NCBI GenBank assembly: GCA_963732855.1
Contig: CAVTBB010000002.1
Span: 439,733 to 503,732 of the forward strand
Direction of reading: 5' to 3'
Source: an uncultured Methanomassiliicoccales archaeon
GTDB lineage: Archaea > Thermoplasmatota > Thermoplasmata > Methanomassiliicoccales > UBA472
Length of the DNA stretch: 64,000 nt
Shown: positions 1-64,000 of the stretch, piece by piece
Position numbering within the stretch: the stretch's first letter is position 1
How the letters are laid out: each line of letters begins with the position of its first letter
Made by a program: the position numbers and the translations under genes
Notes under the pieces: generated by a model
Told to the model about the DNA's origin: nothing
What the model saw: the letters and a program-made list of their open reading frames with translations, nothing else
Database searches by the model: none

Positions 1-611
1 ATGACGGTAGAGGAAATAGACCTGCACTAGATGACCACGGAGGATTTGGCCAAATATCTTCCGCCGGAAGGTTGCAAGGGAGGGGATTTGCAGGAGTGAA
101 AGCCCTATTCGAGGCTTTGGTCAGCGTAGGTCAAAGTTTCAGAATGACCCGATATCTCGCAGAAGCTGGCGGATGCTATTGAAGGGACCCTGTCCCCGGA
201 CCCAAGAATACCGGAGCGCGATCCAATGATGAAAAAGTCGAGGAAAAACTGATCGAGATCAACTCTCTAGATGGTTCTTCACCGGTTCTCATAACCGGCA
301 ACTCCGTCATCATGAAACAGATCATGACCATCATCTTCAGCAAGACTGAGGTCGAGGCGTTCTGGTCCTGATGGAGACATTGGGCTATGCGGTCGACGAT
401 GCGATTAATTAGAACACATTCACCGCGATGAGCGTGATCAAGGCATGATGGACGGCGGGATCTCACCCCAGTATCGTCAACGAATGAAACTCATCATTCC
501 AGGAGTGATCGAGATGACAAAAAGCTCGATCGAACACATCACCAAATGGCCTACAGAGATGGACCGATCAGCGGTTTCGAGCTCCCGATATTCCTAACTT
601 CCAGGAACTAA
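1..611 (+). CDS. Fe-S/corrinoid-protein-like gene (CdhE/AcsC C-terminal-like domain), heavily frameshifted
   Basis: Fragments in shifting frames read YLPPEGCK, SSPVLITGNSVI...METLGYAVDDA, KLIIPGV and ISGFELPIFL, resembling the corrinoid Fe-S protein large-subunit C-terminal domain. In-frame TAG at 28-30 and multiple indels. Confidence 0.45.
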
Positions 612-710
612 ACACTTTACCTCTGTTTCTCGTTCTATTACATTTATCATATCGTTGCTCGTGCATTTCATGTCTCAAGGAACCAGCATGCCGTCAGGTT
701 CACAAAATTA

Positions 711-750
711 TAGAAAAAGAGGAAAAGATTGGAAAAAGGTTTGAAAGGGA
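711..750 (-). terminator. U-rich archaeal terminator region downstream of mtaB
   Basis: Several A-tracts on + (T-tracts on the coding strand) right after the mtaB stop. Confidence 0.4.
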
Positions 751-763
751 TATCACTCCGCGT

Positions 764-2170
764 TTACAGCCCGTAGTTCTTCGGGTTGAACGCCTGGACG
801 TCCTTGTACTGCTTCAGGCACTGGTCGAGGAACTTTCCTTCCTCATCCGGCATAGCCTTCAGGTCAGTCAGCATCTTGTTCAGCATGTCACCCTCGTGCT
901 TGCTGAGCTTCAGGCCGTTCTTCGCCTTGGAGGACTCGAGGATCAACTCGGCTGCCTTGGTACCGGCTGCCTTCGACCTGAGGTAGATGTTGTCTCCCTC
1001 TGCGACGATGGCCTCACCGATCTTGTATGCGTTGTCGTACCTCAGGCAGAAGCCTTCCGGGCTCCTGAACGAGTCACAAGCGGCGTACAAGTCCCTAAGG
1101 ACCTTGTCCTGCTTCAGCTGCTTCGCGGTGTTCATCAAGGCCGCCTCGTATCCTATGACTCCGAGCCAGCACTGGACGGATGAGCCACCGAACTCCGGGT
1201 GGTATTCAACCGACTCGTTGGACCACAGGTCGCAGGTCGACGCGATGAGGTTACCCATCAGGTCAGCGTGGGCGTCTTGGGCTCCCTTCCCCTCTTGGGC
1301 GGATGGGCGTCCAGAGATTGCCTTCAGGATCGGGCCTTCATAGCCGCAGTCCTTGTCCGGGCCAGTTGCGCCAGCCTCAATTGCCACCAGTGTCCTGGCG
1401 GAGGCGATGCAGCGGGTAACTGCCGAGAAGGTTCTCGGGATATCCTTGTCCAGGTAGCCACCGGCCATGAACATAGATGTGTTCGCACCGGCGCAGTTTG
1501 TGTCTCCGCCTGCGATGACCTTGTTCTTCTTGGCGATGTCTACGATCTGGGGCCACAGCCACTCCATGTCGATGGAGCCGAGGTAGCCGATACCGAAGAG
1601 CCATCCCTTGATATCCTGGTGCAGGATAGCGTAGTCGGACATCTCCTTTCCACCCATTGATTCGATCGAGAGGACATCTGCGCCGTTCTTGGCCGCGATT
1701 TCCAACGACTCGATGACCTTCTCTGGGTAGGAGTGCTTCTTGTCCTGTCCCTCTCTGAGCCCTTCCTCAGCGAGCCTCATGTCTGCGACGGTGTGCCTGA
1801 TTGACAATGCAACGCCATACTCGTCGTGGTACTTCTTCATGAGCTCCTTCTGACCTGAGACTACCGGCTTGGCGAACTTTTCTGGGTCGTTACCGAGCTG
1901 GTAGATCCACTCGTTCTCCAGCTGAACAGCTGGGAAACCTAGGGTTACTGCCCTGTCGAGGATATCCTTGGTGATATAGTCGACGTACTCGCGCCTCAGG
2001 GTGTCTGGGTTCTTCTCAGCACCGGGTCTCGGGGCGAAGTTGATTTCCGGGATAACCCATCCGGCACCGGCCTTCTGGCCCAGTCCGTATGATACCGGGT
2101 ATTTCGCGTCACCGAAGACGAGGTCGTCTGCGCTCTTAGTCTCCATCTTTGTGAATCTCTTTATTGCCAT
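764..2170 (-). CDS. mtaB: Methanol:corrinoid methyltransferase MtaB
   Basis: 468 aa; N-terminus KRFTKM...DDLVFG.AKYPVSYGLG...PEINFAPRP, GGDTNCA, GPDKDCGYE, DLWSNESVE are typical of MtaB. Confidence 0.96.
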   Translation of the reverse strand: MAIKRFTKMETKSADDLVFGDAKYPVSYGLGQKAGAGWVIPEINFAPRPGAEKNPDTLRREYVDYITKDILDRAVTLGFPAVQLENEWIYQLGNDPEKFAKPVVSGQKELMKKYHDEYGVALSIRHTVADMRLAEEGLREGQDKKHSYPEKVIESLEIAAKNGADVLSIESMGGKEMSDYAILHQDIKGWLFGIGYLGSIDMEWLWPQIVDIAKKNKVIAGGDTNCAGANTSMFMAGGYLDKDIPRTFSAVTRCIASARTLVAIEAGATGPDKDCGYEGPILKAISGRPSAQEGKGAQDAHADLMGNLIASTCDLWSNESVEYHPEFGGSSVQCWLGVIGYEAALMNTAKQLKQDKVLRDLYAACDSFRSPEGFCLRYDNAYKIGEAIVAEGDNIYLRSKAAGTKAAELILESSKAKNGLKLSKHEGDMLNKMLTDLKAMPDEEGKFLDQCLKQYKDVQAFNPKNYGL

Positions 2171-2189
2171 GTCTTTTCACCCCCCCAAT

Positions 2190-2975
2190 TTACGCCTTCC
2201 CCGAAGTTATGTCATCCCACTTGGATCTGACCTTCTTCCAGTCCCAGCCTTCCGCTACCTTGTCGGCTAGTGGCGGGCCTTGTGCTGCTGCGACGGCGTA
2301 AACTCCGAGCGGGTAGGACTCTACATATGCCCTGTTCACTGCACCGCCGGCGCAGATGAATGGGATCTCCATACCGTGCTCGATCAGTCTCTCCGCAACC
2401 CTCGGGAATGCGGACATGGTGGTGGTCATTAGCGCAGTTCCGGTTACTATGTCTGGCTTAACCTCAAGAACTGTCTTGACAACATCATCGACCGGCACAT
2501 CCCTACCCATGTCGACAACACCGTAGCCGTGCGATCTAAACATGACGGCGGCGATGTTCTTGCCGATGTCGTGCGGGTCACCTTCGGCGACCATCATGAC
2601 AATGTTGCCCTTCATAACCCTGTCACCCTTCAGGCTCTTCTCAGCGAGCTTGATGCCCCTGTCGAATGCGTCCGCAGCGACCATGACGTGCGGCAGGTAG
2701 TAGATACCCCTTCCGTACAGTTCGCTAACGACGTCCATTCCCTTCAGGAGTCCCTTCTCGATTAATTCCTCGGGGCCGAACTTGCCCAAGGCTGCCTTTA
2801 CATCCGCTTCGACGTCCTTATACTTCATGAAAACAACGTCTTCAGCGACTTTCTTCAGCAGCGGGTCCTTCGGCAGGATCTTAGCCGCGATGTCTTCTGG
2901 CTTCTCTTTAGCTTCTACGAGTATGTCGTAGCGTCTAAAGACCATGTCGTAGTTTACACTAGATATGTCTATCAT
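2190..2975 (-). CDS. mtaC: Methanol corrinoid protein MtaC
   Basis: B12-binding motif EGDPHDIGKNI, GTALMTTTM, GGAV; directly upstream of mtaB. Confidence 0.95.
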   Translation of the reverse strand: MIDISSVNYDMVFRRYDILVEAKEKPEDIAAKILPKDPLLKKVAEDVVFMKYKDVEADVKAALGKFGPEELIEKGLLKGMDVVSELYGRGIYYLPHVMVAADAFDRGIKLAEKSLKGDRVMKGNIVMMVAEGDPHDIGKNIAAVMFRSHGYGVVDMGRDVPVDDVVKTVLEVKPDIVTGTALMTTTMSAFPRVAERLIEHGMEIPFICAGGAVNRAYVESYPLGVYAVAAAQGPPLADKVAEGWDWKKVRSKWDDITSGKA

Positions 2976-2999
2976 TTATACACCCCTAATAACTCCTCC

Positions 3000-3300
3000 A
3001 AACTGCAAACCCGAATCGCTCCGGGCTCGCAATAATGTACTTGCCTTTAGGGTATATTAACCTATTGTTTAGGTAGATATTATATATTAATGATATTAGT
3101 TATTGATTCTTATAATAACATACTTATGCGTTTGGTGGATAATACATCCATCATATCTGGCTATTAGATTTGATACCCTAAAGATGAATAACGGAAACAA
3201 TTGTTTATTAGGTTCCATTAATTTAATTTGATAGTATGTTAATATATATAATAATATAATTATCATATAATCAAACAATCATTGGGAAAACAATCGAATC
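3000..3300 (-). promoter_or_regulatory. AT-rich promoter/leader region of the mtaCB operon
   Basis: Strongly AT-rich intergenic stretch with several TATA-like elements upstream of mtaC. Confidence 0.5.
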
Positions 3301-3875
3301 CGATGAGGAATATGCCAGAATATTTTTGATTCGGACCCTGCGTGTTACGGCACAATTGCGCTAGCAGGACATGAACCTATTATTAACACACTTTACTCGA
3401 CTTGATTCTATTGAGGAGGCAATGTGCTGGTATCCTTTTTCTTCAAGTAGGAAAAGTATATACGTGCAAATATAAAATGAAAAACCGATGTAAAATTAGG
3501 GGATACTAGCTCAGATGGTGGACAATGTGGAAGCTCCGCTGGTGAAATTCGACATACGTTGATCCGAGAATGGTTTGAATTTACAAGTTCTTGACCAAAA
3601 GGCCGTCGAGATCCTGCAATTTCCCGACCTCCAGCCTCGACCGTGGAGAAGAGAGCTCTTGTTGTCGAGAAACTCCCGATATGCCGATGCTTCGGCAGAA
3701 TATTGTTTTATAGGAGTTCTAGGGTAGTAAAATATGGTGTTCGGGGTCGGTGACTCAACTTTCCTCCTAAGAAAAGTTTTTCGAATCCCCACCACATCGT
3801 CCTCCGAACACCAACCCCTACTCATTAGTATTTATGACTAAAACATTAAGCGGAAGCCAAATGATAGAGGGGTGG

Positions 3876-5201
3876 ATGTCCATTTTGAACGAGATAATAT
3901 CGGCTGTCGTTCCGGATCAAGCCCTCCGAGAGGAAGTAGAGAAGGCTTCTGCTGACCTCGTCAGCATAGTAAGGGGAGAAGCCGCGTCCTATGGTATGGA
4001 CCTGGACGTTCGTCTCGTAGGTTCGGTGGCTAAAGATACATATCTGGGGGATCCCGATATCGATGTATTCATCCTTTTTCCTGAATCAACGTCCCGTGAG
4101 ACCTTGGAGAGCGTAGGTCTGTCCATAGGGCGAAAGGCCGTCGAGGGCGAGGAGAGATACGCTGAGCACCCATACATTCACGGGGTCTTCAAAGGGTTCC
4201 AGGTGGACCTCGTCCCCTGCTATAAGCTCGCCAATGCATTACATATCAAATCGGCAGTGGACCGGACACCTTTCCATACCGATTATATCTTGACCAATCT
4301 AAGGCCCGAACAGCATGATCAGGTCCGACTGTTGAAGCAGTTCTTGAAAGGCATCGGAGTGTATGGGGCAGACGCAAAGGTCAGCGGCTTTTCCGGATAT
4401 ATCGCCGAGCTCCTGATACTGCGATACCACGATTTTGATGGCACGATCTCCGCAGGATCTGCCTGGACCGCAGGGACCGTGCTTTCGTTGGCGGGAGAAT
4501 CGGATGGAGGGTTCAGGACCCCCTTAGTATTCATTGATCCGGTCGATCGTAACCGCAACGTAGCCTCCGCCCTGTCCATGGATTCGTTTGCTACGTTTGT
4601 ACGAGCCTGCGGACAATATACTATCCAGAACGATCGTCGATTCTTTTTCCCGAATCCTTTGGAAACGTTCGAAACCAATGAGATAGCCAAGAGGTTGGAC
4701 AGATTGGGATCCAAGGTCGTGGCGGTGAGGGCGGAACGTCCCGACCTCACTGACGACAATCTATACCCACAGATGCAAAGGACCTCGGAAGGACTGAACG
4801 GACTGCTGGACCAATACGGATTCAAGGTAATGGACCATACATACCTGGCAGGTGATGTGATTACCTTTGTCATCATGCTGGAGAGCGACAGACTGTCCGA
4901 TTGCATGTTGCATCTGGGCCCCCCGGTATGGGTGGCCAACTCCGAGAAATTCCTGGAACGCTGGGAAGTGGAAGGGGCCAGCCCCCCATTTATCAAAGAT
5001 GGCAGGTGGGCGGTCATGGCCGATAGGGAACACACCTATGCCTCGGACCTATTGCGGAGAAGATTCAAGGACGCGGCGCTCGGCAATTCATTCAGGAAGC
5101 TCGTCAGCATCGAAGTTTTCGATCATGATACGGTAAAGGATCATGGATTCGAAGAGGCCCTTACAAAGATGCTAGATAAGAGATTTGCCTGGGAAAGATG
5201 A
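3876..5201 (+). CDS. cca: CCA-adding enzyme (archaeal class I)
   Basis: VGSVAKDTYL..DIDVF, YAEHPY, VDRTPFHT, GFSGY, IDPVD..RNVASA motifs; start could be 3834-3876. Confidence 0.95.
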   Translation: MSILNEIISAVVPDQALREEVEKASADLVSIVRGEAASYGMDLDVRLVGSVAKDTYLGDPDIDVFILFPESTSRETLESVGLSIGRKAVEGEERYAEHPYIHGVFKGFQVDLVPCYKLANALHIKSAVDRTPFHTDYILTNLRPEQHDQVRLLKQFLKGIGVYGADAKVSGFSGYIAELLILRYHDFDGTISAGSAWTAGTVLSLAGESDGGFRTPLVFIDPVDRNRNVASALSMDSFATFVRACGQYTIQNDRRFFFPNPLETFETNEIAKRLDRLGSKVVAVRAERPDLTDDNLYPQMQRTSEGLNGLLDQYGFKVMDHTYLAGDVITFVIMLESDRLSDCMLHLGPPVWVANSEKFLERWEVEGASPPFIKDGRWAVMADREHTYASDLLRRRFKDAALGNSFRKLVSIEVFDHDTVKDHGFEEALTKMLDKRFAWER

Positions 5202-5220
5202 TTGCGGATCCTCCTTCCAT

Positions 5221-5577
5221 TTACGCGAATGGGGGATTCAGCATCAGGATCCACGTTCCCAGGTACAGGAAGAAGAACATGGCGATGTTGCCCAACCAGC
5301 CCTTCTTATCGATCTCGGCGGTGTTGATCTTGAATATCTGGTAGAAGAATTTCAATAAGTAAATACCGACGAAGAACAGCAACAGCCCGACCAGTGGCGA
5401 TATGGAGTTGGTAAGTCCGGCCACTATGCCGAATATTAAGCCCCAGACGAAGGACAGCATGGTGATCTTGGTTGCCCGGATATCTTTCTCGAGAAAGTCC
5501 TTCTCATCGAAGTCTGGAGGAACGAACTCGTATTGAGGTTCCTTCTTTTCCTCCTCCTTTCTCTTCTTTTGGGCCAT
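5221..5577 (-). CDS. Conserved small membrane protein
   Basis: 118 aa, charged N-terminus (YEFVPPDFDEKDFL) followed by about 3 TM helices. Confidence 0.75.
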   Translation of the reverse strand: MAQKKRKEEEKKEPQYEFVPPDFDEKDFLEKDIRATKITMLSFVWGLIFGIVAGLTNSISPLVGLLLFFVGIYLLKFFYQIFKINTAEIDKKGWLGNIAMFFFLYLGTWILMLNPPFA

Positions 5578-5879
5578 GGAAATCCCCTAATCACAAGCCG
5601 CTAATAATATCTTTGCCCGATTAGCAACTGGCCTCACCAGCATCCATGGCCTCCATAACCTTGGGATATTGGCAGGGTTATTGTCATAACCATGCTACTG
5701 GACGGTGGATCGTCCCTTTGCCGTTTGTTGTGAAAGATGTAGCAACGCCATTATAATCCTAAGGAATTTTTGAAATATAGGAATCTCGGTATTTTCGCCG
5801 CAATTCTTAACGAGTAAGAAGTAGCAAGTGGAACATCCGGATCAGGCCACAGAACGCGGCGTTCATAATTGCCCGGTTC

Positions 5880-6625
5880 GGATCCGTCAAGAACCTGATC
5901 GAGCAAATAGTCCATCCTTTGATCGACCTTCTTTCCGTAACAAGGCCGGAGAGGAGAAGGCCATCAGCCTCATCATGAGCAGGACCGAGCTCCAGAGGTC
6001 AGCATTGGAATAGGCTCAACGAGAGTTCGAGGTCTACCGCGTGGAAGCACAGAACCTGCTCATCGCGTACATCAAGGTGGACCAGGCACTTCTCGACACC
6101 CAAACCAAGAGGGAGATCGCGTTGCAGCAACAGGCCCAGTACCAGCAGGAGGCATTGGCCCAAGAGAAGCGAATCGAGGTCCAGTCAAAGGCGGCGAACG
6201 CCGACAAGCGGCCAGAGGTGGTGGGCGGCCATGTTATGTTATCGATCAAGATCGAGGAGGACAAGGCCGAGGCGAAGAGGAAACTCGCTGGAGGTGACAG
6301 GGACTTCAACAAGATCACCGCCGACGGCGAGAGCTACAAACTGAAGACCGTTGCCGATGGTAATGCATATGCCCAGCGCGAGGTCGGCAGGGGTATCGCC
6401 GACGCCTACCGGGCACAGGCGGAGGCCGTAGGCAGAGAGGCCACCGCGGCGATCAAGATCATGGACGAGGTCGGGATAAACAAGGTCAAGATCACTCCGG
6501 ACATCATGATCTCCGGGTCGGCCGGCGATTCGGGTGCAATGCCCCTTTTCTCCACCTTCCTGGCCCAGACCGTGGTCAAGAATTTGGAGACGAAGAAGGA
6601 CCCGGAGCAGATTCCGAAGAACTGA
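5880..6625 (+). pseudogene. SPFH/band-7 (flotillin-like) protein C-terminal fragment
   Basis: LIEQIVHPLID / SFRNKAG...RTELQ and an A/E/Q-rich coiled coil ending KITPDIMISG; frameshift near 5930, in-frame TAG at 6011-6013, N-terminus missing. Confidence 0.6.
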
Positions 6626-6850
6626 GACGCGCCTGGAACGCTAACCAATCTTCTTCCCTTTCCTTTTTCAGCTATTCTGATGAGGCGACCGATCTTTCTA
6701 TTCGGGTGAGGCTCCATTAACACTTCCTGCACTGAATGCATTTTAGCGTCCAGAGAATCCTCCGGGACACCATGGAAGGGCTAAGTACTTTCGGACAACC
6801 CGTCATCACCCTTTTAAATAGGGGTGCCATTAGCAGAGGTAGGTGCATCA

Positions 6851-7792
6851 ATGGCTGAGAAGAAGATAGAAGAGTTGCCTGGAGTTGGACCCGCAACTGC
6901 CGAAAAGCTGCGTGATGCCGGATATCAAGATCTTATGTCAATAGCAGTGGAGAACCCGAAGGTCCTCGCAGAGGTCTGCGAGATCGGAGAGGCGACCGCT
7001 GCAAAGATCATCGCCGCCGCGAAGGAGGCGGCCGATGTCGGTGGATTCGAGTCCGGAGACACAATACTAGAGAGAAGGAAGAACCTGAAGAGGTTGACCT
7101 CCTCGTCGAAAGCGTTCGACGATCTGCTCGGAGGCGGACTTGAATCCCAGGCGATCCATGAGTTCTTCGGCGAGTTCGGTAGCGGGAAGACCCAGATGAT
7201 GTTCCAGCTAGCCGTGAATGCTACCATGCCGGTCTCGAAAGGAGGATTGGATGGAGATGTTGTCATCATCGACACCGAGAACACATTCCGCCCGGAAAGG
7301 ATCGTTCAGATCGCCAACGCGCAAGGCGTGGACCCGATGGAGACACTGCAGAGGATCCACGTGGCAAGGGCTTTCAACTCATCGCACCAGATGTTGCTGG
7401 TGGAGAAGGCCGCGGATATGGCGGTGAAAACCCCCATCAGACTGCTGATCGTCGACTCGTTGACCGCCCACTTCCGTTCCGAATATGTCGGCAGAGGCAC
7501 ATTGGCAGAGCGACAGGGACTGCTGAACAAGCACATGCACGACCTGCTCCGGTTCGGAGATGTCAGCAACTCCGTGATCGCAGTGACGAACCAGGTGGCA
7601 GCCAAGCCGGACGCGTTCTTCGGGGACCCGACGAGGCCCGTTGGAGGCCATATCGTCGGGCACGCCTCGACCTTCCGAGTCTACCTGAGGAAGAGCAAGG
7701 GCGGCAAGCGTATAGCCCGGCTCATCGATTCCCCGAACCTGCCTGAAGCGGAGTGCGTTATCACCGTTTCAGAAGAAGGTATAAGGGACTGA
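6851..7792 (+). CDS. radA: DNA repair and recombination protein RadA
   Basis: [15 protein letters not shown] HhH, Walker [27 protein letters not shown]. Confidence 0.97.
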
Positions 7793-7811
7793 TGCTTGAC
7801 CCAAGCATCCG

Positions 7812-8832
7812 ATGATCGATCCCGAAAACACCAACCTCTCCCCCTTCCTTTTTGAACTGTCGGGGGAGCATCCCACCCTTCCATCAGCTGAGGCAATAGC
7901 CTGTGTGGAAGCGGAGTGCCCGAACTATGTGGAGTCCGGTTCGGGACCGGGGTACCGGCTTTTCCATTTTGATCGGGCGAACGCATCTCGGATAGCTGAT
8001 AGGATCGCGCTAACCCACAGGATGGGCAGGTATCTGGGCAGCTGCGATAAGCATGACATAGTGAGGTTCCTTTCGGAAATCGAGCTACCGGAGGGGAGTG
8101 TTTCTGTCCGGGCCAAACGATTCGAGAACAACCAACCGGACATCGAAATCCCCGCACTTGTGAATAAATGTGGAAGTTCCCTGACCAAGGACCGAGCAGT
8201 AAACCTGGAGAATCCGGATGTACCAATACGGATCCTGATCTCGGACAGATTGCATTTCTACATAGGGGATCTCGAGGTCGACCGCAAGCAATTCGATATA
8301 AGGAAAGTGGGGGAACGTCCGTTCTTATCACCCATCTCTTTGCACCCGCGATATGCCAGAACGCTGGTGAACCTTACTCGGGTCAAACGTGGTCAGACCG
8401 TTCTAGACCCGTTCTGGCACTGGAGGCATTCTCATCGAGGCTTCGATGATCGGCGCGAAGGTGCTCGGCTCTGACATAGCGGAGGATATGGCTAGCGGAT
8501 GCGTATCTAACCTAAACCATTTTCAGGCCCAGTTCGAACGGGTCGACGTGTCGGACATTGGAGACATCGCGAGCGTGTTCGGAAAAGTTGACGTTGTGGC
8601 GACCGACCCGCCCTATGGACGTTCGGCCAGCCTCTGGAAGGAGGGCAAGTCCTCGCTCTACGGGAGGGCGATGGATGCTTTCGTAGAAATTGTCAAACCC
8701 GGAGGAAGGGTCGGGGTCGTCTTCCCCGCACCTTTAGATCATGCCAGGGAAGGACTCGTCCAAACTGAATCGCACATACAAAGGGTGCACCGATCATTAT
8801 CCCGCCATTATTGCCTATTTACAAGGCTATAG
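7812..8832 (+). CDS. tRNA m2G10 methyltransferase (Trm11/TrmG10; THUMP + MTase), frameshift near 8415
   Basis: FELSGEHPTLP, ERPFLSPISLHPRYAR, LDPF[shift]GTGGILIEA, ATDPPYGRS, VHRSLSR. Confidence 0.88.
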
Positions 8833-10266
8833 TCACGTTCAAGTTGAATTGGCTCTTGAATGAGGGATCGCTCGTAGCGAATAATGGCAGGGAGCGGGTG
8901 GTCGGTTGCGCCGAGGACAGCGCCGTGGCCCTCACCAGCACCGTTGAACTTCCTTGGTAAGGGAGGTCGAAGGTCAGCTGTGACGTTCCGTTCCCAGAAA
9001 TGGCATTGTCCGCATACACATAAGCGGCCAACCCCTCCCAGGCTTGTAGGTTCACCGTGATCGTTTCATTGGTGTTCCCGGTGTTGTTCACCCAGATATG
9101 GAAATCGGCAGCGCCCCCTGGAACAATGGTAGCGTTCTCTGGCCCATTGATATGCATGCTGAAGCTGAAATCGTTCGGCTCTATGGACAACGGGACCGGC
9201 ACGAAAGTTACCATCAACAGGGCTATCCCGATCGCACCCAACACGGTCCTCCTGGCGCCCAGCTTAGAAAGGTCATTGAGCGGCGCCGGATGCCTGAGTC
9301 CGAGGAAGAAGATCAGTACCGCGAAAAGCAGCCAGCCCGAGTAGACCATGATGCCCATCATGAAGAGCGCGGCGACCGTGATGTAGCTTAGGTATCGAGA
9401 GTTCTCCCCCAATAGACCCCTGGCGACATGCCCGCCGTCCAATTGACCGGCTGGTAGCAGATTGATCGCGGTGACGAACAAGCCTACCCAACCGGCGAAT
9501 GCCAGTGGGTGCATGATCAGCATTCCCGGAAATGGGAAAGAACTCGGAAAGTGTGTAGGAAAGCAGTGATGCCATAGTGCTGGCTAGCCCGCCCGGCCCG
9601 CCCGTGATTAAGTGCGGGGATTGTTGTGTGAGCACCATGCCGAAGAGGAAGACCGGGATGGCGACGAGCAGACCGGCGATAGGGCCAGAGATGCCGATAT
9701 CTACCAGCGCCTTGCGGTTCGGTATCGGGTCGCGGATGGAAATGAAAGCCCCGAAGGTCCCTAGAGGAGGGATCGAGGGAATGAAGAACGGCAACGACGC
9801 GGCCACACCGTGCCTCTTCGCGGCTATATAGTGAGCTAGTTCGTGCACGCCCAGGATCGTCATCAGCGGGATGGCGAAGAACAAGGCCCCCATGGCAATA
9901 ACCTCGAGAGTGAGAAAGTTGGACGCGTTCACGTACGCCGCCCAGAGGAACGCGCCTGCGAGAACCGTCGTGATGGAGGTGATGGCGAGGAGGATTACGT
10001 TTGTCCATACCCCCATACGGTTGCGCTCCCCCTTTCTGACCACGGTGATCGAATATTCACCACCGTTGTGGGCCAGGAATGGAATGAACTTTTTCTCGTT
10101 CATCTCCTTGCGCATTCTTTCGAAACTGGCTTCTATCGTGGCGGTGTCTGGACTGATAAATATCTGAACAGACTGGGCACTGACCTTGACGTCATAGATC
10201 GGAAAATACTTGCCGACCATTGCCCTGAGAAGTTCAATCTCTGCCGCCACGTCTGTGGGGACCATG
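8819..10266 (-). CDS. Site-2 protease (M50) with C-terminal beta-rich extension, frameshift near 9530
   Basis: HELAH zinc motif, GTFGAFI, AGP, HPLAFAGWVG, NLLPAGQLDGGH. Confidence 0.9.
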
Positions 10267-10344
10267 AACGACCCTATCAAGAGTGCTCATATTAACATTT
10301 TCGTAGCAACAACGTATAGGCGGAAGGTCACCTGGCTCCCTGTT

Positions 10345-10527
10345 TTAACCTTGTAAATGGGCCCCGCAGGACTCGCATTCACCCTTATCCTTGTTATTGT
10401 ACATACCACAGGTCGGGCAACGGACGGTCTGGGAGTCCTTCATCATGATGAACTTGGTGCTCCCGCACTTCTTGCATATGCGTTCACCCGAATCAGTGAC
10501 CTCGCCGCACTTGACGCACTCTCTCAT
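10345..10527 (-). CDS. Small double zinc-ribbon protein
   Basis: Four CxxC pairs in 60 aa. Confidence 0.75.
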   Translation of the reverse strand: MRECVKCGEVTDSGERICKKCGSTKFIMMKDSQTVRCPTCGMYNNKDKGECESCGAHLQG

Positions 10528-10657
10528 GCTATATGCTTCTGACCCGATGGAATAAAAGGGTTCTCATAATGAGGTATGACCCCGTGATCGTCCATGTCAC
10601 TAAATCATGACGCCGGTCATGGATAAGCCTTAATTAGACCAACCCCAATCCTGCGAC

Positions 10658-11473
10658 GTGAACCGGATAGTCCAGTTGTTCCGTTTGGGCAACTGCCTTA
10701 TGGGTATCGTCGGTCTCCTGATGAGCGTGCTAATAGCCACGGGAACCGCGATAACGGATTACTGGGCGGACCTCATTCCGGCAGCTTTCGTTGTCTTCTT
10801 CTTCGTGGCCGCGGGCAATTCACTGAACGACTACATGGACCAAGAGGTGGACAAGGTAGCCCACCCGGAAAGGCCGATACCCTCTGGGAAGATGCGGCCG
10901 AACACCGCCCGGACCATCTCGATCTATTGCTTCGCCGCCGCGCTGATCGCTTCCTTCTTCCTCAGGCTCGAGGCGACACTGGTCGTGGTCGTGGCGATGG
11001 CTCTGATGCTGGCTTACGAACTGAGCACGAAAAAGAAAGGATTCTCCGGCAATCTGACCATCGGCCTGCTAACCGGGATGCTCTTTGTTTTCGGCGGTTC
11101 CGTCGTTGGCATGGTGGACAAGACCATCGTCATCGCCCTGATGGCCGGATTGGCCACCCTCGGGCGGGAGATCGTCAAGGACATCCAGGACATGGAAGCC
11201 GATTTCGACCGGAAAACACTTCCCAAGCGGATCGGCAAGAGAAATGCAGGCATAGTGGGCAGCGTTGCATTCGTCACCGCGGTCGCATTGAGCCCGGTGC
11301 CCTACCTGACCAACGTGTTCGGTCAAGGATATCTGTTGGTGGTCCTTGCCGCCGATGCAATATTTATATACTGTTCAATTGTTCATTTTCGAAATCCGAC
11401 CAGGGGTCAGCAGCTAGCTAAATATGGAATGCTGGTCGCCCTAGTGGCCTTCCTAGTAGGAGGAATCCAATGA
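10658..11473 (+). CDS. Digeranylgeranylglyceryl phosphate synthase (UbiA family)
   Basis: AGNSLNDYMD..VDKVAHPERPIPSG, REIVKDIQD; overlaps the GGGP synthase start. Confidence 0.9.
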   Translation: MNRIVQLFRLGNCLMGIVGLLMSVLIATGTAITDYWADLIPAAFVVFFFVAAGNSLNDYMDQEVDKVAHPERPIPSGKMRPNTARTISIYCFAAALIASFFLRLEATLVVVVAMALMLAYELSTKKKGFSGNLTIGLLTGMLFVFGGSVVGMVDKTIVIALMAGLATLGREIVKDIQDMEADFDRKTLPKRIGKRNAGIVGSVAFVTAVALSPVPYLTNVFGQGYLLVVLAADAIFIYCSIVHFRNPTRGQQLAKYGMLVALVAFLVGGIQ

Positions 11474-12204
11474 AAGTCATCGAGTATCTTCGGGAAAAGG
11501 TCCAGAAAGGGACAGTACACATGACGCTGATCGACCCCGCCAAACAGGAACCGGATCAGGCGGGGGACATCGCTTCAGCAGCGGATGGGTTTGGCACCGA
11601 TGCTATCATGGTCGGCGGTTCCACCGGCATCACCCAGGAGAACTTGGACGCAACCATTCTGGCCATCAAGAAGTGCACTAGGCTGCCGGTCATTTACTTT
11701 CCCAGCGGTGCGCACGCCATTTCCCCTTACAGCGATGCCATCTACTTCATGAGCATGCTCAACAGCCGCAATGTGAAGATGATCATCGGCGAACAGGTGG
11801 CCGCCGCACGGATCGTCAAGAAGCTCGGACTGGAGCCAGTTTCCATGGGCTACATCATCATCGAGCCAGGCATGAAGGTGGGAGAGGTCGGGGAGGCCGA
11901 TGTGATAAAACGTGATGATCCAAAGACGGCAGTCTCATATTCTCTGGCCGCGGAGTACATGGGCATGCAACTGGTGTACCTAGAGGCGGGAAGCGGCGCT
12001 CCCTCACCCGTTCCCAGCGAGATCATTGGCGAGGTCCGAAAGAACATTACGGTACCTTTGATCGTCGGAGGCGGCATCAGGGAGCCAGAGCAGGCTGCCA
12101 TGGTCAGGGAGGCCGGCGCAAACATCATAGTGACCGGCACGGTGGTCGAGAACGGCGAATACCAGGATAAGCTGAAGGCCATCATCCACGCGGTCAAAGG
12201 CTGA
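11470..12204 (+). CDS. Geranylgeranylglyceryl phosphate synthase
   Basis: HMTLIDPAK, IMVGGSTG, YLEAGSGA, VGGGIR. Confidence 0.94.
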   Translation: MKVIEYLREKVQKGTVHMTLIDPAKQEPDQAGDIASAADGFGTDAIMVGGSTGITQENLDATILAIKKCTRLPVIYFPSGAHAISPYSDAIYFMSMLNSRNVKMIIGEQVAAARIVKKLGLEPVSMGYIIIEPGMKVGEVGEADVIKRDDPKTAVSYSLAAEYMGMQLVYLEAGSGAPSPVPSEIIGEVRKNITVPLIVGGGIREPEQAAMVREAGANIIVTGTVVENGEYQDKLKAIIHAVKG

Positions 12205-12297
12205 TCAGGCCATTCATATTGTCATAAAGGATCCCGAGAATGCGGCAAGGGAGTCCTCAGCCACCAATATCGGCGTCAGTTGGATGTCTGGGAGAGG

Positions 12298-12888
12298 CTA
12301 GACCATTTTGAGCAGCATCTCGTGTATCCGGGTGTCATCGGACAGCTCCGGATGGAAGGATAGTGCAAGCAGGTTGTCCTGCCTGGCCATGACTACGCAG
12401 GAAGAGTGCATTGCCAATGGTTCGCAATTGCCCCAAACCTTGGTTATCAGCGGCGCCCGGATGAACACCGCCGGGAATGGAGAATCCAAGCCTTTGATGT
12501 CCAGCATATCCTCGAAGGATTCCCGCTGCCGCCCGAAGGCGTTTCGATCGACCGCCATGTCCATTAGCTTGAGGAGCTCGGTATCCGTCTTCTCCACTTG
12601 GTCGTCCCCCTCCTTTGAGAGCAGGACACATCCCGCGCAGGTTCCCATGATCGGCAGACCATCGTTCGCCAGGTCGATGATCCGGTCGAAAAGGTCGAAC
12701 CTGCGCAGTAGCTTCGATATGGTGGTGCTCTCCCCTCCGGGTAATACCAGGCAGGAGATGGCCTCCAGATCCTTGGGATTCTTGATCGATCTCACACTGC
12801 CCTCAAGACCGAGGTTAGCCATCGCTACCTTCAGCGCCGCAATGTGCTCTGGAGCTGCTCCCTGAACCGAAATCACACCTGCCCTCAT
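12298..12888 (-). CDS. pdxT: PLP synthase glutaminase subunit
   Basis: QGA..EH, PGGESTT, GTCAG, RNAFGRQRESF, FIRAP, FHPEL. Confidence 0.96.
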   Translation of the reverse strand: MRAGVISVQGAAPEHIAALKVAMANLGLEGSVRSIKNPKDLEAISCLVLPGGESTTISKLLRRFDLFDRIIDLANDGLPIMGTCAGCVLLSKEGDDQVEKTDTELLKLMDMAVDRNAFGRQRESFEDMLDIKGLDSPFPAVFIRAPLITKVWGNCEPLAMHSSCVVMARQDNLLALSFHPELSDDTRIHEMLLKMV

Positions 12889-12953
12889 ATCTTCAACTCT
12901 CGATTAACGATGTCGTAATTAATCATTGCCAAAATAGAGCAAAAGTGGTCGCA

Positions 12954-14375
12954 TTAGTCATCGTACTGCCCTCTATTATCCACCAGCGTGCGTTTGGTCG
13001 GCACGAATTCCGACCGGACACCGACCACATTGACCACCAGGGGCTCCATCAGGTCGTTCTCCGTGCTCGACTGGACCTCAGGGATCCCCAGGATCTTTTC
13101 CCGCAATAGCCTCTTGGCTTCCTCCAGGTCGCCATTGAACTCGACTGTGACCGTGAGGCGGTCACGGAACGAAGGCCTGTCGATGACCACCTGGTGTGAG
13201 ATGACCCCATGCACCGAACCGATCGCCTCGTCGAACAGATAGGGGTACACCTTCTCACCAAAACCGAACTTGGTCGTGTAGTCGATCCTTCCCTTCGGTT
13301 TGCCGATCTTGCCAACCGTTCTGAAACCGCAGCCGCAGGGAGGAGAGATGTAGCTGCTCAGGTCGTAGGACCGATATCGGAGCAACGGACTTCCGCTCAT
13401 GTTCAGACTGGTCCACACGAGCTCCCCATCCTTTCGGTCTGGTAAATGCTGACCGGTCTCAGGATCGACGCACTCGACCATATAGTCTGCCTCGTCAACG
13501 TGTATCCCGTCCTGAACGGTGCATTCGATGGCGGTGGCGAGCCCCATTTCCGTCATTCCGTACTGGGTCAGCGCCTTGCATCCCCAAGCGGACTCCAGCT
13601 CTCCCCTCATGGCCTCGGAGAGCGGCTCGGACGAGCAGATGATGGCCTTGATCCCCAGAGCTCTTAGGTCATGTTTGTCCCGGGCCAGCATCGTTATGCG
13701 GTAGATGAATGAGGTCAGTCCGATCAACATCCGCGTCTCGTTCTTCCTCATGGTCTCGATCTGCACGTCGACGTCGATCGAACTACAAACGACCGCGTTC
13801 AGGCCTGCCACCTTGCAGGCGCTATCGAGCATCAGGCTCGGGTCCCAGGCAGTGACCGCAGGGAACATGATCTGGAGCGTTTCCTTTTCTCTCAGTCCAA
13901 CCGTCCTCAGGGCGGCAGATATCGCGTCGACGATGTTGAGCACATCGTCCCTGGTGTAGAAAAGCCGCTTCTTCAGACCCGATGTACCTGAAGTCGTGAA
14001 TGCCCGCATCACCTTGGACTGCGATACGCAAAGGAAGTGGAACGGTTCTTCGGCCAAGGAGGCCGGTTCGGTAAGAGGGAACTTGACCAGGTCCTCGAAC
14101 TCCATGAACGATCCCGGGGTCAGCTTATTGTCTGTCATGACCTTGTGGTAGTAAACGCTGTTCCCGTCCACATATCGCATCAGCTTGCGGAACTTGAACA
14201 TCTGGTATTCCCGCAGATCGGCGCGGCTCACTTCGCTCAAAGAGGAGCGCCCCAGCACCCGGCGGAACTCCTTGTCGTCCTTAACCGTCTGGCGGACCTT
14301 CATGTTGATCCATTCCTCCAGCGGGTTCTCCGTCTCGGAATCGATATTCCTGGAGGTTAGCCTTCGCCGGGCCAT
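12954..14375 (-). CDS. AMP-dependent CoA ligase, PaaK/DVU_1553-like
   Basis: TTSGTSGLKKRLFYT..D, YGMTEMGL, PLLRYRSYDL, CGCG; start likely 14375, not the track's 14921. Confidence 0.85.
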   Translation of the reverse strand: MARRRLTSRNIDSETENPLEEWINMKVRQTVKDDKEFRRVLGRSSLSEVSRADLREYQMFKFRKLMRYVDGNSVYYHKVMTDNKLTPGSFMEFEDLVKFPLTEPASLAEEPFHFLCVSQSKVMRAFTTSGTSGLKKRLFYTRDDVLNIVDAISAALRTVGLREKETLQIMFPAVTAWDPSLMLDSACKVAGLNAVVCSSIDVDVQIETMRKNETRMLIGLTSFIYRITMLARDKHDLRALGIKAIICSSEPLSEAMRGELESAWGCKALTQYGMTEMGLATAIECTVQDGIHVDEADYMVECVDPETGQHLPDRKDGELVWTSLNMSGSPLLRYRSYDLSSYISPPCGCGFRTVGKIGKPKGRIDYTTKFGFGEKVYPYLFDEAIGSVHGVISHQVVIDRPSFRDRLTVTVEFNGDLEEAKRLLREKILGIPEVQSSTENDLMEPLVVNVVGVRSEFVPTKRTLVDNRGQYDD

Positions 14376-14496
14376 GGCGATCATGAAAGCCTTGACGGGA
14401 TGCACGCACCCCCATCGTTCTGCGTCCAATAATCCTTTGCGAAAGCATCGGTTGATACAGGTGAAGTTTTTTACCCCGGACCGTGATTGATAGGCT

Positions 14497-15270
14497 ATGT
14501 CGGAACGGTCATGGAAGGACGCCTCTGAACTGATCAGGAAGGCTACGAACTTGAGTACCAGCCCGATCTCGGTCTCGTTGCTCAAGGACGCAGCTAGCCT
14601 TCTCGACCTGCCGGGTGTTTCGATGGTCACGAACACCGCCCTGTGCCACATGCTGACCAGGGCGAAGTACCACCGCGAGGAAGGAATACTTGGCACCTCG
14701 GCCCAAGGTATGAAATGCATCTGGGCAGACGCGGCACTGGGCCTGATCCGCACACCCCAGAGATTGGCGGAGGGGGAGCTCAACCGCCCCTTCGTGAGGG
14801 ATGCGGCGGCGGGCAAGAGACTCCAGGATTCCATGTACATGCTCGGGGACACGGGAGCCCGATATGGCTCCGTGATCGTTTCCCCGCTGGACCTGACACC
14901 GGTCGAGCCAAGCGCCATCATACTTTACGTCAGCTCAGCCCAGGCCCTGAGGTTGATCATCGCGTTCGCTTACGAGAGAGGAGAATCGGTGGTCACAGAG
15001 ATGACTGGACAAGCCTCCGTATGCTGCGCCATCGCTAAGGTCGTGGACAAAGGCCAGGTGGTGGTCGACATTCCTTGCGTAGGTGACCGGGCGTTCGGTC
15101 TGACCGGTGAGAACGACATCATTGTGGCTTTCCCACCCTCCAAGGTCGACCAACTCCTGGAAGGGCTCAAGGCGACCGAACGTTCGGCGACCTACCCGTT
15201 CAAGCCGTTCATGCGCTGGCCAGTCCTGTTCCCTCCAGATATGGAACCTCGCCGCCCGGAGGTCGAATAA
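14497..15270 (+). CDS. DUF169 family protein
   Basis: LCHM, KCIWADAALGL, PSAIILY..AQALRL, GQASVC, PCVGDRAF pattern. Confidence 0.8.
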   Translation: MSERSWKDASELIRKATNLSTSPISVSLLKDAASLLDLPGVSMVTNTALCHMLTRAKYHREEGILGTSAQGMKCIWADAALGLIRTPQRLAEGELNRPFVRDAAAGKRLQDSMYMLGDTGARYGSVIVSPLDLTPVEPSAIILYVSSAQALRLIIAFAYERGESVVTEMTGQASVCCAIAKVVDKGQVVVDIPCVGDRAFGLTGENDIIVAFPPSKVDQLLEGLKATERSATYPFKPFMRWPVLFPPDMEPRRPEVE

Positions 15271-15335
15271 ACACCTCACCGAATATAGCCAGACCTTAAA
15301 TATGGGAAATCCGCTTCATCAAAAGAGGATTCCTA

Positions 15336-15647
15336 ATGGTTCTGACTCCGGAAATGGCCCGAAGGGGAATAACGCCGCAGTTACTGAGAACGACGAAGCA
15401 GATTACCTGCCCGAAATGCGGCAAGAGCTTCAGCCTGTTCCAGTCCCGCGCCATCGCCTGTGTCGGATGCCCCAAATCCGGCACCAGCTGCAATTACGCA
15501 CGCTGCATTCACTGTGATACCGAGTTCCCACTGACCGCCGAACCGAACTGGGTGGCGAACCGCGTCGGAGAGAAGAACCTCTCCAATTACATGAACAACA
15601 TCGTGAACAATTACAATAACAGCGTCGGGAAGACCAGGAATCGTTGA
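15336..15647 (+). CDS. Small Cys-rich metal-binding protein
   Basis: CPKC, CVGC, C, CIHC (7 Cys); TATA-like TTAAATA upstream. Confidence 0.75.
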   Translation: MVLTPEMARRGITPQLLRTTKQITCPKCGKSFSLFQSRAIACVGCPKSGTSCNYARCIHCDTEFPLTAEPNWVANRVGEKNLSNYMNNIVNNYNNSVGKTRNR

Positions 15648-15817
15648 GCAAGACGGTTTTTCTGGGGCCTTTTCATAAAGAGAAGGCCATTATCCCTTCC
15701 ATTGATTTCCTTTTGGACTTATTCTACATTCTTCTGTGACCTTCCGGGTTTTCTCCCGTCATGAGAAAAAAATGGAACTTTGACCCAGGGATCGGGTCAT
15801 GAAAGCGGATGAGGGGT

Positions 15818-17191
15818 TTAGGGTTTGTCGGCGTACTTCGACCACATCTCATGCCGATATAGCGTCCGTCCATCGCCACCGTTGATGTTGAACAGGCAGA
15901 AAGGTATCAGCTTGCCGTCCGGGGTAACGGTGTGGATGCAGCAATTGCATAGCCTTTCCGTCTCCACGTTCCAGGCGTCCTGGAATGCCATGGTGGAGAC
16001 GGTGAGATAGTTCGTCTTGGCCAGGTCCAGGAAGGAACCCCAGGAGTTCTCTCCCTTTTCCTCTTCGGGCTCGACCGTTAGCGACTCCTCGATGAAGCGC
16101 CACAGGTCGGATATCTCCTTTCTGGTCTTGGTGGCGATGGTCTTCGTTTCACGGGGTGGGCCTAGCGCTCTGCTAGTAAGCGGGAAAAGCGACCCATCCT
16201 CAAGGACCACAGACATGGACTTGGCGTCACAGTGTACGTTCGAGCAGGACGTCGGGACGAAGCAATCCGCCCTTAGCTCGCCCTTGGTCTGCTTCTCGAT
16301 GGCCATCAGCAGGTCCGGGATCGTTATCCGGTCGGTGTCACCGGGCTTGATCGGGTAGCGGCCGAAGTAACTGATCGGCTGGAAATGAATGCCTTTCACG
16401 GTAGGCACGTTCTTCTTGGCGAAGTTGACCACCTCGCCAATCTGGTTGATATTGATATTGGGCGAGACGACGCAGACGAGCGTTACCCCCATACCGACCT
16501 TGGCGCAGTTCTCGATGGTCTTGAGCTTGGATTCAAGCAGGTCCTTCCCGCAGGTGGCCATGTACACATCAGATGTCAGGCCGTCGAAAGAGAAGTACAG
16601 CGAATCGACACCGGCCGCCCTGACCTCCCTGAGGAACTCCAGGTCCTGGCCGAACCGGACACCGTTAGTGTTCACCTCAATATGATCGATGCCCATGCTC
16701 TTGCCCAACCGAACGATCTCGGGCAGATCGTCCCTGATCGTTGGCTCTCCTCCGCTGATCTGGACACAGATCGGGTGATCTACGTAATCGAGCATGGTCT
16801 GGTACATGCCCTTGATGACCTCCATCGAAGGGTGGAACTTGTACCGCTCGTTAGCGCTAGCAAAACATATAGGGCATTTCAGGTTGCAGCTGTTGGTGAT
16901 CTCCATCACTACCAGGCACGTATGCTGTTGGTGATCAGGGCAAAGCCCGCAGCCTTCCGGACATTTCCCGGTGGTCTGGACGGCGAGCTTGGCCGGTTTG
17001 GACTGTTCGCAAGCGTACCGGGTCAGGTCCTTGTAGTCTTGAACGCCCCGCCAGACGATGGTCCGGAACTTGCCATGCTCCGGGCATTCCTTGTCCAGAT
17101 AGATAACGTCGTTCTCCGCTACCTTCACCGCAGGTATGGTCTTGAGGCATTCCGGGCACAGGCTCAGGGTCTCCCCAATCATTTCGCTCAT
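15818..17191 (-). CDS. Radical SAM protein, TrsS-like
   Basis: N-terminal TLSLCPECL...KECPEHG, CPEGCGLCPDHQQHTC, CNLKCPIC SAM motif, SGGEPT, C-terminal AFQDAWN..RLCNCCIH..PDGKLIPFC. Confidence 0.85.
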   Translation of the reverse strand: MSEMIGETLSLCPECLKTIPAVKVAENDVIYLDKECPEHGKFRTIVWRGVQDYKDLTRYACEQSKPAKLAVQTTGKCPEGCGLCPDHQQHTCLVVMEITNSCNLKCPICFASANERYKFHPSMEVIKGMYQTMLDYVDHPICVQISGGEPTIRDDLPEIVRLGKSMGIDHIEVNTNGVRFGQDLEFLREVRAAGVDSLYFSFDGLTSDVYMATCGKDLLESKLKTIENCAKVGMGVTLVCVVSPNININQIGEVVNFAKKNVPTVKGIHFQPISYFGRYPIKPGDTDRITIPDLLMAIEKQTKGELRADCFVPTSCSNVHCDAKSMSVVLEDGSLFPLTSRALGPPRETKTIATKTRKEISDLWRFIEESLTVEPEEEKGENSWGSFLDLAKTNYLTVSTMAFQDAWNVETERLCNCCIHTVTPDGKLIPFCLFNINGGDGRTLYRHEMWSKYADKP

Positions 17192-17366
17192 CAGATGCAC
17201 CAGCTACTCCCGGCGTCGGAATGCCGTGCGGGCTCTTTTAGTTTTGCAAAAACTCCATCGATCCGTTCTTAAAACGAATACTGGATATCTTTATGGCGTC
17301 GCCCAATAGTGAGAAATGAAAAAAAGAATTTTCTTGGCCGTTCTTCGCGGCCAATTTGGGTTTGGT

Positions 17367-17822
17367 TTAAGCGCGCTTCTTCTCGAACAGACCTTCCGCA
17401 GCGGCTAGGGTCTTGATGGCGAGGTATTCCTCAACCATGGCGGTCTTGCACTTCGGGCAGACCAGGGCCGGACCCGACCGGTTGACGGTCATGTAGGTGA
17501 TGTTCACTTGACCTTGGTGGACGGGCTCATTGCAGTGGGCGCAGATCCATTCGGACTTGTCGCCAATGCTCTGAACGTCACCAAGTTCCATCCTGTGGGA
17601 GTATGCTGTCTTGACGGTCGCGGTCTTCTTTAGAATCCCGCTCTCCATCCCATACTCGGCATAGACGGTGACATCTCCGATCCTCTTCTTTCCGAGGTTG
17701 ATGTCGCCCTTCTTGAACTTCACTCCAGAGGACTCAGAGGTCTTTACGACGTCCTCGACGTCGGCCTCCTTTATTCCCCTCTTGCCCAGCACTTCCTTGA
17801 TTGCATCAGTTTTGACTTCCAT
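17367..17822 (-). CDS. DVU_1557-like redox protein fused to an AYSHRM-motif domain
   Basis: N-half RGI..DVEDVV..SE..G...VTVYAEY...AYSHRM; C-half WICAHC...CPKC...VEEYLA...AEGLFEKK; GGTGAGG RBS. Confidence 0.7.
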   Translation of the reverse strand: MEVKTDAIKEVLGKRGIKEADVEDVVKTSESSGVKFKKGDINLGKKRIGDVTVYAEYGMESGILKKTATVKTAYSHRMELGDVQSIGDKSEWICAHCNEPVHQGQVNITYMTVNRSGPALVCPKCKTAMVEEYLAIKTLAAAEGLFEKKRA

Positions 17823-17832
17823 TTTTGTCACC

Positions 17833-18951
17833 TCACCATGTTCCGTAGGTACCAAAGTCCTGGGCAGCCTTCACCAACGCTCTCATGTTGCCTGGCAACG
17901 TGTACGGGGGCGTCTCACAAGAGGTACCTAGGATGTATCCCTTCTTGGAGTCACGGCCCGCGAGTAGCTGGTCCTTGGCCTGAGTATAAACGGCCATCGG
18001 GTTCGGGTTGATCATGAGCTTGGTATCGACAGAGCCCATGCAGGTCGAAACACTCTCGAACTCGCTCTTCAGCTTGGCGGACGGGAACGGGTTCCTTCCA
18101 TCGTAACCAATGTGGGTAACGGTGAACGGGGACCAGACTACTGACTCTTTAAAGAGCTTGTAGTCGGTCACGTGGTTACCGCATAGGTGATAGAACACCT
18201 GCGGGCCAGCTCCGTGTCTGAACGCGCCATCGACGAACATCTTCATATTATCAAAGGAGTACTTCTTGACAGCCTCGTCGGAGAAGATATCGTTGTTGCC
18301 CAAGACGGAACCGACGATCAGCATGGCCATTCCATACGTGTCAGCCAATCCCTCTGCGCCGTTGATGGCGGTCTGGGTATAGTTCTTGACCAGCTTCATG
18401 GCCGCTTCCTCTTCGGTAAACGTCCACATGATGAAGTTCTCGACACCGACGAGTTCTGCGGCCGCTCCCACGAGGTCGAAACCGTATGAGATCGGGACAA
18501 GGGTCTGGGGCAGGTTCTTCTGAACATATCCGTAGATCCTCTTGAACATCGGCTGGGTCCATCCCTTCTCTAGCTCGGCCTTGTCCGGGATATGCATCTT
18601 GTCGACGTCGCCCGGTTCCGAGTAGATTGGTCCCTTCGATATTGGTGGCAGTGTGTCCTTGTATTCAAGGGTCAAACCAAGTTCGGTTACCCACGGCAGA
18701 GAGAAGAACCAGTGCGTAACGGGCAACAGGTCATACATCTCGTTCGCATATCCGACACAGTGTATTCCTAGTTCTGGCTTCTCGTAGAAGTCCCTGATCG
18801 TGTAACCGCAGACGTGCGCAGCATGCGACAATATAATCGCATCTACGTCTATCCTGTCGTGCGGCTTATCGACGAAGGGACTTGCGAATCTCTTTGTGGC
18901 GTTCGCCGCCCAATTCATGTTCCATGGTGGAAATAGCTCTTCATAGCCCAT
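17833..18951 (-). CDS. Methylcobalamin:CoM methyltransferase (MtaA/CmuA, URO-D fold)
   Basis: Zn ligands YHLCG (HxC) and GTSCETPP, GSVD, URO-D-like length 372 aa. Confidence 0.8.
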   Translation of the reverse strand: MGYEELFPPWNMNWAANATKRFASPFVDKPHDRIDVDAIILSHAAHVCGYTIRDFYEKPELGIHCVGYANEMYDLLPVTHWFFSLPWVTELGLTLEYKDTLPPISKGPIYSEPGDVDKMHIPDKAELEKGWTQPMFKRIYGYVQKNLPQTLVPISYGFDLVGAAAELVGVENFIMWTFTEEEAAMKLVKNYTQTAINGAEGLADTYGMAMLIVGSVLGNNDIFSDEAVKKYSFDNMKMFVDGAFRHGAGPQVFYHLCGNHVTDYKLFKESVVWSPFTVTHIGYDGRNPFPSAKLKSEFESVSTCMGSVDTKLMINPNPMAVYTQAKDQLLAGRDSKKGYILGTSCETPPYTLPGNMRALVKAAQDFGTYGTW

Positions 18952-19197
18952 TGAAATCCCCGTGTCTTGTAACTGCCTTCGAACATATTTAATGATTATC
19001 GTGTTTTCCCCGCAACATTGTTCCAAAAATGGTCCTATATCCCTGTTAATATTGAACATTGTTTCCAAAATATACATAATTATGTTTTTTTGTTTCATTA
19101 TCGTGGAAAAACGTTACATGCGAACTTGACAATATGACTCCCAATAAACGATTGAAAAGGTTTCCGACCACGTTTAAGAAATGAGTCGTAAAAGAAT

Positions 19198-20058
19198 CTA
19201 TGCATCACAAGACCCAACCTCGGTCGGGACGGCTCCTTTGTAGAAAAAGCGCTTCAACAGGACGCATAAAGCGAAAATGACGACACTTATTAGAACGATC
19301 GCTCCGCCAGCTGCGACGTCATAGAAGAACGATACCATCAGACCATCTATGACGGCGACGATACTGAAGATCACGCCTCCGACCATGGTTCCCTTGAACG
19401 AGCGGGACAACTGCATCGCCGAGGCTGCCGGTATGATGATTAACGCCGAGATCAACAGCGAACCCACGATCTTGATCGAGATGACCACCGTCAGCGCCAC
19501 GACAATGTTGAACACCAGGTCCATTTGCGATACCGGCACTCCCGCCAGCCGTGCGCCGGATTCATCGAAGGTCATGTGTAGGAGCTCCTTATAGAACACC
19601 AACGCGAATCCCAGGACCACGGCTGCCAACACCAGGACGAAGATGAGGTCACCCTCAGATACCGTCAGGATGGACCCGAACAGATACCCGAACAGGTCGA
19701 CGTTGAACCCGCCGGCCATACTAGCCAGCACAGCACCCAACGCCAATCCCAGGGAGAACAGGATACCGATCGCCGTCTCTGAATACACTATCTTCCTTTT
19801 CTGAAGCAGAGAGATCGAGATCGTTCCGAACAGTGCGAACACCAACGCCATATATAGTGGATATATGGAAAAGAACAGACCGGCTGCAATTCCTCCGAAT
19901 GCCAGGTGCGAAATGCCTTCCCCGATCAGTGATTGGCGTCTCAGGACGATGAACACTCCCAGCACGGAACATAGCACGGCCGCGCATATGCCGCCGATCA
20001 ATGCCCTTTGGAAGAAGCCCTGGCTCAGCATCCAGGTAATGTCGTTCAGGTCCAGCAC
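19198..20058 (-). CDS. Zn/Mn ABC transporter permease (ZnuB-like)
   Basis: GVFIVLRRQSLIGEGISH, YLFGSIL, VGSLLISALIIIPA. Confidence 0.92.
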   Translation of the reverse strand: MLDLNDITWMLSQGFFQRALIGGICAAVLCSVLGVFIVLRRQSLIGEGISHLAFGGIAAGLFFSIYPLYMALVFALFGTISISLLQKRKIVYSETAIGILFSLGLALGAVLASMAGGFNVDLFGYLFGSILTVSEGDLIFVLVLAAVVLGFALVFYKELLHMTFDESGARLAGVPVSQMDLVFNIVVALTVVISIKIVGSLLISALIIIPAASAMQLSRSFKGTMVGGVIFSIVAVIDGLMVSFFYDVAAGGAIVLISVVIFALCVLLKRFFYKGAVPTEVGSCDA

Positions 20059-20060
20059 CT

Positions 20061-20854
20061 TCAGACCCCCTTGATCTGGATGGGGTTGTCAAGCTCGCAT
20101 TCGTGGTGGTCGTGGTGGAACATGAACGTGAAATGCGGCCCATATGCCTGACGCAACACCGTGGTCGGGTCCTCCCCTCTACCACGTTCTCGTAGTACAC
20201 CTTACGGTTGACGACCGCCAACTTGTTCGCTTGGCACAGCACTCCTGAAAGGTCGTGGGAAACGGTGAGGAGGGTGATGTCCATTTCCTTCCGAAGGTCC
20301 CTGATCATTCTAACGAACTTGTCCTGGATGCACACGTCGAGACCGGTGGTCGCCTCGTCTAGCACCAAGAGGTCCGGCTTTTTTACCAGCGCCTTTGCGA
20401 TGAATATGCGCTGCTTCTGCCCCCCGGACAGCTGGGATATCTTGCGTTTCTTGTACGGCTCCAGCCCGACCAGCTGGATAGCTTTCTCCACCGCCTTCTT
20501 GTCCTCCTTGGTCAGACGCCGTCCCAGCCTGCTCCTCTTGATACATCCCAGGGATACGATCTCTTCCACCGTGGCCGGGAAGATGGGGTCGAACTGGATG
20601 GCGGTCTGGGCGACATACCCGATGCGCTCGAAGGCGTGGAAATTGTGGACGTCCTCTCCGAAAAGCGAGATGGTGCCATGAGAGATCGGGATGTTGCCCA
20701 GGATGGCGTTCAGCAGGGTCGTCTTGCCCCCACCATTTGGTCCGACTATCCCGACGACATCGCCTTTCTCAACCTTCATGGAGACGTCTTCCAGTATGAT
20801 GTTGTTGCCTAACTTCACGGACACGTTGTCGAGCTCGACTATGCTGTCGGTCAA
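20061..20854 (-). CDS. Zn/Mn ABC transporter ATPase (ZnuC-like), frameshift near 20175
   Basis: GPNGGGKTT, LSGGQKQR, LDEAT, VSHD; corrected C-terminus AYGPHFTFMFHDHHEC ends at TGA 20061. Confidence 0.9.
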
Positions 20855-20864
20855 ATGATCACCT

Positions 20865-21770
20865 TCATTGCGTTACCTCCAACCCGATGCGCAGCGAGTC
20901 GAGGTTCGCGTACATTATCTGGAAATAATCCATGTGGGCGTGTGCACCGCTTCGGCCATGGAGCGCGTCCAGTACCAGAACCTGGCAGTGCGTCTCCCCG
21001 GCAATGGTCTGGATGACCGCGTCGTTATAGATCGGTTCAGCGTAAACATATTTCAGGCCGAAGGTCTGGATGTCCTTGGCCAGATTGGCCAGGTCACGGG
21101 CGCTCGGCTGGGCGTCGCCGCTGATGCCCACCGCCCCGTGGTCCACGAGGCCGTATCTCTTGGCCAGGTAGTTGAATCCCTCGTGGGTGGTGATGAAATC
21201 GTTCTTGGTACGGTTCTGAAGACCGATGATATAATCCTGATTCAATACGTCCAACCGGGAGCTAAGGTTGGCGGCGTTATCTTGATAGAAAGTGGCGTTA
21301 CTTGGGTCGTTCAAGACCAAAGCCTGAAGGATCTCCCCGACCTGGATCTTGGCGCTGATAGGGTCGATCCAGAAATGGGGGTCCTCTTGCCCGGTCTGGT
21401 CCACGCCAGCGCTGGTATCCACGATGGTAACACCTGCCTTCAGGTGAGGAATGAATGAGGTCAGCCAAGGTTCGAACCCGCCCCCGTTGTAGATGAAGAC
21501 GTCCGCATTGTGCACTTTGAATATATCGGAGGCTTTCGGTTCCCAGGAATGAGGTTCCGCGTTGTCGGGGATGAGCATATGGAGCTCTATCCGGTCCATG
21601 CCGATCTGGTCGGTGAAATAGTAGAGAGGGTAGAAGCTGGCCACCACCTCCAGCTTGCCAGAGTTGGTGGTCCCGGCGCTGGTCGTGAAAATGGCGAAGG
21701 AGCCCCCCAGCACTAGAATTGACGCCAATGTGATGGCGACCACACCACGATATTCCTCCGGGATTCCCAT
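20865..21770 (-). CDS. Zn/Mn ABC substrate-binding protein (ZnuA-like)
   Basis: VVASFYPL, EPHSWEP, DPHFWIDP, THEGFNY. Confidence 0.92.
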   Translation of the reverse strand: MGIPEEYRGVVAITLASILVLGGSFAIFTTSAGTTNSGKLEVVASFYPLYYFTDQIGMDRIELHMLIPDNAEPHSWEPKASDIFKVHNADVFIYNGGGFEPWLTSFIPHLKAGVTIVDTSAGVDQTGQEDPHFWIDPISAKIQVGEILQALVLNDPSNATFYQDNAANLSSRLDVLNQDYIIGLQNRTKNDFITTHEGFNYLAKRYGLVDHGAVGISGDAQPSARDLANLAKDIQTFGLKYVYAEPIYNDAVIQTIAGETHCQVLVLDALHGRSGAHAHMDYFQIMYANLDSLRIGLEVTQ

Positions 21771-21876
21771 GTCTCTCTGGGCAAGCGATTATTATTATTA
21801 AATATGAACTTTCCTATTAACAATGTCGTAAACTGTTTAAATAATGTTAACAATCTGTATCTTCTGAAGTGAGCTA

Positions 21877-22260
21877 ATGGTCGTTATCAGCATATCTCTC
21901 AACGAACAGAACGTGAAGGACCTCGATGCTATCCAGAAGGATCTCGGTTTCTCCGGACGTTCGGAAGCGGTCAGGACGGCGTTGAGGATGCTCGTTGCAG
22001 AACGCAACGAACGCAAGAAGATGGTAGGACAGGTCGACGGCGCGCTGATCATCGTCACGGAGATGGGATCGTCGGAATCCATCGACGAGATCTATCACAG
22101 GAACCAGGAAATGATCAAGACCCACATCCACAACCACGTTGGCGGCGATCGATGCATGAACCTCTTGATGATCGAGGGCGAGGCCAGCCGGGTCAACAAG
22201 ATCCTTGATCAGCTAGAACGTCTGGAAGGCGTCAGCTATCTCAAGTTCATTCAATCCTGA
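21877..22260 (+). CDS. NikR-family (CopG RHH + metal-binding ACT) regulator
   Basis: VISISL..GFSGRSEAVR RHH; HIHNH...C metal ligands; divergent from znuA. Confidence 0.88.
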   Translation: MVVISISLNEQNVKDLDAIQKDLGFSGRSEAVRTALRMLVAERNERKKMVGQVDGALIIVTEMGSSESIDEIYHRNQEMIKTHIHNHVGGDRCMNLLMIEGEASRVNKILDQLERLEGVSYLKFIQS

Positions 22261-23633
22261 GAGGGAGGGACCATCGGGTACCCCAGCTCCTTCCATGCGT
22301 TCGTGCCGCCGAGCATGTTCCACACATCGCTATAGCCGTTCTTATGCAGCAGTTCCGCCCCAGTGCTTCCCCGATAGCCTGAAGAGCAATAGATGACCAC
22401 AGGCTTGTCGCGAGGTATCTCATTCATACGGGATTCGACCGAACCGACGTGCACTAACTTCGATCCAGCGATCACCCCGGAGCGAAGCTCATGGAGGTTC
22501 CGGACATCGACGAGCGTGATGTCCTTCCCCGAATCGATCCATTCCTTGACCTTTGATGGTGTCGTCAACCGGGTCATTTCGACCGGGGCACCCGCCCGAC
22601 ACCACATGTCCATACCAACCCGCAGGTACCCTGGGATGTCATCGTACCCTATCCTGATGAGCGAGCGCACCGCTTCTTGCACTTGAGCTCTGTCCTCGAC
22701 CACCAACAATATCGGACGGTCATAGTCTAGAAGATAACCGCCATATTGTGAAAGTCCTTCCAGCCACAGGCTTATAGAACCCTGGATGTGTGCTCCGCCG
22801 AACGAATACGGCATCCGGATGTCCAGAACGGCCATGTTGCCTTTCATGGCCGACTGGAAATCCTTTACCGGCAAAGGCCGCGGCATGGGAATACGGGCTA
22901 GCAGGGGAGGCCCGTTAAGATTTATCTGCTCCATCTTGGTGAAGTAGGGGGGCCTCTCGATCCTCTCCTTCACCTTGCGGGCGATGAACTCCTCCCGGGT
23001 CAGCGAAAGCATCGGGTTGCTCTCCAGCTCGATGCCGATCGTAGTCTCTTCCATATCGGAGATGTTTCCCCCGCAGACTGATCCAGCTCCATGGCCTGGA
23101 TGGACAATGACGCCCATTCCCAGCGGGATGATCTTGTCGAACAGCGAGTCGAAGAGCATCGCAGATAGCTCCTCCCGGCGGTCCACGCCGGAAAGGTCGG
23201 TTCGGCCCACATCACCGGCAAATAGGGCATCCCCAGTAAAGACCGTGACTGGCTCGTCACCGGTGTTCAGGTCGGTCAGCGAGTAGCAGAAATGTTCGTA
23301 GGTGTGGCCAGGGGTGGCGATGGCCTTTATGCGGACATCCCCCAGCAGGAACTCCTGGCCATCGTGCAGGTTCCTGCCGTAGTTGAACGGGATCGCGCCC
23401 CCGTGGAATATCTCCGCCCCGGTCATGCTAGCCAATTCCAACGACCCGATGGCGTAGTCCTCGTTCCGGTGAGTTTCGAAGATGTACCGGATGCGCATCT
23501 CCTTTTCCGATGCAATTCGAAGGTACTCCTCACAATCGCGCCGGGGATCGATCACGCATGCCTCAGTTCCAGACCCGACAAAATAGGAGAGGTGCGCCAA
23601 ACCTTCAGACTTTACTTTGGCCACGAACATCAT
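22251..23633 (-). CDS. MBL-fold persulfide dioxygenase-like protein with two rhodanese domains
   Basis: ETHRNEDY, TPGHT, TGDALF.GDVGR, HGAGSVCG, YCSSGYRG. Confidence 0.9.
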   Translation of the reverse strand: MMFVAKVKSEGLAHLSYFVGSGTEACVIDPRRDCEEYLRIASEKEMRIRYIFETHRNEDYAIGSLELASMTGAEIFHGGAIPFNYGRNLHDGQEFLLGDVRIKAIATPGHTYEHFCYSLTDLNTGDEPVTVFTGDALFAGDVGRTDLSGVDRREELSAMLFDSLFDKIIPLGMGVIVHPGHGAGSVCGGNISDMEETTIGIELESNPMLSLTREEFIARKVKERIERPPYFTKMEQINLNGPPLLARIPMPRPLPVKDFQSAMKGNMAVLDIRMPYSFGGAHIQGSISLWLEGLSQYGGYLLDYDRPILLVVEDRAQVQEAVRSLIRIGYDDIPGYLRVGMDMWCRAGAPVEMTRLTTPSKVKEWIDSGKDITLVDVRNLHELRSGVIAGSKLVHVGSVESRMNEIPRDKPVVIYCSSGYRGSTGAELLHKNGYSDVWNMLGGTNAWKELGYPMVPPSQD

Positions 23634-23678
23634 GATCGGGCGTTACAATGCGAGGAGGTGCTTCAAAATGATTTCCGC

Positions 23679-24266
23679 TCACTTGACCAGAACGGGGCCG
23701 CCGGTCTTCTCAAGCTCCTCGATCCCTTCCTCGAGCATGTCGCGCGCGTCCCGATCCCAGTTCTCTGGGGTGACCAGGATAACGATGCCCTTGAACGACT
23801 GGAATGAGCCCGAGTTCACTATGGTGTCGCTGTTGGTCACCAGGACCGACAGGAACTTGACGTCAGGTTCGGCGAACTTCTGTTCGTAATATTCCCGGTA
23901 CCCATTCACCTGGGTGAAGAAGGTGCCCATCTTGGTCCCTTCCGATTTCTCATTGATCTGCTTGGTCTCGGTCACGATGACCAGGCCATCGCGGAACACG
24001 ACGAGGTCGGGAGTGTGCATGTCCAGCTCCTCCGGGCTGCCGCCCAGGAACGGGTTGATGTCAACGTACCAGTTTCGATCCAGTAGATCGAGCTCGAACT
24101 TCTTCCGGACCAGGGCCTCGTACACCCTGGACCTTGGCTGGATCATGTTCTTTTCCTTCTCATCCTTCGGGTCTAGCTGCCTGGGATAGGCTAAGTAGCG
24201 TAGTTTCAGCTCTTCGATCGCCCCTCGCAACAGCTTCTCTTCCATTCTACGGATCGTCAGCGCCAT
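23679..24266 (-). CDS. PD-(D/E)xK nuclease-fold protein
   Basis: TPDLVV...VTETKQ..., Q...Y motif. Confidence 0.55.
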   Translation of the reverse strand: MALTIRRMEEKLLRGAIEELKLRYLAYPRQLDPKDEKEKNMIQPRSRVYEALVRKKFELDLLDRNWYVDINPFLGGSPEELDMHTPDLVVFRDGLVIVTETKQINEKSEGTKMGTFFTQVNGYREYYEQKFAEPDVKFLSVLVTNSDTIVNSGSFQSFKGIVILVTPENWDRDARDMLEEGIEELEKTGGPVLVK

Positions 24267-24317
24267 GTGCCGTACCTTGTCTGATCGGTTGGAATAGGTT
24301 AGGAAAATGTTTGGTCG

Positions 24318-25274
24318 TTAGGTTGAGGGAACACAGACCGCGTTCACCTGGACCCCGCCGATGTTCGTCTCCAAGTGGGTAACGAAGTTACCAGCGGCCG
24401 GATAGTTGGTCGATGTCAGCGCTTTATCGCCCCCGATGAACCCGACCTTGCTGCCGACTTGGACCCCGCCGAGATTGGTGACCGAGTTGATCGCAGCCCC
24501 GATGTTGCCTTCGATGTCCATGTTCAGCGACACCCCGCCGGTGGCGGTGGTTCCGTACAGCGTTACTGTCTTGTCCATCGTTGTGGTCTGATTGAGGCGC
24601 AGTTCGACCCCGCCGGTCTTCGTCGTAGCATCTACCCTAATGTCCTGATCGACAAACGGGTCGTTCCATTCTAGGACGGATGCACCGACGTTCGTTGATA
24701 GGGATATATCGCCATGGAGGGAAACGCCGGAGGTGATGTGCAGTGTGACCGCCCCGGTATTCGCATTCAGGTTCACCTGGTCGAACGCGCTGGCATTGGT
24801 GGTATTGACATCGATGATACCAACGTTCGTCGACAGATCGAGCTTGGAACGCATCGAGTTGTCGATAATAACATCGCACCGAAGGTTAAGATTCGCCGCA
24901 CCCAATAATCTCTCCTTGACGCTTACCACGGCGTTCACGATGGCCGTGTCAGCCGACGTGCTGTGCACGAAATCGAGAGAGATCGAGTTGGGATCCATAA
25001 AGTAGCCGACCCCGCCTTTGGCCATCACATGCAGGCTGAGAGCTTGACCGGTGAGGTTAGTATAAATGACGCGCACCTCGCCGATATCTGTGCTCAATTT
25101 GAGGTCCATCTTGTTGACCCCGGCCTCCGAGGACACGACCCTGGACTCGTCAAAATTGACCGCCTTGACCGGAAGGAACAAGACCGCGGCGAACGCCAAC
25201 ACCACGACCAGAACGACGATCAGTACGATAACTGCGACTGCAAAGCTCCCCTTTTCATCGGAAATCTTGGACAT
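24318..25274 (-). CDS. Membrane-anchored beta-repeat adhesin-like protein (DUF4097-like)
   Basis: N-terminal TM after KGSF, repeated LSTxxGxV/TNVG units. Confidence 0.65.
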   Translation of the reverse strand: MSKISDEKGSFAVAVIVLIVVLVVVLAFAAVLFLPVKAVNFDESRVVSSEAGVNKMDLKLSTDIGEVRVIYTNLTGQALSLHVMAKGGVGYFMDPNSISLDFVHSTSADTAIVNAVVSVKERLLGAANLNLRCDVIIDNSMRSKLDLSTNVGIIDVNTTNASAFDQVNLNANTGAVTLHITSGVSLHGDISLSTNVGASVLEWNDPFVDQDIRVDATTKTGGVELRLNQTTTMDKTVTLYGTTATGGVSLNMDIEGNIGAAINSVTNLGGVQVGSKVGFIGGDKALTSTNYPAAGNFVTHLETNIGGVQVNAVCVPST

Positions 25275-25803
25275 ATTATCTCCCCTTTTCTTGACCGACC
25301 CATCCATTGCCTGGCCAGGCGGCGACAAGAAAATGGATTTCAATATATTAAGATGTGGCATAACGCCGAGGCGTCCCCCCCTGAACGTATGCAACGTAAC
25401 GATCGCCACGATCTTTTATTCCCAGGCATGAGGCCGAGCATCCCGGTCTCGACCTGTTCTCGCTTCCCTCAAAATGCTCCTCGGGATGTGTACTGAGCAA
25501 GGATAAGGCGCTAATCAGCGACGTTGCGGTCATGACATAATGCAGGGCAACTAAACTGTGGACGCCTAGCCTGTTTAGAAATCCATTACCATGGATTATG
25601 GTAGATGCCAGGGAGGGTGCTCATATGAATGCGAGAGCCCCCACCCATCAACCGCCCTTCAGGATATTTCTAGACGCAAAAAGGCAACCTTTGTGTGCTT
25701 ATTCTAAGTGAGATCAGATCAAGATCCTATAACAAGATCCTGCGAACAGGTACCCAAGATAACATATTCATGAACTACATCGGGAAACCGATCGGTGTTC
25801 AAA

Positions 25804-25986
25804 ATGAAGTCGATAAAGTGCGAATGCAACTATATGCTGACCGATAAGGAAGTTAACGATACCTTCGACGAACCGGAGAACAACCGATTCGTTCACATCG
25901 TCGAATGCCCCAAATGCGGAAAGATCAAGGCCTATTTCGAGGATAAGACCCCTGAACCTGAGACATCCGAAGAAAAGAAAGAGTGA
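25804..25986 (+). CDS. Small zinc-finger protein
   Basis: CEC...CPKCG, 60 aa. Confidence 0.55.
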   Translation: MKSIKCECNYMLTDKEVNDTFDEPENNRFVHIVECPKCGKIKAYFEDKTPEPETSEEKKE

Positions 25987-26391
25987 ACCATGACGATCGA
26001 CCAGGAACGTGTTTTAGCCTGTTCCTAGTCGTTCATCAAAGGCATCTTTAGACCCGACGGTCGGTTTTGTACAATTGCATTGGATATTGTTATCATGATA
26101 AGGGTTCTTGGAGGTCTTAAATGCCCTTAGGAATGCTCCAATGGAACAAAATTGGCCCTCATTCTGACCACGGTTTTGCTTCTGGAACACATGTTCACCT
26201 ATTAACGCTGATCCTTGGTTGTCCTGGTAAGCAGCCTATCAGATCCAGGGACCTGAGGTACTTCTGATTTCATGGTGCCACTTATGCCACGATGGCGCTC
26301 ATCAAATTGTCAGATGTGATCAAATGTGTAATTATCGGTGGACAAAATACTAATATGGTGGCGTGGAAAACGATGGATATACGGGAATGAA

Positions 26392-26604
26392 ATGAAGAAG
26401 AAAAGGTCCGTTTTAGAAGAGAAGGATCAAGGGGCACCGCCCCCTCTCTTCCTATGCCAAGATAGACAGTGCTCCAGCCCGATGATGAGAGCCTATGGAG
26501 CTGAAATGTCCCTTGCACCCGAGGAACATGGGGAATCGGAGGATCTGAGGGAACACATCCCTGTAAAGAAAAAGGTGCATCCGGACCGATTAGAGGGCCA
26601 TTAA
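26392..26604 (+). CDS. Hypothetical small protein
   Basis: Open frame with a plausible ATG and hydrophilic composition; no family recognised. Confidence 0.3.
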   Translation: MKKKRSVLEEKDQGAPPPLFLCQDRQCSSPMMRAYGAEMSLAPEEHGESEDLREHIPVKKKVHPDRLEGH

Positions 26605-26710
26605 CCGCCCTATAACGAAATGCGGTCGATATTCGTGGTTCCTGCAACTCGATCGGGACAGTAATTATTTGGTCTCGACCGTCCTTTGCGGATGAATAGG
26701 TGTTTCGTTC

Positions 26711-28489
26711 ATGAACGACATCAAATGGGACCTTTCTCAGCTTGTCAAGAGCACGGATCGATCAGATATCGTCAAGGAACTCGATGCTCTGGTAGAAGAG
26801 GCAGGAAAAAAAGCTGCGGAATACCGTGGCAAGATCAAGTCTCTGGACGCAGAAGGCTTGAAGAAACTTTTCGAAGAAAGAGAACAGATGCAGTTGCGCT
26901 ACGAGGGGGCGATCATGTACAGCCGCCTGCGATATTCGGCGGACACCACCGATGTCGTCTCGAAGCAACTCAATGACGCCGTCAGTAAGGCCGGAACCAA
27001 GGTAGGGCAGCAGCTCGCCTTCGTCGACATCGAGCTGAGCTTCTTGTTAAAGCAGAAACCGGGTCTGGTGAAGGATCCGATCCTGGCCGAGTTCAAGCAC
27101 GCGCTGGATCGTACGCTCAGGGCGGCCCCTTACCTGCTCTCCGAGACGGAAGAGCAGATCATCATGTCAAAGGACCAGAACGGGGCACACGCCTGGTCGC
27201 AGCTGCAGAGAGAATGGCTGAGCACCAGGACCTTCCCGATCGAAGTAGAAGGCAAAAGGAAAAGGCTGCCATATGGACAGATCATCGGTCTATACGGGTC
27301 ACCGGACAGGAAGCTCAGGCGGGACGCTAACCGTGTGGTCTATGGGAAGCTCGGAAAGGACGAGATCATCTGGTCGTCCGCCTTGCGTTCGATCTGCGAC
27401 GACCACCTGCAGAACTGTGACCTGAGGAAGTATCCCACGCCAGAGACGTCCAGCCTTATCTACAACGACATTGAGCCGGAAGCGATCGAGGCTCTGATGA
27501 CCACGATGAAGGACAACGTCGGGGTGTACCGCAAGTACCTGAAGCTCAAGGCAAAGATGATGGACCTGGACCGCCTGGGCAACTGGGACATCATGGCCCC
27601 GCTGCCTAAGGCGCCCAAGATGACCTTCACCTGGGACCAGGCGCATTCCACCGTCGTCAAGGCATACGGCGGGTTCGATCCCCAGCTCGGGGAATGGTCG
27701 GAGGACATGTACCAGAAGCAGCACATCGACGCAGCCATCCGTCCAGGAAAGGTAAGCGGCGCGTTCTGCCAGGATTGGTATGGTGGGAAATCGGCCTTCG
27801 TCCTGCAGAGCTTCAATGGACGCCTTGACGATGTGTACACGCAGGCACATGAGATGGGGCATTCGATGCACGCCTACCTCACGTCAAGGTCGCAGCGGGT
27901 CACCAACACGGCGATCAGCTTTTGCATAGCGGAATGCGGTTCGATCTTCGGAGAGCTGCTCCTGACCGACCACCTGATAGGCAATGCCAAGGATGTCAAG
28001 GAGAAGCAGGCCGTGCTCACTCAGGTGATGGACGGGTTTGGCCAGGCTGCGTTCCAGGTGAGCGCCCGGTACTTCTTCGAGAAGAGCCTGTACCAAGCGA
28101 TCCGGGACGGGAAGTACCTGGATGGGGAGACCATATCCGCATTGTGGGTAAGGGCGCGCGATGACGTCTATGGCGATGCGGTGGAATGGCTGCCGGAGAT
28201 GAAGTGGGAGTGGACGATGAAGATGCACTACTACATCCCCGAGCTTAGATACTACAATTATCCCTACGTCTTCGCCCAGCTGTTCGTGTTCTCCATGTAC
28301 CGGCTGTACCAGGAGCAGGGGAAGGCCTTCGTCCCCAAGTTCAAGGGACTCCTCTCGGCCGGATCGAGCCGTTCGGCGGCAGAACTGGCCTCAGGGCTCG
28401 GATTCGACATCGGGAAAGAAGCTTCATGGCAGAAGGGGATAGCCCAGGCAGAGACGTTCATCGATGAATTGGAGGGAACGCTCAAATAG
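26711..28489 (+). CDS. pepF: Oligoendopeptidase F (M3B)
   Basis: WDLSQL, GKVSGAFC, HEMGH, AECGSIFGE, HYY..YYNYPYVFAQL. Confidence 0.93.
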   Translation: MNDIKWDLSQLVKSTDRSDIVKELDALVEEAGKKAAEYRGKIKSLDAEGLKKLFEEREQMQLRYEGAIMYSRLRYSADTTDVVSKQLNDAVSKAGTKVGQQLAFVDIELSFLLKQKPGLVKDPILAEFKHALDRTLRAAPYLLSETEEQIIMSKDQNGAHAWSQLQREWLSTRTFPIEVEGKRKRLPYGQIIGLYGSPDRKLRRDANRVVYGKLGKDEIIWSSALRSICDDHLQNCDLRKYPTPETSSLIYNDIEPEAIEALMTTMKDNVGVYRKYLKLKAKMMDLDRLGNWDIMAPLPKAPKMTFTWDQAHSTVVKAYGGFDPQLGEWSEDMYQKQHIDAAIRPGKVSGAFCQDWYGGKSAFVLQSFNGRLDDVYTQAHEMGHSMHAYLTSRSQRVTNTAISFCIAECGSIFGELLLTDHLIGNAKDVKEKQAVLTQVMDGFGQAAFQVSARYFFEKSLYQAIRDGKYLDGETISALWVRARDDVYGDAVEWLPEMKWEWTMKMHYYIPELRYYNYPYVFAQLFVFSMYRLYQEQGKAFVPKFKGLLSAGSSRSAAELASGLGFDIGKEASWQKGIAQAETFIDELEGTLK

Positions 28490-28708
28490 AACGGCCTTGT
28501 AGAACAAGTGCCGCCGGACCGCGTCCGGCATCAAACTATTTTCCATCTGGTGTCAGGAGAGGACTTCGGAATCCCGCAAAGATGGCGGCAATTATCTCCT
28601 GCAATTCGCCGCTGATTAAAATCAATTTAAATACTAGTACATTATTGGTGTAATTATCCCAAGAGTCGTTTCACGGTTTTTGAGATATAAACAAACAAGG
28701 TAGTAAAA

Positions 28709-28891
28709 ATGTACGGTGGTAACAGAGGCAACAGCTATGGACGCCCAAGGAATGACGGACCGCGCGAGATGCACAACGTGAAGTGCAGCGACTGCGGAGC
28801 CGAGACCCAAGTCCCGTTCAAACCGACCGAGGGAAGGCCGGTTTATTGCAGGGACTGCTTCCAGAAGCACAAGCCAAAGGACAGGTTCTAA
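28709..28891 (+). CDS. CxxC-x17-CxxC domain protein
   Basis: REMHNVKCSDCG..TQVPFKPTEGRPVYCRDCF. Confidence 0.93.
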   Translation: MYGGNRGNSYGRPRNDGPREMHNVKCSDCGAETQVPFKPTEGRPVYCRDCFQKHKPKDRF

Positions 28892-28940
28892 ACCTGTTCT
28901 AAAAAATATTTCAAAAACCATTATCAAAAGGCAAAATCAG

Positions 28941-28980
28941 TCTGCCTTGTCCTCGAAAGGGGGCAGGGTTCTTTTTCTCA
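28941..28980 (+). terminator. Hairpin plus T-tract terminator
   Basis: CTGCC..CCTCGAAAGGGGGCAG followed by TTCTTTTTCT. Confidence 0.45.
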
Positions 28981-29089
28981 TTCAATGTTTCTACAATACT
29001 GGGCAGTCTATTAAACTCCATTTAAGAAAATTATCGTTGAGGTTAATCTCTAATATCGGCCGATGCCAATCGACATTCCAAGGTGTTTT

Positions 29090-29807
29090 ATGGCGACGGA
29101 CAGAATTGCAGTGGTGACCGGTGCCACCGGTTCTCTGGGAAGTTCGGTGACCAAGGAGTTGCTCTCCCATGGGATCCATGTTGTCGGGATCTACCGGAAG
29201 GATGTGTCCCTGGAATCATTACGATCGGAACTGGGTTCAATGGTTTCTGATCTCGAGGCTCGGAAGGCCGACGTTACGGACGAGTCCGGGGTCGCCGAAC
29301 TGTTCGAAGCGGTCAGGAAGGAGCACGGCCGCATCGATATTCTGGTGAACATCGTGGGGGCATATGAAGGAGGGAAGGAGATCTGTGAACACTTCCCTGG
29401 AGGAATGGGACAATATGATGAACGTCAACCTCCGTTCAGCCTTCCTGTGCTGCCGCGCCGTCCTGCCCATTATGATCGAGCGCAACTACGGCAAGATCGT
29501 CAACATCGCGGCGCGTCCAGCGCTCGAGAAGAGATACAGGGCCAGATCAGGTGCCTATTCGGTCTCGAAGGCCGGGGTCCTAGTCCTCACCGAGACCATT
29601 GCTGAGGAGGTCAAGAAGCTGGACATCAACGTGAACGCCGTCCTGCCCAGCACTATCGACACCTTGGAGAACCGCATGAAGATGCCCCAGGCTGATTTCT
29701 CCAAGTGGGTGCCGCCGGCCGAGATCGCCACCGTGATCATGGGGCTGGTCTCGGACTGCATGAGACCGGTCAGGGGTTCGGCCGTGACCGTATACGGGAA
29801 AGCGTAG
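29090..29807 (+). CDS. SDR oxidoreductase, frameshift near 29385
   Basis: VVTGATGSLG, YSVSK, NAVLPSTIDT. Confidence 0.88.
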
Positions 29808-29831
29808 ACCGCACCTTGGCGCTGTTCACTA

Positions 29832-31082
29832 TCATGGACCAGGGTTGGGTCCTTTCGGGGGCTGGGGCTGTTCGTAAGGCTGGTACTGCTGGGGCGGAGG
29901 CGCCTGATATGGGTTTTGGGGGTACTGAGGCGGAGGGCTTTGAGGCGGTATTTCTCCTTCTCCACCCATCGCCTTCCGCTGACGGCGTCTTTCCCGGAGG
30001 GCTTTGTCATCCACCGGCATGAATCCGTTCTCCTTCCAGTCCTTGCGATAGACGAGAGCCTCCACCGCCCAGTAGATGCCCCACAATGCCGCCCCGATGA
30101 TGAACAGCCAGAGCAATAGCTCGAAGTTCAGGTTGAGATGGATGTTCATTTGACCCATGTCGATCGTGGCATTGATGTGGCCGCCTAGCGCAGCATAGAA
30201 TATCCAGATGCAGATCAATGCAACGATCACTAGCGCGAACGTCAGCCTGGAGACCGATCCTTTCGGGTAGAACCCTTTGAAGAACGACAGGACCGCTATC
30301 GGCAGACCGATGAGGAGCAGCAGCGTGCTTAGGCGTTCGAGCGTGGCCGAACCTAACCCAAACAGGCCATCGGCATTCCCTCCCGCCTGTCCGATCAGCC
30401 CCTCCACCGCCCCCTGGGTCGATTGGATGACGGCTCCCAGGATTGCGATGAAGATGAGCGGGAAGATCACGAACTTGATGAGGGCTTTGCTCGCCTCGGT
30501 CATTCCCGCAAGGAATCTCCCGTAGCGCGGACGGAAATCATGCCAGAACCGGTGATTGGCCAAATCCTCTGTCGGCCTCGGTTTAGGCGGTATGACCCCC
30601 GGGTAAGTTCGGGCCAGTCGTTCCAGGAAGGGACGGCGGAAATCTATGAACTCCGCCAGCTTGGATAGTGATTTGAAGACTATGTACAGGGTCAGCAGCC
30701 AAAGCACCAGGTCCAGCTTGAACGGGATTCCGGCGTCGGCGAGGGCCACACTCATTTGGCCGCCCATCTCGAAAGACCAGACGATCAGGACGTAGAACGG
30801 CACCATGGCCAGGTCGAAGGTCAGCCGGGAGTAGGATCCCTTCGGATAGAAGCCTTTGAAAGCCGCTATTACCGAAAGCGCGGCGCCGAAAATGATGATG
30901 TAGAACTTGTAATCCTCGATGAGCTGGGCCAGGCGATCCGTGGAACTCGAGCTGAACCCGGAGATCACCGATCCGATTATCAGGAAGAGGACCAGCGGCA
31001 GGATTATGAACTGAACGACCGCCGAGGCAGCCGATTTCAACGCGTCCTCGAGCGAACCGAGTTCCAGCTTGAACTCGTTCAT
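29832..31082 (-). CDS. Multi-pass membrane protein with internal duplication and P/Q-rich tail
   Basis: FKGFYPKGS.SRLTF occurs twice; about 8 TM segments. Confidence 0.8.
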   Translation of the reverse strand: MNEFKLELGSLEDALKSAASAVVQFIILPLVLFLIIGSVISGFSSSSTDRLAQLIEDYKFYIIIFGAALSVIAAFKGFYPKGSYSRLTFDLAMVPFYVLIVWSFEMGGQMSVALADAGIPFKLDLVLWLLTLYIVFKSLSKLAEFIDFRRPFLERLARTYPGVIPPKPRPTEDLANHRFWHDFRPRYGRFLAGMTEASKALIKFVIFPLIFIAILGAVIQSTQGAVEGLIGQAGGNADGLFGLGSATLERLSTLLLLIGLPIAVLSFFKGFYPKGSVSRLTFALVIVALICIWIFYAALGGHINATIDMGQMNIHLNLNFELLLWLFIIGAALWGIYWAVEALVYRKDWKENGFMPVDDKALRERRRQRKAMGGEGEIPPQSPPPQYPQNPYQAPPPQQYQPYEQPQPPKGPNPGP

Positions 31083-31086
31083 GTTA

Positions 31087-31923
31087 TCACGGGCTCCATT
31101 GGTACTGATAGGTTTTGGTCACCGAGGCGGAAAGGAAGTCTGCCTGCACGTCGAAGTACAGTAAATCGCTGTTCGTCGCCAGGTACTGAGCGATCGGTTC
31201 CGACAGGTAGAGGTTCAATATGCCGGAGGTCTGCGGTTGCAATGTAATCTGCTGGGTTGACTCGGACATTATCCCCGAAGCGTTCCTCATGGTCACGTTG
31301 AGAATCATCGGCGCACCCGATATTATGTCCGAAACGTCCAGGCTATAGGGGATGGTGAGGAAGCGCTGTCCGCCGCTCTGTGCCAGGTTAATGTTGTTCA
31401 CGTCGATGTTGTAATTCTTGACCAGAGGCTGCCATTCTATCGTGGAGTTACCTCCGATATTGACCGATACCCAGCCCAGAGGATAGGTTGCGCCTACGTC
31501 CAGGAGCATGTTGATCTGCGTGACGTTGAAGACAAGAGACCGGAGGGCTGTCCCGTTCATTCTGTTCATGTCGATGACCATCCTCAGGTCCAGGTCATTC
31601 CATTGGCCGGAGCGGATGTCCATGCGGTCCGTGGCGGCATTGGCCAGACTGGTGGAATTGTCAGCCGTCATGCCGAAGTCGATATAGAAATCGTTGACGT
31701 CGAACATTCCCCCGTTGTAAACCTCAACCGTTGTCCCGAGCTCCAATGTCCCGTTTTCGAAGGTCCAAACACCGTCCTGAAGATCTGGCATGTTCACCTT
31801 CATGCCGCCAGTCACAGGGGTCACCACCGCTAGAATAAGGATAACGACGATAGCTATCTTGAATGCCAGGATGCCTAACCGCGTCACAATCAACTGCCAT
31901 CTCATATCGATGAAGCTCCCCAT
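31087..31923 (-). CDS. Membrane-anchored beta-rich exported protein
   Basis: One N-terminal TM, many N-x-S/T sequons; 4 nt from the downstream gene. Confidence 0.75.
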   Translation of the reverse strand: MGSFIDMRWQLIVTRLGILAFKIAIVVILILAVVTPVTGGMKVNMPDLQDGVWTFENGTLELGTTVEVYNGGMFDVNDFYIDFGMTADNSTSLANAATDRMDIRSGQWNDLDLRMVIDMNRMNGTALRSLVFNVTQINMLLDVGATYPLGWVSVNIGGNSTIEWQPLVKNYNIDVNNINLAQSGGQRFLTIPYSLDVSDIISGAPMILNVTMRNASGIMSESTQQITLQPQTSGILNLYLSEPIAQYLATNSDLLYFDVQADFLSASVTKTYQYQWSP

Positions 31924-32098
31924 CAGCCGAAGAATCCCGTGCGCACTAAATAATAGGTTGCGTCCGATAACGATTTCTGAAAACCAGGAACCTGGGATGG
32001 AGGCTGATGAGAGCGCTTACCTCGGAACCCAGCGGCCAATTCTCACCCTTGACCTCGTGGCCGGTCCTCAATAGCGGTTCTTTCTCCCCCAGAATACT

Positions 32099-32659
32099 TC
32101 ACAGCCCCAGGTCTGAGGCCCTAGCCCTCATCCCTTCGAGACAGATCGCTAAGAACTCATCCCGGCCGATGCCGATCTGCTCGCAGACCATGATCCGGTC
32201 GCGGCTGACCCCTTTGGCAAAATCCTTGGAACCGAACTTCTTCACCAGTGATTCCGGGCGGACATCCGCTAGTCTCTTGGCCGGAGTGACCAGGGCGCAG
32301 GCGATCACCAGCCCGGAGGCTGCGTCACACGCGATCAGGCCCTTCTTCATCGGCGTGTCCGGGGCAATACCAGTATGCTCATGGTTGTGCGCCATGATGG
32401 CCTCGATCAATTCCGGGTCGACCTTTCCTCCTAGCATCACCTTCGCCCTGAACGTGTGGTCTTCGATCCCCGTACATACCTCGAAGTCGATATCGTGAAG
32501 GATGCCCACGACCTCCCACCGGGAGGGATCGTGACCCAGATGTGATGCGACGGAGCCCATCGCCGCCCCCACGGCGATCATGTGTTTCACATTGTTCTCC
32601 TTGGAAACGTGCTGTCTGACCATGAGGAGGGCCTCTTCCCGGGTGAGTTCTTGGATCAT
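32099..32659 (-). CDS. HDIG-domain metal-dependent phosphohydrolase
   Basis: KHMIAV, GILHDIDFE, AIMAHN, CDAASGL, KDFAKGVSR. Confidence 0.88.
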   Translation of the reverse strand: MIQELTREEALLMVRQHVSKENNVKHMIAVGAAMGSVASHLGHDPSRWEVVGILHDIDFEVCTGIEDHTFRAKVMLGGKVDPELIEAIMAHNHEHTGIAPDTPMKKGLIACDAASGLVIACALVTPAKRLADVRPESLVKKFGSKDFAKGVSRDRIMVCEQIGIGRDEFLAICLEGMRARASDLGL

Positions 32660-32861
32660 CGTTACTAGATGGAAAAACAGGAATTTGACCTTTGACCCTC
32701 CTCCGAGGGAGCTTTCAAGAAATCTCGCAGAATGGGATATGGAGATGAGGACATCCCGAAGCCGCGACATTTTCCAATGCGAACAGAGTTCATGCTGGTC
32801 GATACCATTATTGTCATGGTGATGGAATCACATTGACAGTGAGCTTCGAGGTGTCTTAGAA

Positions 32862-33834
32862 ATGAGGGTGGCGATCGCGGGGGCCGGCATGTCTGGCTCT
32901 TATCTGTACCGGATCATGAAAGGATCAGGGTTTCAATGAGGTGGACCTCTACGACGTCAAGCAGACCAGCGCCTGCCATTGCATACCCTGTGCCTGGGGC
33001 TTCGCTCCGACCTCTGGAACGCGGCAGATGATGTCCAAGGTCGTCGACCCGTCCATTTTCGAATTGAACCGTTCAACTCAGGTATCGGTGGACGGTGTGA
33101 AGATCCGTTCAGACATGATCACGTTGGATAAACCGGCGCTAATTAAGGAATTGATCAAGGGAGCGACCGTCAAAGAGGGGCGGATAGAAATGGATGCATA
33201 CGACCGTGTGGTCGATGCCACAGGGGTGAACCGGTCCTATCTGCCAAAGATCGAGGACGATATCATAGCCCAATGCACGCAATACCGCATAAGGAGCGAT
33301 GAACCCCATGGCTTATGGTTCAGGACCTCGTCGCTCGGTTACGAATGGTGCTTTCCACTCGGGAATGACGAGTACCATGTCGGTTTCGGGAACCTGAGAT
33401 CCGATGTCAAGGATTACCGGCCATCAATGCTCGACGATACGGAGAACGGCTTGAAACAGGTGCGCTGCAGATGCCAAGGCAAGGTGAGGCTATCATCTCC
33501 ATTCTTTTCCCAACCGTTCACCGAAGGGAAGGTCGTCGGCATCGGCGAAAGCATCGGGGCGGTGTCTCCCCTGGCCGCCGATGGCAACCTACATGCAATG
33601 CAGACGGCGGAACTACTGCTGGAATACTGGGAAGACCTGGACGGCTACTCAAAGGAAGTGTTACGCAGATATGACTGGATGAGAAAGGAGAGGCGCACAG
33701 CGGAAAAACTGAGGGACGGGCTGATGCCTACTATCAGCGATGCTTTGGTCTTCAAGAGGCATAGCGTCATGGCGGGGATGGAGATGAACACGCTCAATAT
33801 CTTGAGGCTGTTCCGAAAATCGCTGGAACGATGA
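32862..33834 (+). CDS. Geranylgeranyl-reductase-like FAD oxidoreductase, frameshift near 32935
   Basis: MRVAIAGAGMSG (GxGxxG), PCAWG, VVDATG, GYEWCFP, IGESIGAVSPLAADG. Confidence 0.82.
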
Positions 33835-33879
33835 GCATGTTCGACTGGAGGTTCTTCAGAGCCGATCGGGGGCCATCAA

Positions 33880-34551
33880 ATGGGGATTGATGGGAACCTG
33901 GATTGGTACCGGCATCTGGTGCACAATCAGACCATCCCAGGCAGCCTGTTCACACTGTTGCACATCCCCTTCATGCTCTCCTTCCTCTCGCTGGTCCTTC
34001 TGGGTACGTTCACCATTAAAGGGTTGGACCACGATGTCCTGTGGCTCTCGCTGGCGGCGGTTGCCCTGATGCTGTACGGCGAACACATGCTGGACGACAC
34101 GACCAGGGTGGGTAAGCCATGGCGGACGGTCTTCAGTGACCGGTCCCTGGTCATCCTCGGCGTATCCATGTATATCATCGCGGCACTGATCGGCGCTTAT
34201 GCCAGCTACCATTTCGGATCGATCCTCCCATTGGCCGGGGTGGTTATGGGGATCATGTTCTGCACGTTGTACGGGCTTGAGGTGTGGATCTTCCACCAGG
34301 TCTGGTTTGGAGCGCTAGGGATGGGGGCCATCGCCACATTCTCCTATCTCGCACAGGCCACCATCACCGGGCAGGCACTTGACGTTCTGGTCGCGTTCTT
34401 GCTCCTGGGAGCCGGTTTCTCGTTCAGCTATGTCCTCTTGGGACTCTACGAGCACAGCAAGACCGATGAGAGCTCGGTGATCTGGAACATCCTCGCCGGG
34501 CAGTTCGCGCTGTCTTATATGGCAGGACTGACGGTGGTTTTGTTCAGATAA
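33880..34551 (+). CDS. UbiA-like integral membrane protein (divergent)
   Basis: TLLHIPF...GEHMLDD motif, about 7 TM helices. Confidence 0.55.
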   Translation: MGIDGNLDWYRHLVHNQTIPGSLFTLLHIPFMLSFLSLVLLGTFTIKGLDHDVLWLSLAAVALMLYGEHMLDDTTRVGKPWRTVFSDRSLVILGVSMYIIAALIGAYASYHFGSILPLAGVVMGIMFCTLYGLEVWIFHQVWFGALGMGAIATFSYLAQATITGQALDVLVAFLLLGAGFSFSYVLLGLYEHSKTDESSVIWNILAGQFALSYMAGLTVVLFR

Positions 34552-34725
34552 CGTCCTGGAATGGATCATTGAGGGCCGGAACCTTAATTGCCATGGGGCT
34601 CCGAACTGTATCTTATTGTATGGAAAGGAAGTCGGGGCCAGACAAACTTCAGGAATGGTCATTAGCCTAACTGCTATCCCAATCATACGAGGAGATCTGG
34701 GGGGCCTTACATAAGGCCGTCATCC

Positions 34726-35649
34726 ATGTTCTATTTCGCAAGGGTGAAGCCCCTAGCCGGCTGGAGCATCAGCGGATCCCTGCTGGGCGTGGCCTTGGCC
34801 GGATATCTGGCCCACTGGAACAAGGTGGACGTCGTGCCCACCATCCTAGCTGCCGTCGTCATTGTCATGATGCAGTATGTTGCCCACCCGATGAACGATA
34901 TCATGGACTACGAACTTGACCGCCAAGCGCCCATCGGCGAAACAGGGCGAGTAAAACCATTGGTCGACGGGATGATAACCCAAAAAGAGACCGAATGGTT
35001 GAGCGTTGGCGTCATTCTGGCTGTCCTTGCCGTCCTGGCCTATCTGATATGGCTGCGCCCGGTACTGATAATGCCCGCTTTCTACGGGATGGCGGCCTTG
35101 ATCGGCTACAACCACCGATCGCTAAGGCTGGCTTATAGACCATACAGCGAGCTCTACCTGAGCATGCCGATCAATGCCATCGCGGTGTTCGTGATCTCGT
35201 ACATCGGCTCTGGCCAACTGAGCGTGATCGCCGCAGTGGTGAGCATATCTTTCGGTTTTGCCGCGAGTTCCTTCTTCGTGAGCATGATGAGCATGGACTT
35301 CCCGACCGATCGCAAGAACGGCAAGAGGACCACTGTGGTCGCCCATCCGACCCTGAGATGGTGCACATACTACCCCCTGATAGGATTGGCGATCACCTTC
35401 GTTTCATTGCCCTTGATCGCCAGTAACCTCGGTATTTTCCCTTCCCTCGCCTTCCTGGCGATATCGGCTGCAACCTTCATTTCCCTGGCACGCCTCGGCT
35501 CAAGTGTTGACAGCGTCAGGTTGGGATATTTGGCAGGGGTTATGGCCGAAGTCGAGGGGGTTACAGGAGCTGGAAGATTGCGCCAGCTTTACCTTTCGAT
35601 CGCCTACGCGTTCTCCCTGGCGATCCTTTTCGCTTATCTGGGGATGTGA
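34726..35649 (+). CDS. UbiA/MenA-family aromatic prenyltransferase
   Basis: HPMNDIMDYELD first motif, LAYRPYSE, MDFPTDRKNGKRT second motif, about 9 TM. Confidence 0.82.
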   Translation: MFYFARVKPLAGWSISGSLLGVALAGYLAHWNKVDVVPTILAAVVIVMMQYVAHPMNDIMDYELDRQAPIGETGRVKPLVDGMITQKETEWLSVGVILAVLAVLAYLIWLRPVLIMPAFYGMAALIGYNHRSLRLAYRPYSELYLSMPINAIAVFVISYIGSGQLSVIAAVVSISFGFAASSFFVSMMSMDFPTDRKNGKRTTVVAHPTLRWCTYYPLIGLAITFVSLPLIASNLGIFPSLAFLAISAATFISLARLGSSVDSVRLGYLAGVMAEVEGVTGAGRLRQLYLSIAYAFSLAILFAYLGM

Positions 35650-35653
35650 CCTG

Positions 35654-36721
35654 ATGGAACTAGTGCCCAATTCAAGAACTATCATCGAAAGGACAGGGAA
35701 GGAACGGAGCGATAGAGACAACCATTCATTCTCGACCTATCTGGAGAACATCAAACCGATGGTAGACACCAGGATCTTGGATCACTTCAGGGATGGAGGT
35801 GCAGAAACGCCGATCGACCATCGGTTGGAGATCACACTGAAGCATGGGAAAAGGATGCGGGCTGGCCTGCTCATGCTCATTTTCGAGACATTTGGTCACG
35901 AGAGGGGTCGTGAAATGGCGTTAGATCTTGCTGCAACGGTGGAAATCGCTCATGCCGCAAGCCTAATCGTGGATGACATGCTGGATGAGGACGAGACCCG
36001 GCATGACATGCCAGCCCTTCATGTCACCGCCGGGCACAAGAAGGCCTTCCTCGGGACCATCGGACTGCTATCTTATCCATACCAAATCGCCTCGATGTAC
36101 GGCAGAGAATTCGTTCTGGGAGTGGCGAGGACCCATCGTGCCATGGTCCGAGGGGCGACGATGGAGCTGAACGGAGTTCCGTCATTCGGCATCGGGGAAT
36201 CATATGAAAGTATCATCGGGAACAAGACGGGGTCCCTGTTCGGCCTGGCGGCCCGATACGGTGCCATGGCCGCCGGTTTCACGTCAGGGACAACCGATCT
36301 ATGCTCCGGGTTCGGTACGCTGACCGGAAAGGCGATGCAGGTCGCCGATGACGTGGCAGACCTAGAATCGCTGATGAACGGGAAGGCGATCGGGATTGGC
36401 GGTTCAGAGGTCTTGCTTCTGCGGCGCTGCATCGATCAAACAGGACATAGGCAAGAGGACGATGACCGGGACATTGGTGAACCTATATACCCGTTCGGAA
36501 CAGCTCGCCGAAAGGACATCGAAATCGTTCTTAACGGGTATCTCGAGGCGGCCATACGTGATGCCGTGGAGAGTGCCGAGAAGCTCGAGACCGCTTTATC
36601 GAAAGAGGGTAAGGAGCGCACCACGGACCGGCGTGTCCCTGAACTGAGGCATGTACCTCTGCAGGTCGCGAAGATGGCGCTGGGCGAAAGAAATGAGCCA
36701 GGATCTTCGGCAAGGGAATAA
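35654..36721 (+). CDS. Polyprenyl diphosphate synthase
   Basis: GKRMRA, HAASLIVDDMLD..TRH, KTGSLF, QVADDVAD. Confidence 0.9.
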   Translation: MELVPNSRTIIERTGKERSDRDNHSFSTYLENIKPMVDTRILDHFRDGGAETPIDHRLEITLKHGKRMRAGLLMLIFETFGHERGREMALDLAATVEIAHAASLIVDDMLDEDETRHDMPALHVTAGHKKAFLGTIGLLSYPYQIASMYGREFVLGVARTHRAMVRGATMELNGVPSFGIGESYESIIGNKTGSLFGLAARYGAMAAGFTSGTTDLCSGFGTLTGKAMQVADDVADLESLMNGKAIGIGGSEVLLLRRCIDQTGHRQEDDDRDIGEPIYPFGTARRKDIEIVLNGYLEAAIRDAVESAEKLETALSKEGKERTTDRRVPELRHVPLQVAKMALGERNEPGSSARE

Positions 36722-36821
36722 AGGCCGGACCCCCGATCTCCGGTCAGGTCTTACTTATGCCGTCGGCCGGACGGCCCTTCTGAATAGACAGGTCTCCGTT
36801 CAGGGGATCATCACACCATTT

Positions 36822-37013
36822 CTAGCGGTACGCGATAACGGTGGCGCCGATGTCCTTTTCGACCTTCTGGAGCTCCTTGATCTGACTTACGGATAGGTCA
36901 GCGAACTCCAAGGGTTTGTATGCGATGAGGACCACCCCAAGTTCCTTCTCCAGGGCATTTACCTTCTTGATCCCCGAGGCCGACATGTCAGCTAATTGTG
37001 TCAAGCAGACCAT
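36822..37013 (-). CDS. Small two-repeat hypothetical protein
   Basis: ADMS..IKKVNALEKELGVVLIAY / ADLS..IKELQKVEKDIGATVIAY. Confidence 0.7.
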   Translation of the reverse strand: MVCLTQLADMSASGIKKVNALEKELGVVLIAYKPLEFADLSVSQIKELQKVEKDIGATVIAYR

Positions 37014-37190
37014 TAGAACACCGGAGTGAATAGTGACCGCGGCCATATTTTTAAGCTGCCTTGTTATGGAAACAACCGATCATTTTCGACTGGAATGTGA
37101 TCGTATGAACGATCAGCTGTCTACGGCTCCCACAAACTTGGATTAAAAAAAGTTACCCCAGGCACTTTCCCGGGGCTTTTACCATTCATT

Positions 37191-37826
37191 TCAGATATTG
37201 TGCGCTTCCTTTAGATGGCGGCCAAGGTTGTTTGAGAGTTCTTCCCCATCCATTCCGCGGATCTCGGAATCGCACATAGGGCAGATCACCATTTCGTTCC
37301 CCATGCCACACTTTGCGTTCACGGTCCTGAAACTGGTGACCTCCTCGATCTTCTTTTCACCACCAGAGACCTGGCCTTGGAAGCGGGTCACTTCATCGAT
37401 CTTCTTTTCACCGCCAGAGACCTGGCCTTGGAAGCGGGTCACTTCATCGATCTTCTTTTCACCGCCAGAGACCTGGCCTTGGAAGCGGGTCACTTCATCG
37501 ATCTCCTTTTTACCGCCAGAGACCTGGCCTTGGAAGCGGGTCACTTCATCGACTTCTTTAACTGATCCTGAGGACAAAGAACCTGTCTTATCGGCATTTT
37601 CGAACGATTCCACTTCCCGGTACACCTTCGCCGAGGGCCCCACTGGACCGGGCTCACATTCTTTGCCTCCCGAGGCCATTCCCTCCATTGGCTTCCCAGG
37701 CCTGCTCATATTATGGAGCTTCAGAAAATGTTCACTTAGGTTCTTTGAGAGTTCCTCTGAACCAGCTCCCGCGATCACGTCTTGGCATTTAGGGCACTTA
37801 ATAGATGTAATACCATCACCGTGAAC
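37191..37826 (-). CDS. Protein with two CxxC..H..H (DUF1059-like) domains flanking a 17-aa repeat; start uncertain
   Basis: CPKC..EELSKNLSEHFLKLHNM and CPMC..EELSNNLGRHLKEAHNI. Confidence 0.7.
   Translation of the reverse strand, partial: VHGDGITSIKCPKCQDVIAGAGSEELSKNLSEHFLKLHNMSRPGKPMEGMASGGKECEPGPVGPSAKVYREVESFENADKTGSLSSGSVKEVDEVTRFQGQVSGGKKEIDEVTRFQGQVSGGEKKIDEVTRFQGQVSGGEKKIDEVTRFQGQVSGGEKKIEEVTSFRTVNAKCGMGNEMVICPMCDSEIRGMDGEELSNNLGRHLKEAHNI
37335..37555. repeat. 51-bp coding tandem repeat, about 4 copies
   Basis: Unit TCGATCTTCTTTTCACCGCCAGAGACCTGGCCTTGGAAGCGGGTCACTTCA at 37345, 37396, 37447, 37498; encodes IDEVTRFQGQVSGGEKK. Confidence 0.95.
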
Positions 37827-37984
37827 ATCATTCGAGTTTGTTTCTATATAACACTTATCTTTCCTGATTCGACTAGGACTCAGTGGATCTACAGATGACG
37901 CAGGAAAAGCGCTGAATGCCAAGTCGTGAAAAGGCAGCACAAGGATTAACAGAATGCTTATCGCGATACTCGAAGGTAGCTGTA

Positions 37985-38300
37985 ATGGCAGGGAAGAAGG
38001 AAAGTGACGAGGCAGTAAGATTCCATATTTTGGATATCGTTCTGGCCGGGTTGTTCATGTCCGTGCTCGATGGCGTCATGGTCATCACCACCCACTACCT
38101 TTCCGGAACCTGAGATACCACTAGGGACTTCGGTGGGTACTCTGCTGCTCTTTTCCAGATAGGGAAAGCGGACCTGACCGGGGAGTTCAGAACGCCCATA
38201 GCCTCGACCTTAGGGATGGCGGCCACCGGTCTCTGTGCTGGTGCCGGATTCGTATCATTAACTGGAGCGGCCATGTCATATGTGGGAAACAGAGAAAGCA
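37985..38300 (+). pseudogene. MFS (DHA2/EmrB-like) transporter remnant
   Basis: IVLAGLFMSVLDG N-terminal motif, then an early stop and only about 300 bp of sequence. Confidence 0.55.
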
Positions 38301-38375
38301 GAGGAGCTGCCGTTTAAATCAAATTAAAAAAGGAAGGTGGACAAGTTACCTTGTCGCGATCTTTGCTTTTATGGC

Positions 38376-38960
38376 TTATTTTATGAATCCCATCCTCAGG
38401 GCGGATCCGGCGAGTCCGGCCAGGCTTCCTGCCACGATCTCGGCCCCATACCATCCAACTCCGCTCACGAACAGCGCCGCCATTCCCCAGATGAAGAACA
38501 GGGCGGATATTCCGAGCAGGATGAATCCGATCATCTTATTGTCGAGGCTTTTTAGTATGGTCGGCATGATGACCGTTGTCAGGATGAACAGGCCTGCCAA
38601 TAGGGCGAGTAATCCCAGAAGTATTACTTGTGCACTTGAACCATAGTACCTGAGGTCAGAGAGACCGCCGAATCCGGCCAGCACCAGCATGAACCCAGAG
38701 AACAAGAACAGTACTTCGGTCATGCCGACGTTCTTCACGGTGGCAACATACTGAGGCTTGGCCGGCTGCGGCGGGTAATATTGCTGAGGGGGCTGCTGGT
38801 ATTGCGGTGCGGCCTGTTGCGGCTGCGGTTGCTGGTACTGTTGCTGCGGTGCAGATGACTTGCCATCCCAGTTACCTGGCGTTATCAGCGAGGCACCGCA
38901 GTTCGGGCAGTGCACCGCGTCGTTGACGATATTGTCCATTCCACAATTACTACATTTCAT
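38376..38960 (-). CDS. Zinc-ribbon membrane protein with Q/P-rich linker
   Basis: CSNCG...CPNCG, QQQYQQPQPQQ linker, 4 TM. Confidence 0.8.
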   Translation of the reverse strand: MKCSNCGMDNIVNDAVHCPNCGASLITPGNWDGKSSAPQQQYQQPQPQQAAPQYQQPPQQYYPPQPAKPQYVATVKNVGMTEVLFLFSGFMLVLAGFGGLSDLRYYGSSAQVILLGLLALLAGLFILTTVIMPTILKSLDNKMIGFILLGISALFFIWGMAALFVSGVGWYGAEIVAGSLAGLAGSALRMGFIK

Positions 38961-39032
38961 AAGGGAAACCTCGAACCTTGGGCGTTGAATTAGTTCCTGC
39001 AATCTTAATAGTTATCGTATACACCGGTCTTT

Positions 39033-40916
39033 CTAAAGTAGAACGAGAAGCCGATCATTTCCGGACCGTCTGCGGGGGATCATGATCTCGAACCTCGCCC
39101 CGTGGCCCGGCGTTCCGGTCTCCTGGATCGTGAGTCCCGTGATCGCAAGGATCTCCCGGGAGAGGAAGAGCCCGAGCCCGGTTCCCTTGCCAAAGCCTTT
39201 CTCGAATATCTTTTCCTTATCATTGTAGGGAATTCCCGGACCGTCGTCCTCATAGACCAATCTCATTCCTTTCTCCGTTTGGTCGCAACCGATGCTGATG
39301 GATGCGGGCTTACCCGCATAGCGCACCGTGTTCTCCATGAGATTGTTGAACACCTTTGGCAGCATAGGGTCGGCATAGAGCGAAAGCTTCGCCGCCTCCT
39401 CGCTCATTTGAAGGCATTTGACATCCCTGGCCATGGGAGCGTCGCGAACTGTCTCCCCTAGGTTCTGCCATTGCGGGGCTGAACTTCCCATGTCCTGGTA
39501 TTCCTCGGTGAAACGTATCTGTTCCAGTATGATCTGGCTCGATCGATCGATCTTGTCGAGCTTGACCACCGCGTCCGGGTCGGATATGTAGTACTTGATC
39601 AGCTCGATGTTGCCTCGCATTATGGATATCTGGTTGGTGATGTCATGCCGTGTGATGTTGTTCAGCAAGCCCAACTTTCGATTCGCCATTTCCAAAGCTA
39701 TCTCCGCTTTCTTGCGTTCGGTGATATCCTGGTTCGCCCCAAAGATCCGGATGGGCCGGCCATCATCATCCCTCACCACCTCTATGCAAACGGTGATATC
39801 CCTTACCTGGCCATCCCGGCGGACGATCCGGTGCTCAGCTTGGTTGATCCCGATGGTGGACGAAAGGTTGATCTCGATCACCTTGTTGACATGAGCCTTA
39901 TCGTCAGGATACACGAAACTATCAGTATAGGTCTGCAAAGGCATGAGGTACCCCCCCTCATTTTCGGCCGTCGTACCGTAGAGTGCATAGAACTGATCGT
40001 TGAAGATGAAAATTCCTTTGACCAAGTCAATGTCCCAATAGACCAGTTTGGCCAGGTCCATGGCCAGAGCAAGCTGATACTGAGCTGCTCGGAGATCCTC
40101 CTCCGCGGCAGAGATCTGCGAATAGGACGTGCTAAGCTCCTCATTCTTCCGGAAGAGCTCAACCTCTACCTTCTTCCGTTCGGTGATGTCCTGCAGAACG
40201 CCGAAGACAATGCGGTGGATCGGATCGTATTCCGCCCACGAATGGACATCCAATAACCTATTGTCGGAAGGCCTCTTGATCTTGAATTCGATGTCGTAGG
40301 GTTTCCCTTTCTCTATAAGGTCAGTTATCTCACTATCTAGATTGGCTCGGAATTCGGGCAACGGGGTCTTCTTGATCTCAGAATATGCCTCCCGCGTCTG
40401 ATCGATGCCATATATGATCTGGGCACCTGCGGAAGCATGCATGTACATAGTATCCAGGTGGAGTTCCCAGTGACCGATCCCAGCGATCTCCTCGGCGTGT
40501 TTCAGGCGAGCCTCGCTCTCTTGAAGCGCGAGCACCGCACGGCGCCGTTCAGTAGCTCTTATGATCCTGTGGGCCAGTTCGGCGAACTGGGGTCGAGGTT
40601 GCCCGCCTTTCTGTAAATATGAATCAACCCCTTCGTTCAGCGCCTGGATCACTACCTCTTCCCTGCCTCTTCCAGTGAAAAGAATGAATGGAATATCGTT
40701 GCCTGATTTTCTGAGTGCCTTCAGGAAGGCCAACCCGTCCATTTCCGGCATCATGTAGTCTGAAACGACGACGTCGATGTCTCCTTCGAGGATTATGTTC
40801 ATCCCCGCCTGAGCGTTAGTGGCTGTAACCACTATGATCTCGCTAGAGGTCTGCAAGAACTCTTTAGCTAGTTCCAGCAAGTGTTCCTCGTCATCGACGT
40901 ATAGGGCTCTGATCAT
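39033..40916 (-). CDS. Hybrid REC-PAS-PAS histidine kinase
   Basis: YVDDE..SDYMMP, PAS/PAC ends QDITERK twice, RHDITNQ H-box, DDGPGI, GTGLGL. Confidence 0.93.
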   Translation of the reverse strand: MIRALYVDDEEHLLELAKEFLQTSSEIIVVTATNAQAGMNIILEGDIDVVVSDYMMPEMDGLAFLKALRKSGNDIPFILFTGRGREEVVIQALNEGVDSYLQKGGQPRPQFAELAHRIIRATERRRAVLALQESEARLKHAEEIAGIGHWELHLDTMYMHASAGAQIIYGIDQTREAYSEIKKTPLPEFRANLDSEITDLIEKGKPYDIEFKIKRPSDNRLLDVHSWAEYDPIHRIVFGVLQDITERKKVEVELFRKNEELSTSYSQISAAEEDLRAAQYQLALAMDLAKLVYWDIDLVKGIFIFNDQFYALYGTTAENEGGYLMPLQTYTDSFVYPDDKAHVNKVIEINLSSTIGINQAEHRIVRRDGQVRDITVCIEVVRDDDGRPIRIFGANQDITERKKAEIALEMANRKLGLLNNITRHDITNQISIMRGNIELIKYYISDPDAVVKLDKIDRSSQIILEQIRFTEEYQDMGSSAPQWQNLGETVRDAPMARDVKCLQMSEEAAKLSLYADPMLPKVFNNLMENTVRYAGKPASISIGCDQTEKGMRLVYEDDGPGIPYNDKEKIFEKGFGKGTGLGLFLSREILAITGLTIQETGTPGHGARFEIMIPRRRSGNDRLLVLL

Positions 40917-41114
40917 CGCAATTTATCCTTTCCATACTGACGGTCTCGGTTCATATACCTTCATTCCCAAGAATCAATGTTGAGATATCCGGAATTGGAC
41001 TGGATGTTTTGAAATGCCTATTTGCTATATTTAATCCGGACTGAAATCGTTCGTATTCAAGGTTATATAATTCGAAGAATAGGCATCACTTTCGTCGGCA
41101 GCGCCGCAAATGGA

Positions 41115-41781
41115 TCAGAATGGCTTGAAGGGCTTTCCGGGCTCTGCAAGAATGACCTGAATTTCTGGATTCTTGCCCAACCTGGTCTTGAACTCGCTGG
41201 TCGGTGTCTTCAGATTGTGCATAGGAACGACCAATCTTGACCCGATCGCCTTGGCAGCTTCTGCCGCTCCGTCGACATCCATGGTGTACGTGCCACCGAT
41301 CGGAAGCAATGCCAGATCGACAGGTCCGAGCTTCTCTCATCTCAGGAATGAGATCTGTGTCTCCGGCATGATACAAGGTCTTGCCGTCAATGGTGACCAG
41401 ATAGCCAACGCATTTGCTTTTCCTGTGTAGGAAATGGCCCTTGAATCCGCGGTTGTAAGCGTGAACGGCCTTGATCTTAGCCCAGCCTAGGTCGTGCTCT
41501 ATACCGGGTTCGGCCATTTTGACATTTTCGATCCTGCCAAGCTTACTTACTACATTCTCCGGAGCGATGAGGATCGTGCCTTTATCTAGGAGTTCGGTGA
41601 CGGTCTCCTTCTGGAAATGGTCGCCATGGGAATGGGTCACGAGGACGAGGTCTGCCTTATCATTCATCTCGGGACCGCGAGCGTGGTCCCTTGGATGGTA
41701 CGACGGGTCGATGTGTATTGTCTTGCCACCGGCCTTAACCCAAAACCACGATGTACTACCGTCTATCCAGGTCAATTCCAT
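41115..41781 (-). CDS. MBL-fold metallo-hydrolase (UlaG-like), frameshift near 41330
   Basis: IDP, VTHSHGDH, YHAGDT, LPIGGTYTM, VPMH. Confidence 0.87.
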
Positions 41782-41906
41782 GTCATAATCCCGGGATGAT
41801 TACGTTGACGCCCATTATAAGAAATTTGTTCTTCCCCCGACCCAATTACTATTTATCGCAATGAAGTCCCATGACCTAATGCTCGGCAATTCAACCGCCA
41901 CGCAGG

Positions 41907-42692
41907 ATGCTGTACATGGACCGTGAGATGCTTTTCGAGACGATCTTCAAGCGGAAGTCGATCAGAAAATACGAATCAAACCCACTTGACCAGGAAACGA
42001 TGGATACAGTACGTTCCCAGATAGCATCATTGAAACCCATGATCCCTGGAATCAAAACGGAGATCCGGATGCTGGGAAACGATGAAGTCAAAGGGATGTT
42101 CAAGGCCGATGCCCCCCACTATCTGGCCATCTATTCCGAAGAGAAGGATGGTTTCGCGGCGAACGCGGGCTTCATGCTTCAGCAACTGGACCTTTTCTTC
42201 AGTGCCAGCGGTATTGGTTGCTGCTGGCTTGGTGGTTCAAAACCGACAAAGAATGTGGATCCGATCGAAGGCTTGGTGTTCGTCATCATCTTGGCTTTCG
42301 GAAAGCCTGCCGAAACGTTGCAAAGAAAGAGCATAGCCGAGTTCAAGAGGAGAGCGCTATCCGAGATAACCGACATCAAAGGGTCTGACGAGCTCCTGGA
42401 ACCAGTTCGCTTGGCACCTTCGGGGATTAACAACCAGTCATGGTATTACCGGGGCGACGCGAACAGGATCGATGCTTATTACGCCAAGTCAATGCTCTAT
42501 GACCAGATGAACCAGGTCAACGTGGGCATTGGCCTATGCCATCTATGGCTGTCAGCCACCCACTTTAAGAGAACGATCGATTTCGTCGCCGAGAAACCCG
42601 ACGAGGGGCGAACACCGAAAGGATACCGGTACGTTGTGACCGCAAGGATGAAATATCCATCCGGTCCGACCTCAGACTCTCAGTATAGTTAA
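41907..42692 (+). CDS. Nitroreductase family protein (tandem-domain type)
   Basis: IFKRKSIRKY, GIGCCWLG, RLAPSGINNQSW, GIGLCH. Confidence 0.88.
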   Translation: MLYMDREMLFETIFKRKSIRKYESNPLDQETMDTVRSQIASLKPMIPGIKTEIRMLGNDEVKGMFKADAPHYLAIYSEEKDGFAANAGFMLQQLDLFFSASGIGCCWLGGSKPTKNVDPIEGLVFVIILAFGKPAETLQRKSIAEFKRRALSEITDIKGSDELLEPVRLAPSGINNQSWYYRGDANRIDAYYAKSMLYDQMNQVNVGIGLCHLWLSATHFKRTIDFVAEKPDEGRTPKGYRYVVTARMKYPSGPTSDSQYS

Positions 42693-42822
42693 TATTCAAT
42701 GTCCTGCCATACACATTACGGTTGGGGGACCGAAACAGGACACCTGCCCTTCTAGCCTTCAAAAAGCGACATTTGAGAAAGCGATATGGTCTAATGCCTA
42801 GGAACAGAAGAGTTGAGGGAAG

Positions 42823-43840
42823 TTGTCTGCGCAGCCGAAGAAAAGACTCACTATCATTTCCTTGATGATCGTTGCGTTAGTAGTAGCATCCTTCGGCTCG
42901 TTCCTGATTCTGGGCATCGCAGCACAATGATGGACCGACCGTAGAAGGGATAACGATCGGCCTTCTGCCCCACGAGATCGAAGGTCTGGTGTACGTCGCT
43001 TCTGCCCAGGGCTTTTTCGAAGACAACAGCCTCAATGTAACGATCAAGGAATACTCGTCCGGTCTCGCTGCGGTGAACGGGATGCTGAATGGGGATGTAG
43101 ACATAGCCACCGCCGCAGACTTCGTCTTGGTGGGCAAGGTGCTGGAGAACCATAGTGTGGTCTCGATCGGCAACATCGACAAGTTCAGCAGTGAATACCT
43201 CGTAGTCCGTACCGATCTGGGTATCACTAACGTTTCTGACCTCAAAGGAAAAAGGATCGGTGTCCCGATGGGCACTGTGGCAGAGTTCAATCTGGGCCGG
43301 TTCCTGGAATTGGCCGGGATCGGTTTGGATGAGGTGACCCTCGTCCATGTGCCGATATACTTGACGCCGGCAGCGCTGACGAACGGAAGCGTGCAGGCAG
43401 TGATCACCTGGCAACCTCATTTCAACACGATCAAGAGCCTTATCCCTGACAAGGTAATTGCCTGGCAAGCCCAGAACGACCGTTTGATCAACTATCTGGC
43501 GATCACGAACCAGAGCTGGGCGTTAAACCACCAGGACATTGTGGTAAGATTCCTCAAGGCATTGGACCAGGCAGAGAGATTCATGATCTATGATCCCGAG
43601 AGGTCGAAGGACATCGTTCAGAGCCGACTGAACTACAGTAGAAATTACACGGAACAGATCTGGCCGGAGAACCAGTTCTCATTGTCATTGGATCAATCAC
43701 TGATCCTCGCGATGGAGGACCAAGCGAGATGGATGATCCGGAATAATCTCACCCAGAAGGAGGTGCCCAATTTCCTAAATTACATTTACTTCGATGGACT
43801 TGAGGCAGTCGACCCGGGTTCGGTGAACATCATCAGGTGA
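42823..43840 (+). CDS. NrtA/SsuA/NMT1-type solute-binding protein 1, frameshift near 42920
   Basis: TTG start with TM anchor, YVASAQGFF, DLKGKRIG, LSLDQSLILAMEDQARW. Confidence 0.82.
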
Positions 43841-43843
43841 GGG

Positions 43844-44866
43844 ATGGCCATGACGCACGAACAAGAAAAGCGAAGGGCAATAGTGGTCGGGACCGTCCTC
43901 ATCGTCCTAGTATTGGTCGCTGGATCATTGATGTTCCTCACCCATGGCAACAGCTATGAAGGACCGATCGAGTCGATCACGATCACGGCACCCTCTCTCG
44001 AACAGAACGCGCTGATATACGTGGCGGAGAGTCAGGGACTGTTCGCCAGGAACGGCATTCGGATAACGATCATCAACTGCTCCAGCGGCGTGGAGGCGAT
44101 CGACCGCATGGTGGCTGGGGAGGCGAACATTTCCGTGGCGGCCGAATTCCCGTTCGTGAACGCGGTGCTCCGGAACGAGTCGATCTCCGTCATCGCCTGT
44201 GAGGACAAGTTCGAGAATGACTACATCCTCTTCCGGTCAGACCGCGGCATTTCGAAACCGGAGGACCTGATGGGGAAGAGGATCGGGTTGGTCCGGCAGA
44301 GCATAGCGGAATTCTATCTCGGACGTTACCTGGACATCCATGGAATGGACATTCAGGACGTGACCGTGGTGGACCAGAGCCCGTCCCAATCGCAGGAGGC
44401 CATCGCATCCGGAAGCGTAGACGCGGTCGTGGTATGGCAACCGAACGCCGATCAGATACAGAAGAATGTCAGCAATGTCACGTCCTGGCCGGTCCAAAAC
44501 AGCCAGGCGGTCTTCGGCGTTCTGGCGGCAAAGAACGATTGGTTGGCCCAGCACGGCCCGGCAGTGGTTCGATTCCTGCGGTCACTGGTGGAGGCCGAGG
44601 ACTTCCTGGTCAGCGATCTGGAAAGGTCGAAGGCCATTGTGAAGGAGAAACTGAACTATGATGATTCTTACATTTCAAACGTCTGGACCAAGCACAACTA
44701 TCGTGTCACGCTGGATCAGACGCTGATCGTGGCGATGAAGGATGAGGCCCGATGGCTCATAGACAATGGTCTCACTGTAGAAAACCAGATCCCGGATATG
44801 GTTAGCCATATCTATCTCGAAGGTCTATTATCGGTCAGCCCAAGGGCTGTGACCGTCATAGAATAA
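43844..44866 (+). CDS. NrtA/SsuA/NMT1-type solute-binding protein 2
   Basis: TM anchor, IYVAESQGLF, DLMGKRIG, TLDQTLIVAMKDEARW; paralog of the upstream gene. Confidence 0.88.
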   Translation: MAMTHEQEKRRAIVVGTVLIVLVLVAGSLMFLTHGNSYEGPIESITITAPSLEQNALIYVAESQGLFARNGIRITIINCSSGVEAIDRMVAGEANISVAAEFPFVNAVLRNESISVIACEDKFENDYILFRSDRGISKPEDLMGKRIGLVRQSIAEFYLGRYLDIHGMDIQDVTVVDQSPSQSQEAIASGSVDAVVVWQPNADQIQKNVSNVTSWPVQNSQAVFGVLAAKNDWLAQHGPAVVRFLRSLVEAEDFLVSDLERSKAIVKEKLNYDDSYISNVWTKHNYRVTLDQTLIVAMKDEARWLIDNGLTVENQIPDMVSHIYLEGLLSVSPRAVTVIE

Positions 44867-44876
44867 CGGAGCGTCC

Positions 44877-46364
44877 ATGCGGATAAAGACCCAGCTAATG
44901 ATCACCGCCGCCGTTTTCGGCATGATACTGATCGTGATCGCCGCGGTGACGATAATGGCGGACCAGCACGGGATGAGGGCTAGCGAACAGGAGGAGATCG
45001 CCGTCAGCATCACCCAGGAGGCCAGCGAGCTGGGTTATCTGGCCAATGATTATGTCATCTACCGGGAGACCCAGCAACTGGAACGCTGGCAAACCAAGTT
45101 CGCATCGTTCTCGAACGACGTTTCACGACTTGATGTGGAGGATCCCGAACAACAGACGATCGTCAACAACATCAAGATAGACCAGCAACGGATGAAGGAC
45201 GTGTTCGATAGCATCGTCTCGGCCACTGTGACCTCACCTGAGAATCAGAGCCTATCCTCGATCCAGGTCTCCTGGAGCCGCATGGGTGTCCAGAGCAACG
45301 AGCTCATGACCGAGTCGATCCGCCTTTCCCAAGCGTTAAGGGCCGATGCCGATCAACAGAAACAGACGACGAACACGCTGATATTGCTGATTGTGGGCGT
45401 ATTTGGTGCGTTCCTCATGACCGAATATTTCCAGACCTTCAGGCGGACCTTCCGGTCGATCGATGAATTGAAGAAAGGAACGGAGGTGATCGGTTCCGGC
45501 GACCTGGAATACAAGATCGATGCCAAAAGGGACGACGAGATAGGGGAGCTGTCACACGCCTTCAACCAGATGACCATCGACCTGAAGAACGTGACCACCT
45601 CCAAGGACGACCTGGAACGCGAGGTCAGCGAACGGAAGACGGCAGAGGCGGCGCTGGAGAAGAGGACGAAGGAGCTGTCCCGATCGAACGAAGAGCTCAA
45701 GCAGTTCGCTTACGTGGCCTCCCACGACCTTCAGGAACCGTTGCGGATGGTCACCGCCTACCTGAGCCTGCTGGATGACCGGTGCGGCGACCATCTCGAC
45801 GAAAGGGCAAAGCAATACCTCAATTTCGCCGTGGAAGGCGGACTGCGGGCCAAGGCCTTGGTCCAGGACCTGCTGGATTTCTCCCGGATCGATACCCAGG
45901 GGAAGGCGTTCAGCGAAACGAGCATGGATGCCGTCATGGAGATGGTGTTGAACAACCTGGCGGTCCAGATCAAAGAACAGCAGGCGACCGTCACCCATGA
46001 CCCATTACCGAACATGATCGCCGATGATGGGCAGATGGTCCAGCTCCTCCAGAACCTGGTGAGCAACGGCATCAAGTTCAAGGGAGTTGATGACCCGAAT
46101 GTCCACATCGGATGCATGAATGCAGGTGAAGGATGGCGCTTCACGGTCCAGGACAACGGCATCGGCATCGATCCACGGTATGCGGAGAAGATCTTCGCTA
46201 TCTTCCAGAGGCTGCACACCCGCGACGAATATCCGGGAACCGGAATCGGCCTGGCCATCAGCAAGAAGATCGTAGAGCGCCACGGTGGCAGGATATGGGT
46301 CGAATCGGAAACAGGCAAAGGTTCAATATTCGTTTTTACAATACCTGATGGAGGTCAGAGATGA
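44877..46364 (+). CDS. Membrane sensor histidine kinase (2 TM, HAMP, HisKA, HATPase)
   Basis: DEIGELSHAFNQM, FAYVASHDLQEPLR, DNGIGI, GTGIGL. Confidence 0.93.
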   Translation: MRIKTQLMITAAVFGMILIVIAAVTIMADQHGMRASEQEEIAVSITQEASELGYLANDYVIYRETQQLERWQTKFASFSNDVSRLDVEDPEQQTIVNNIKIDQQRMKDVFDSIVSATVTSPENQSLSSIQVSWSRMGVQSNELMTESIRLSQALRADADQQKQTTNTLILLIVGVFGAFLMTEYFQTFRRTFRSIDELKKGTEVIGSGDLEYKIDAKRDDEIGELSHAFNQMTIDLKNVTTSKDDLEREVSERKTAEAALEKRTKELSRSNEELKQFAYVASHDLQEPLRMVTAYLSLLDDRCGDHLDERAKQYLNFAVEGGLRAKALVQDLLDFSRIDTQGKAFSETSMDAVMEMVLNNLAVQIKEQQATVTHDPLPNMIADDGQMVQLLQNLVSNGIKFKGVDDPNVHIGCMNAGEGWRFTVQDNGIGIDPRYAEKIFAIFQRLHTRDEYPGTGIGLAISKKIVERHGGRIWVESETGKGSIFVFTIPDGGQR

Positions 46365-46961
46365 ACGGATGCGCGCGATCGCACCCGGCTCCTTCTAGTG
46401 GAGGACAATCAGGGGGACGCTTTCCTGATCAAGGAAATGCTCCAGGAAACCAAGATCGATCTCAAGGTCACCGTCGCGGAGGACGGACATAAGGCTTTGG
46501 AGTTCCTTAACCGATCGAACGGCAGCAACGAAAATGGTTTCGATTTCGTCATACTAGACTTGAACCTGCCCAAGGTCCATGGCTTCGATATCCTGTCCTA
46601 CATGAAGTCGATGCACGGCCTCAAGAACATACCGGTGGTGGTCATGACCGGATCATTGAACGAGGACGACGAGGCCAAGGCCAGGAGCATGGGTGCGGCC
46701 AATTTCCTGATCAAACCTTCCTGTTATGGGGAGTTCGAGGCCATCACCGAGTGGATGAGGGGGGCCTTGAGCGATATTGATAGCGCTTCTCCCGGAAAAT
46801 GTCCGCCTCAAGCACCGATGAATGAGACAATGCCAGGTGATGAGCCTGGGATGAGGTATGGGCCCTCGATGAGGCTAACCAAGGAGTCCGGCCCGTTTTA
46901 CAGCCGTGGGCCGGTATCGCCTTTCATCCAATCGCCCGACCTGAATGACCGGATGATGTAA
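46361..46961 (+). CDS. Response regulator (Rcp1-like receiver), probable N-terminal frameshift
   Basis: LLLVEDN, ILDLNLPKVHG, MTGS, IKP; ATGA overlap with the kinase. Confidence 0.85.
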
Positions 46962-47003
46962 CTTCCTTCGAGGGTGTCGACAATCTTGAACCGTTCGATC
47001 GAT

Positions 47004-47637
47004 TTATATTGAATTCTCCGAAGCCAGCGCTTTGGTCATCGCCAGGCTCTGCTGCAATATCTCGAGGGTCCCCAGCCGGCATTCGTGCCTAAGGTTGAGC
47101 TCGGTGGCGAACTGTCTCGACATCGCCTTATACGTCTGCGATCTCTCCCAATCCGTCGTCGATGAACAGGACGCGGGAATAGCCATCGAACATCTTCGAC
47201 AGGAACCATTCCATCGTGACCCCCAGCTCCTCATAGTTCGGCATCTGCTCGCGCATTTTCTTCTCGAACCACTCCCGGTTCATCTTTGAGAAGTACGGGG
47301 TGTGGTACATGGTGCCAGCACACTTCTTCCGTTCTCTGTCGTACTCCTCCGGCGTGATCAGCACGCCAATGCAGTCATCCCCCCTTAGCTGGATGGTGGG
47401 CACTTTCAGCTGCTTCGTGATGTCCTTGAGCGAGTTGCATATGCCGTAGCCGAGAAGGACCGCGTCGACCTTTCCTTCCAGGGCATTGACCTTGTCGATC
47501 ACCGCCTTCTTGAGCTCTTCCGGATATTCATGGAGACCGAACTCCAGATACTCCTTGTGGACGATGTCCGGGTCGTCCTTGATGAGCGGTTCAAGGTTCC
47601 TCTCGAACGTCTCGCATGATATGATGCCGATCTTCAT
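47004..47637 (-). CDS. DUF1638 domain protein, frameshift near 47135
   Basis: ISCET, LEFGLHEYP..L, LLGYGIC, DDCIG, MFDGYSRVLFID. Confidence 0.8.
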
Positions 47638-47731
47638 TGTTTCAACTCCTTATGCTCTATTCGCAAAGGATGATACGACTCCGAAATATTAAAGTATTAC
47701 TATGTCATATTTTTCTATTACGGTAGTTACA

Positions 47732-48552
47732 ATGCAGGCAGACGACATCCGGGAACAGATCGAGGCGCTGCGGCAAGAGGTCCGTGGTCTGAGCACGTCC
47801 ATCCTCAACCTCCGTACAGGAGGACATGCGCAAGGTGTTCGGTGACCAGATCAGACCGGTGCTGATAGAGAGGATAGAACGACATTATTCCCACGCGGCG
47901 CAGGGACCGGCGAATGAACTGACCGAAAAGGCGACCAGACAAGATCTGATCGACCTAGTCGACCGGTCGATTTCGATCTTCCAACGTGACGGAAAACAGA
48001 AGGCATCGAAGTTCGTGGATGAGTTTGAGATCGACCATGAGATGACCGGGCCCGGGCACATTGATACGACAACTCTCGAAATGGCACTCATCGCTCAGAT
48101 CCGAGAGTACCTGGTGCTTTCCGATCGGGTTTTCAACCAGACAGTACCGGACCTGCCAGACCTGGACCCGGGTCCGGTCAATGGAGGGCGACAGACCGTT
48201 GTCGCCAGAGCAAGCGGAGAGATTGCTGGCGCCAATGGCGAACGCCAGAAGGGTCCAGGTCTTGCTGGCCCTATCCCGAGAAAGCAACAGCCTAGCAGAG
48301 CTGAGCAGGGAGCTGGACCTGAAGAAAGGGCACCTCCAGTTCCATCTGAAGGCGCTGCTCGACGTGGACTACATCAATTTTGACCGGAAAAGCCGACTAT
48401 ACACCATAACTGCACGCGGTAGCCAAGTTCTGAGAGGCGTCTCCGCGCTCGTGGAAGAGCTGTCGCACATCGATGTTCACCAGCAGGCAGTTGCCCCGAA
48501 GGAAATGAGCAGCCACCCACCACAACCGTCTCAGGCCCTGATTTTCACCTAA
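47732..48552 (+). CDS. ArsR-type winged-helix regulator with N-terminal extension, multiple frameshifts
   Basis: C-terminal LAPMANARRVQVL...ELSREL..KKGHLQFHLKAL...YTITARG. Confidence 0.75.
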
Positions 48553-48944
48553 GCGGTGACTAGCATACGGTCGATCACGTGGATGACGCCGTTGCTACAT
48601 TCGATGTCCGGTTGTACTGCTAGGGCATTGCCGATCCTCAGTCCTTTGTGCCGGTCGATCTTGATCCTTCTGCCGCTTAGGACTAGGATGCTCCGTTTGA
48701 AGTTCTTTGCCAGTGACTTGCCGTTCATGGTATGGTTCCACACCATCTCTCCCGCCGAATTCCGGTTATTGAGTAGGGAATCGACCTCCTTATCGGACAT
48801 GGATAAAAATGTCATATCGGTAGGGGCGAAGCATGTGAACTCTCCCATGCCCCGCATGGTATCCTCCATCCCGGCCTTTTCGATGGCCCTTATCAACGTT
48901 CTGAAGTTCCCGTTATCGTTCAGTGTGTCAAATATGCTCTTCAA
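48549..48944 (-). CDS. Fasciclin (FAS1) domain protein
   Basis: FTCFAPTD, CSNGVIHVIDRML. Confidence 0.9.
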   Translation of the reverse strand: MKSIFDTLNDNGNFRTLIRAIEKAGMEDTMRGMGEFTCFAPTDMTFLSMSDKEVDSLLNNRNSAGEMVWNHTMNGKSLAKNFKRSILVLSGRRIKIDRHKGLRIGNALAVQPDIECSNGVIHVIDRMLVTA

Positions 48945-49090
48945 AAGTGAACCTCATGAACGCCTTGGAGCATTCGGTATTAGCCAGTATCCAACACTCT
49001 CGACGAGTTCCAAGGCTCAACCCGGCCATTTCCACGGCTTACCTGGTCCCGAACCTTCGGTCGATCGTTGGTGGGCTGGTCAAGGCGATA

Positions 49091-49990
49091 CTAGGCGGCG
49101 CTACCTCCCGCTTCGGCAATGCGGGCCTCACGCCATGACGAGACCTTTTCGTAGAGGCTGATGGCGATCACAACGAAGAGCACGTCGGCCAGGACTCGGA
49201 CCAAAATATCGACCAGTGTAAGCCCTCCCATCGGACCGAGCTGCATGTCCACGATCAGGGCGAAGGCGAAATTGAACAGGAATATGTCTATCCCGAACAT
49301 CACCGTTCCAAAGAACAGCGCCTTTCTCCGGTGCGTACTACCTATAATGGATGAGCGGAAGAGGTAGTACAACACCCCCAGCACCAGTCCGAAGAACAAC
49401 GCCCAGACCAAGGAGCTAATGGGGTTCGCGTCAAACGACGAATATATGCCGAAGACGGTGTAGCTGAGGAGCCGGCCCTTCATGAAGAAGATCGGGATGA
49501 TGAGGATCACCAGGGCGTCCAACGGGCCGAACGGTCTTGCCGCCGCCTCTTTCTCTGCGTTCGTTCTCGATCCATCGTGCCCGAGATATCTCCCCGTGAG
49601 CAAGCCGAGCACAATTAGAGGCGACCCGTCGGCCATCATCCACGAGAGTTCGTTAACGGGATCGCCGGAGTGAGGCAGCGGCTCGAAGTACGAGGCGAAC
49701 ACCAGGAAGAAATAGAACAGCCCGAACACCAGGCCCTTCCGGATCCGACCGCCGGCCATCCTTCCCTCGATGAGGACGAAGACTACCGTGAGCAGGCCGA
49801 ACCAGAGCATGCCGTAGAGGATGAAGACGAACGGCAGTATGCCCTGCTGGACGAAGAAGCTCGGAGGCAGCACCGCGGTCCCGCTGGTAGGCATTAGCCC
49901 ATGGACCATGGCGTACAGGACAGAAAAACCTGAGGATATGGCGATAATACGGAGCCATTCAGTCTTAACGTTCGCCAACCCCTGCTTCAA
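49091..49990 (-). CDS. Multi-pass membrane protein
   Basis: About 8 TM; internal similarity RKGLVFG / RKALFFG; start uncertain. Confidence 0.7.
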   Translation of the reverse strand: MKQGLANVKTEWLRIIAISSGFSVLYAMVHGLMPTSGTAVLPPSFFVQQGILPFVFILYGMLWFGLLTVVFVLIEGRMAGGRIRKGLVFGLFYFFLVFASYFEPLPHSGDPVNELSWMMADGSPLIVLGLLTGRYLGHDGSRTNAEKEAAARPFGPLDALVILIIPIFFMKGRLLSYTVFGIYSSFDANPISSLVWALFFGLVLGVLYYLFRSSIIGSTHRRKALFFGTVMFGIDIFLFNFAFALIVDMQLGPMGGLTLVDILVRVLADVLFVVIAISLYEKVSSWREARIAEAGGSAA

Positions 49991-50144
49991 ACCGATGTCG
50001 CTCACTTTGGATTGGCCTACCACCGCCAGCAATTCCAGCATCGAATATAATAACACTCTTTCCGTGGCAGCGGCCCGCCTGCTTGCCATCAACGAGGGTC
50101 GGCATTATCTAGAGTGTGAACGATTTCGTTCCGAGAGTTCCGAT

Positions 50145-50970
50145 ATGAAAAAGGTCGTTCTGATCACGGGTTGCTTCAGCGGAATTGGCCATGCGACCGC
50201 CGAGTTCTTCGCAGACGAGGACTGGCAGGTGGTGGCGACAATGCGCCATCCTGAGCAGAGGGATACCGAACTCAAGGACCACGAGAACATCGACCTGGTC
50301 CACTTGGACGTCCTCGACCCGGCGTCGATCGGGGAAGCGGTCAGGCACACGGTGGAAAAGCACGGGCACATCGACGCTTTGGTGAACAACGCCGGTTATG
50401 CGATCGAGGGCGTTTTCGAGTCCTCGACACCGGAGCAGGCGAGGAAGCAGTTCGAGACGAACGTGCTCGGGCTCATGGACGTTATTCGTGAGGTGTTGCC
50501 GGTGATGCGCAAGCAAAAGGGGGGTGTCATCATCAACATGACGTCGATAGGCGGCACGGATGGCGTTCCCGATGTATACACTATATAATAGCAGCAAGTT
50601 CGCGGTGGAAGGTTTCTCGGAAGGGTTTCAGTACGAGCTCAGACCGCACAACATCAAGGTCGCAATGGTCGAGCCAGGCGTCATTAAAACCGACTTCTAC
50701 GGCCGGTCGATGGTCATCACCGAGAAGGAAGGGCTGGAGGATTACGACGAGTTCGTCGATGCGGCGATGAGGGGCGTGGAAAGGACCGACAGCAACGGCT
50801 CGCCGCCGGAGATCGTCGCCCTGTGCATCTACCAGGCGGTGAACGACGGCAAATGGAAGTTGCGTTATCACGCAGGCAAGTACTCCGGGCTGATGCTGAC
50901 GATGAGGAGGCTGCTGCCGGACAGGACGGTCTTCGGGATGATAAGGCGTTCCTCGGTGCCGAAGAAGTGA
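50145..50970 (+). CDS. SDR oxidoreductase, frameshift near 50560
   Basis: VLITGCFSGIG, NNAG, YNSSK, VEPG. Confidence 0.9.
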
Positions 50971-50995
50971 GGGCGATGGGCACCGACCGATGATC

Positions 50996-51157
50996 CTAGC
51001 GCTTCAGCGTCGCTTCCATCCAGAGGAACTTCTCGGGTTTCTCGTCGAACTCGGCCTTGCACATATTGGTGCAGAAACAGAACTTCCGTCCCTTGTATAT
51101 CGTGAAGAACTTGGCTTTCTGCTCATCGATGTTGGCTCCGCAGACCAGGTCTATCAT
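50996..51157 (-). CDS. YHS domain protein (not in ORF track)
   Basis: MIDLVCGANID...YKGRKFCFCTNMCKAEFDEKPEKF, 53 aa. Confidence 0.85.
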   Translation of the reverse strand: MIDLVCGANIDEQKAKFFTIYKGRKFCFCTNMCKAEFDEKPEKFLWMEATLKR

Positions 51158-51533
51158 GGTAACGAATATTTTTAAAGACCGTGACAGATATTAAATGTTT
51201 TTGGCGGATATAAAATTGAACTCGGTCAAGAATTTCCAGAGGAAGTGTCGGAAGAATACGCCCAGACAGTCACTGATGAGGTGACAAACGCCCCTTCCGA
51301 CGAGGATACGATACCTGACCTATGTAAATAGGTATCGATGACAAACGCAACGGAACGGCGGCGTTGTTGCCCGCGGTAAATGAAATTCATGTATGAGCGC
51401 ATGGTCTCAATCGGAGGATCGCAGAGCGAACCGCTATGGATAGCCCCAGGTTAGTATTGGCTGATTTGACGGTGTTCAACGCAATCTCCTAGTAAATGAG
51501 GAATATGACAGAAAAGTGATGAAATTTTAACGA

Positions 51534-52061
51534 TCATCGGGCGAGGGACTCCGCCCATTGCCGGATCTCTTCCCAATTCCGGAAGTCGTAGGGCTTGGAG
51601 GGATCGGCGCCCCGCTCCTCGATGGTCCTCTTGGCACTCTTCAAGATCGCTTTGACCAAGAACCCATACTGTTCGAAGTCCAGCACGCCGCCGAACAGCG
51701 CCGTCGAGGTTGGTTCGATGCCATATTTGGTACCGACATCGGTTACATACTTCCTCTTCCACTCCGTGGCCTGTTCCTTCTTGAACTCGACGTCCCCGCA
51801 GCAGGCAAATAGCGCCACCTTCCTGCCCCTTAGGTCGTCCCGGTTCTCATCGAGGAAGCGCTGGGCCTCCTTTGACCACGAACCTGCCATGATGCCACTG
51901 CCCACGACGACCATCTGATATGAGGAGATCGTCTCCTTCTTCCTGGAACGGAGGTCAAGGACCTCGGCGTCGATGCCCATGGAGGAAAGAACGGCGGCGA
52001 TCTCATTCGCCACCCGCTCGGTCGACCCGTATCTAGTTCCGAACGCCACCAACGCATTCAT
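51534..52061 (-). CDS. Flavodoxin-domain protein (HemG-like)
   Basis: FGTRYGSTERVA, VVVGSGI, DFRNWEEIRQWA. Confidence 0.88.
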   Translation of the reverse strand: MNALVAFGTRYGSTERVANEIAAVLSSMGIDAEVLDLRSRKKETISSYQMVVVGSGIMAGSWSKEAQRFLDENRDDLRGRKVALFACCGDVEFKKEQATEWKRKYVTDVGTKYGIEPTSTALFGGVLDFEQYGFLVKAILKSAKRTIEERGADPSKPYDFRNWEEIRQWAESLAR

Positions 52062-52452
52062 TCGACCTCACCCCGAAGCAGAACTCGTTCCTTCTCATGA
52101 CCAGGTAGACGATGAACACGGCCGGCAGGATGAGCCCGAGCATCGCGGTCGGCTGGACCGCAATTATCGCCCATGCGTCGAACACGATCGTGAATGCGCT
52201 GATGCCGATGGTACCCGTGTAGCCCCACCTCTTTCCAGTCAGGAGACCGTAGGTCAGGACGACCCCGCTCGACCCTAGGAACAGGAACAACGCGTCGATG
52301 AACAGCGCCATCTCCGGCGAGACCGCGTGATCGGTCGCCGGCCATCCGTTCTGGAGCACCACCCCGAGGATGCCGAACCTCATGGCACTCTGTACCAATC
52401 CAAGCACCCCGACGGCCACGAGGCCCTTCCTACTGTTTCCAATGAATGACAT
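52033..52452 (-). CDS. Small membrane protein (DUF2127-like)
   Basis: 4 TM, YGLLTGKRWGY. Confidence 0.65.
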   Translation of the reverse strand: MSFIGNSRKGLVAVGVLGLVQSAMRFGILGVVLQNGWPATDHAVSPEMALFIDALFLFLGSSGVVLTYGLLTGKRWGYTGTIGISAFTIVFDAWAIIAVQPTAMLGLILPAVFIVYLVMRRNEFCFGVRSNECVGGVRN

Positions 52453-52652
52453 TTGATTTTCTCCTAGAACAGCGGATGCCGCCGGGGTTGATGTGCTCGC
52501 GTCAAACGCCCATGCGAAAAAGTGGTAGGCAATGACCGGAGGAATGCCGGTTCTTCCCGAAATGCTGGAAAAAGTGGTATTTCATTATAGATTCTAGAAT
52601 GGTTATTTCAACCAATGGCTACTTGGAATTCAGACGGTCCTGTTGAGGATCA

Positions 52653-53636
52653 TCAAGTCCTAAAGTCGTCTCGGAACTCTATTAGGAACGATTGGTCCTC
52701 ACTATTAATACCGTTTCTTGTCGCTCTTTCCAACTTTGATTCAGACTCCATCATTTCCCTGAGGTAATAAGTGCGGTGCTCTTCGAAATAGTAGATCGCC
52801 TGCAGGATGTTCGGTACCACTGAGACGAACAGACCCTCATGTTCCAGCTCCTGGCAGATCCGGTGGGTTTCCCTATTGTTGTGCGTCCACAGGGTGATGA
52901 TGAGCTGGTTAGGGATGTTGGAAAAGGACATTGTCCTGATTACACCAGCGGAGAGCTTCTTGATCAGAGAGAAGGCTACCTTCTCCTTGTCCACGTCCTC
53001 TCGTATGGTGAGGTGGATGTTGGTGATCGGGTCGGGTTGGGAATCTAGACGCCAGTGTATGGAGAAAACGATCAGCCTCTCCTCGGTCATCCGGTCCAGC
53101 CGCTTCCTTGCGGTCTTGACCGTGATGCCAACCTCTTTGGCCACATCGGTGATGGGACGCCGGGCGTCCGATTCCAGTGCTTTGACGATACGCAGGTCGA
53201 GCTTTGAAAGAGATTCCTTTGGCGCCGGCGGTGGTGTCGGCAGTATCCCGACCAGCAGCTCATGCATCACCGCTTCCTTCTGCACCATCGAAACGAATCC
53301 GGCCATGTCGCTAGCGTCCGTGACCAGGCCATGGACGTAGACGAAGTTGCCGCTGGCGACGAAGAAGACCGCCACTCTCCGGTCCTTCTCCAGCCTGGAG
53401 GCGACCTGGTCCATGGACGGTGCACGGGACCATCCGTAGACCACGATCCACATGTCGCCGTGATAATGTTCGCTGATGTAGGTGCCAGGGTGTGTGATGA
53501 TCCCGGCATCCATAAGTTCCTGGACTCGATGATGGACGGCCTGAGGAGTCAATCCGAGCGTTTTGCCCAGATCGGAATAGGACATCCTGGAGTTCAGCAT
53601 GAGGCTGCGCCCGATGGCAATGTCGATCTCGTCCAC
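52653..53636 (-). CDS. Tandem Lrp/AsnC-family transcriptional regulator
   Basis: Two HTHs: DEIDIAI..NSRMSYSDLGK and LDLRIV..DARRPITDVAKEVG. Confidence 0.88.
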   Translation of the reverse strand: MDEIDIAIGRSLMLNSRMSYSDLGKTLGLTPQAVHHRVQELMDAGIITHPGTYISEHYHGDMWIVVYGWSRAPSMDQVASRLEKDRRVAVFFVASGNFVYVHGLVTDASDMAGFVSMVQKEAVMHELLVGILPTPPPAPKESLSKLDLRIVKALESDARRPITDVAKEVGITVKTARKRLDRMTEERLIVFSIHWRLDSQPDPITNIHLTIREDVDKEKVAFSLIKKLSAGVIRTMSFSNIPNQLIITLWTHNNRETHRICQELEHEGLFVSVVPNILQAIYYFEEHRTYYLREMMESESKLERATRNGINSEDQSFLIEFRDDFRT

Positions 53637-53807
53637 AACGATGGCATGGGATGTGAAATAAAAAACGATTGCGGAATCGATTGGCTCGGCGGTCAGCGCA
53701 TATCGAAAGGTTCGTGCTGACATCTAGGCCGTTTCAGATTATCGACAGTTCAAACACTGTCTCTCATGAAGATTGAAATAAAGGAAAAAGAGGGCCCTCA
53801 TTTTTCC

Positions 53808-56675
53808 CTAGGGCCTCTTTGCTCGCCAATATATTACGCCGGCCACTATTCCGACACTAGCGGCTACCATCATGATCGTTGCCTCCAGGTTGAATTCTGA
53901 AGAGGATGTGTCCGCTGGTGATTCTGTGGCCTCTGAGGTGGTGAAGTTCCATGTGTAATTATTGGCAAGCGAGTTGCCGGCCAGGTCTTTGACGCTGGTG
54001 GTGATGGTGGCGGTGTATAGATGTGTTCGCCGTCAGATTACCCGTCGGTATAAAGGTCCCGGCGGTGGCCGCGGTAAGTCACCGTTACCTGCCACTGGCA
54101 TACCTCCTAGATTTCAGGGTGAATGATAGGGTCGTGACCGTCAGAGGATTCATTTCTTCGCTAAATGTGGCAGCCAGCACGCTGTTGATCGCAACGCCGG
54201 TGACGGCATTGGCTGGGACTGTGGTGCGCACTGTCGGCGCGATAGTGTCCGGTGTGGTGCCAGTGGTGAAGGTCCACACTTTGTTACCTGCCAAGGCGTT
54301 GCCGGCCAGGTCCTTGACGCCGGTGGTGATGGTGGCGGTGTAGAAGGTGCTGGCTGCAAGATTGTTGGTTGGCGTAAAGACCGCAATTACGTCAGAGAAG
54401 GTTACCGTCCCTGAGACCGGTTTGACACCATGCTTCAGATTGAATGTGACGGTTGTAATGGTCGAGGGGTCCATCCCCTCGCTAAATGTGGCAGCCAGCA
54501 CGCTGTTGATTGGCACGACCGTGGACGGCATCGGCCGGGTTCGTTATGGACACTCTCGGCGCTATCGTATCAACGAAAACGTCGATGGTTAAGGACCATA
54601 TGTAATTAATGGCTAAAGAGGGTTGCCGGCCAGGTCCTTGGCCCCGGTGGTGATGGTGGCGGTGTATACGACGCCCGTTCCGAAGATCGACGTATGGATC
54701 GAAGGTCGCTTTGACGCCAGTGTACGTCACTGAACCGGTAACGGCCGTTATCCCTTCCATCAAAATGAACGTTGCCGAGTTTATGGTCAACGGGTCCATC
54801 GCTTCGCTGAAGGTGAGCGATCATCAACTGATCATCAAGGCACGCCCAGCGAGTGGTTGGCCGGATCGGCGGAGATCACGGTGGGAGCAGTGTCGTCCGG
54901 TGTGGCACAGTAGTGGCGCGAGTGGTGAAGGACCATGCTTAGTCACTGGCCAGAGGCATTGCCGGCCAGGTCCTTGACGCCGGTGGTGACGGGCTGGTGG
55001 CGGTGTAGGCAGTGTTGTACGCAAGATTGACCGATGGTGTAAAGGTGGCAGTGACACCCGAGTAGGTCACAATACCTGTTACGGCGGTTGTCCCATTCAT
55101 CAAAATGAACGTTGCCGAGTTTATGGTCAACGGGTCCATCGCTTCGCTGAAGGTGAGCGTTCATCAAGCTGTTGACCAACGCCCAGCGCGATGGTGAACT
55201 GGCCGGTATGGTGGAGATCACGATGGGAGCAGTCGTTGTCCAACGATGGCACCGGTGGTGAAGGACCATGAATAGTCACTGACCAGAGCATTGCCGGCCA
55301 GGTCCTTGACGTCGGTGGTGATGGTGGCGGTGTAGACCGTGTTGTACGCACGATCGACTGATGGTGTAAAGGTGGCAGTGACACCGGAGTAGGTCACCGC
55401 TCCATCAATTGGGATCTCGTACCTTGCATCAGCGTAAATGTTGTTGTGTCGATGGTTGAAGAGTCCATCATTTCGCTGAAGGTGGCGGTCATCAAGCTGT
55501 TGATCGACATCGTCCCAAGCGCGACATTGACCGGAATGGTGGAGATCACGATGGGAGCAGTGTTGTCCGGGGGGCCCAGTGGTGAAGTTCCATGTGTAAT
55601 TATTGGCAAGCGCGTTGCCGGCCAGGTCTTTGACGCCGGTGGTGATGGTGGCGGTGTATAGAGTGCTGGAAGCAAGATCAACGGTTGGGGCAAACACTGC
55701 GGTTACACCCGAGTAGGTCACCGCTCCAGAAACAGGCGTCGCGCCTTGCATCAAGGTAAATGTTGTCGGGTTGATGGTCAAGGGGTCCATTGCTTCGCTG
55801 AATGTAGAGGACGTCACGTTATTGATCGCCACATCCGTGACGGCATTGGCTGGGATGATGGAGATCACGGTAGGGGTGGCAGCATCCGTAGGCATGATGA
55901 CCGCGTTGGCGTCCAAAGTAACCGCAGTCTGCGCCATTGCTCTGCCGTTAAGCGTCGCGCCAGTTTTCAGCACGATAGCTAATTGATCCAGAATATTTCC
56001 ATTGAGGATGGATAATGTTCCCAGAGTAGTTTGATCAGCGACCTGCCAGAAGATGTTCTTTGCCTGTGCGCCGCCGCTCAGGATGACATGGATGCCGTCG
56101 CCGATATCGAGATTTTGCGCTATCTGGAATATCCAAACGGAATCTGAACTTCCTGAAAGAGTGACGTCTGCTGGGATTATCACGCCACTGCTCCACTTAT
56201 AAAGACCGGGGGCTAGCGTCATTCCTCCGATATTTCCAGCCCCGAGCTCGGTGCTGTCCGGTAAGGTCCGTCCAGCGGCATCATTGTACGCTGTCTGCAT
56301 GTCACTTATGGCTGCGGTCATGACAGTTGGAGTGGGGGCCGCATAGGCCTTCCCAGTTACCAAAGATGATGTCGCGAATTGATTGGATGAGTCCAGGATC
56401 AAACCGAATCCAGTCATGGCCGCGCCTGTGATCGGGCTCACGCCGATGTCCCCTACGATCGTTGTAGCCCCTGTGGTGGTGATCCCCGTTTCGGCCAGAA
56501 TCGCGAAATTGCTGGCCGATCCTAGTTCGACTGGCGCCCGCGGTGCCGATTCGAACGCCATCCCGGTCAGCATTAATGTCAGAACCATGAACGCCGCCAT
56601 CAGAACTACCACGGCGGGGCTAAAGCTCTTAGCCATAATTTGTGACCTGTCATTCTTACTTGAAACTTTACTCAT
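53808..56675 (-). CDS. Ice-binding-like (DUF3494) surface protein with six Ig-like (Big_5/SbsA) repeats and C-terminal TM; many frameshifts
   Basis: VELGSASNFAILAETGI, LAPGLYKW, WIFQI, GGAQAKNIFWQV, LNGRAMAQTAVTLDAN; six YTATITTGVKDLAGN units; C-terminal TM IMMVAASVGIVAGVIYWRAKRP. Confidence 0.88.
53940..55870. repeat. About 330-bp Ig-like domain repeats (6 copies)
   Basis: TTGCCGGCCAGGTC(C/T)TTG recurs near 53975, 54300, 54625, 54960, 55290, 55615; an about 60-bp exact duplicate near 54760 and 55100. Confidence 0.9.
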
Positions 56676-57058
56676 GCAAATTCCTCGAATCGAACCACGC
56701 AGGTTCGTTCTTTGGCAGGGAAAAACAATGTTGGCTGCGAACGCTAGGCGATGCGTCCCGCCTCTCCTTAATATAATCTTCTAACCTTTGTCAGTATTAT
56801 TTTAATTAATAATAACACCTGTAAATGAAAATATGAATTTTGTTTTCTGAGACCATTTCCTTCGAAATAGTAATAGTCTGTCAATCGGAAGACACACGCA
56901 TCAATCAGCTATCGGACATGCCCTTCTGGATCGATTCTCCCAGCTAAAATGTGGTTTGCGGTTCTGAGGCCATTGGGATGGCCGCTGTGATGGTGTTACC
57001 TGCTTTCCCGAACGCGCATTACGGCAATGAACAAGATATCGTTATTCCGCTCTTGGCA

Positions 57059-59442
57059 TTACTTGGTGGTGATCTTTGCCGGATGCGAGCATTTTGGATT
57101 GGAACAGGTGATGACCTGGTCCATGTCGAAGTAGTGCATCCTCCGGCCGCATTCGGGACAGAGGAACAACTTATCCAGCACATTCACGGAGTTGCAGAAG
57201 CTCCTCACCTCTTCCATAGAGACATCGTAGGCGTCCTCATTGTTATGCGACATGAGATTGCCCAGGTACCTGGTCCGGTCCAGTCTCTGGATCAATGGCA
57301 AGACGGTTCCGTCATACTCCTCAGCAACGATGATGTCCTTGGCCCGTTTGCGGAACGCGATGAACAGGTCCCCGGCCGTGAAACGGTATGAGCCGCCTCT
57401 GAACGGGACGCTGGCCTTTACCATGAGACACAGGTCTTCCAGGACCACCTCCAGATATCTTCTGCCCTCGTTGCCGGCCCCACACCTATCTCCGTCGGTG
57501 ATCTTGTCCTGGATGGTATCCCAGCACGATTTCTTGCTCCTGATGATCGGGCCGCCCTTGGGCGTCCAGGCGATGATCTCCAGATTCGCCGATGGAACGT
57601 TCGCTGCCCTCTGGTAGCTGAGCAGCTGCTCGAACCACACCCCATCGTGCGTGGTTATCACGATCTGGGCGTCACCGAATTCCGAATACAGGAGGTCGCA
57701 TATCCTTTCCCGGTGGCCGGAATCCACAGTGGTGACGACGTCATCCAAAGCGATCAGCGGACATTTCATCTCGAGACGTTTTATGAACGCCAGGAAGATG
57801 CATAGACCAAGCGAGTCCAGGTGTCCTTCGCTAAGATAGGCCCGGGGATCTTCGTTACCTTTTGCGAAACACGTTACCGTCAGTTCCGCACTGCCTTTCC
57901 TTTCCGGGATGATCGACAGTTTGATGTCACAAATATCATCCTCCGGGTGAAGGGACCTGTAGAATTTTCCGACATCCACGATCATGTCGTCGAACAGTTC
58001 CTGGAGGTTCATTTTCCTCACCTCCGAAAAGGTCTCGTGGATCTTGTCGGCATAGCTCAATTTCTTCTCAATGGCGGACGCCTCGTATTCCAACTGGAGA
58101 ACGCTGTCCTTCGCTAGTCTAATCCTCTCCATTGCCATAAGCATCTGCAGCCGCTCGTTCTCGGACTTGCTGGGGGCTATCCTTTCCAGCTCCGTTCTCC
58201 CGAACTCATGGATCTCGCTCAGGGTGGCATTGGCCTCATCGATGCTGCGCCCGAAGAGATCACAGTCCATGACATTGCCCCTTGTCTGCGTACGGCCCAG
58301 TTCTTCGATGACCTGCTCAAATGAGGCCTTGTACAGATCCAATCTCTCATCCTGTCCATGCAGTGCCGGGTAGTCGCGCACCACTTTAGTGGCCTTCTCC
58401 ATTTCGGAGAGTGCGGTCTTGACATCTTCTACCAATCCTGAGACCATAGAGTCCGCCTTTTCCGATTCTTCCTTGAACAGCTTCAGCGACATCAACTGGT
58501 CATCGATGTCGCCCAGCAATCTAATGTGGTCGATCTCCTGTTGGCACAGGGGGCACGTCCCATTTTCTGTTTGCACCAATATTTTCCTGCCTGCCTCGAG
58601 CATGTCCAGAACGTTGTTGTTCCATTGACGTTTCTCGCTTATTTGCGACCGAACATATTCTTCGATCATGTAAAGCCGGTTCGTGACCTCCTTGGAGAGG
58701 AACTCCTTAGGCAAAATGGCAAACACCAGACTGATCTTCTCTACCTTTTCCTTGATGGCTAGATCGTAGGAACCAAGCACCGATCTGCTTGCGTAAGTGT
58801 CGACCTCCTCCAGGGTGTTCACCGATGGAAGGCCAACGCCGCTCAGCCTGTCGTTCAACGGGGCGATGATTTCGTTAAGATCCTTTACGCTGCAACCTAA
58901 TTCCGTCTGTAGGCCTTTGAGAAGCGAGGAGATCTTGTTCTTGCGATCGGCCTTTTCGATCTCCAGTTTCCTTATTACCTTGACCATTTCCGCTTCGACG
59001 GTCTCCAGAACCTGTATGCCCAGCATAGCGGCGATGACCTGGTCACGCTCTGTGGCCTGGCTGGTTATGAAGCTTAATATCTGTGTCCTTCTCAGGATGA
59101 ACGTCCCATCGGCCATGGCGGAAAATTCTTCCTCGAACTCCTTCGGGACGCTTAGGACATCGGAAACGGTCCTGATAGGGTACGAGCTCCGGGATCGACC
59201 GTTGCCTCCACCTTCATATCCTCCAGTTTAAAGTCCACGTGAGGAAAATGGGTGTTGAACGATATCGCCTGGACGCCCTTGCAGCGGGACACGGCTCCAG
59301 TGAAGAAGAACTCGATGGCGTCTATTATCGAGCTCTTTCCAGTGCCGTTCTCACCGTAGATGAGAACGTTCTTTCCCTCGAAATCCAGGCGCAGCGAGGG
59401 GACACCCCGGACCCCGGAAATGGTCATGCCCTTAACTTTCAT
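57059..59442 (-). CDS. SMC/Rad50-like ABC ATPase with zinc hook and C-terminal HEPN-like + zinc-ribbon region; frameshift near 59155-59200
   Basis: Walker A GENGTGKSS, CPLCQQ hook, LSEGH signature, ALDDV Walker B, TTHD, C-terminal RYLGNLMSH and CPEC..CSNPKC. Confidence 0.82.
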
Positions 59443-59608
59443 CTTTTATCATCTCATCGAGAAGCTTTTCAAATTCGATCTCAGAGAAATCGTCCATGTT
59501 AGACATCAGCTTCTCTAGTCTTTCGATGCCCTTTGATGGTATGGCCCTCTCCGTTCTTAACGCAGAAAGGAATTCCGCCTTCACTTTTTTAACCACGACC
59601 AGATTCAT
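59432..59608 (-). CDS. Small helical protein coupled to the ATPase (not in ORF track)
   Basis: 58 aa MNLVVVKKVKAEFLSAL...LLDEMIKDES; its stop overlaps the ATPase start; GGTG just before the ATG. Confidence 0.65.
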   Translation of the reverse strand: MNLVVVKKVKAEFLSALRTERAIPSKGIERLEKLMSNMDDFSEIEFEKLLDEMIKDES

Positions 59609-59715
59609 CACCGTTGCAGATTGAATTTACCATCAGGTAGTACTTAGACCATCCCATTCGCACTGGGTTGATCGTAGTTATAATTACGGATAAATATTTT
59701 AATTGAATTTTAATT

Positions 59716-61173
59716 TTAGATGTCCGTTCTGTGGGAAATGCCGCTGGCCAGCTGACCGATCGATTCCAGACGCTGTGCTTCCGCTACCGCCCTCTGCATC
59801 CTGATGTCGTCGGCGATGTCCCGGAACACCATCACGTAGCCGACGACCGAACCGGACCGGTCGCGGACGGGGGTGGAATTGTAAGATAGGTCACGGCGGC
59901 CGCCGTGGTTCACGACGACCACTTTCTTCTCTTTGTTGCCGTCGTGGTCACTTGCCACCCAGTATGCGTTCTCAGACATCTCGGTCAGCGGGTCAAGAAT
60001 TGGAAGGACGGTCGATATCTTGCAGCCGGCGACCGCCCTGGCATCGTGCCGGTGTACTCGACGATATGGTTGGCCAGCAGGATCGTCCCTCACGTGTCGG
60101 TAAGGCTAACGCCTCGCCGATGCCGTGGAGAGTGACGTCAGCCCTTCCTTCTCCTGGAATAATGTCTTCTGAGCCTCTTTAGTCCGCTTCACCTCTTCGG
60201 CGAGCTGTTCGGTTATGAGGGTGAGGTCCCGGGTCCGTTCTATCACCTTATCTTCGAGGTTGTTGGCATAGATCTTCAGCGCATCCACCATCCGGACCTT
60301 CTGGACCGCCAGTAAGTAAGATTCGCAAGCGATTGGAAAGGCGCGAAACGTTCTTTGGTGAACCATCCGTGCTGACGGTGTCCGAAGACGAACGCGCCGA
60401 TCTGACAGCCTTCCTCGATTAGCGGGACGATCTCCCACACGCCGTCGATCTGGTCGACAGTTCTCACTTGCTCTCCGTTCGTATCGCTGACTATCGGGTT
60501 GATCCCGGGGTCGGGGGCGGCCCCTTTCTTCACCACCGCCTTCAGGTTTCCGGAGACGCCCATTAGGAAGACAAGGGCGGTGGACGCCTCTAATCGATCG
60601 ACCGCGACGCTGCAGATGCTATCGAGGGGGTCAGATGCCGACCCAGATTCGGTTGCCGTTCTTCTTGGTGAACCTTTGGACACGGGACAACGAGGCGGTC
60701 CGGTTGTCCTTGATCACTTCGGAGATAACGGATGGTGAGGAACGGTCGACGAAGGAGTTAAGGTCGAAACCGATGAGCTCGTCGGTCGTCGTTCCGAGGA
60801 TCTCGTTCGCCTCGAGGTTGGCGTGGACCATGATGCCCTTCTCGTCGGTCTCTATGATGCCATAGGGGGCGCGCTCGATCATCGCCCAGATGCGGCTCTA
60901 GCTCTGACGGAGAGAGGTCTGCGAGGACCGGAGGGAGTCAAAGCCCTTCTTGACGAGATAGTAAAGGAGCACCGATGTCAGAAGAATGAACCCAATGCCC
61001 TTGACGATTGAAATGTTGGTACGCGTGGAAGGGTCTGCGACCATGAGGTAGACGCCGTTGTCGGAGAGAAGTATCCAGACCGCGGAGACGACGAAATAGA
61101 CAAGCACTATCTCTAGCGGCCTTTCGAACAATCTGTGCCTGGGCGGATCAGCGGTGGAATTCCCCATTTCCAT
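59716..61173 (-). pseudogene. PAS/GAF sensor histidine kinase remnant, truncated at the H-box
   Basis: TM WILLSD..KGIGFIL, PAS, GAF-like segment, VFRDI, QRLESIGQLASGISH then stop; frameshifts and an in-frame TAG at 60898. Confidence 0.75.
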
Positions 61174-61341
61174 TTCCCCCGATTGTTAATCTTGAGGTCA
61201 GGTATTTCATCTCAATCCATAATAAACCCTTGACCAGATTATCATCTCAGGGATTTCTATTAACAAGCATATTGCTCATTGTTGGGTTTATACCGATTCC
61301 TGATGGTGGGCCTATCTTTACCTTCAACAGATACGGGTGAT

Positions 61342-62607
61342 CTATTTTGCTTGGATATCCCCTGTTTTCATAGGTACGCCCGGATCCCAAGCATCGTCAA
61401 GTATCAATTTCGCCTCCTCGAAAGTAATATTTCGCAATTTTTTAAATTGCTCCTTAGGAATTGATTTGTGTTCAAGTGATGGAGAGTAATACTTCAACCC
61501 TTCCCTTACGCATATATTCGTGCGACGAACATTTTTTCTGAATTGTTTTACTGATTTATCTGTCCAACCACAGCTTTCATGGATATAATAATCGAGATTT
61601 GTTTGACCAATTTTTCTAGCATCAAAATGATCGTACATTTGAGAAAGGGGACGGAACCGACAATCAGAAATCTGAACCTTCCAATTCCAACACTGGACTC
61701 TTTTTAGTTCCATCTCTTCAAAGGTTGTGTCCCAATTATATAATACAAATACATAAATCTGATTTGATGGATACCCGGCTTCCAATAGCATGTTGATTTG
61801 CTTTTCAATGCTCCCTTTTTGGGCAAATCCCCAATCCCATGCGATCCTTGGGTACCTGAATCCAGCTTTCCTTAGCATTTTCGCAAGCTCTGGCTTTTCG
61901 AGAAATATTCTCCCATCAAAACCAGATTGACTTTCACACCAGGTGATCTTTTTTTCAGATTTTAGGTCGGCTAGTTCCTTCAATATTATTTCAATACTTG
62001 GATTCATCAATAGATTATTGTCATAAAATACTATTTTTTTATACTTGATTAATTTGTCAACCGTACTTTTTGGGACAAAATTTGGTTCGATTATCCAGGT
62101 TCCACAAAATTTGCACTCCCTCGGACAGCCCCTGGACAAATGCACTATTTGGTAGTCTATTTCTTCATCTTCGGAGACTAGAAGGTCGTAGGCTGGGAAT
62201 TCTTTCTCGGCCTCCTCAATCACTCCTTTAATCACGACATCTGCACCTGTATATTTCTTGACCTCATCTTCTGGACGGAGTGAAGCGTATATTCCTCCGA
62301 CTTTGACAGTTGACTGGGGGAACTGTTTCTTGTAGAACTGGACCGAATCCCGAACATATTTCGACCAGTAAGTGAACAGTGAAGTTACCCATACTTCGTC
62401 TGGGTAGAATTGGGAAATCTCAATTGTATCCTCTATTGTTTTTGGAATTCCTCTAACAAGTTTTACTTGATTTCCATTTTTCCTTTGCATAGCGGCGATT
62501 TTCAATAACCCAATTGGTAAGAAGTTTTTGTGATTCTTGCTTTTTACTGGTATGGGAAAATCAGGTTCGACCAATAGAATCTTTTTCAACAGTATCACCA
62601 AAATCAA
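61342..62607 (-). CDS. B12-binding radical SAM protein
   Basis: LLVEP..FLPIGLLKIA, TSLFTYW, VGGIYASL, SRGCPRECKFC, FYDNN. Confidence 0.85.
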   Translation of the reverse strand: MILVILLKKILLVEPDFPIPVKSKNHKNFLPIGLLKIAAMQRKNGNQVKLVRGIPKTIEDTIEISQFYPDEVWVTSLFTYWSKYVRDSVQFYKKQFPQSTVKVGGIYASLRPEDEVKKYTGADVVIKGVIEEAEKEFPAYDLLVSEDEEIDYQIVHLSRGCPRECKFCGTWIIEPNFVPKSTVDKLIKYKKIVFYDNNLLMNPSIEIILKELADLKSEKKITWCESQSGFDGRIFLEKPELAKMLRKAGFRYPRIAWDWGFAQKGSIEKQINMLLEAGYPSNQIYVFVLYNWDTTFEEMELKRVQCWNWKVQISDCRFRPLSQMYDHFDARKIGQTNLDYYIHESCGWTDKSVKQFRKNVRRTNICVREGLKYYSPSLEHKSIPKEQFKKLRNITFEEAKLILDDAWDPGVPMKTGDIQAK

Positions 62608-62608
62608 G

Positions 62609-63453
62609 TTACTTAATTATAATTTCATTCCAGTTGTTTTTCTTTGCGCAAACTCGGACAATTTTGCCTAGGTCCTTTTCATTGATAAGGACCGATTCGG
62701 CTGAACCGACCAAATCGTTTCTATTCTCGCCATCTAACGAGTAGCCAGACACTCTTCCCTCAAGCACCTTATAGGAAGTTTTCAAAGTCATTTCTAACAT
62801 AATTTTATCCTTAGGCCCTATTAGGAGTACATATCGAATTTTGTCGTTTTTGAGTGTGCTTATTTTTCTCAAATTGTGATCTAATCCATATTTCAGACAA
62901 TTTGCTACAATGACCCGAACTTTGCCATCTGGACTCGAGAATCCGGCATCGAATTCCTTATCCTCAAACTTCAAGGGCTTCACAACTTTCAGTGGCCCTT
63001 CGACCACCTGTCGATCGAGGGCTGCTTTCTCTGCAGTTACAATCTTGTTTGAATATGAGAACCAATTGCACAGTGTTATTGCTCTCCTATTCGCTGTGCT
63101 TTCAGCCAACTTTAAATTTGATTTTAACCATTCTTTAATAATTATTTTATCAGGATTTGTTATTATTGTCGGACCTAGTTGATCCATCAGAATCTTAGTA
63201 ATTTCGGCGTTGCGTATAGATTCTGATATTAGTTTGATCGAATCGAACTTTCCGACTCTAGAATCTTTGTACCCGAATCAGTCAATCTACGCTCCTCATC
63301 GATCCAGCCTAGGATTTCACAAGCAGTAATTATCAGATTCCCGTGTCTGATATGCTGCCCGCATTTGGTGGCAATTTTCTGTGCCGTTGGATTATCTGAC
63401 TTAAATTCGGCCAATATTATTGCCAGGAACTCGGGATTTTCTTTTTCAGGCAC
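62609..63453 (-). CDS. wHTH-containing hypothetical protein (two ORFs joined by a frameshift; may be the C-terminus of the HerA-like gene)
   Basis: ACEILGWID..RLTDSG and LAESTANRRAITLCNWF winged-helix pattern; frameshift near 63230. Confidence 0.55.
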
Positions 63454-63522
63454 AAACTTACGATCAGGGTATTAATATTGATCCCGCCCGTTTATGCGCC
63501 CCACCCACCATGCTCACTCTTT

Positions 63523-64000
63523 CTAGGCCTGATCTTTACAATTTCTACCTTTTCTTTTTGGATCATCAATGACAATCGCTTCCCCCACATGAGAGAGTTT
63601 CTTCATATAAAATTCGATATCTTTCGCAACATAGTTCTCTGAAAGAGCGTTTATTGCTTTGATATCTTCTCTGTTTGTCAGCTTATGAATAATCCTAGAA
63701 TCACACTGACTCAGAACCTCACTATCGATCGCTGAGGGCTGTTGTGTTGCTACAATTAGAGATAGCCCTGGTTGCCTTCCCTCTTTCGCCCATCGGATAA
63801 TTATCTCCTTGGAGAGCGAGTTCTTACCTGAAGGGCAATAATTTTGAGCTTCATCTATTGCCAGCCATACTTTTTTCATTTCCGAACCGAATTCCAAAGC
63901 TTCAAGCCGTCTTGATTTGACCCTTTCTGAAAAGATAAACTTCGCAATTATCGCCACGATTAGATTTCTAAGTCCTTTAAGGGATTGGTCGACCGGACTG
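63523..64000 (-). CDS. HerA/FtsK-like ATPase, partial (5' end outside the window)
   Basis: IDEAQNY, KEGRQPGLSLIVATQQPSAID, LSQCD..IIHKL; continues IRPRKSEHGG after a frameshift. Confidence 0.85.
   Translation of the reverse strand, partial: SPVDQSLKGLRNLIVAIIAKFIFSERVKSRRLEALEFGSEMKKVWLAIDEAQNYCPSGKNSLSKEIIIRWAKEGRQPGLSLIVATQQPSAIDSEVLSQCDSRIIHKLTNREDIKAINALSENYVAKDIEFYMKKLSHVGEAIVIDDPKRKGRNCKDQA

Follow-up and report, generated by a model that had tools for sequence, protein, structure and literature searches.

Four co-oriented genes (g1-g4) on the + strand of an uncultured Methanomassiliicoccales archaeon, at 32862..36721 of the 64,000-nucleotide stretch of DNA that was analysed (the window), form a second isoprenoid cluster away from the core ether-lipid genes. 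The cluster is probably an accessory four-gene isoprenoid operon, confined to part of the Methanomassiliicoccales, whose product would be a membrane compound carrying a prenyl chain, or an ether lipid with extended chains. The genes and the parts of g1 are as follows.

32862..33834, + strand: g1, GGR-like flavoprotein, frame broken
32862..32939, + strand: N-terminal fragment of g1, 25 codons with the Rossmann GxGxxG (MRVAIAGAGMSGSYLYRIMKGSGFQ), TGA at 32937
32919..32921, + strand: frameshift site of g1, AAA here versus AA in five relatives (DNA alignment A1)
32920..33834, + strand: main body of g1 (+1 frame), a GGR-type flavoprotein of compact size
33880..34551, + strand: g2, UbiA-fold membrane protein of 223 aa, assigned from a structural model
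34726..35649, + strand: g3, UbiA-superfamily prenyltransferase, assigned from Pfam and a tree
35654..36721 (ORF as called 35504..36721), + strand: g4, trans-polyprenyl diphosphate synthase, assigned from Pfam

The DGGGPS-type gene of the window lies 23 kb upstream of g3 at 10658-11473 and scores 243.6 bits against NF009521 (cut-off 296), and the GGGPS gene follows at 11470-12204. The original prediction had described four co-oriented genes lying apart from the core lipid loci, and the coordinates and family matches bear this out; the motifs that it had named in g3 (NDxxD and DxxxD..GKRT) and the context of the first DDxxD of g4 are all correct in the sequence. Within family f6 the flanking genes are unrelated housekeeping genes, indicating that the cassette is self-contained. 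Being small as well as self-contained, it should be amenable to heterologous expression.

The distribution of the cassette was surveyed in 201 genomes of the order, 114 of which belong to its largest family (f7). The cassette is accessory in the order, with g3 present in 24/201 genomes as against 199/201 for the Fpo-type subunit N. No g3 was found among the 114 genomes of f7, and within the genus of the present genome it occurs in 4/7, being absent from three genomes of which two are single-contig. Orthologs of g4 (E <= 1e-37) were detected in 22 of the 24 g3-positive genomes and in none of the 177 g3-negative ones; in both g3-positive genomes lacking a g4 match, the locus sits at a contig end. 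g1 likewise accompanies g3 in 22/24 genomes, and g2 orthologs occur in 15 genomes, all g3-positive, and are absent from 9/24. At 20 related loci the g3-g4 pair was present in every case, accompanied by g1 in 16 and g2 in 12; the gene order is shared between two families, and in most loci the end of g3 overlaps the start of g4 or is separated from it by <=5 nt. The recurrence of this arrangement goes beyond chance. The hosts identified so far are mostly environmental MAGs (soil, peat, fen), together with digester- and rumen-derived genomes.

The homology-supported start of g4 is ATG 35654, 4 nt past the g3 stop. The protein matches Pfam PF00348 (polyprenyl_synt) at 105.8 bits (cut-off 27) over profile positions 11-193 of 251, and it reads HAASLIVDDMLD, with Ala at -5 and Ser at -4 before the first DDxxD. 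Its FARM is DDMLD, preceded by V/A/A/S at -11/-8/-5/-4, and its SARM is DDVAD. The GKRxR, FARM, KT and SARM elements are kept in 15/15 orthologs and mostly also in two paralogs from the same genome (alignment A4). Among these orthologs A, I, V and S occur at position -5 (no aromatic in 15/15), S, C and G at position -4, and Ala stands at -8 in 14/15; the IdsA-like synthase of the same genome carries L/I/F at those capping positions. According to excerpts of PMC6423904, small residues at these positions before the DDxxD permit extension to C25 and beyond. The prediction that the small residues of g4 allow chains longer than C20 is therefore plausible, there being no aromatic cap and V/A/A at -11/-8/-5, and judging from these residues the product is likely to exceed C20, at C25 or more.

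g4 shares the GKRxR, DDxxD, KT and DDxxD regions with geranylfarnesyl (GFPS), hexaprenyl, octaprenyl and nonaprenyl synthases and has no aromatic at -5/-4; of the solved structures, that of a C45 synthase comes closest (E 5.4e-19). However, it falls far under all equivalog cut-offs (e.g. 73.6 versus 600 for GFPS_Meth). The Lys-bearing motif GKxxGxDxxxGKxT after the second DDxxD was found in none of the 15 orthologs, whereas it is present in both paralogs of the same genome, and PDB matches of g4 stop near residue 241, the last third of the protein aligning to nothing solved. g4 may therefore be no ordinary chain elongase. By its sequence, g4 is a divergent trans-polyprenyl diphosphate synthase with a non-canonical C-terminal third. 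The small residues at -5 do not set chain length; some g4 orthologs have Ile or Val there.

g3 passed the cut-off of Pfam PF01040 (UbiA; 67.1 bits versus 34.2). Its two Asp-rich motifs read NDIMDYELD and DFPTDRKNGKRT, and residues N57, D58, D61, D65, D191, D195, K200 and T202 are invariant in 20/20 family members (alignment A3). The G-K-R-T that follows the second Asp motif is presumably a MenA-like trait, and the nearest NCBIfam models of the family are PRK05951 (20/20 members) and naphthoate prenyltransferase variants (18/20). MenA (1,4-dihydroxy-2-naphthoate polyprenyltransferase) and g3 have in common the superfamily, two Asp-rich motifs and a similar length. Nevertheless, the best MenA-model score of g3 was 24.9 bits against a cut-off of 264; the best MenA-model E among the 20 family members was 6.4e-11, none being over the cut-off, and TIGR00751 matched 9/20 members with a best E of 1e-7 (cut-off 102 bits). 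In a 34-row tree with few references, a single DGGGPS-type row and no reference cyclases, g3 belongs to an isolated, deep-branching clade (support 100/100) whose named members are all Methanomassiliicoccales, and this clade lies outside the MenA clade (95/92), which comprises E. coli MenA and 9/10 of the over-cut-off MenA sequences sampled from the phylum. A search of the genome, which is 97.2% complete, found neither MqnA nor MenB and no MenD over the cut-off, and so no recognisable naphthoate pathway. By the failed cut-offs, the tree and the missing pathway, g3 does not appear to be a true MenA. DGGGPS, too, is a UbiA-superfamily membrane transferase with, as for g3, a polyprenyl donor expected, but g3 did not group with the DGGGPS-type gene of the window at a node that is a polytomy.

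The stem of the g3 clade in the same tree is very long (2.51 changes per column), a feature that could also be read differently. UbiA-type terpene cyclases exist, and g3 might be a UbiA-type terpene synthase that dispenses with a separate acceptor and converts the g4 product, by cyclisation or hydrolysis, into a membrane hydrocarbon or alcohol, subsequently modified by g1 and g2. The two-gene core and the lack of acceptor genes would suit such an enzyme as well as the long stem does, but the motifs of g3 are those of an ordinary transferase, and we hold this reading to be highly improbable.

The original prediction overlooked a one-base insertion in g1 that cuts off its FAD-binding N-terminus. 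Read from ATG 32862, g1 meets a TGA at 32937 after 25 codons, which align to the N-termini of intact orthologs, and the remainder lies in the +1 frame. The extra base is opposed by a single-column gap in 5/5 relatives (DNA alignment A1), in all of which the g1 frame is intact (322-341 aa). The longest g1 ORF with a start codon runs from GTG 32941 to 33834 (297 codons); it contains no further stops, so the frameshift is either very recent or an assembly error.

The insertion might instead signify loss of function, with the cassette decaying or silent in this genome; such decay would be compatible with any of the readings of the product. The patchiness within the genus (4/7) agrees with it, as do a second, inverted copy full of stops in one relative (G115) and a sensor-kinase gene that stands 5' of g1 in three relatives and is absent here. 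On the other hand, g2, g3 and g4 are open with intact catalytic residues, the g1 remainder is free of stops, and the genome has an intact g1 paralog (G000:C5:231869-232828), which might or might not stand in for the broken gene. On balance we think decay quite unlikely.

The g1 main body contains the motifs IPCAWG, YDRVVDATG, GYEWCFPx8GFG and GESIGAVSPLAADG. By sequence it is only weakly GGR-like, reaching 27.3 bits (E 2.7e-6) against TIGR02032 and 15.7 bits against GGR_cat (PF22578), where the cut-offs are 158.8 and 27, and four intact orthologs gave weak Rossmann-type matches alone in the family-model search. The structural model of an intact ortholog, however, found a GGR as its first match (3oz2, E 2.1e-16, TMq 0.67), followed by Sulfolobus GGR (4opt/3atq) with PHBH and VioD-type enzymes close behind, and on this model a GGR is the best fold match. 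The orthologs share with GGRs (Thermoplasma Ta0516, Sulfolobus GGR) and MenJ-type quinone prenyl reductases the P-C-x-x-G Cys and the Y-x-W-x-F-P-x8-G-x-G stretch, which we take to be GGR hallmarks. Unlike known GGRs, the g1 family is short (~322 aa versus ~400-450, with ~50 middle-domain residues absent), has four conserved Cys in its main body (Cx4C, CxC) and stays below every family cut-off. It occurs in 34 genomes, 12 of which lack g3 and carry g1 beside a DUF116 gene; hence the substrate of g1 need not be the cassette product.

g2 matched no Pfam family and gave a profile-profile probability of 3.7%; its family is scarce, with 17 representatives among 1.84 billion proteins. Its AlphaFold model (pLDDT 91.4) best matched UbiA-family structures in VIA-align, with Z 14.1 for 4od4 (rmsd 3.2, 189 aligned), 13.9 for 4tq3, 13.3 for 8djm and 12.6 for 6m31, compared with ~11 for soluble prenyl synthases; Foldseek E values against UbiA-family structures were ~1e-2 at best. 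The canonical Asp-rich motifs were not found in alignment A2, where H69, D72 and D73 alone are left at the position of the first motif, and P30, G42, H69, D72, L90, Y131 and H139 are invariant in the family. The model thus suggests a UbiA fold with degenerate Asp-rich motifs, and the description of g2 as a divergent UbiA-like protein holds. Both g2 and g3 represent uncharacterised branches of the UbiA fold.

Beyond the family memberships, we infer the following steps for the cassette. g4, which lacks the capping residue, would add IPP to an allylic primer and so generate a prenyl diphosphate of all-trans geometry with more than 20 carbons. g3, encoded directly upstream, would ionise this diphosphate at its two Asp-rich motifs and then transfer the chain to an acceptor that is not encoded in the cassette; fold and motifs are those of a transferase, while donor and acceptor are presumed. 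g1 would act on the chain by hydrogenating double bonds, and g2, in which part of the first acidic motif is kept, may be an optional helper or a second-step enzyme. The product would then be a membrane-resident prenyl compound, either an ether lipid of C25 or longer derived from a core lipid intermediate, or a small head group to which the chain is attached.

In one specific version, g4 makes geranylfarnesyl (C25) diphosphate, g3 transfers the C25 chain to geranylgeranylglyceryl phosphate to give extended archaeol, and g1 saturates the chain. Core intermediates would suffice for this route, as suits a cassette without head-group genes, and the strict pairing of g3 with g4 fits it, as do the Ala at -8 and small -5 residues of g4 under the C25+ rule given in PMC6423904. 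Extended archaeol has been reported in Methanomassiliicoccus luminyensis, as excerpts of PMC6423904 and PMC7680562 state; yet the synthase studied in that organism carries bulky L/I/F (PMC6423904, in part), the same motif as in the IdsA-like synthase of the present genome. In other words, C25 ether lipids are reported from an order whose examined synthase looks C20-capped (same excerpts), and g4 is uncapped and tightly paired with a transferase of its own. Against this route, the tree gives no grouping of g3 with the DGGGPS-type gene of the window, the node being the polytomy noted above, and the DGGGPS models NF009521 and NF009522 are absent from the matches of the g3 family, in which 16/20 members weakly match PRK12884. 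A scan by two peptide patterns found no M. luminyensis record among 22 g3-bearing genome loci. Sequence searches did not find the g3 family beyond the order, and it is therefore not general extended-archaeol machinery. We regard this version as unlikely, albeit the least unlikely of the specific products considered here.

The cassette had been put forward as a candidate pathway for the membrane electron carrier missing from the order: a quinone- or phenazine-like aromatic with a long prenyl chain in partly reduced form, linking, for example, an Fpo-like complex to HdrD or another acceptor. The naphthoate-type models nearest to g3 and its G-K-R-T lean this way, and a prenyl reductase together with a >C20 synthase would suit the side chain of a carrier; an unknown carrier 'X' has already been proposed for the order (PMC4153887, in part). 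Yet the cassette is found in few relatives, among them neither f7 nor the three same-genus genomes lacking g3, and so does not provide the electron carrier of the order at large. g3 also scores far under all NCBIfam cut-offs and lies outside the MenA clade, no MqnA, MenB or over-cut-off MenD was found, and the sole PhzF-like gene of the genome is broken. Moreover, the later model described in part of PMC7374477 dispenses with a carrier, Fpo handing electrons straight to HdrD. We find a carrier role improbable and, as a general role, a misfit with the patchy distribution; a prenylated product or an unusual lipid, also foreseen in the prediction, is plausible.

A better candidate is a long-chain-type synthase at C3:18331-19296, which stands with a GGR beside a NuoN/FpoN-type gene, a position conserved in at least 9 genomes. 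Borrel et al. 2014 (PMC4153887, in part) proposed ispA/ubiA/ubiE homologs for a lipid-soluble carrier in Methanomassiliicoccales, a set that shares with the cassette the order and the idea of pairing a UbiA homolog with a polyprenyl synthase. In the same excerpts, the ispA accession adjoins the fpoN accession and ubiA is also listed for Ca. M. alvus; these ispA and ubiA appear to be other genes than g3 and g4. A MenA-like gene, presumably the ubiA of that paper, is present in 14/15 f7 genomes, a family in which g3 is absent from all 114; its ispA would correspond to the synthase at C3:18331-19296. If the order uses a lipid-soluble carrier at all, the synthase and reductase beside fpoN are indicated for it in place of the too patchy cassette. 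A narrower joint claim, to which we give as low a standing as to the carrier role, is that the product is an undescribed, partly saturated long-chain prenyl compound of some environmental members, perhaps a redox-active lipid serving them as a membrane electron shuttle that is missing in gut relatives, with g2 a new catalytic type of small UbiA-fold protein that would use a His/Asp/Glu site. Look-alike clusters, as judged by a language-model atlas, are commonest in Nitrososphaerota and Actinomycetota.

The cassette consists of four consecutive open reading frames, all read from the + strand of the window (C2:439733-503732), within a source genome of 2.54 Mb (97.2% complete).

Genes of the cassette
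32862..33834, + strand: g1, GGR-like flavoprotein, frame broken
33880..34551, + strand: g2, short UbiA-fold membrane protein, 223 aa
34726..35649, + strand: g3, UbiA-superfamily transferase, 307 aa
35654..36721, + strand: g4, trans-polyprenyl diphosphate synthase, 355 aa

The ORF listing starts g4 at GTG 35504; ortholog alignment supports ATG 35654, which sits 4 nt past the g3 stop. Pfam assigned g3 to UbiA (67.1 bits, cut-off 34.2) and g4 to polyprenyl_synt (105.8 bits, cut-off 27), g1 gave a sub-threshold match to GGR_cat (15.7 bits vs 27), and g2 matched no Pfam family. The core ether-lipid genes lie apart from the cassette at 10658-12204, as a DGGGPS-type gene (10658-11473; 243.6 bits to NF009521, below its 296-bit cut-off) and GGGPS (11470-12204). 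The original prediction had thus correctly observed four co-oriented genes distinct from the core ether-lipid genes, and the motifs it quoted are present in g3 (NDIMDYELD and DFPTDRKNGKRT) and g4 (HAASLIVDDMLD), but it overlooked that the g1 frame is broken. A scan for bacterial-type signals, which is unsuited to archaea, returned one promoter-like site (3.3 expected) and four terminator-like sites (3.9 expected). Just downstream of g4, an ORF on the - strand (37191-37940) contains a 51-base unit repeated 4.2 times in tandem (37345-37559, 96% matches) and encoding a 17-residue repeat with CPxC-type motifs at both flanks.

From ATG 32862, g1 encodes MRVAIAGAGMSGSYLYRIMKGSGFQ and ends at TGA 32937, with the homologous remainder in the +1 frame from 32920. 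DNA alignment showed that the window carries one extra base relative to five relatives; on our reading this is an added A that turns the AA of the relatives into AAA at 32919-32921. All five have intact frames (322-341 aa) that open with the same Rossmann motif. Because the 297 codons past the break hold no further stop, the change must have occurred very recently or stem from an assembly error. A programmed frameshift and read-through of the TGA were considered and rejected as unlikely, since the frame past TGA 32937 is unlike the orthologs and the relatives need neither.

To follow the cassette through the order, counts were taken from one order-level sample of 201 genomes, the source genome included.

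Occurrence of the cassette genes and of an Fpo-type subunit in the sample
g3: 24 of 201 genomes
g4 orthologs (E <= 1e-37): 22 of 24 g3-positive genomes, 0 of 177 others
g2 orthologs: 15 genomes, all g3-positive
g1 family: 34 genomes, 22 of 24 g3-positive and 12 others
Fpo-type subunit N (TIGR01770): 199 of 201 genomes

In the two g3-positive genomes that gave no g4 ortholog, g3 is at a contig end; weaker g4 matches (E ~1e-16) are ordinary synthases. With the source genome excluded, g3 was found in 9/46, 14/24 and 0/114 genomes of the families f1, f6 and f7, respectively. It was absent from three genomes of the same genus: two single-contig assemblies, 99% and 85% complete, and a third in ~190 contigs, 93% complete. 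A separate one-genome-per-species scan with two peptide patterns yielded 22 g3 loci, all but one titled as MAGs and sampled from soil, peat, fens, digesters and the like; the remaining locus is rumen-derived (RumEn M1).

Of the 23 other positive genomes, three with short contigs were left out, and synteny was analysed at 20 loci, one in each of the remaining 20. Gene order proved to be kept across relatives, with g3 and g4 adjacent at all 20 loci, g1 present at 16 and g2 at 12, and in most of these loci g4 starts within 5 nt of the g3 stop or overlaps it. In f6 the cassette is flanked by unrelated housekeeping genes; the conserved neighbours (AIR carboxylase-like, DNA polymerase X-like, GNAT, Nre, radical SAM and thermosome genes) were considered and rejected as cluster members. 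The cassette is a conserved, self-contained operon of known folds, and its core is the synthase-transferase pair, with the reductase usual and the short UbiA-fold protein optional. One same-genus genome (G115:C53, L035:8663-11346) carries a second, inverted g4-g3-g2 copy with several stop codons just downstream of an intact cassette. In three same-genus relatives a ~940-aa response-regulator/PAS/histidine-kinase gene lies between the HD-domain gene and g1 (L035:1119-3935, L036:1147-3952, L037:1138-3960); the window lacks this gene at that position but has a related one of 627 aa downstream, on the opposite strand (39033-40916, -).

The transferase g3 belongs to a small, isolated family. In a collection of 5.8 billion proteins it has 60 close relatives besides itself, with nothing between E 9e-60 and 7e-4, and a profile search returned 73 members before a gap to 6e-5; wherever a source was named, it was Methanomassiliicoccales or Methanomassiliicoccus. 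Because 58 columns, both Asp-rich motifs among them, are invariant in 20 members, g3 looks catalytically competent. No NCBIfam model cut-off was reached, all scores falling far under; the best sub-cut-off matches were PRK05951 (20/20 members, best E 1.2e-11) and MenA variants (18/20), and the DGGGPS-like PRK12884 was matched by 16/20. The g3 profile found no solved structure at E <= 1. A maximum likelihood tree was built from 34 rows: 11 g3 members, four own-genome paralogs, E. coli MenA, UbiA and CyoE, ten over-cut-off MenA proteins of the phylum, two MenA-like genes of f7 and four distant matches, with DGGGPS-type proteins represented by one row, Methanosarcinales paralogs left out and a bootstrap not fully settled. 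Here, all g3 members grouped together with 100/100 support, their stem measuring 2.51 changes per column, and they fell outside the clade of true MenA proteins (95/92). The g3 clade fell in a polytomy with the single DGGGPS-type row and MenA-like paralogs. That g3 is an acceptor-free terpene synthase we regard as very improbable.

For the optional component g2, a search of 1.84 billion representatives gave just 17 relatives at E <= 1e-3. The protein lacks canonical acidic motifs and has invariant P30, G42, H69, D72, L90, Y131 and H139. Its predicted structure (pLDDT 91.4, nine helices) was closest to the UbiA family (4od4, Z 14.1, rmsd 3.2, 189 aligned; 4tq3, 13.9; UBIAD1, 13.3; DGGGPS, 12.6), ahead of soluble prenyl synthases (Z ~11); for such helical bundles these Z values are just moderately over background. 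Foldseek again placed the UbiA family first (E ~1e-2). A UbiA fold is backed by the agreement of three further observations: sub-threshold Pfam UbiA matches in 3 of 12 scanned relatives, weak matches of the g2 profile to ~300-aa frames taken as putative UbiA-type genes, and a non-significant hhalign alignment of the g2 and g3 profiles (probability 3.7%, E 0.012) with the first motif in register, pairing E-H-x-x-D-D of g2 with H-P-x-N-D of g3. Complex prediction for g3 with g2 gave no verdict (score 0.00 in both runs). As a lead only, a language-model atlas holds g2 look-alike clusters (228-241 aa, no Pfam family), commonest in Nitrososphaerota and Actinomycetota.

In the synthase g4, GKRxR, KT and both DDxxD motifs are retained, but the GKxxGxDxxxGKxT stretch, present in both own-genome paralogs, is absent. 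The last third of g4 is not conserved even between orthologs, and matches to solved synthases end near residue 241, the best being the M. tuberculosis C45 synthase (E 5.4e-19). Before the first DDxxD, none of 15 orthologs has an aromatic at -5, the residue there being A, I, V or S; position -4 holds S, C or G, and 14 of the 15 have Ala at -8. At -11/-8/-5, L/I/F is found in the IdsA-like synthase of the source genome and F/I/A in the synthase adjacent to fpoN. Section 30 of PMC6423904 links residues before the first DDxxD to chain length; applied to g4, this rule would allow chains of C25 or more without fixing the length.

Among orthologs of g1, GxGxxG, R-P-C-A-W-G, YDRVIDATG, G-Y-E-W-C-F-P-x8-G-F-G and GESIGxxxPLxxDG are shared, together with four conserved cysteines (Cx4C and CxC), and ~50 residues of ordinary GGRs are missing. 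The structure predicted for an intact ortholog (pLDDT 88.2) first matched the Thermoplasma GGR 3oz2 (E 2.1e-16, TMq 0.67) and then the Sulfolobus GGR, with PHBH and VioD-type monooxygenases close behind; a reductase would be the more plausible function, given a strict anaerobe. The 12 g1-family genomes without g3 are explained by a second g1 clade, that of an intact paralog on contig C5 of the source genome (231869-232828; L104:7825-8844; 63% identical to a relative's g1). This paralog adjoins a gene for a DUF116 (PF01976) Cys-rich membrane protein (L104:9010-9684), an adjacency seen also in genome G062. The pair occurs in a same-genus genome without g3 (L105:6972-7988 and 8158-8832).

In the general mechanism that we propose, a chain longer than C20 would be made, partly saturated and moved to an acceptor that does not come from the cassette, and the result would be an accessory membrane compound; we consider this chemistry moderately probable. 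More specific readings overlap it in part, so their likelihoods need not add up to one. The cassette could be a module for an extended ether lipid: with g4 uncapped and its own transferase alongside, such a module would be coherent and head-group genes unneeded. PMC7680562 and PMC6423904 (section 30), both citing Becker 2016, report extended (C25) archaeol in M. luminyensis, and one of the two states that the synthase it examined carries the capping L/I/F motif. However, g3 was not DGGGPS-like in any test run, and M. luminyensis, the one organism with the reported lipid, was missing from the 22 loci of the pattern scan and so appears to be without the cassette. This reading we hold to be unlikely.

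The cassette had also been put forward as a candidate pathway for a membrane electron carrier, but it occurs in 24 of 201 genomes whereas Fpo-type subunit N occurs in 199. Because the subunit is near-universal and the cassette is not, the cassette cannot supply a carrier generally needed by the complex, and a redox carrier as its product is quite improbable. Menaquinone was rejected as the product since the source genome has no MqnA, no MenB and only MenD-model matches well under cut-off. UbiD is present and is uninformative on menaquinone; UbiD homologs serve other archaeal pathways. The sole PhzF-like gene is fragmented (contig C3:659284-660121) into three pieces whose coordinates suggest two frame changes, with one in-frame TAG; it could be a pseudogene or the product of a sequence error, and the TAG could stand for pyrrolysine.

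Borrel 2014 (PMC4153887) proposed a lipid-soluble carrier of unnamed identity via ispA, ubiA and ubiE homologs, the ispA accession adjoining that of fpoN and ubiA being listed for Ca. M. alvus too. The source genome has the same arrangement on C3 (17293-21856; L059:3813-4805, 4851-5816, 6895-8376), where the neighbours of a NuoN/FpoN-type gene are a long-chain-type synthase, whose best models are solanesyl, heptaprenyl and octaprenyl, and a gene of the GGR family (330 aa). Judged from coordinates, at least nine further genomes of the order also have a synthase next to fpoN. Given the Ca. M. alvus listing and the presence of a MenA-like gene in 14/15 genomes of f7, the family without g3, the genes of that paper are, judged by placement, probably distinct from g3 and g4. 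The fpoN-adjacent synthase and GGR (C3:17293-19296) are a better candidate than the cassette for a carrier side chain. Later reviews (PMC7374477, PMC6019823) model Fpo as passing electrons straight to HdrD. In the parts of the literature that a search brought up, the fold combination and subfamilies of the cassette were not found described, and only Borrel 2014 discusses ubiA in the order.

Two further UbiA-type neighbourhoods lie on C3: a 561-aa UbiA fusion adjoins a canonical 396-aa GGR (191.5 bits to TIGR02032) at 410885-413757 (L056:4739-5929 and 5926-7611), and the gene for a 419-aa MenA-like protein adjoins a radical SAM gene at 61895-64181 (L057). At the end of the window (62001-64000), G+C drops to 0.40, against 0.47-0.57 across the remainder.
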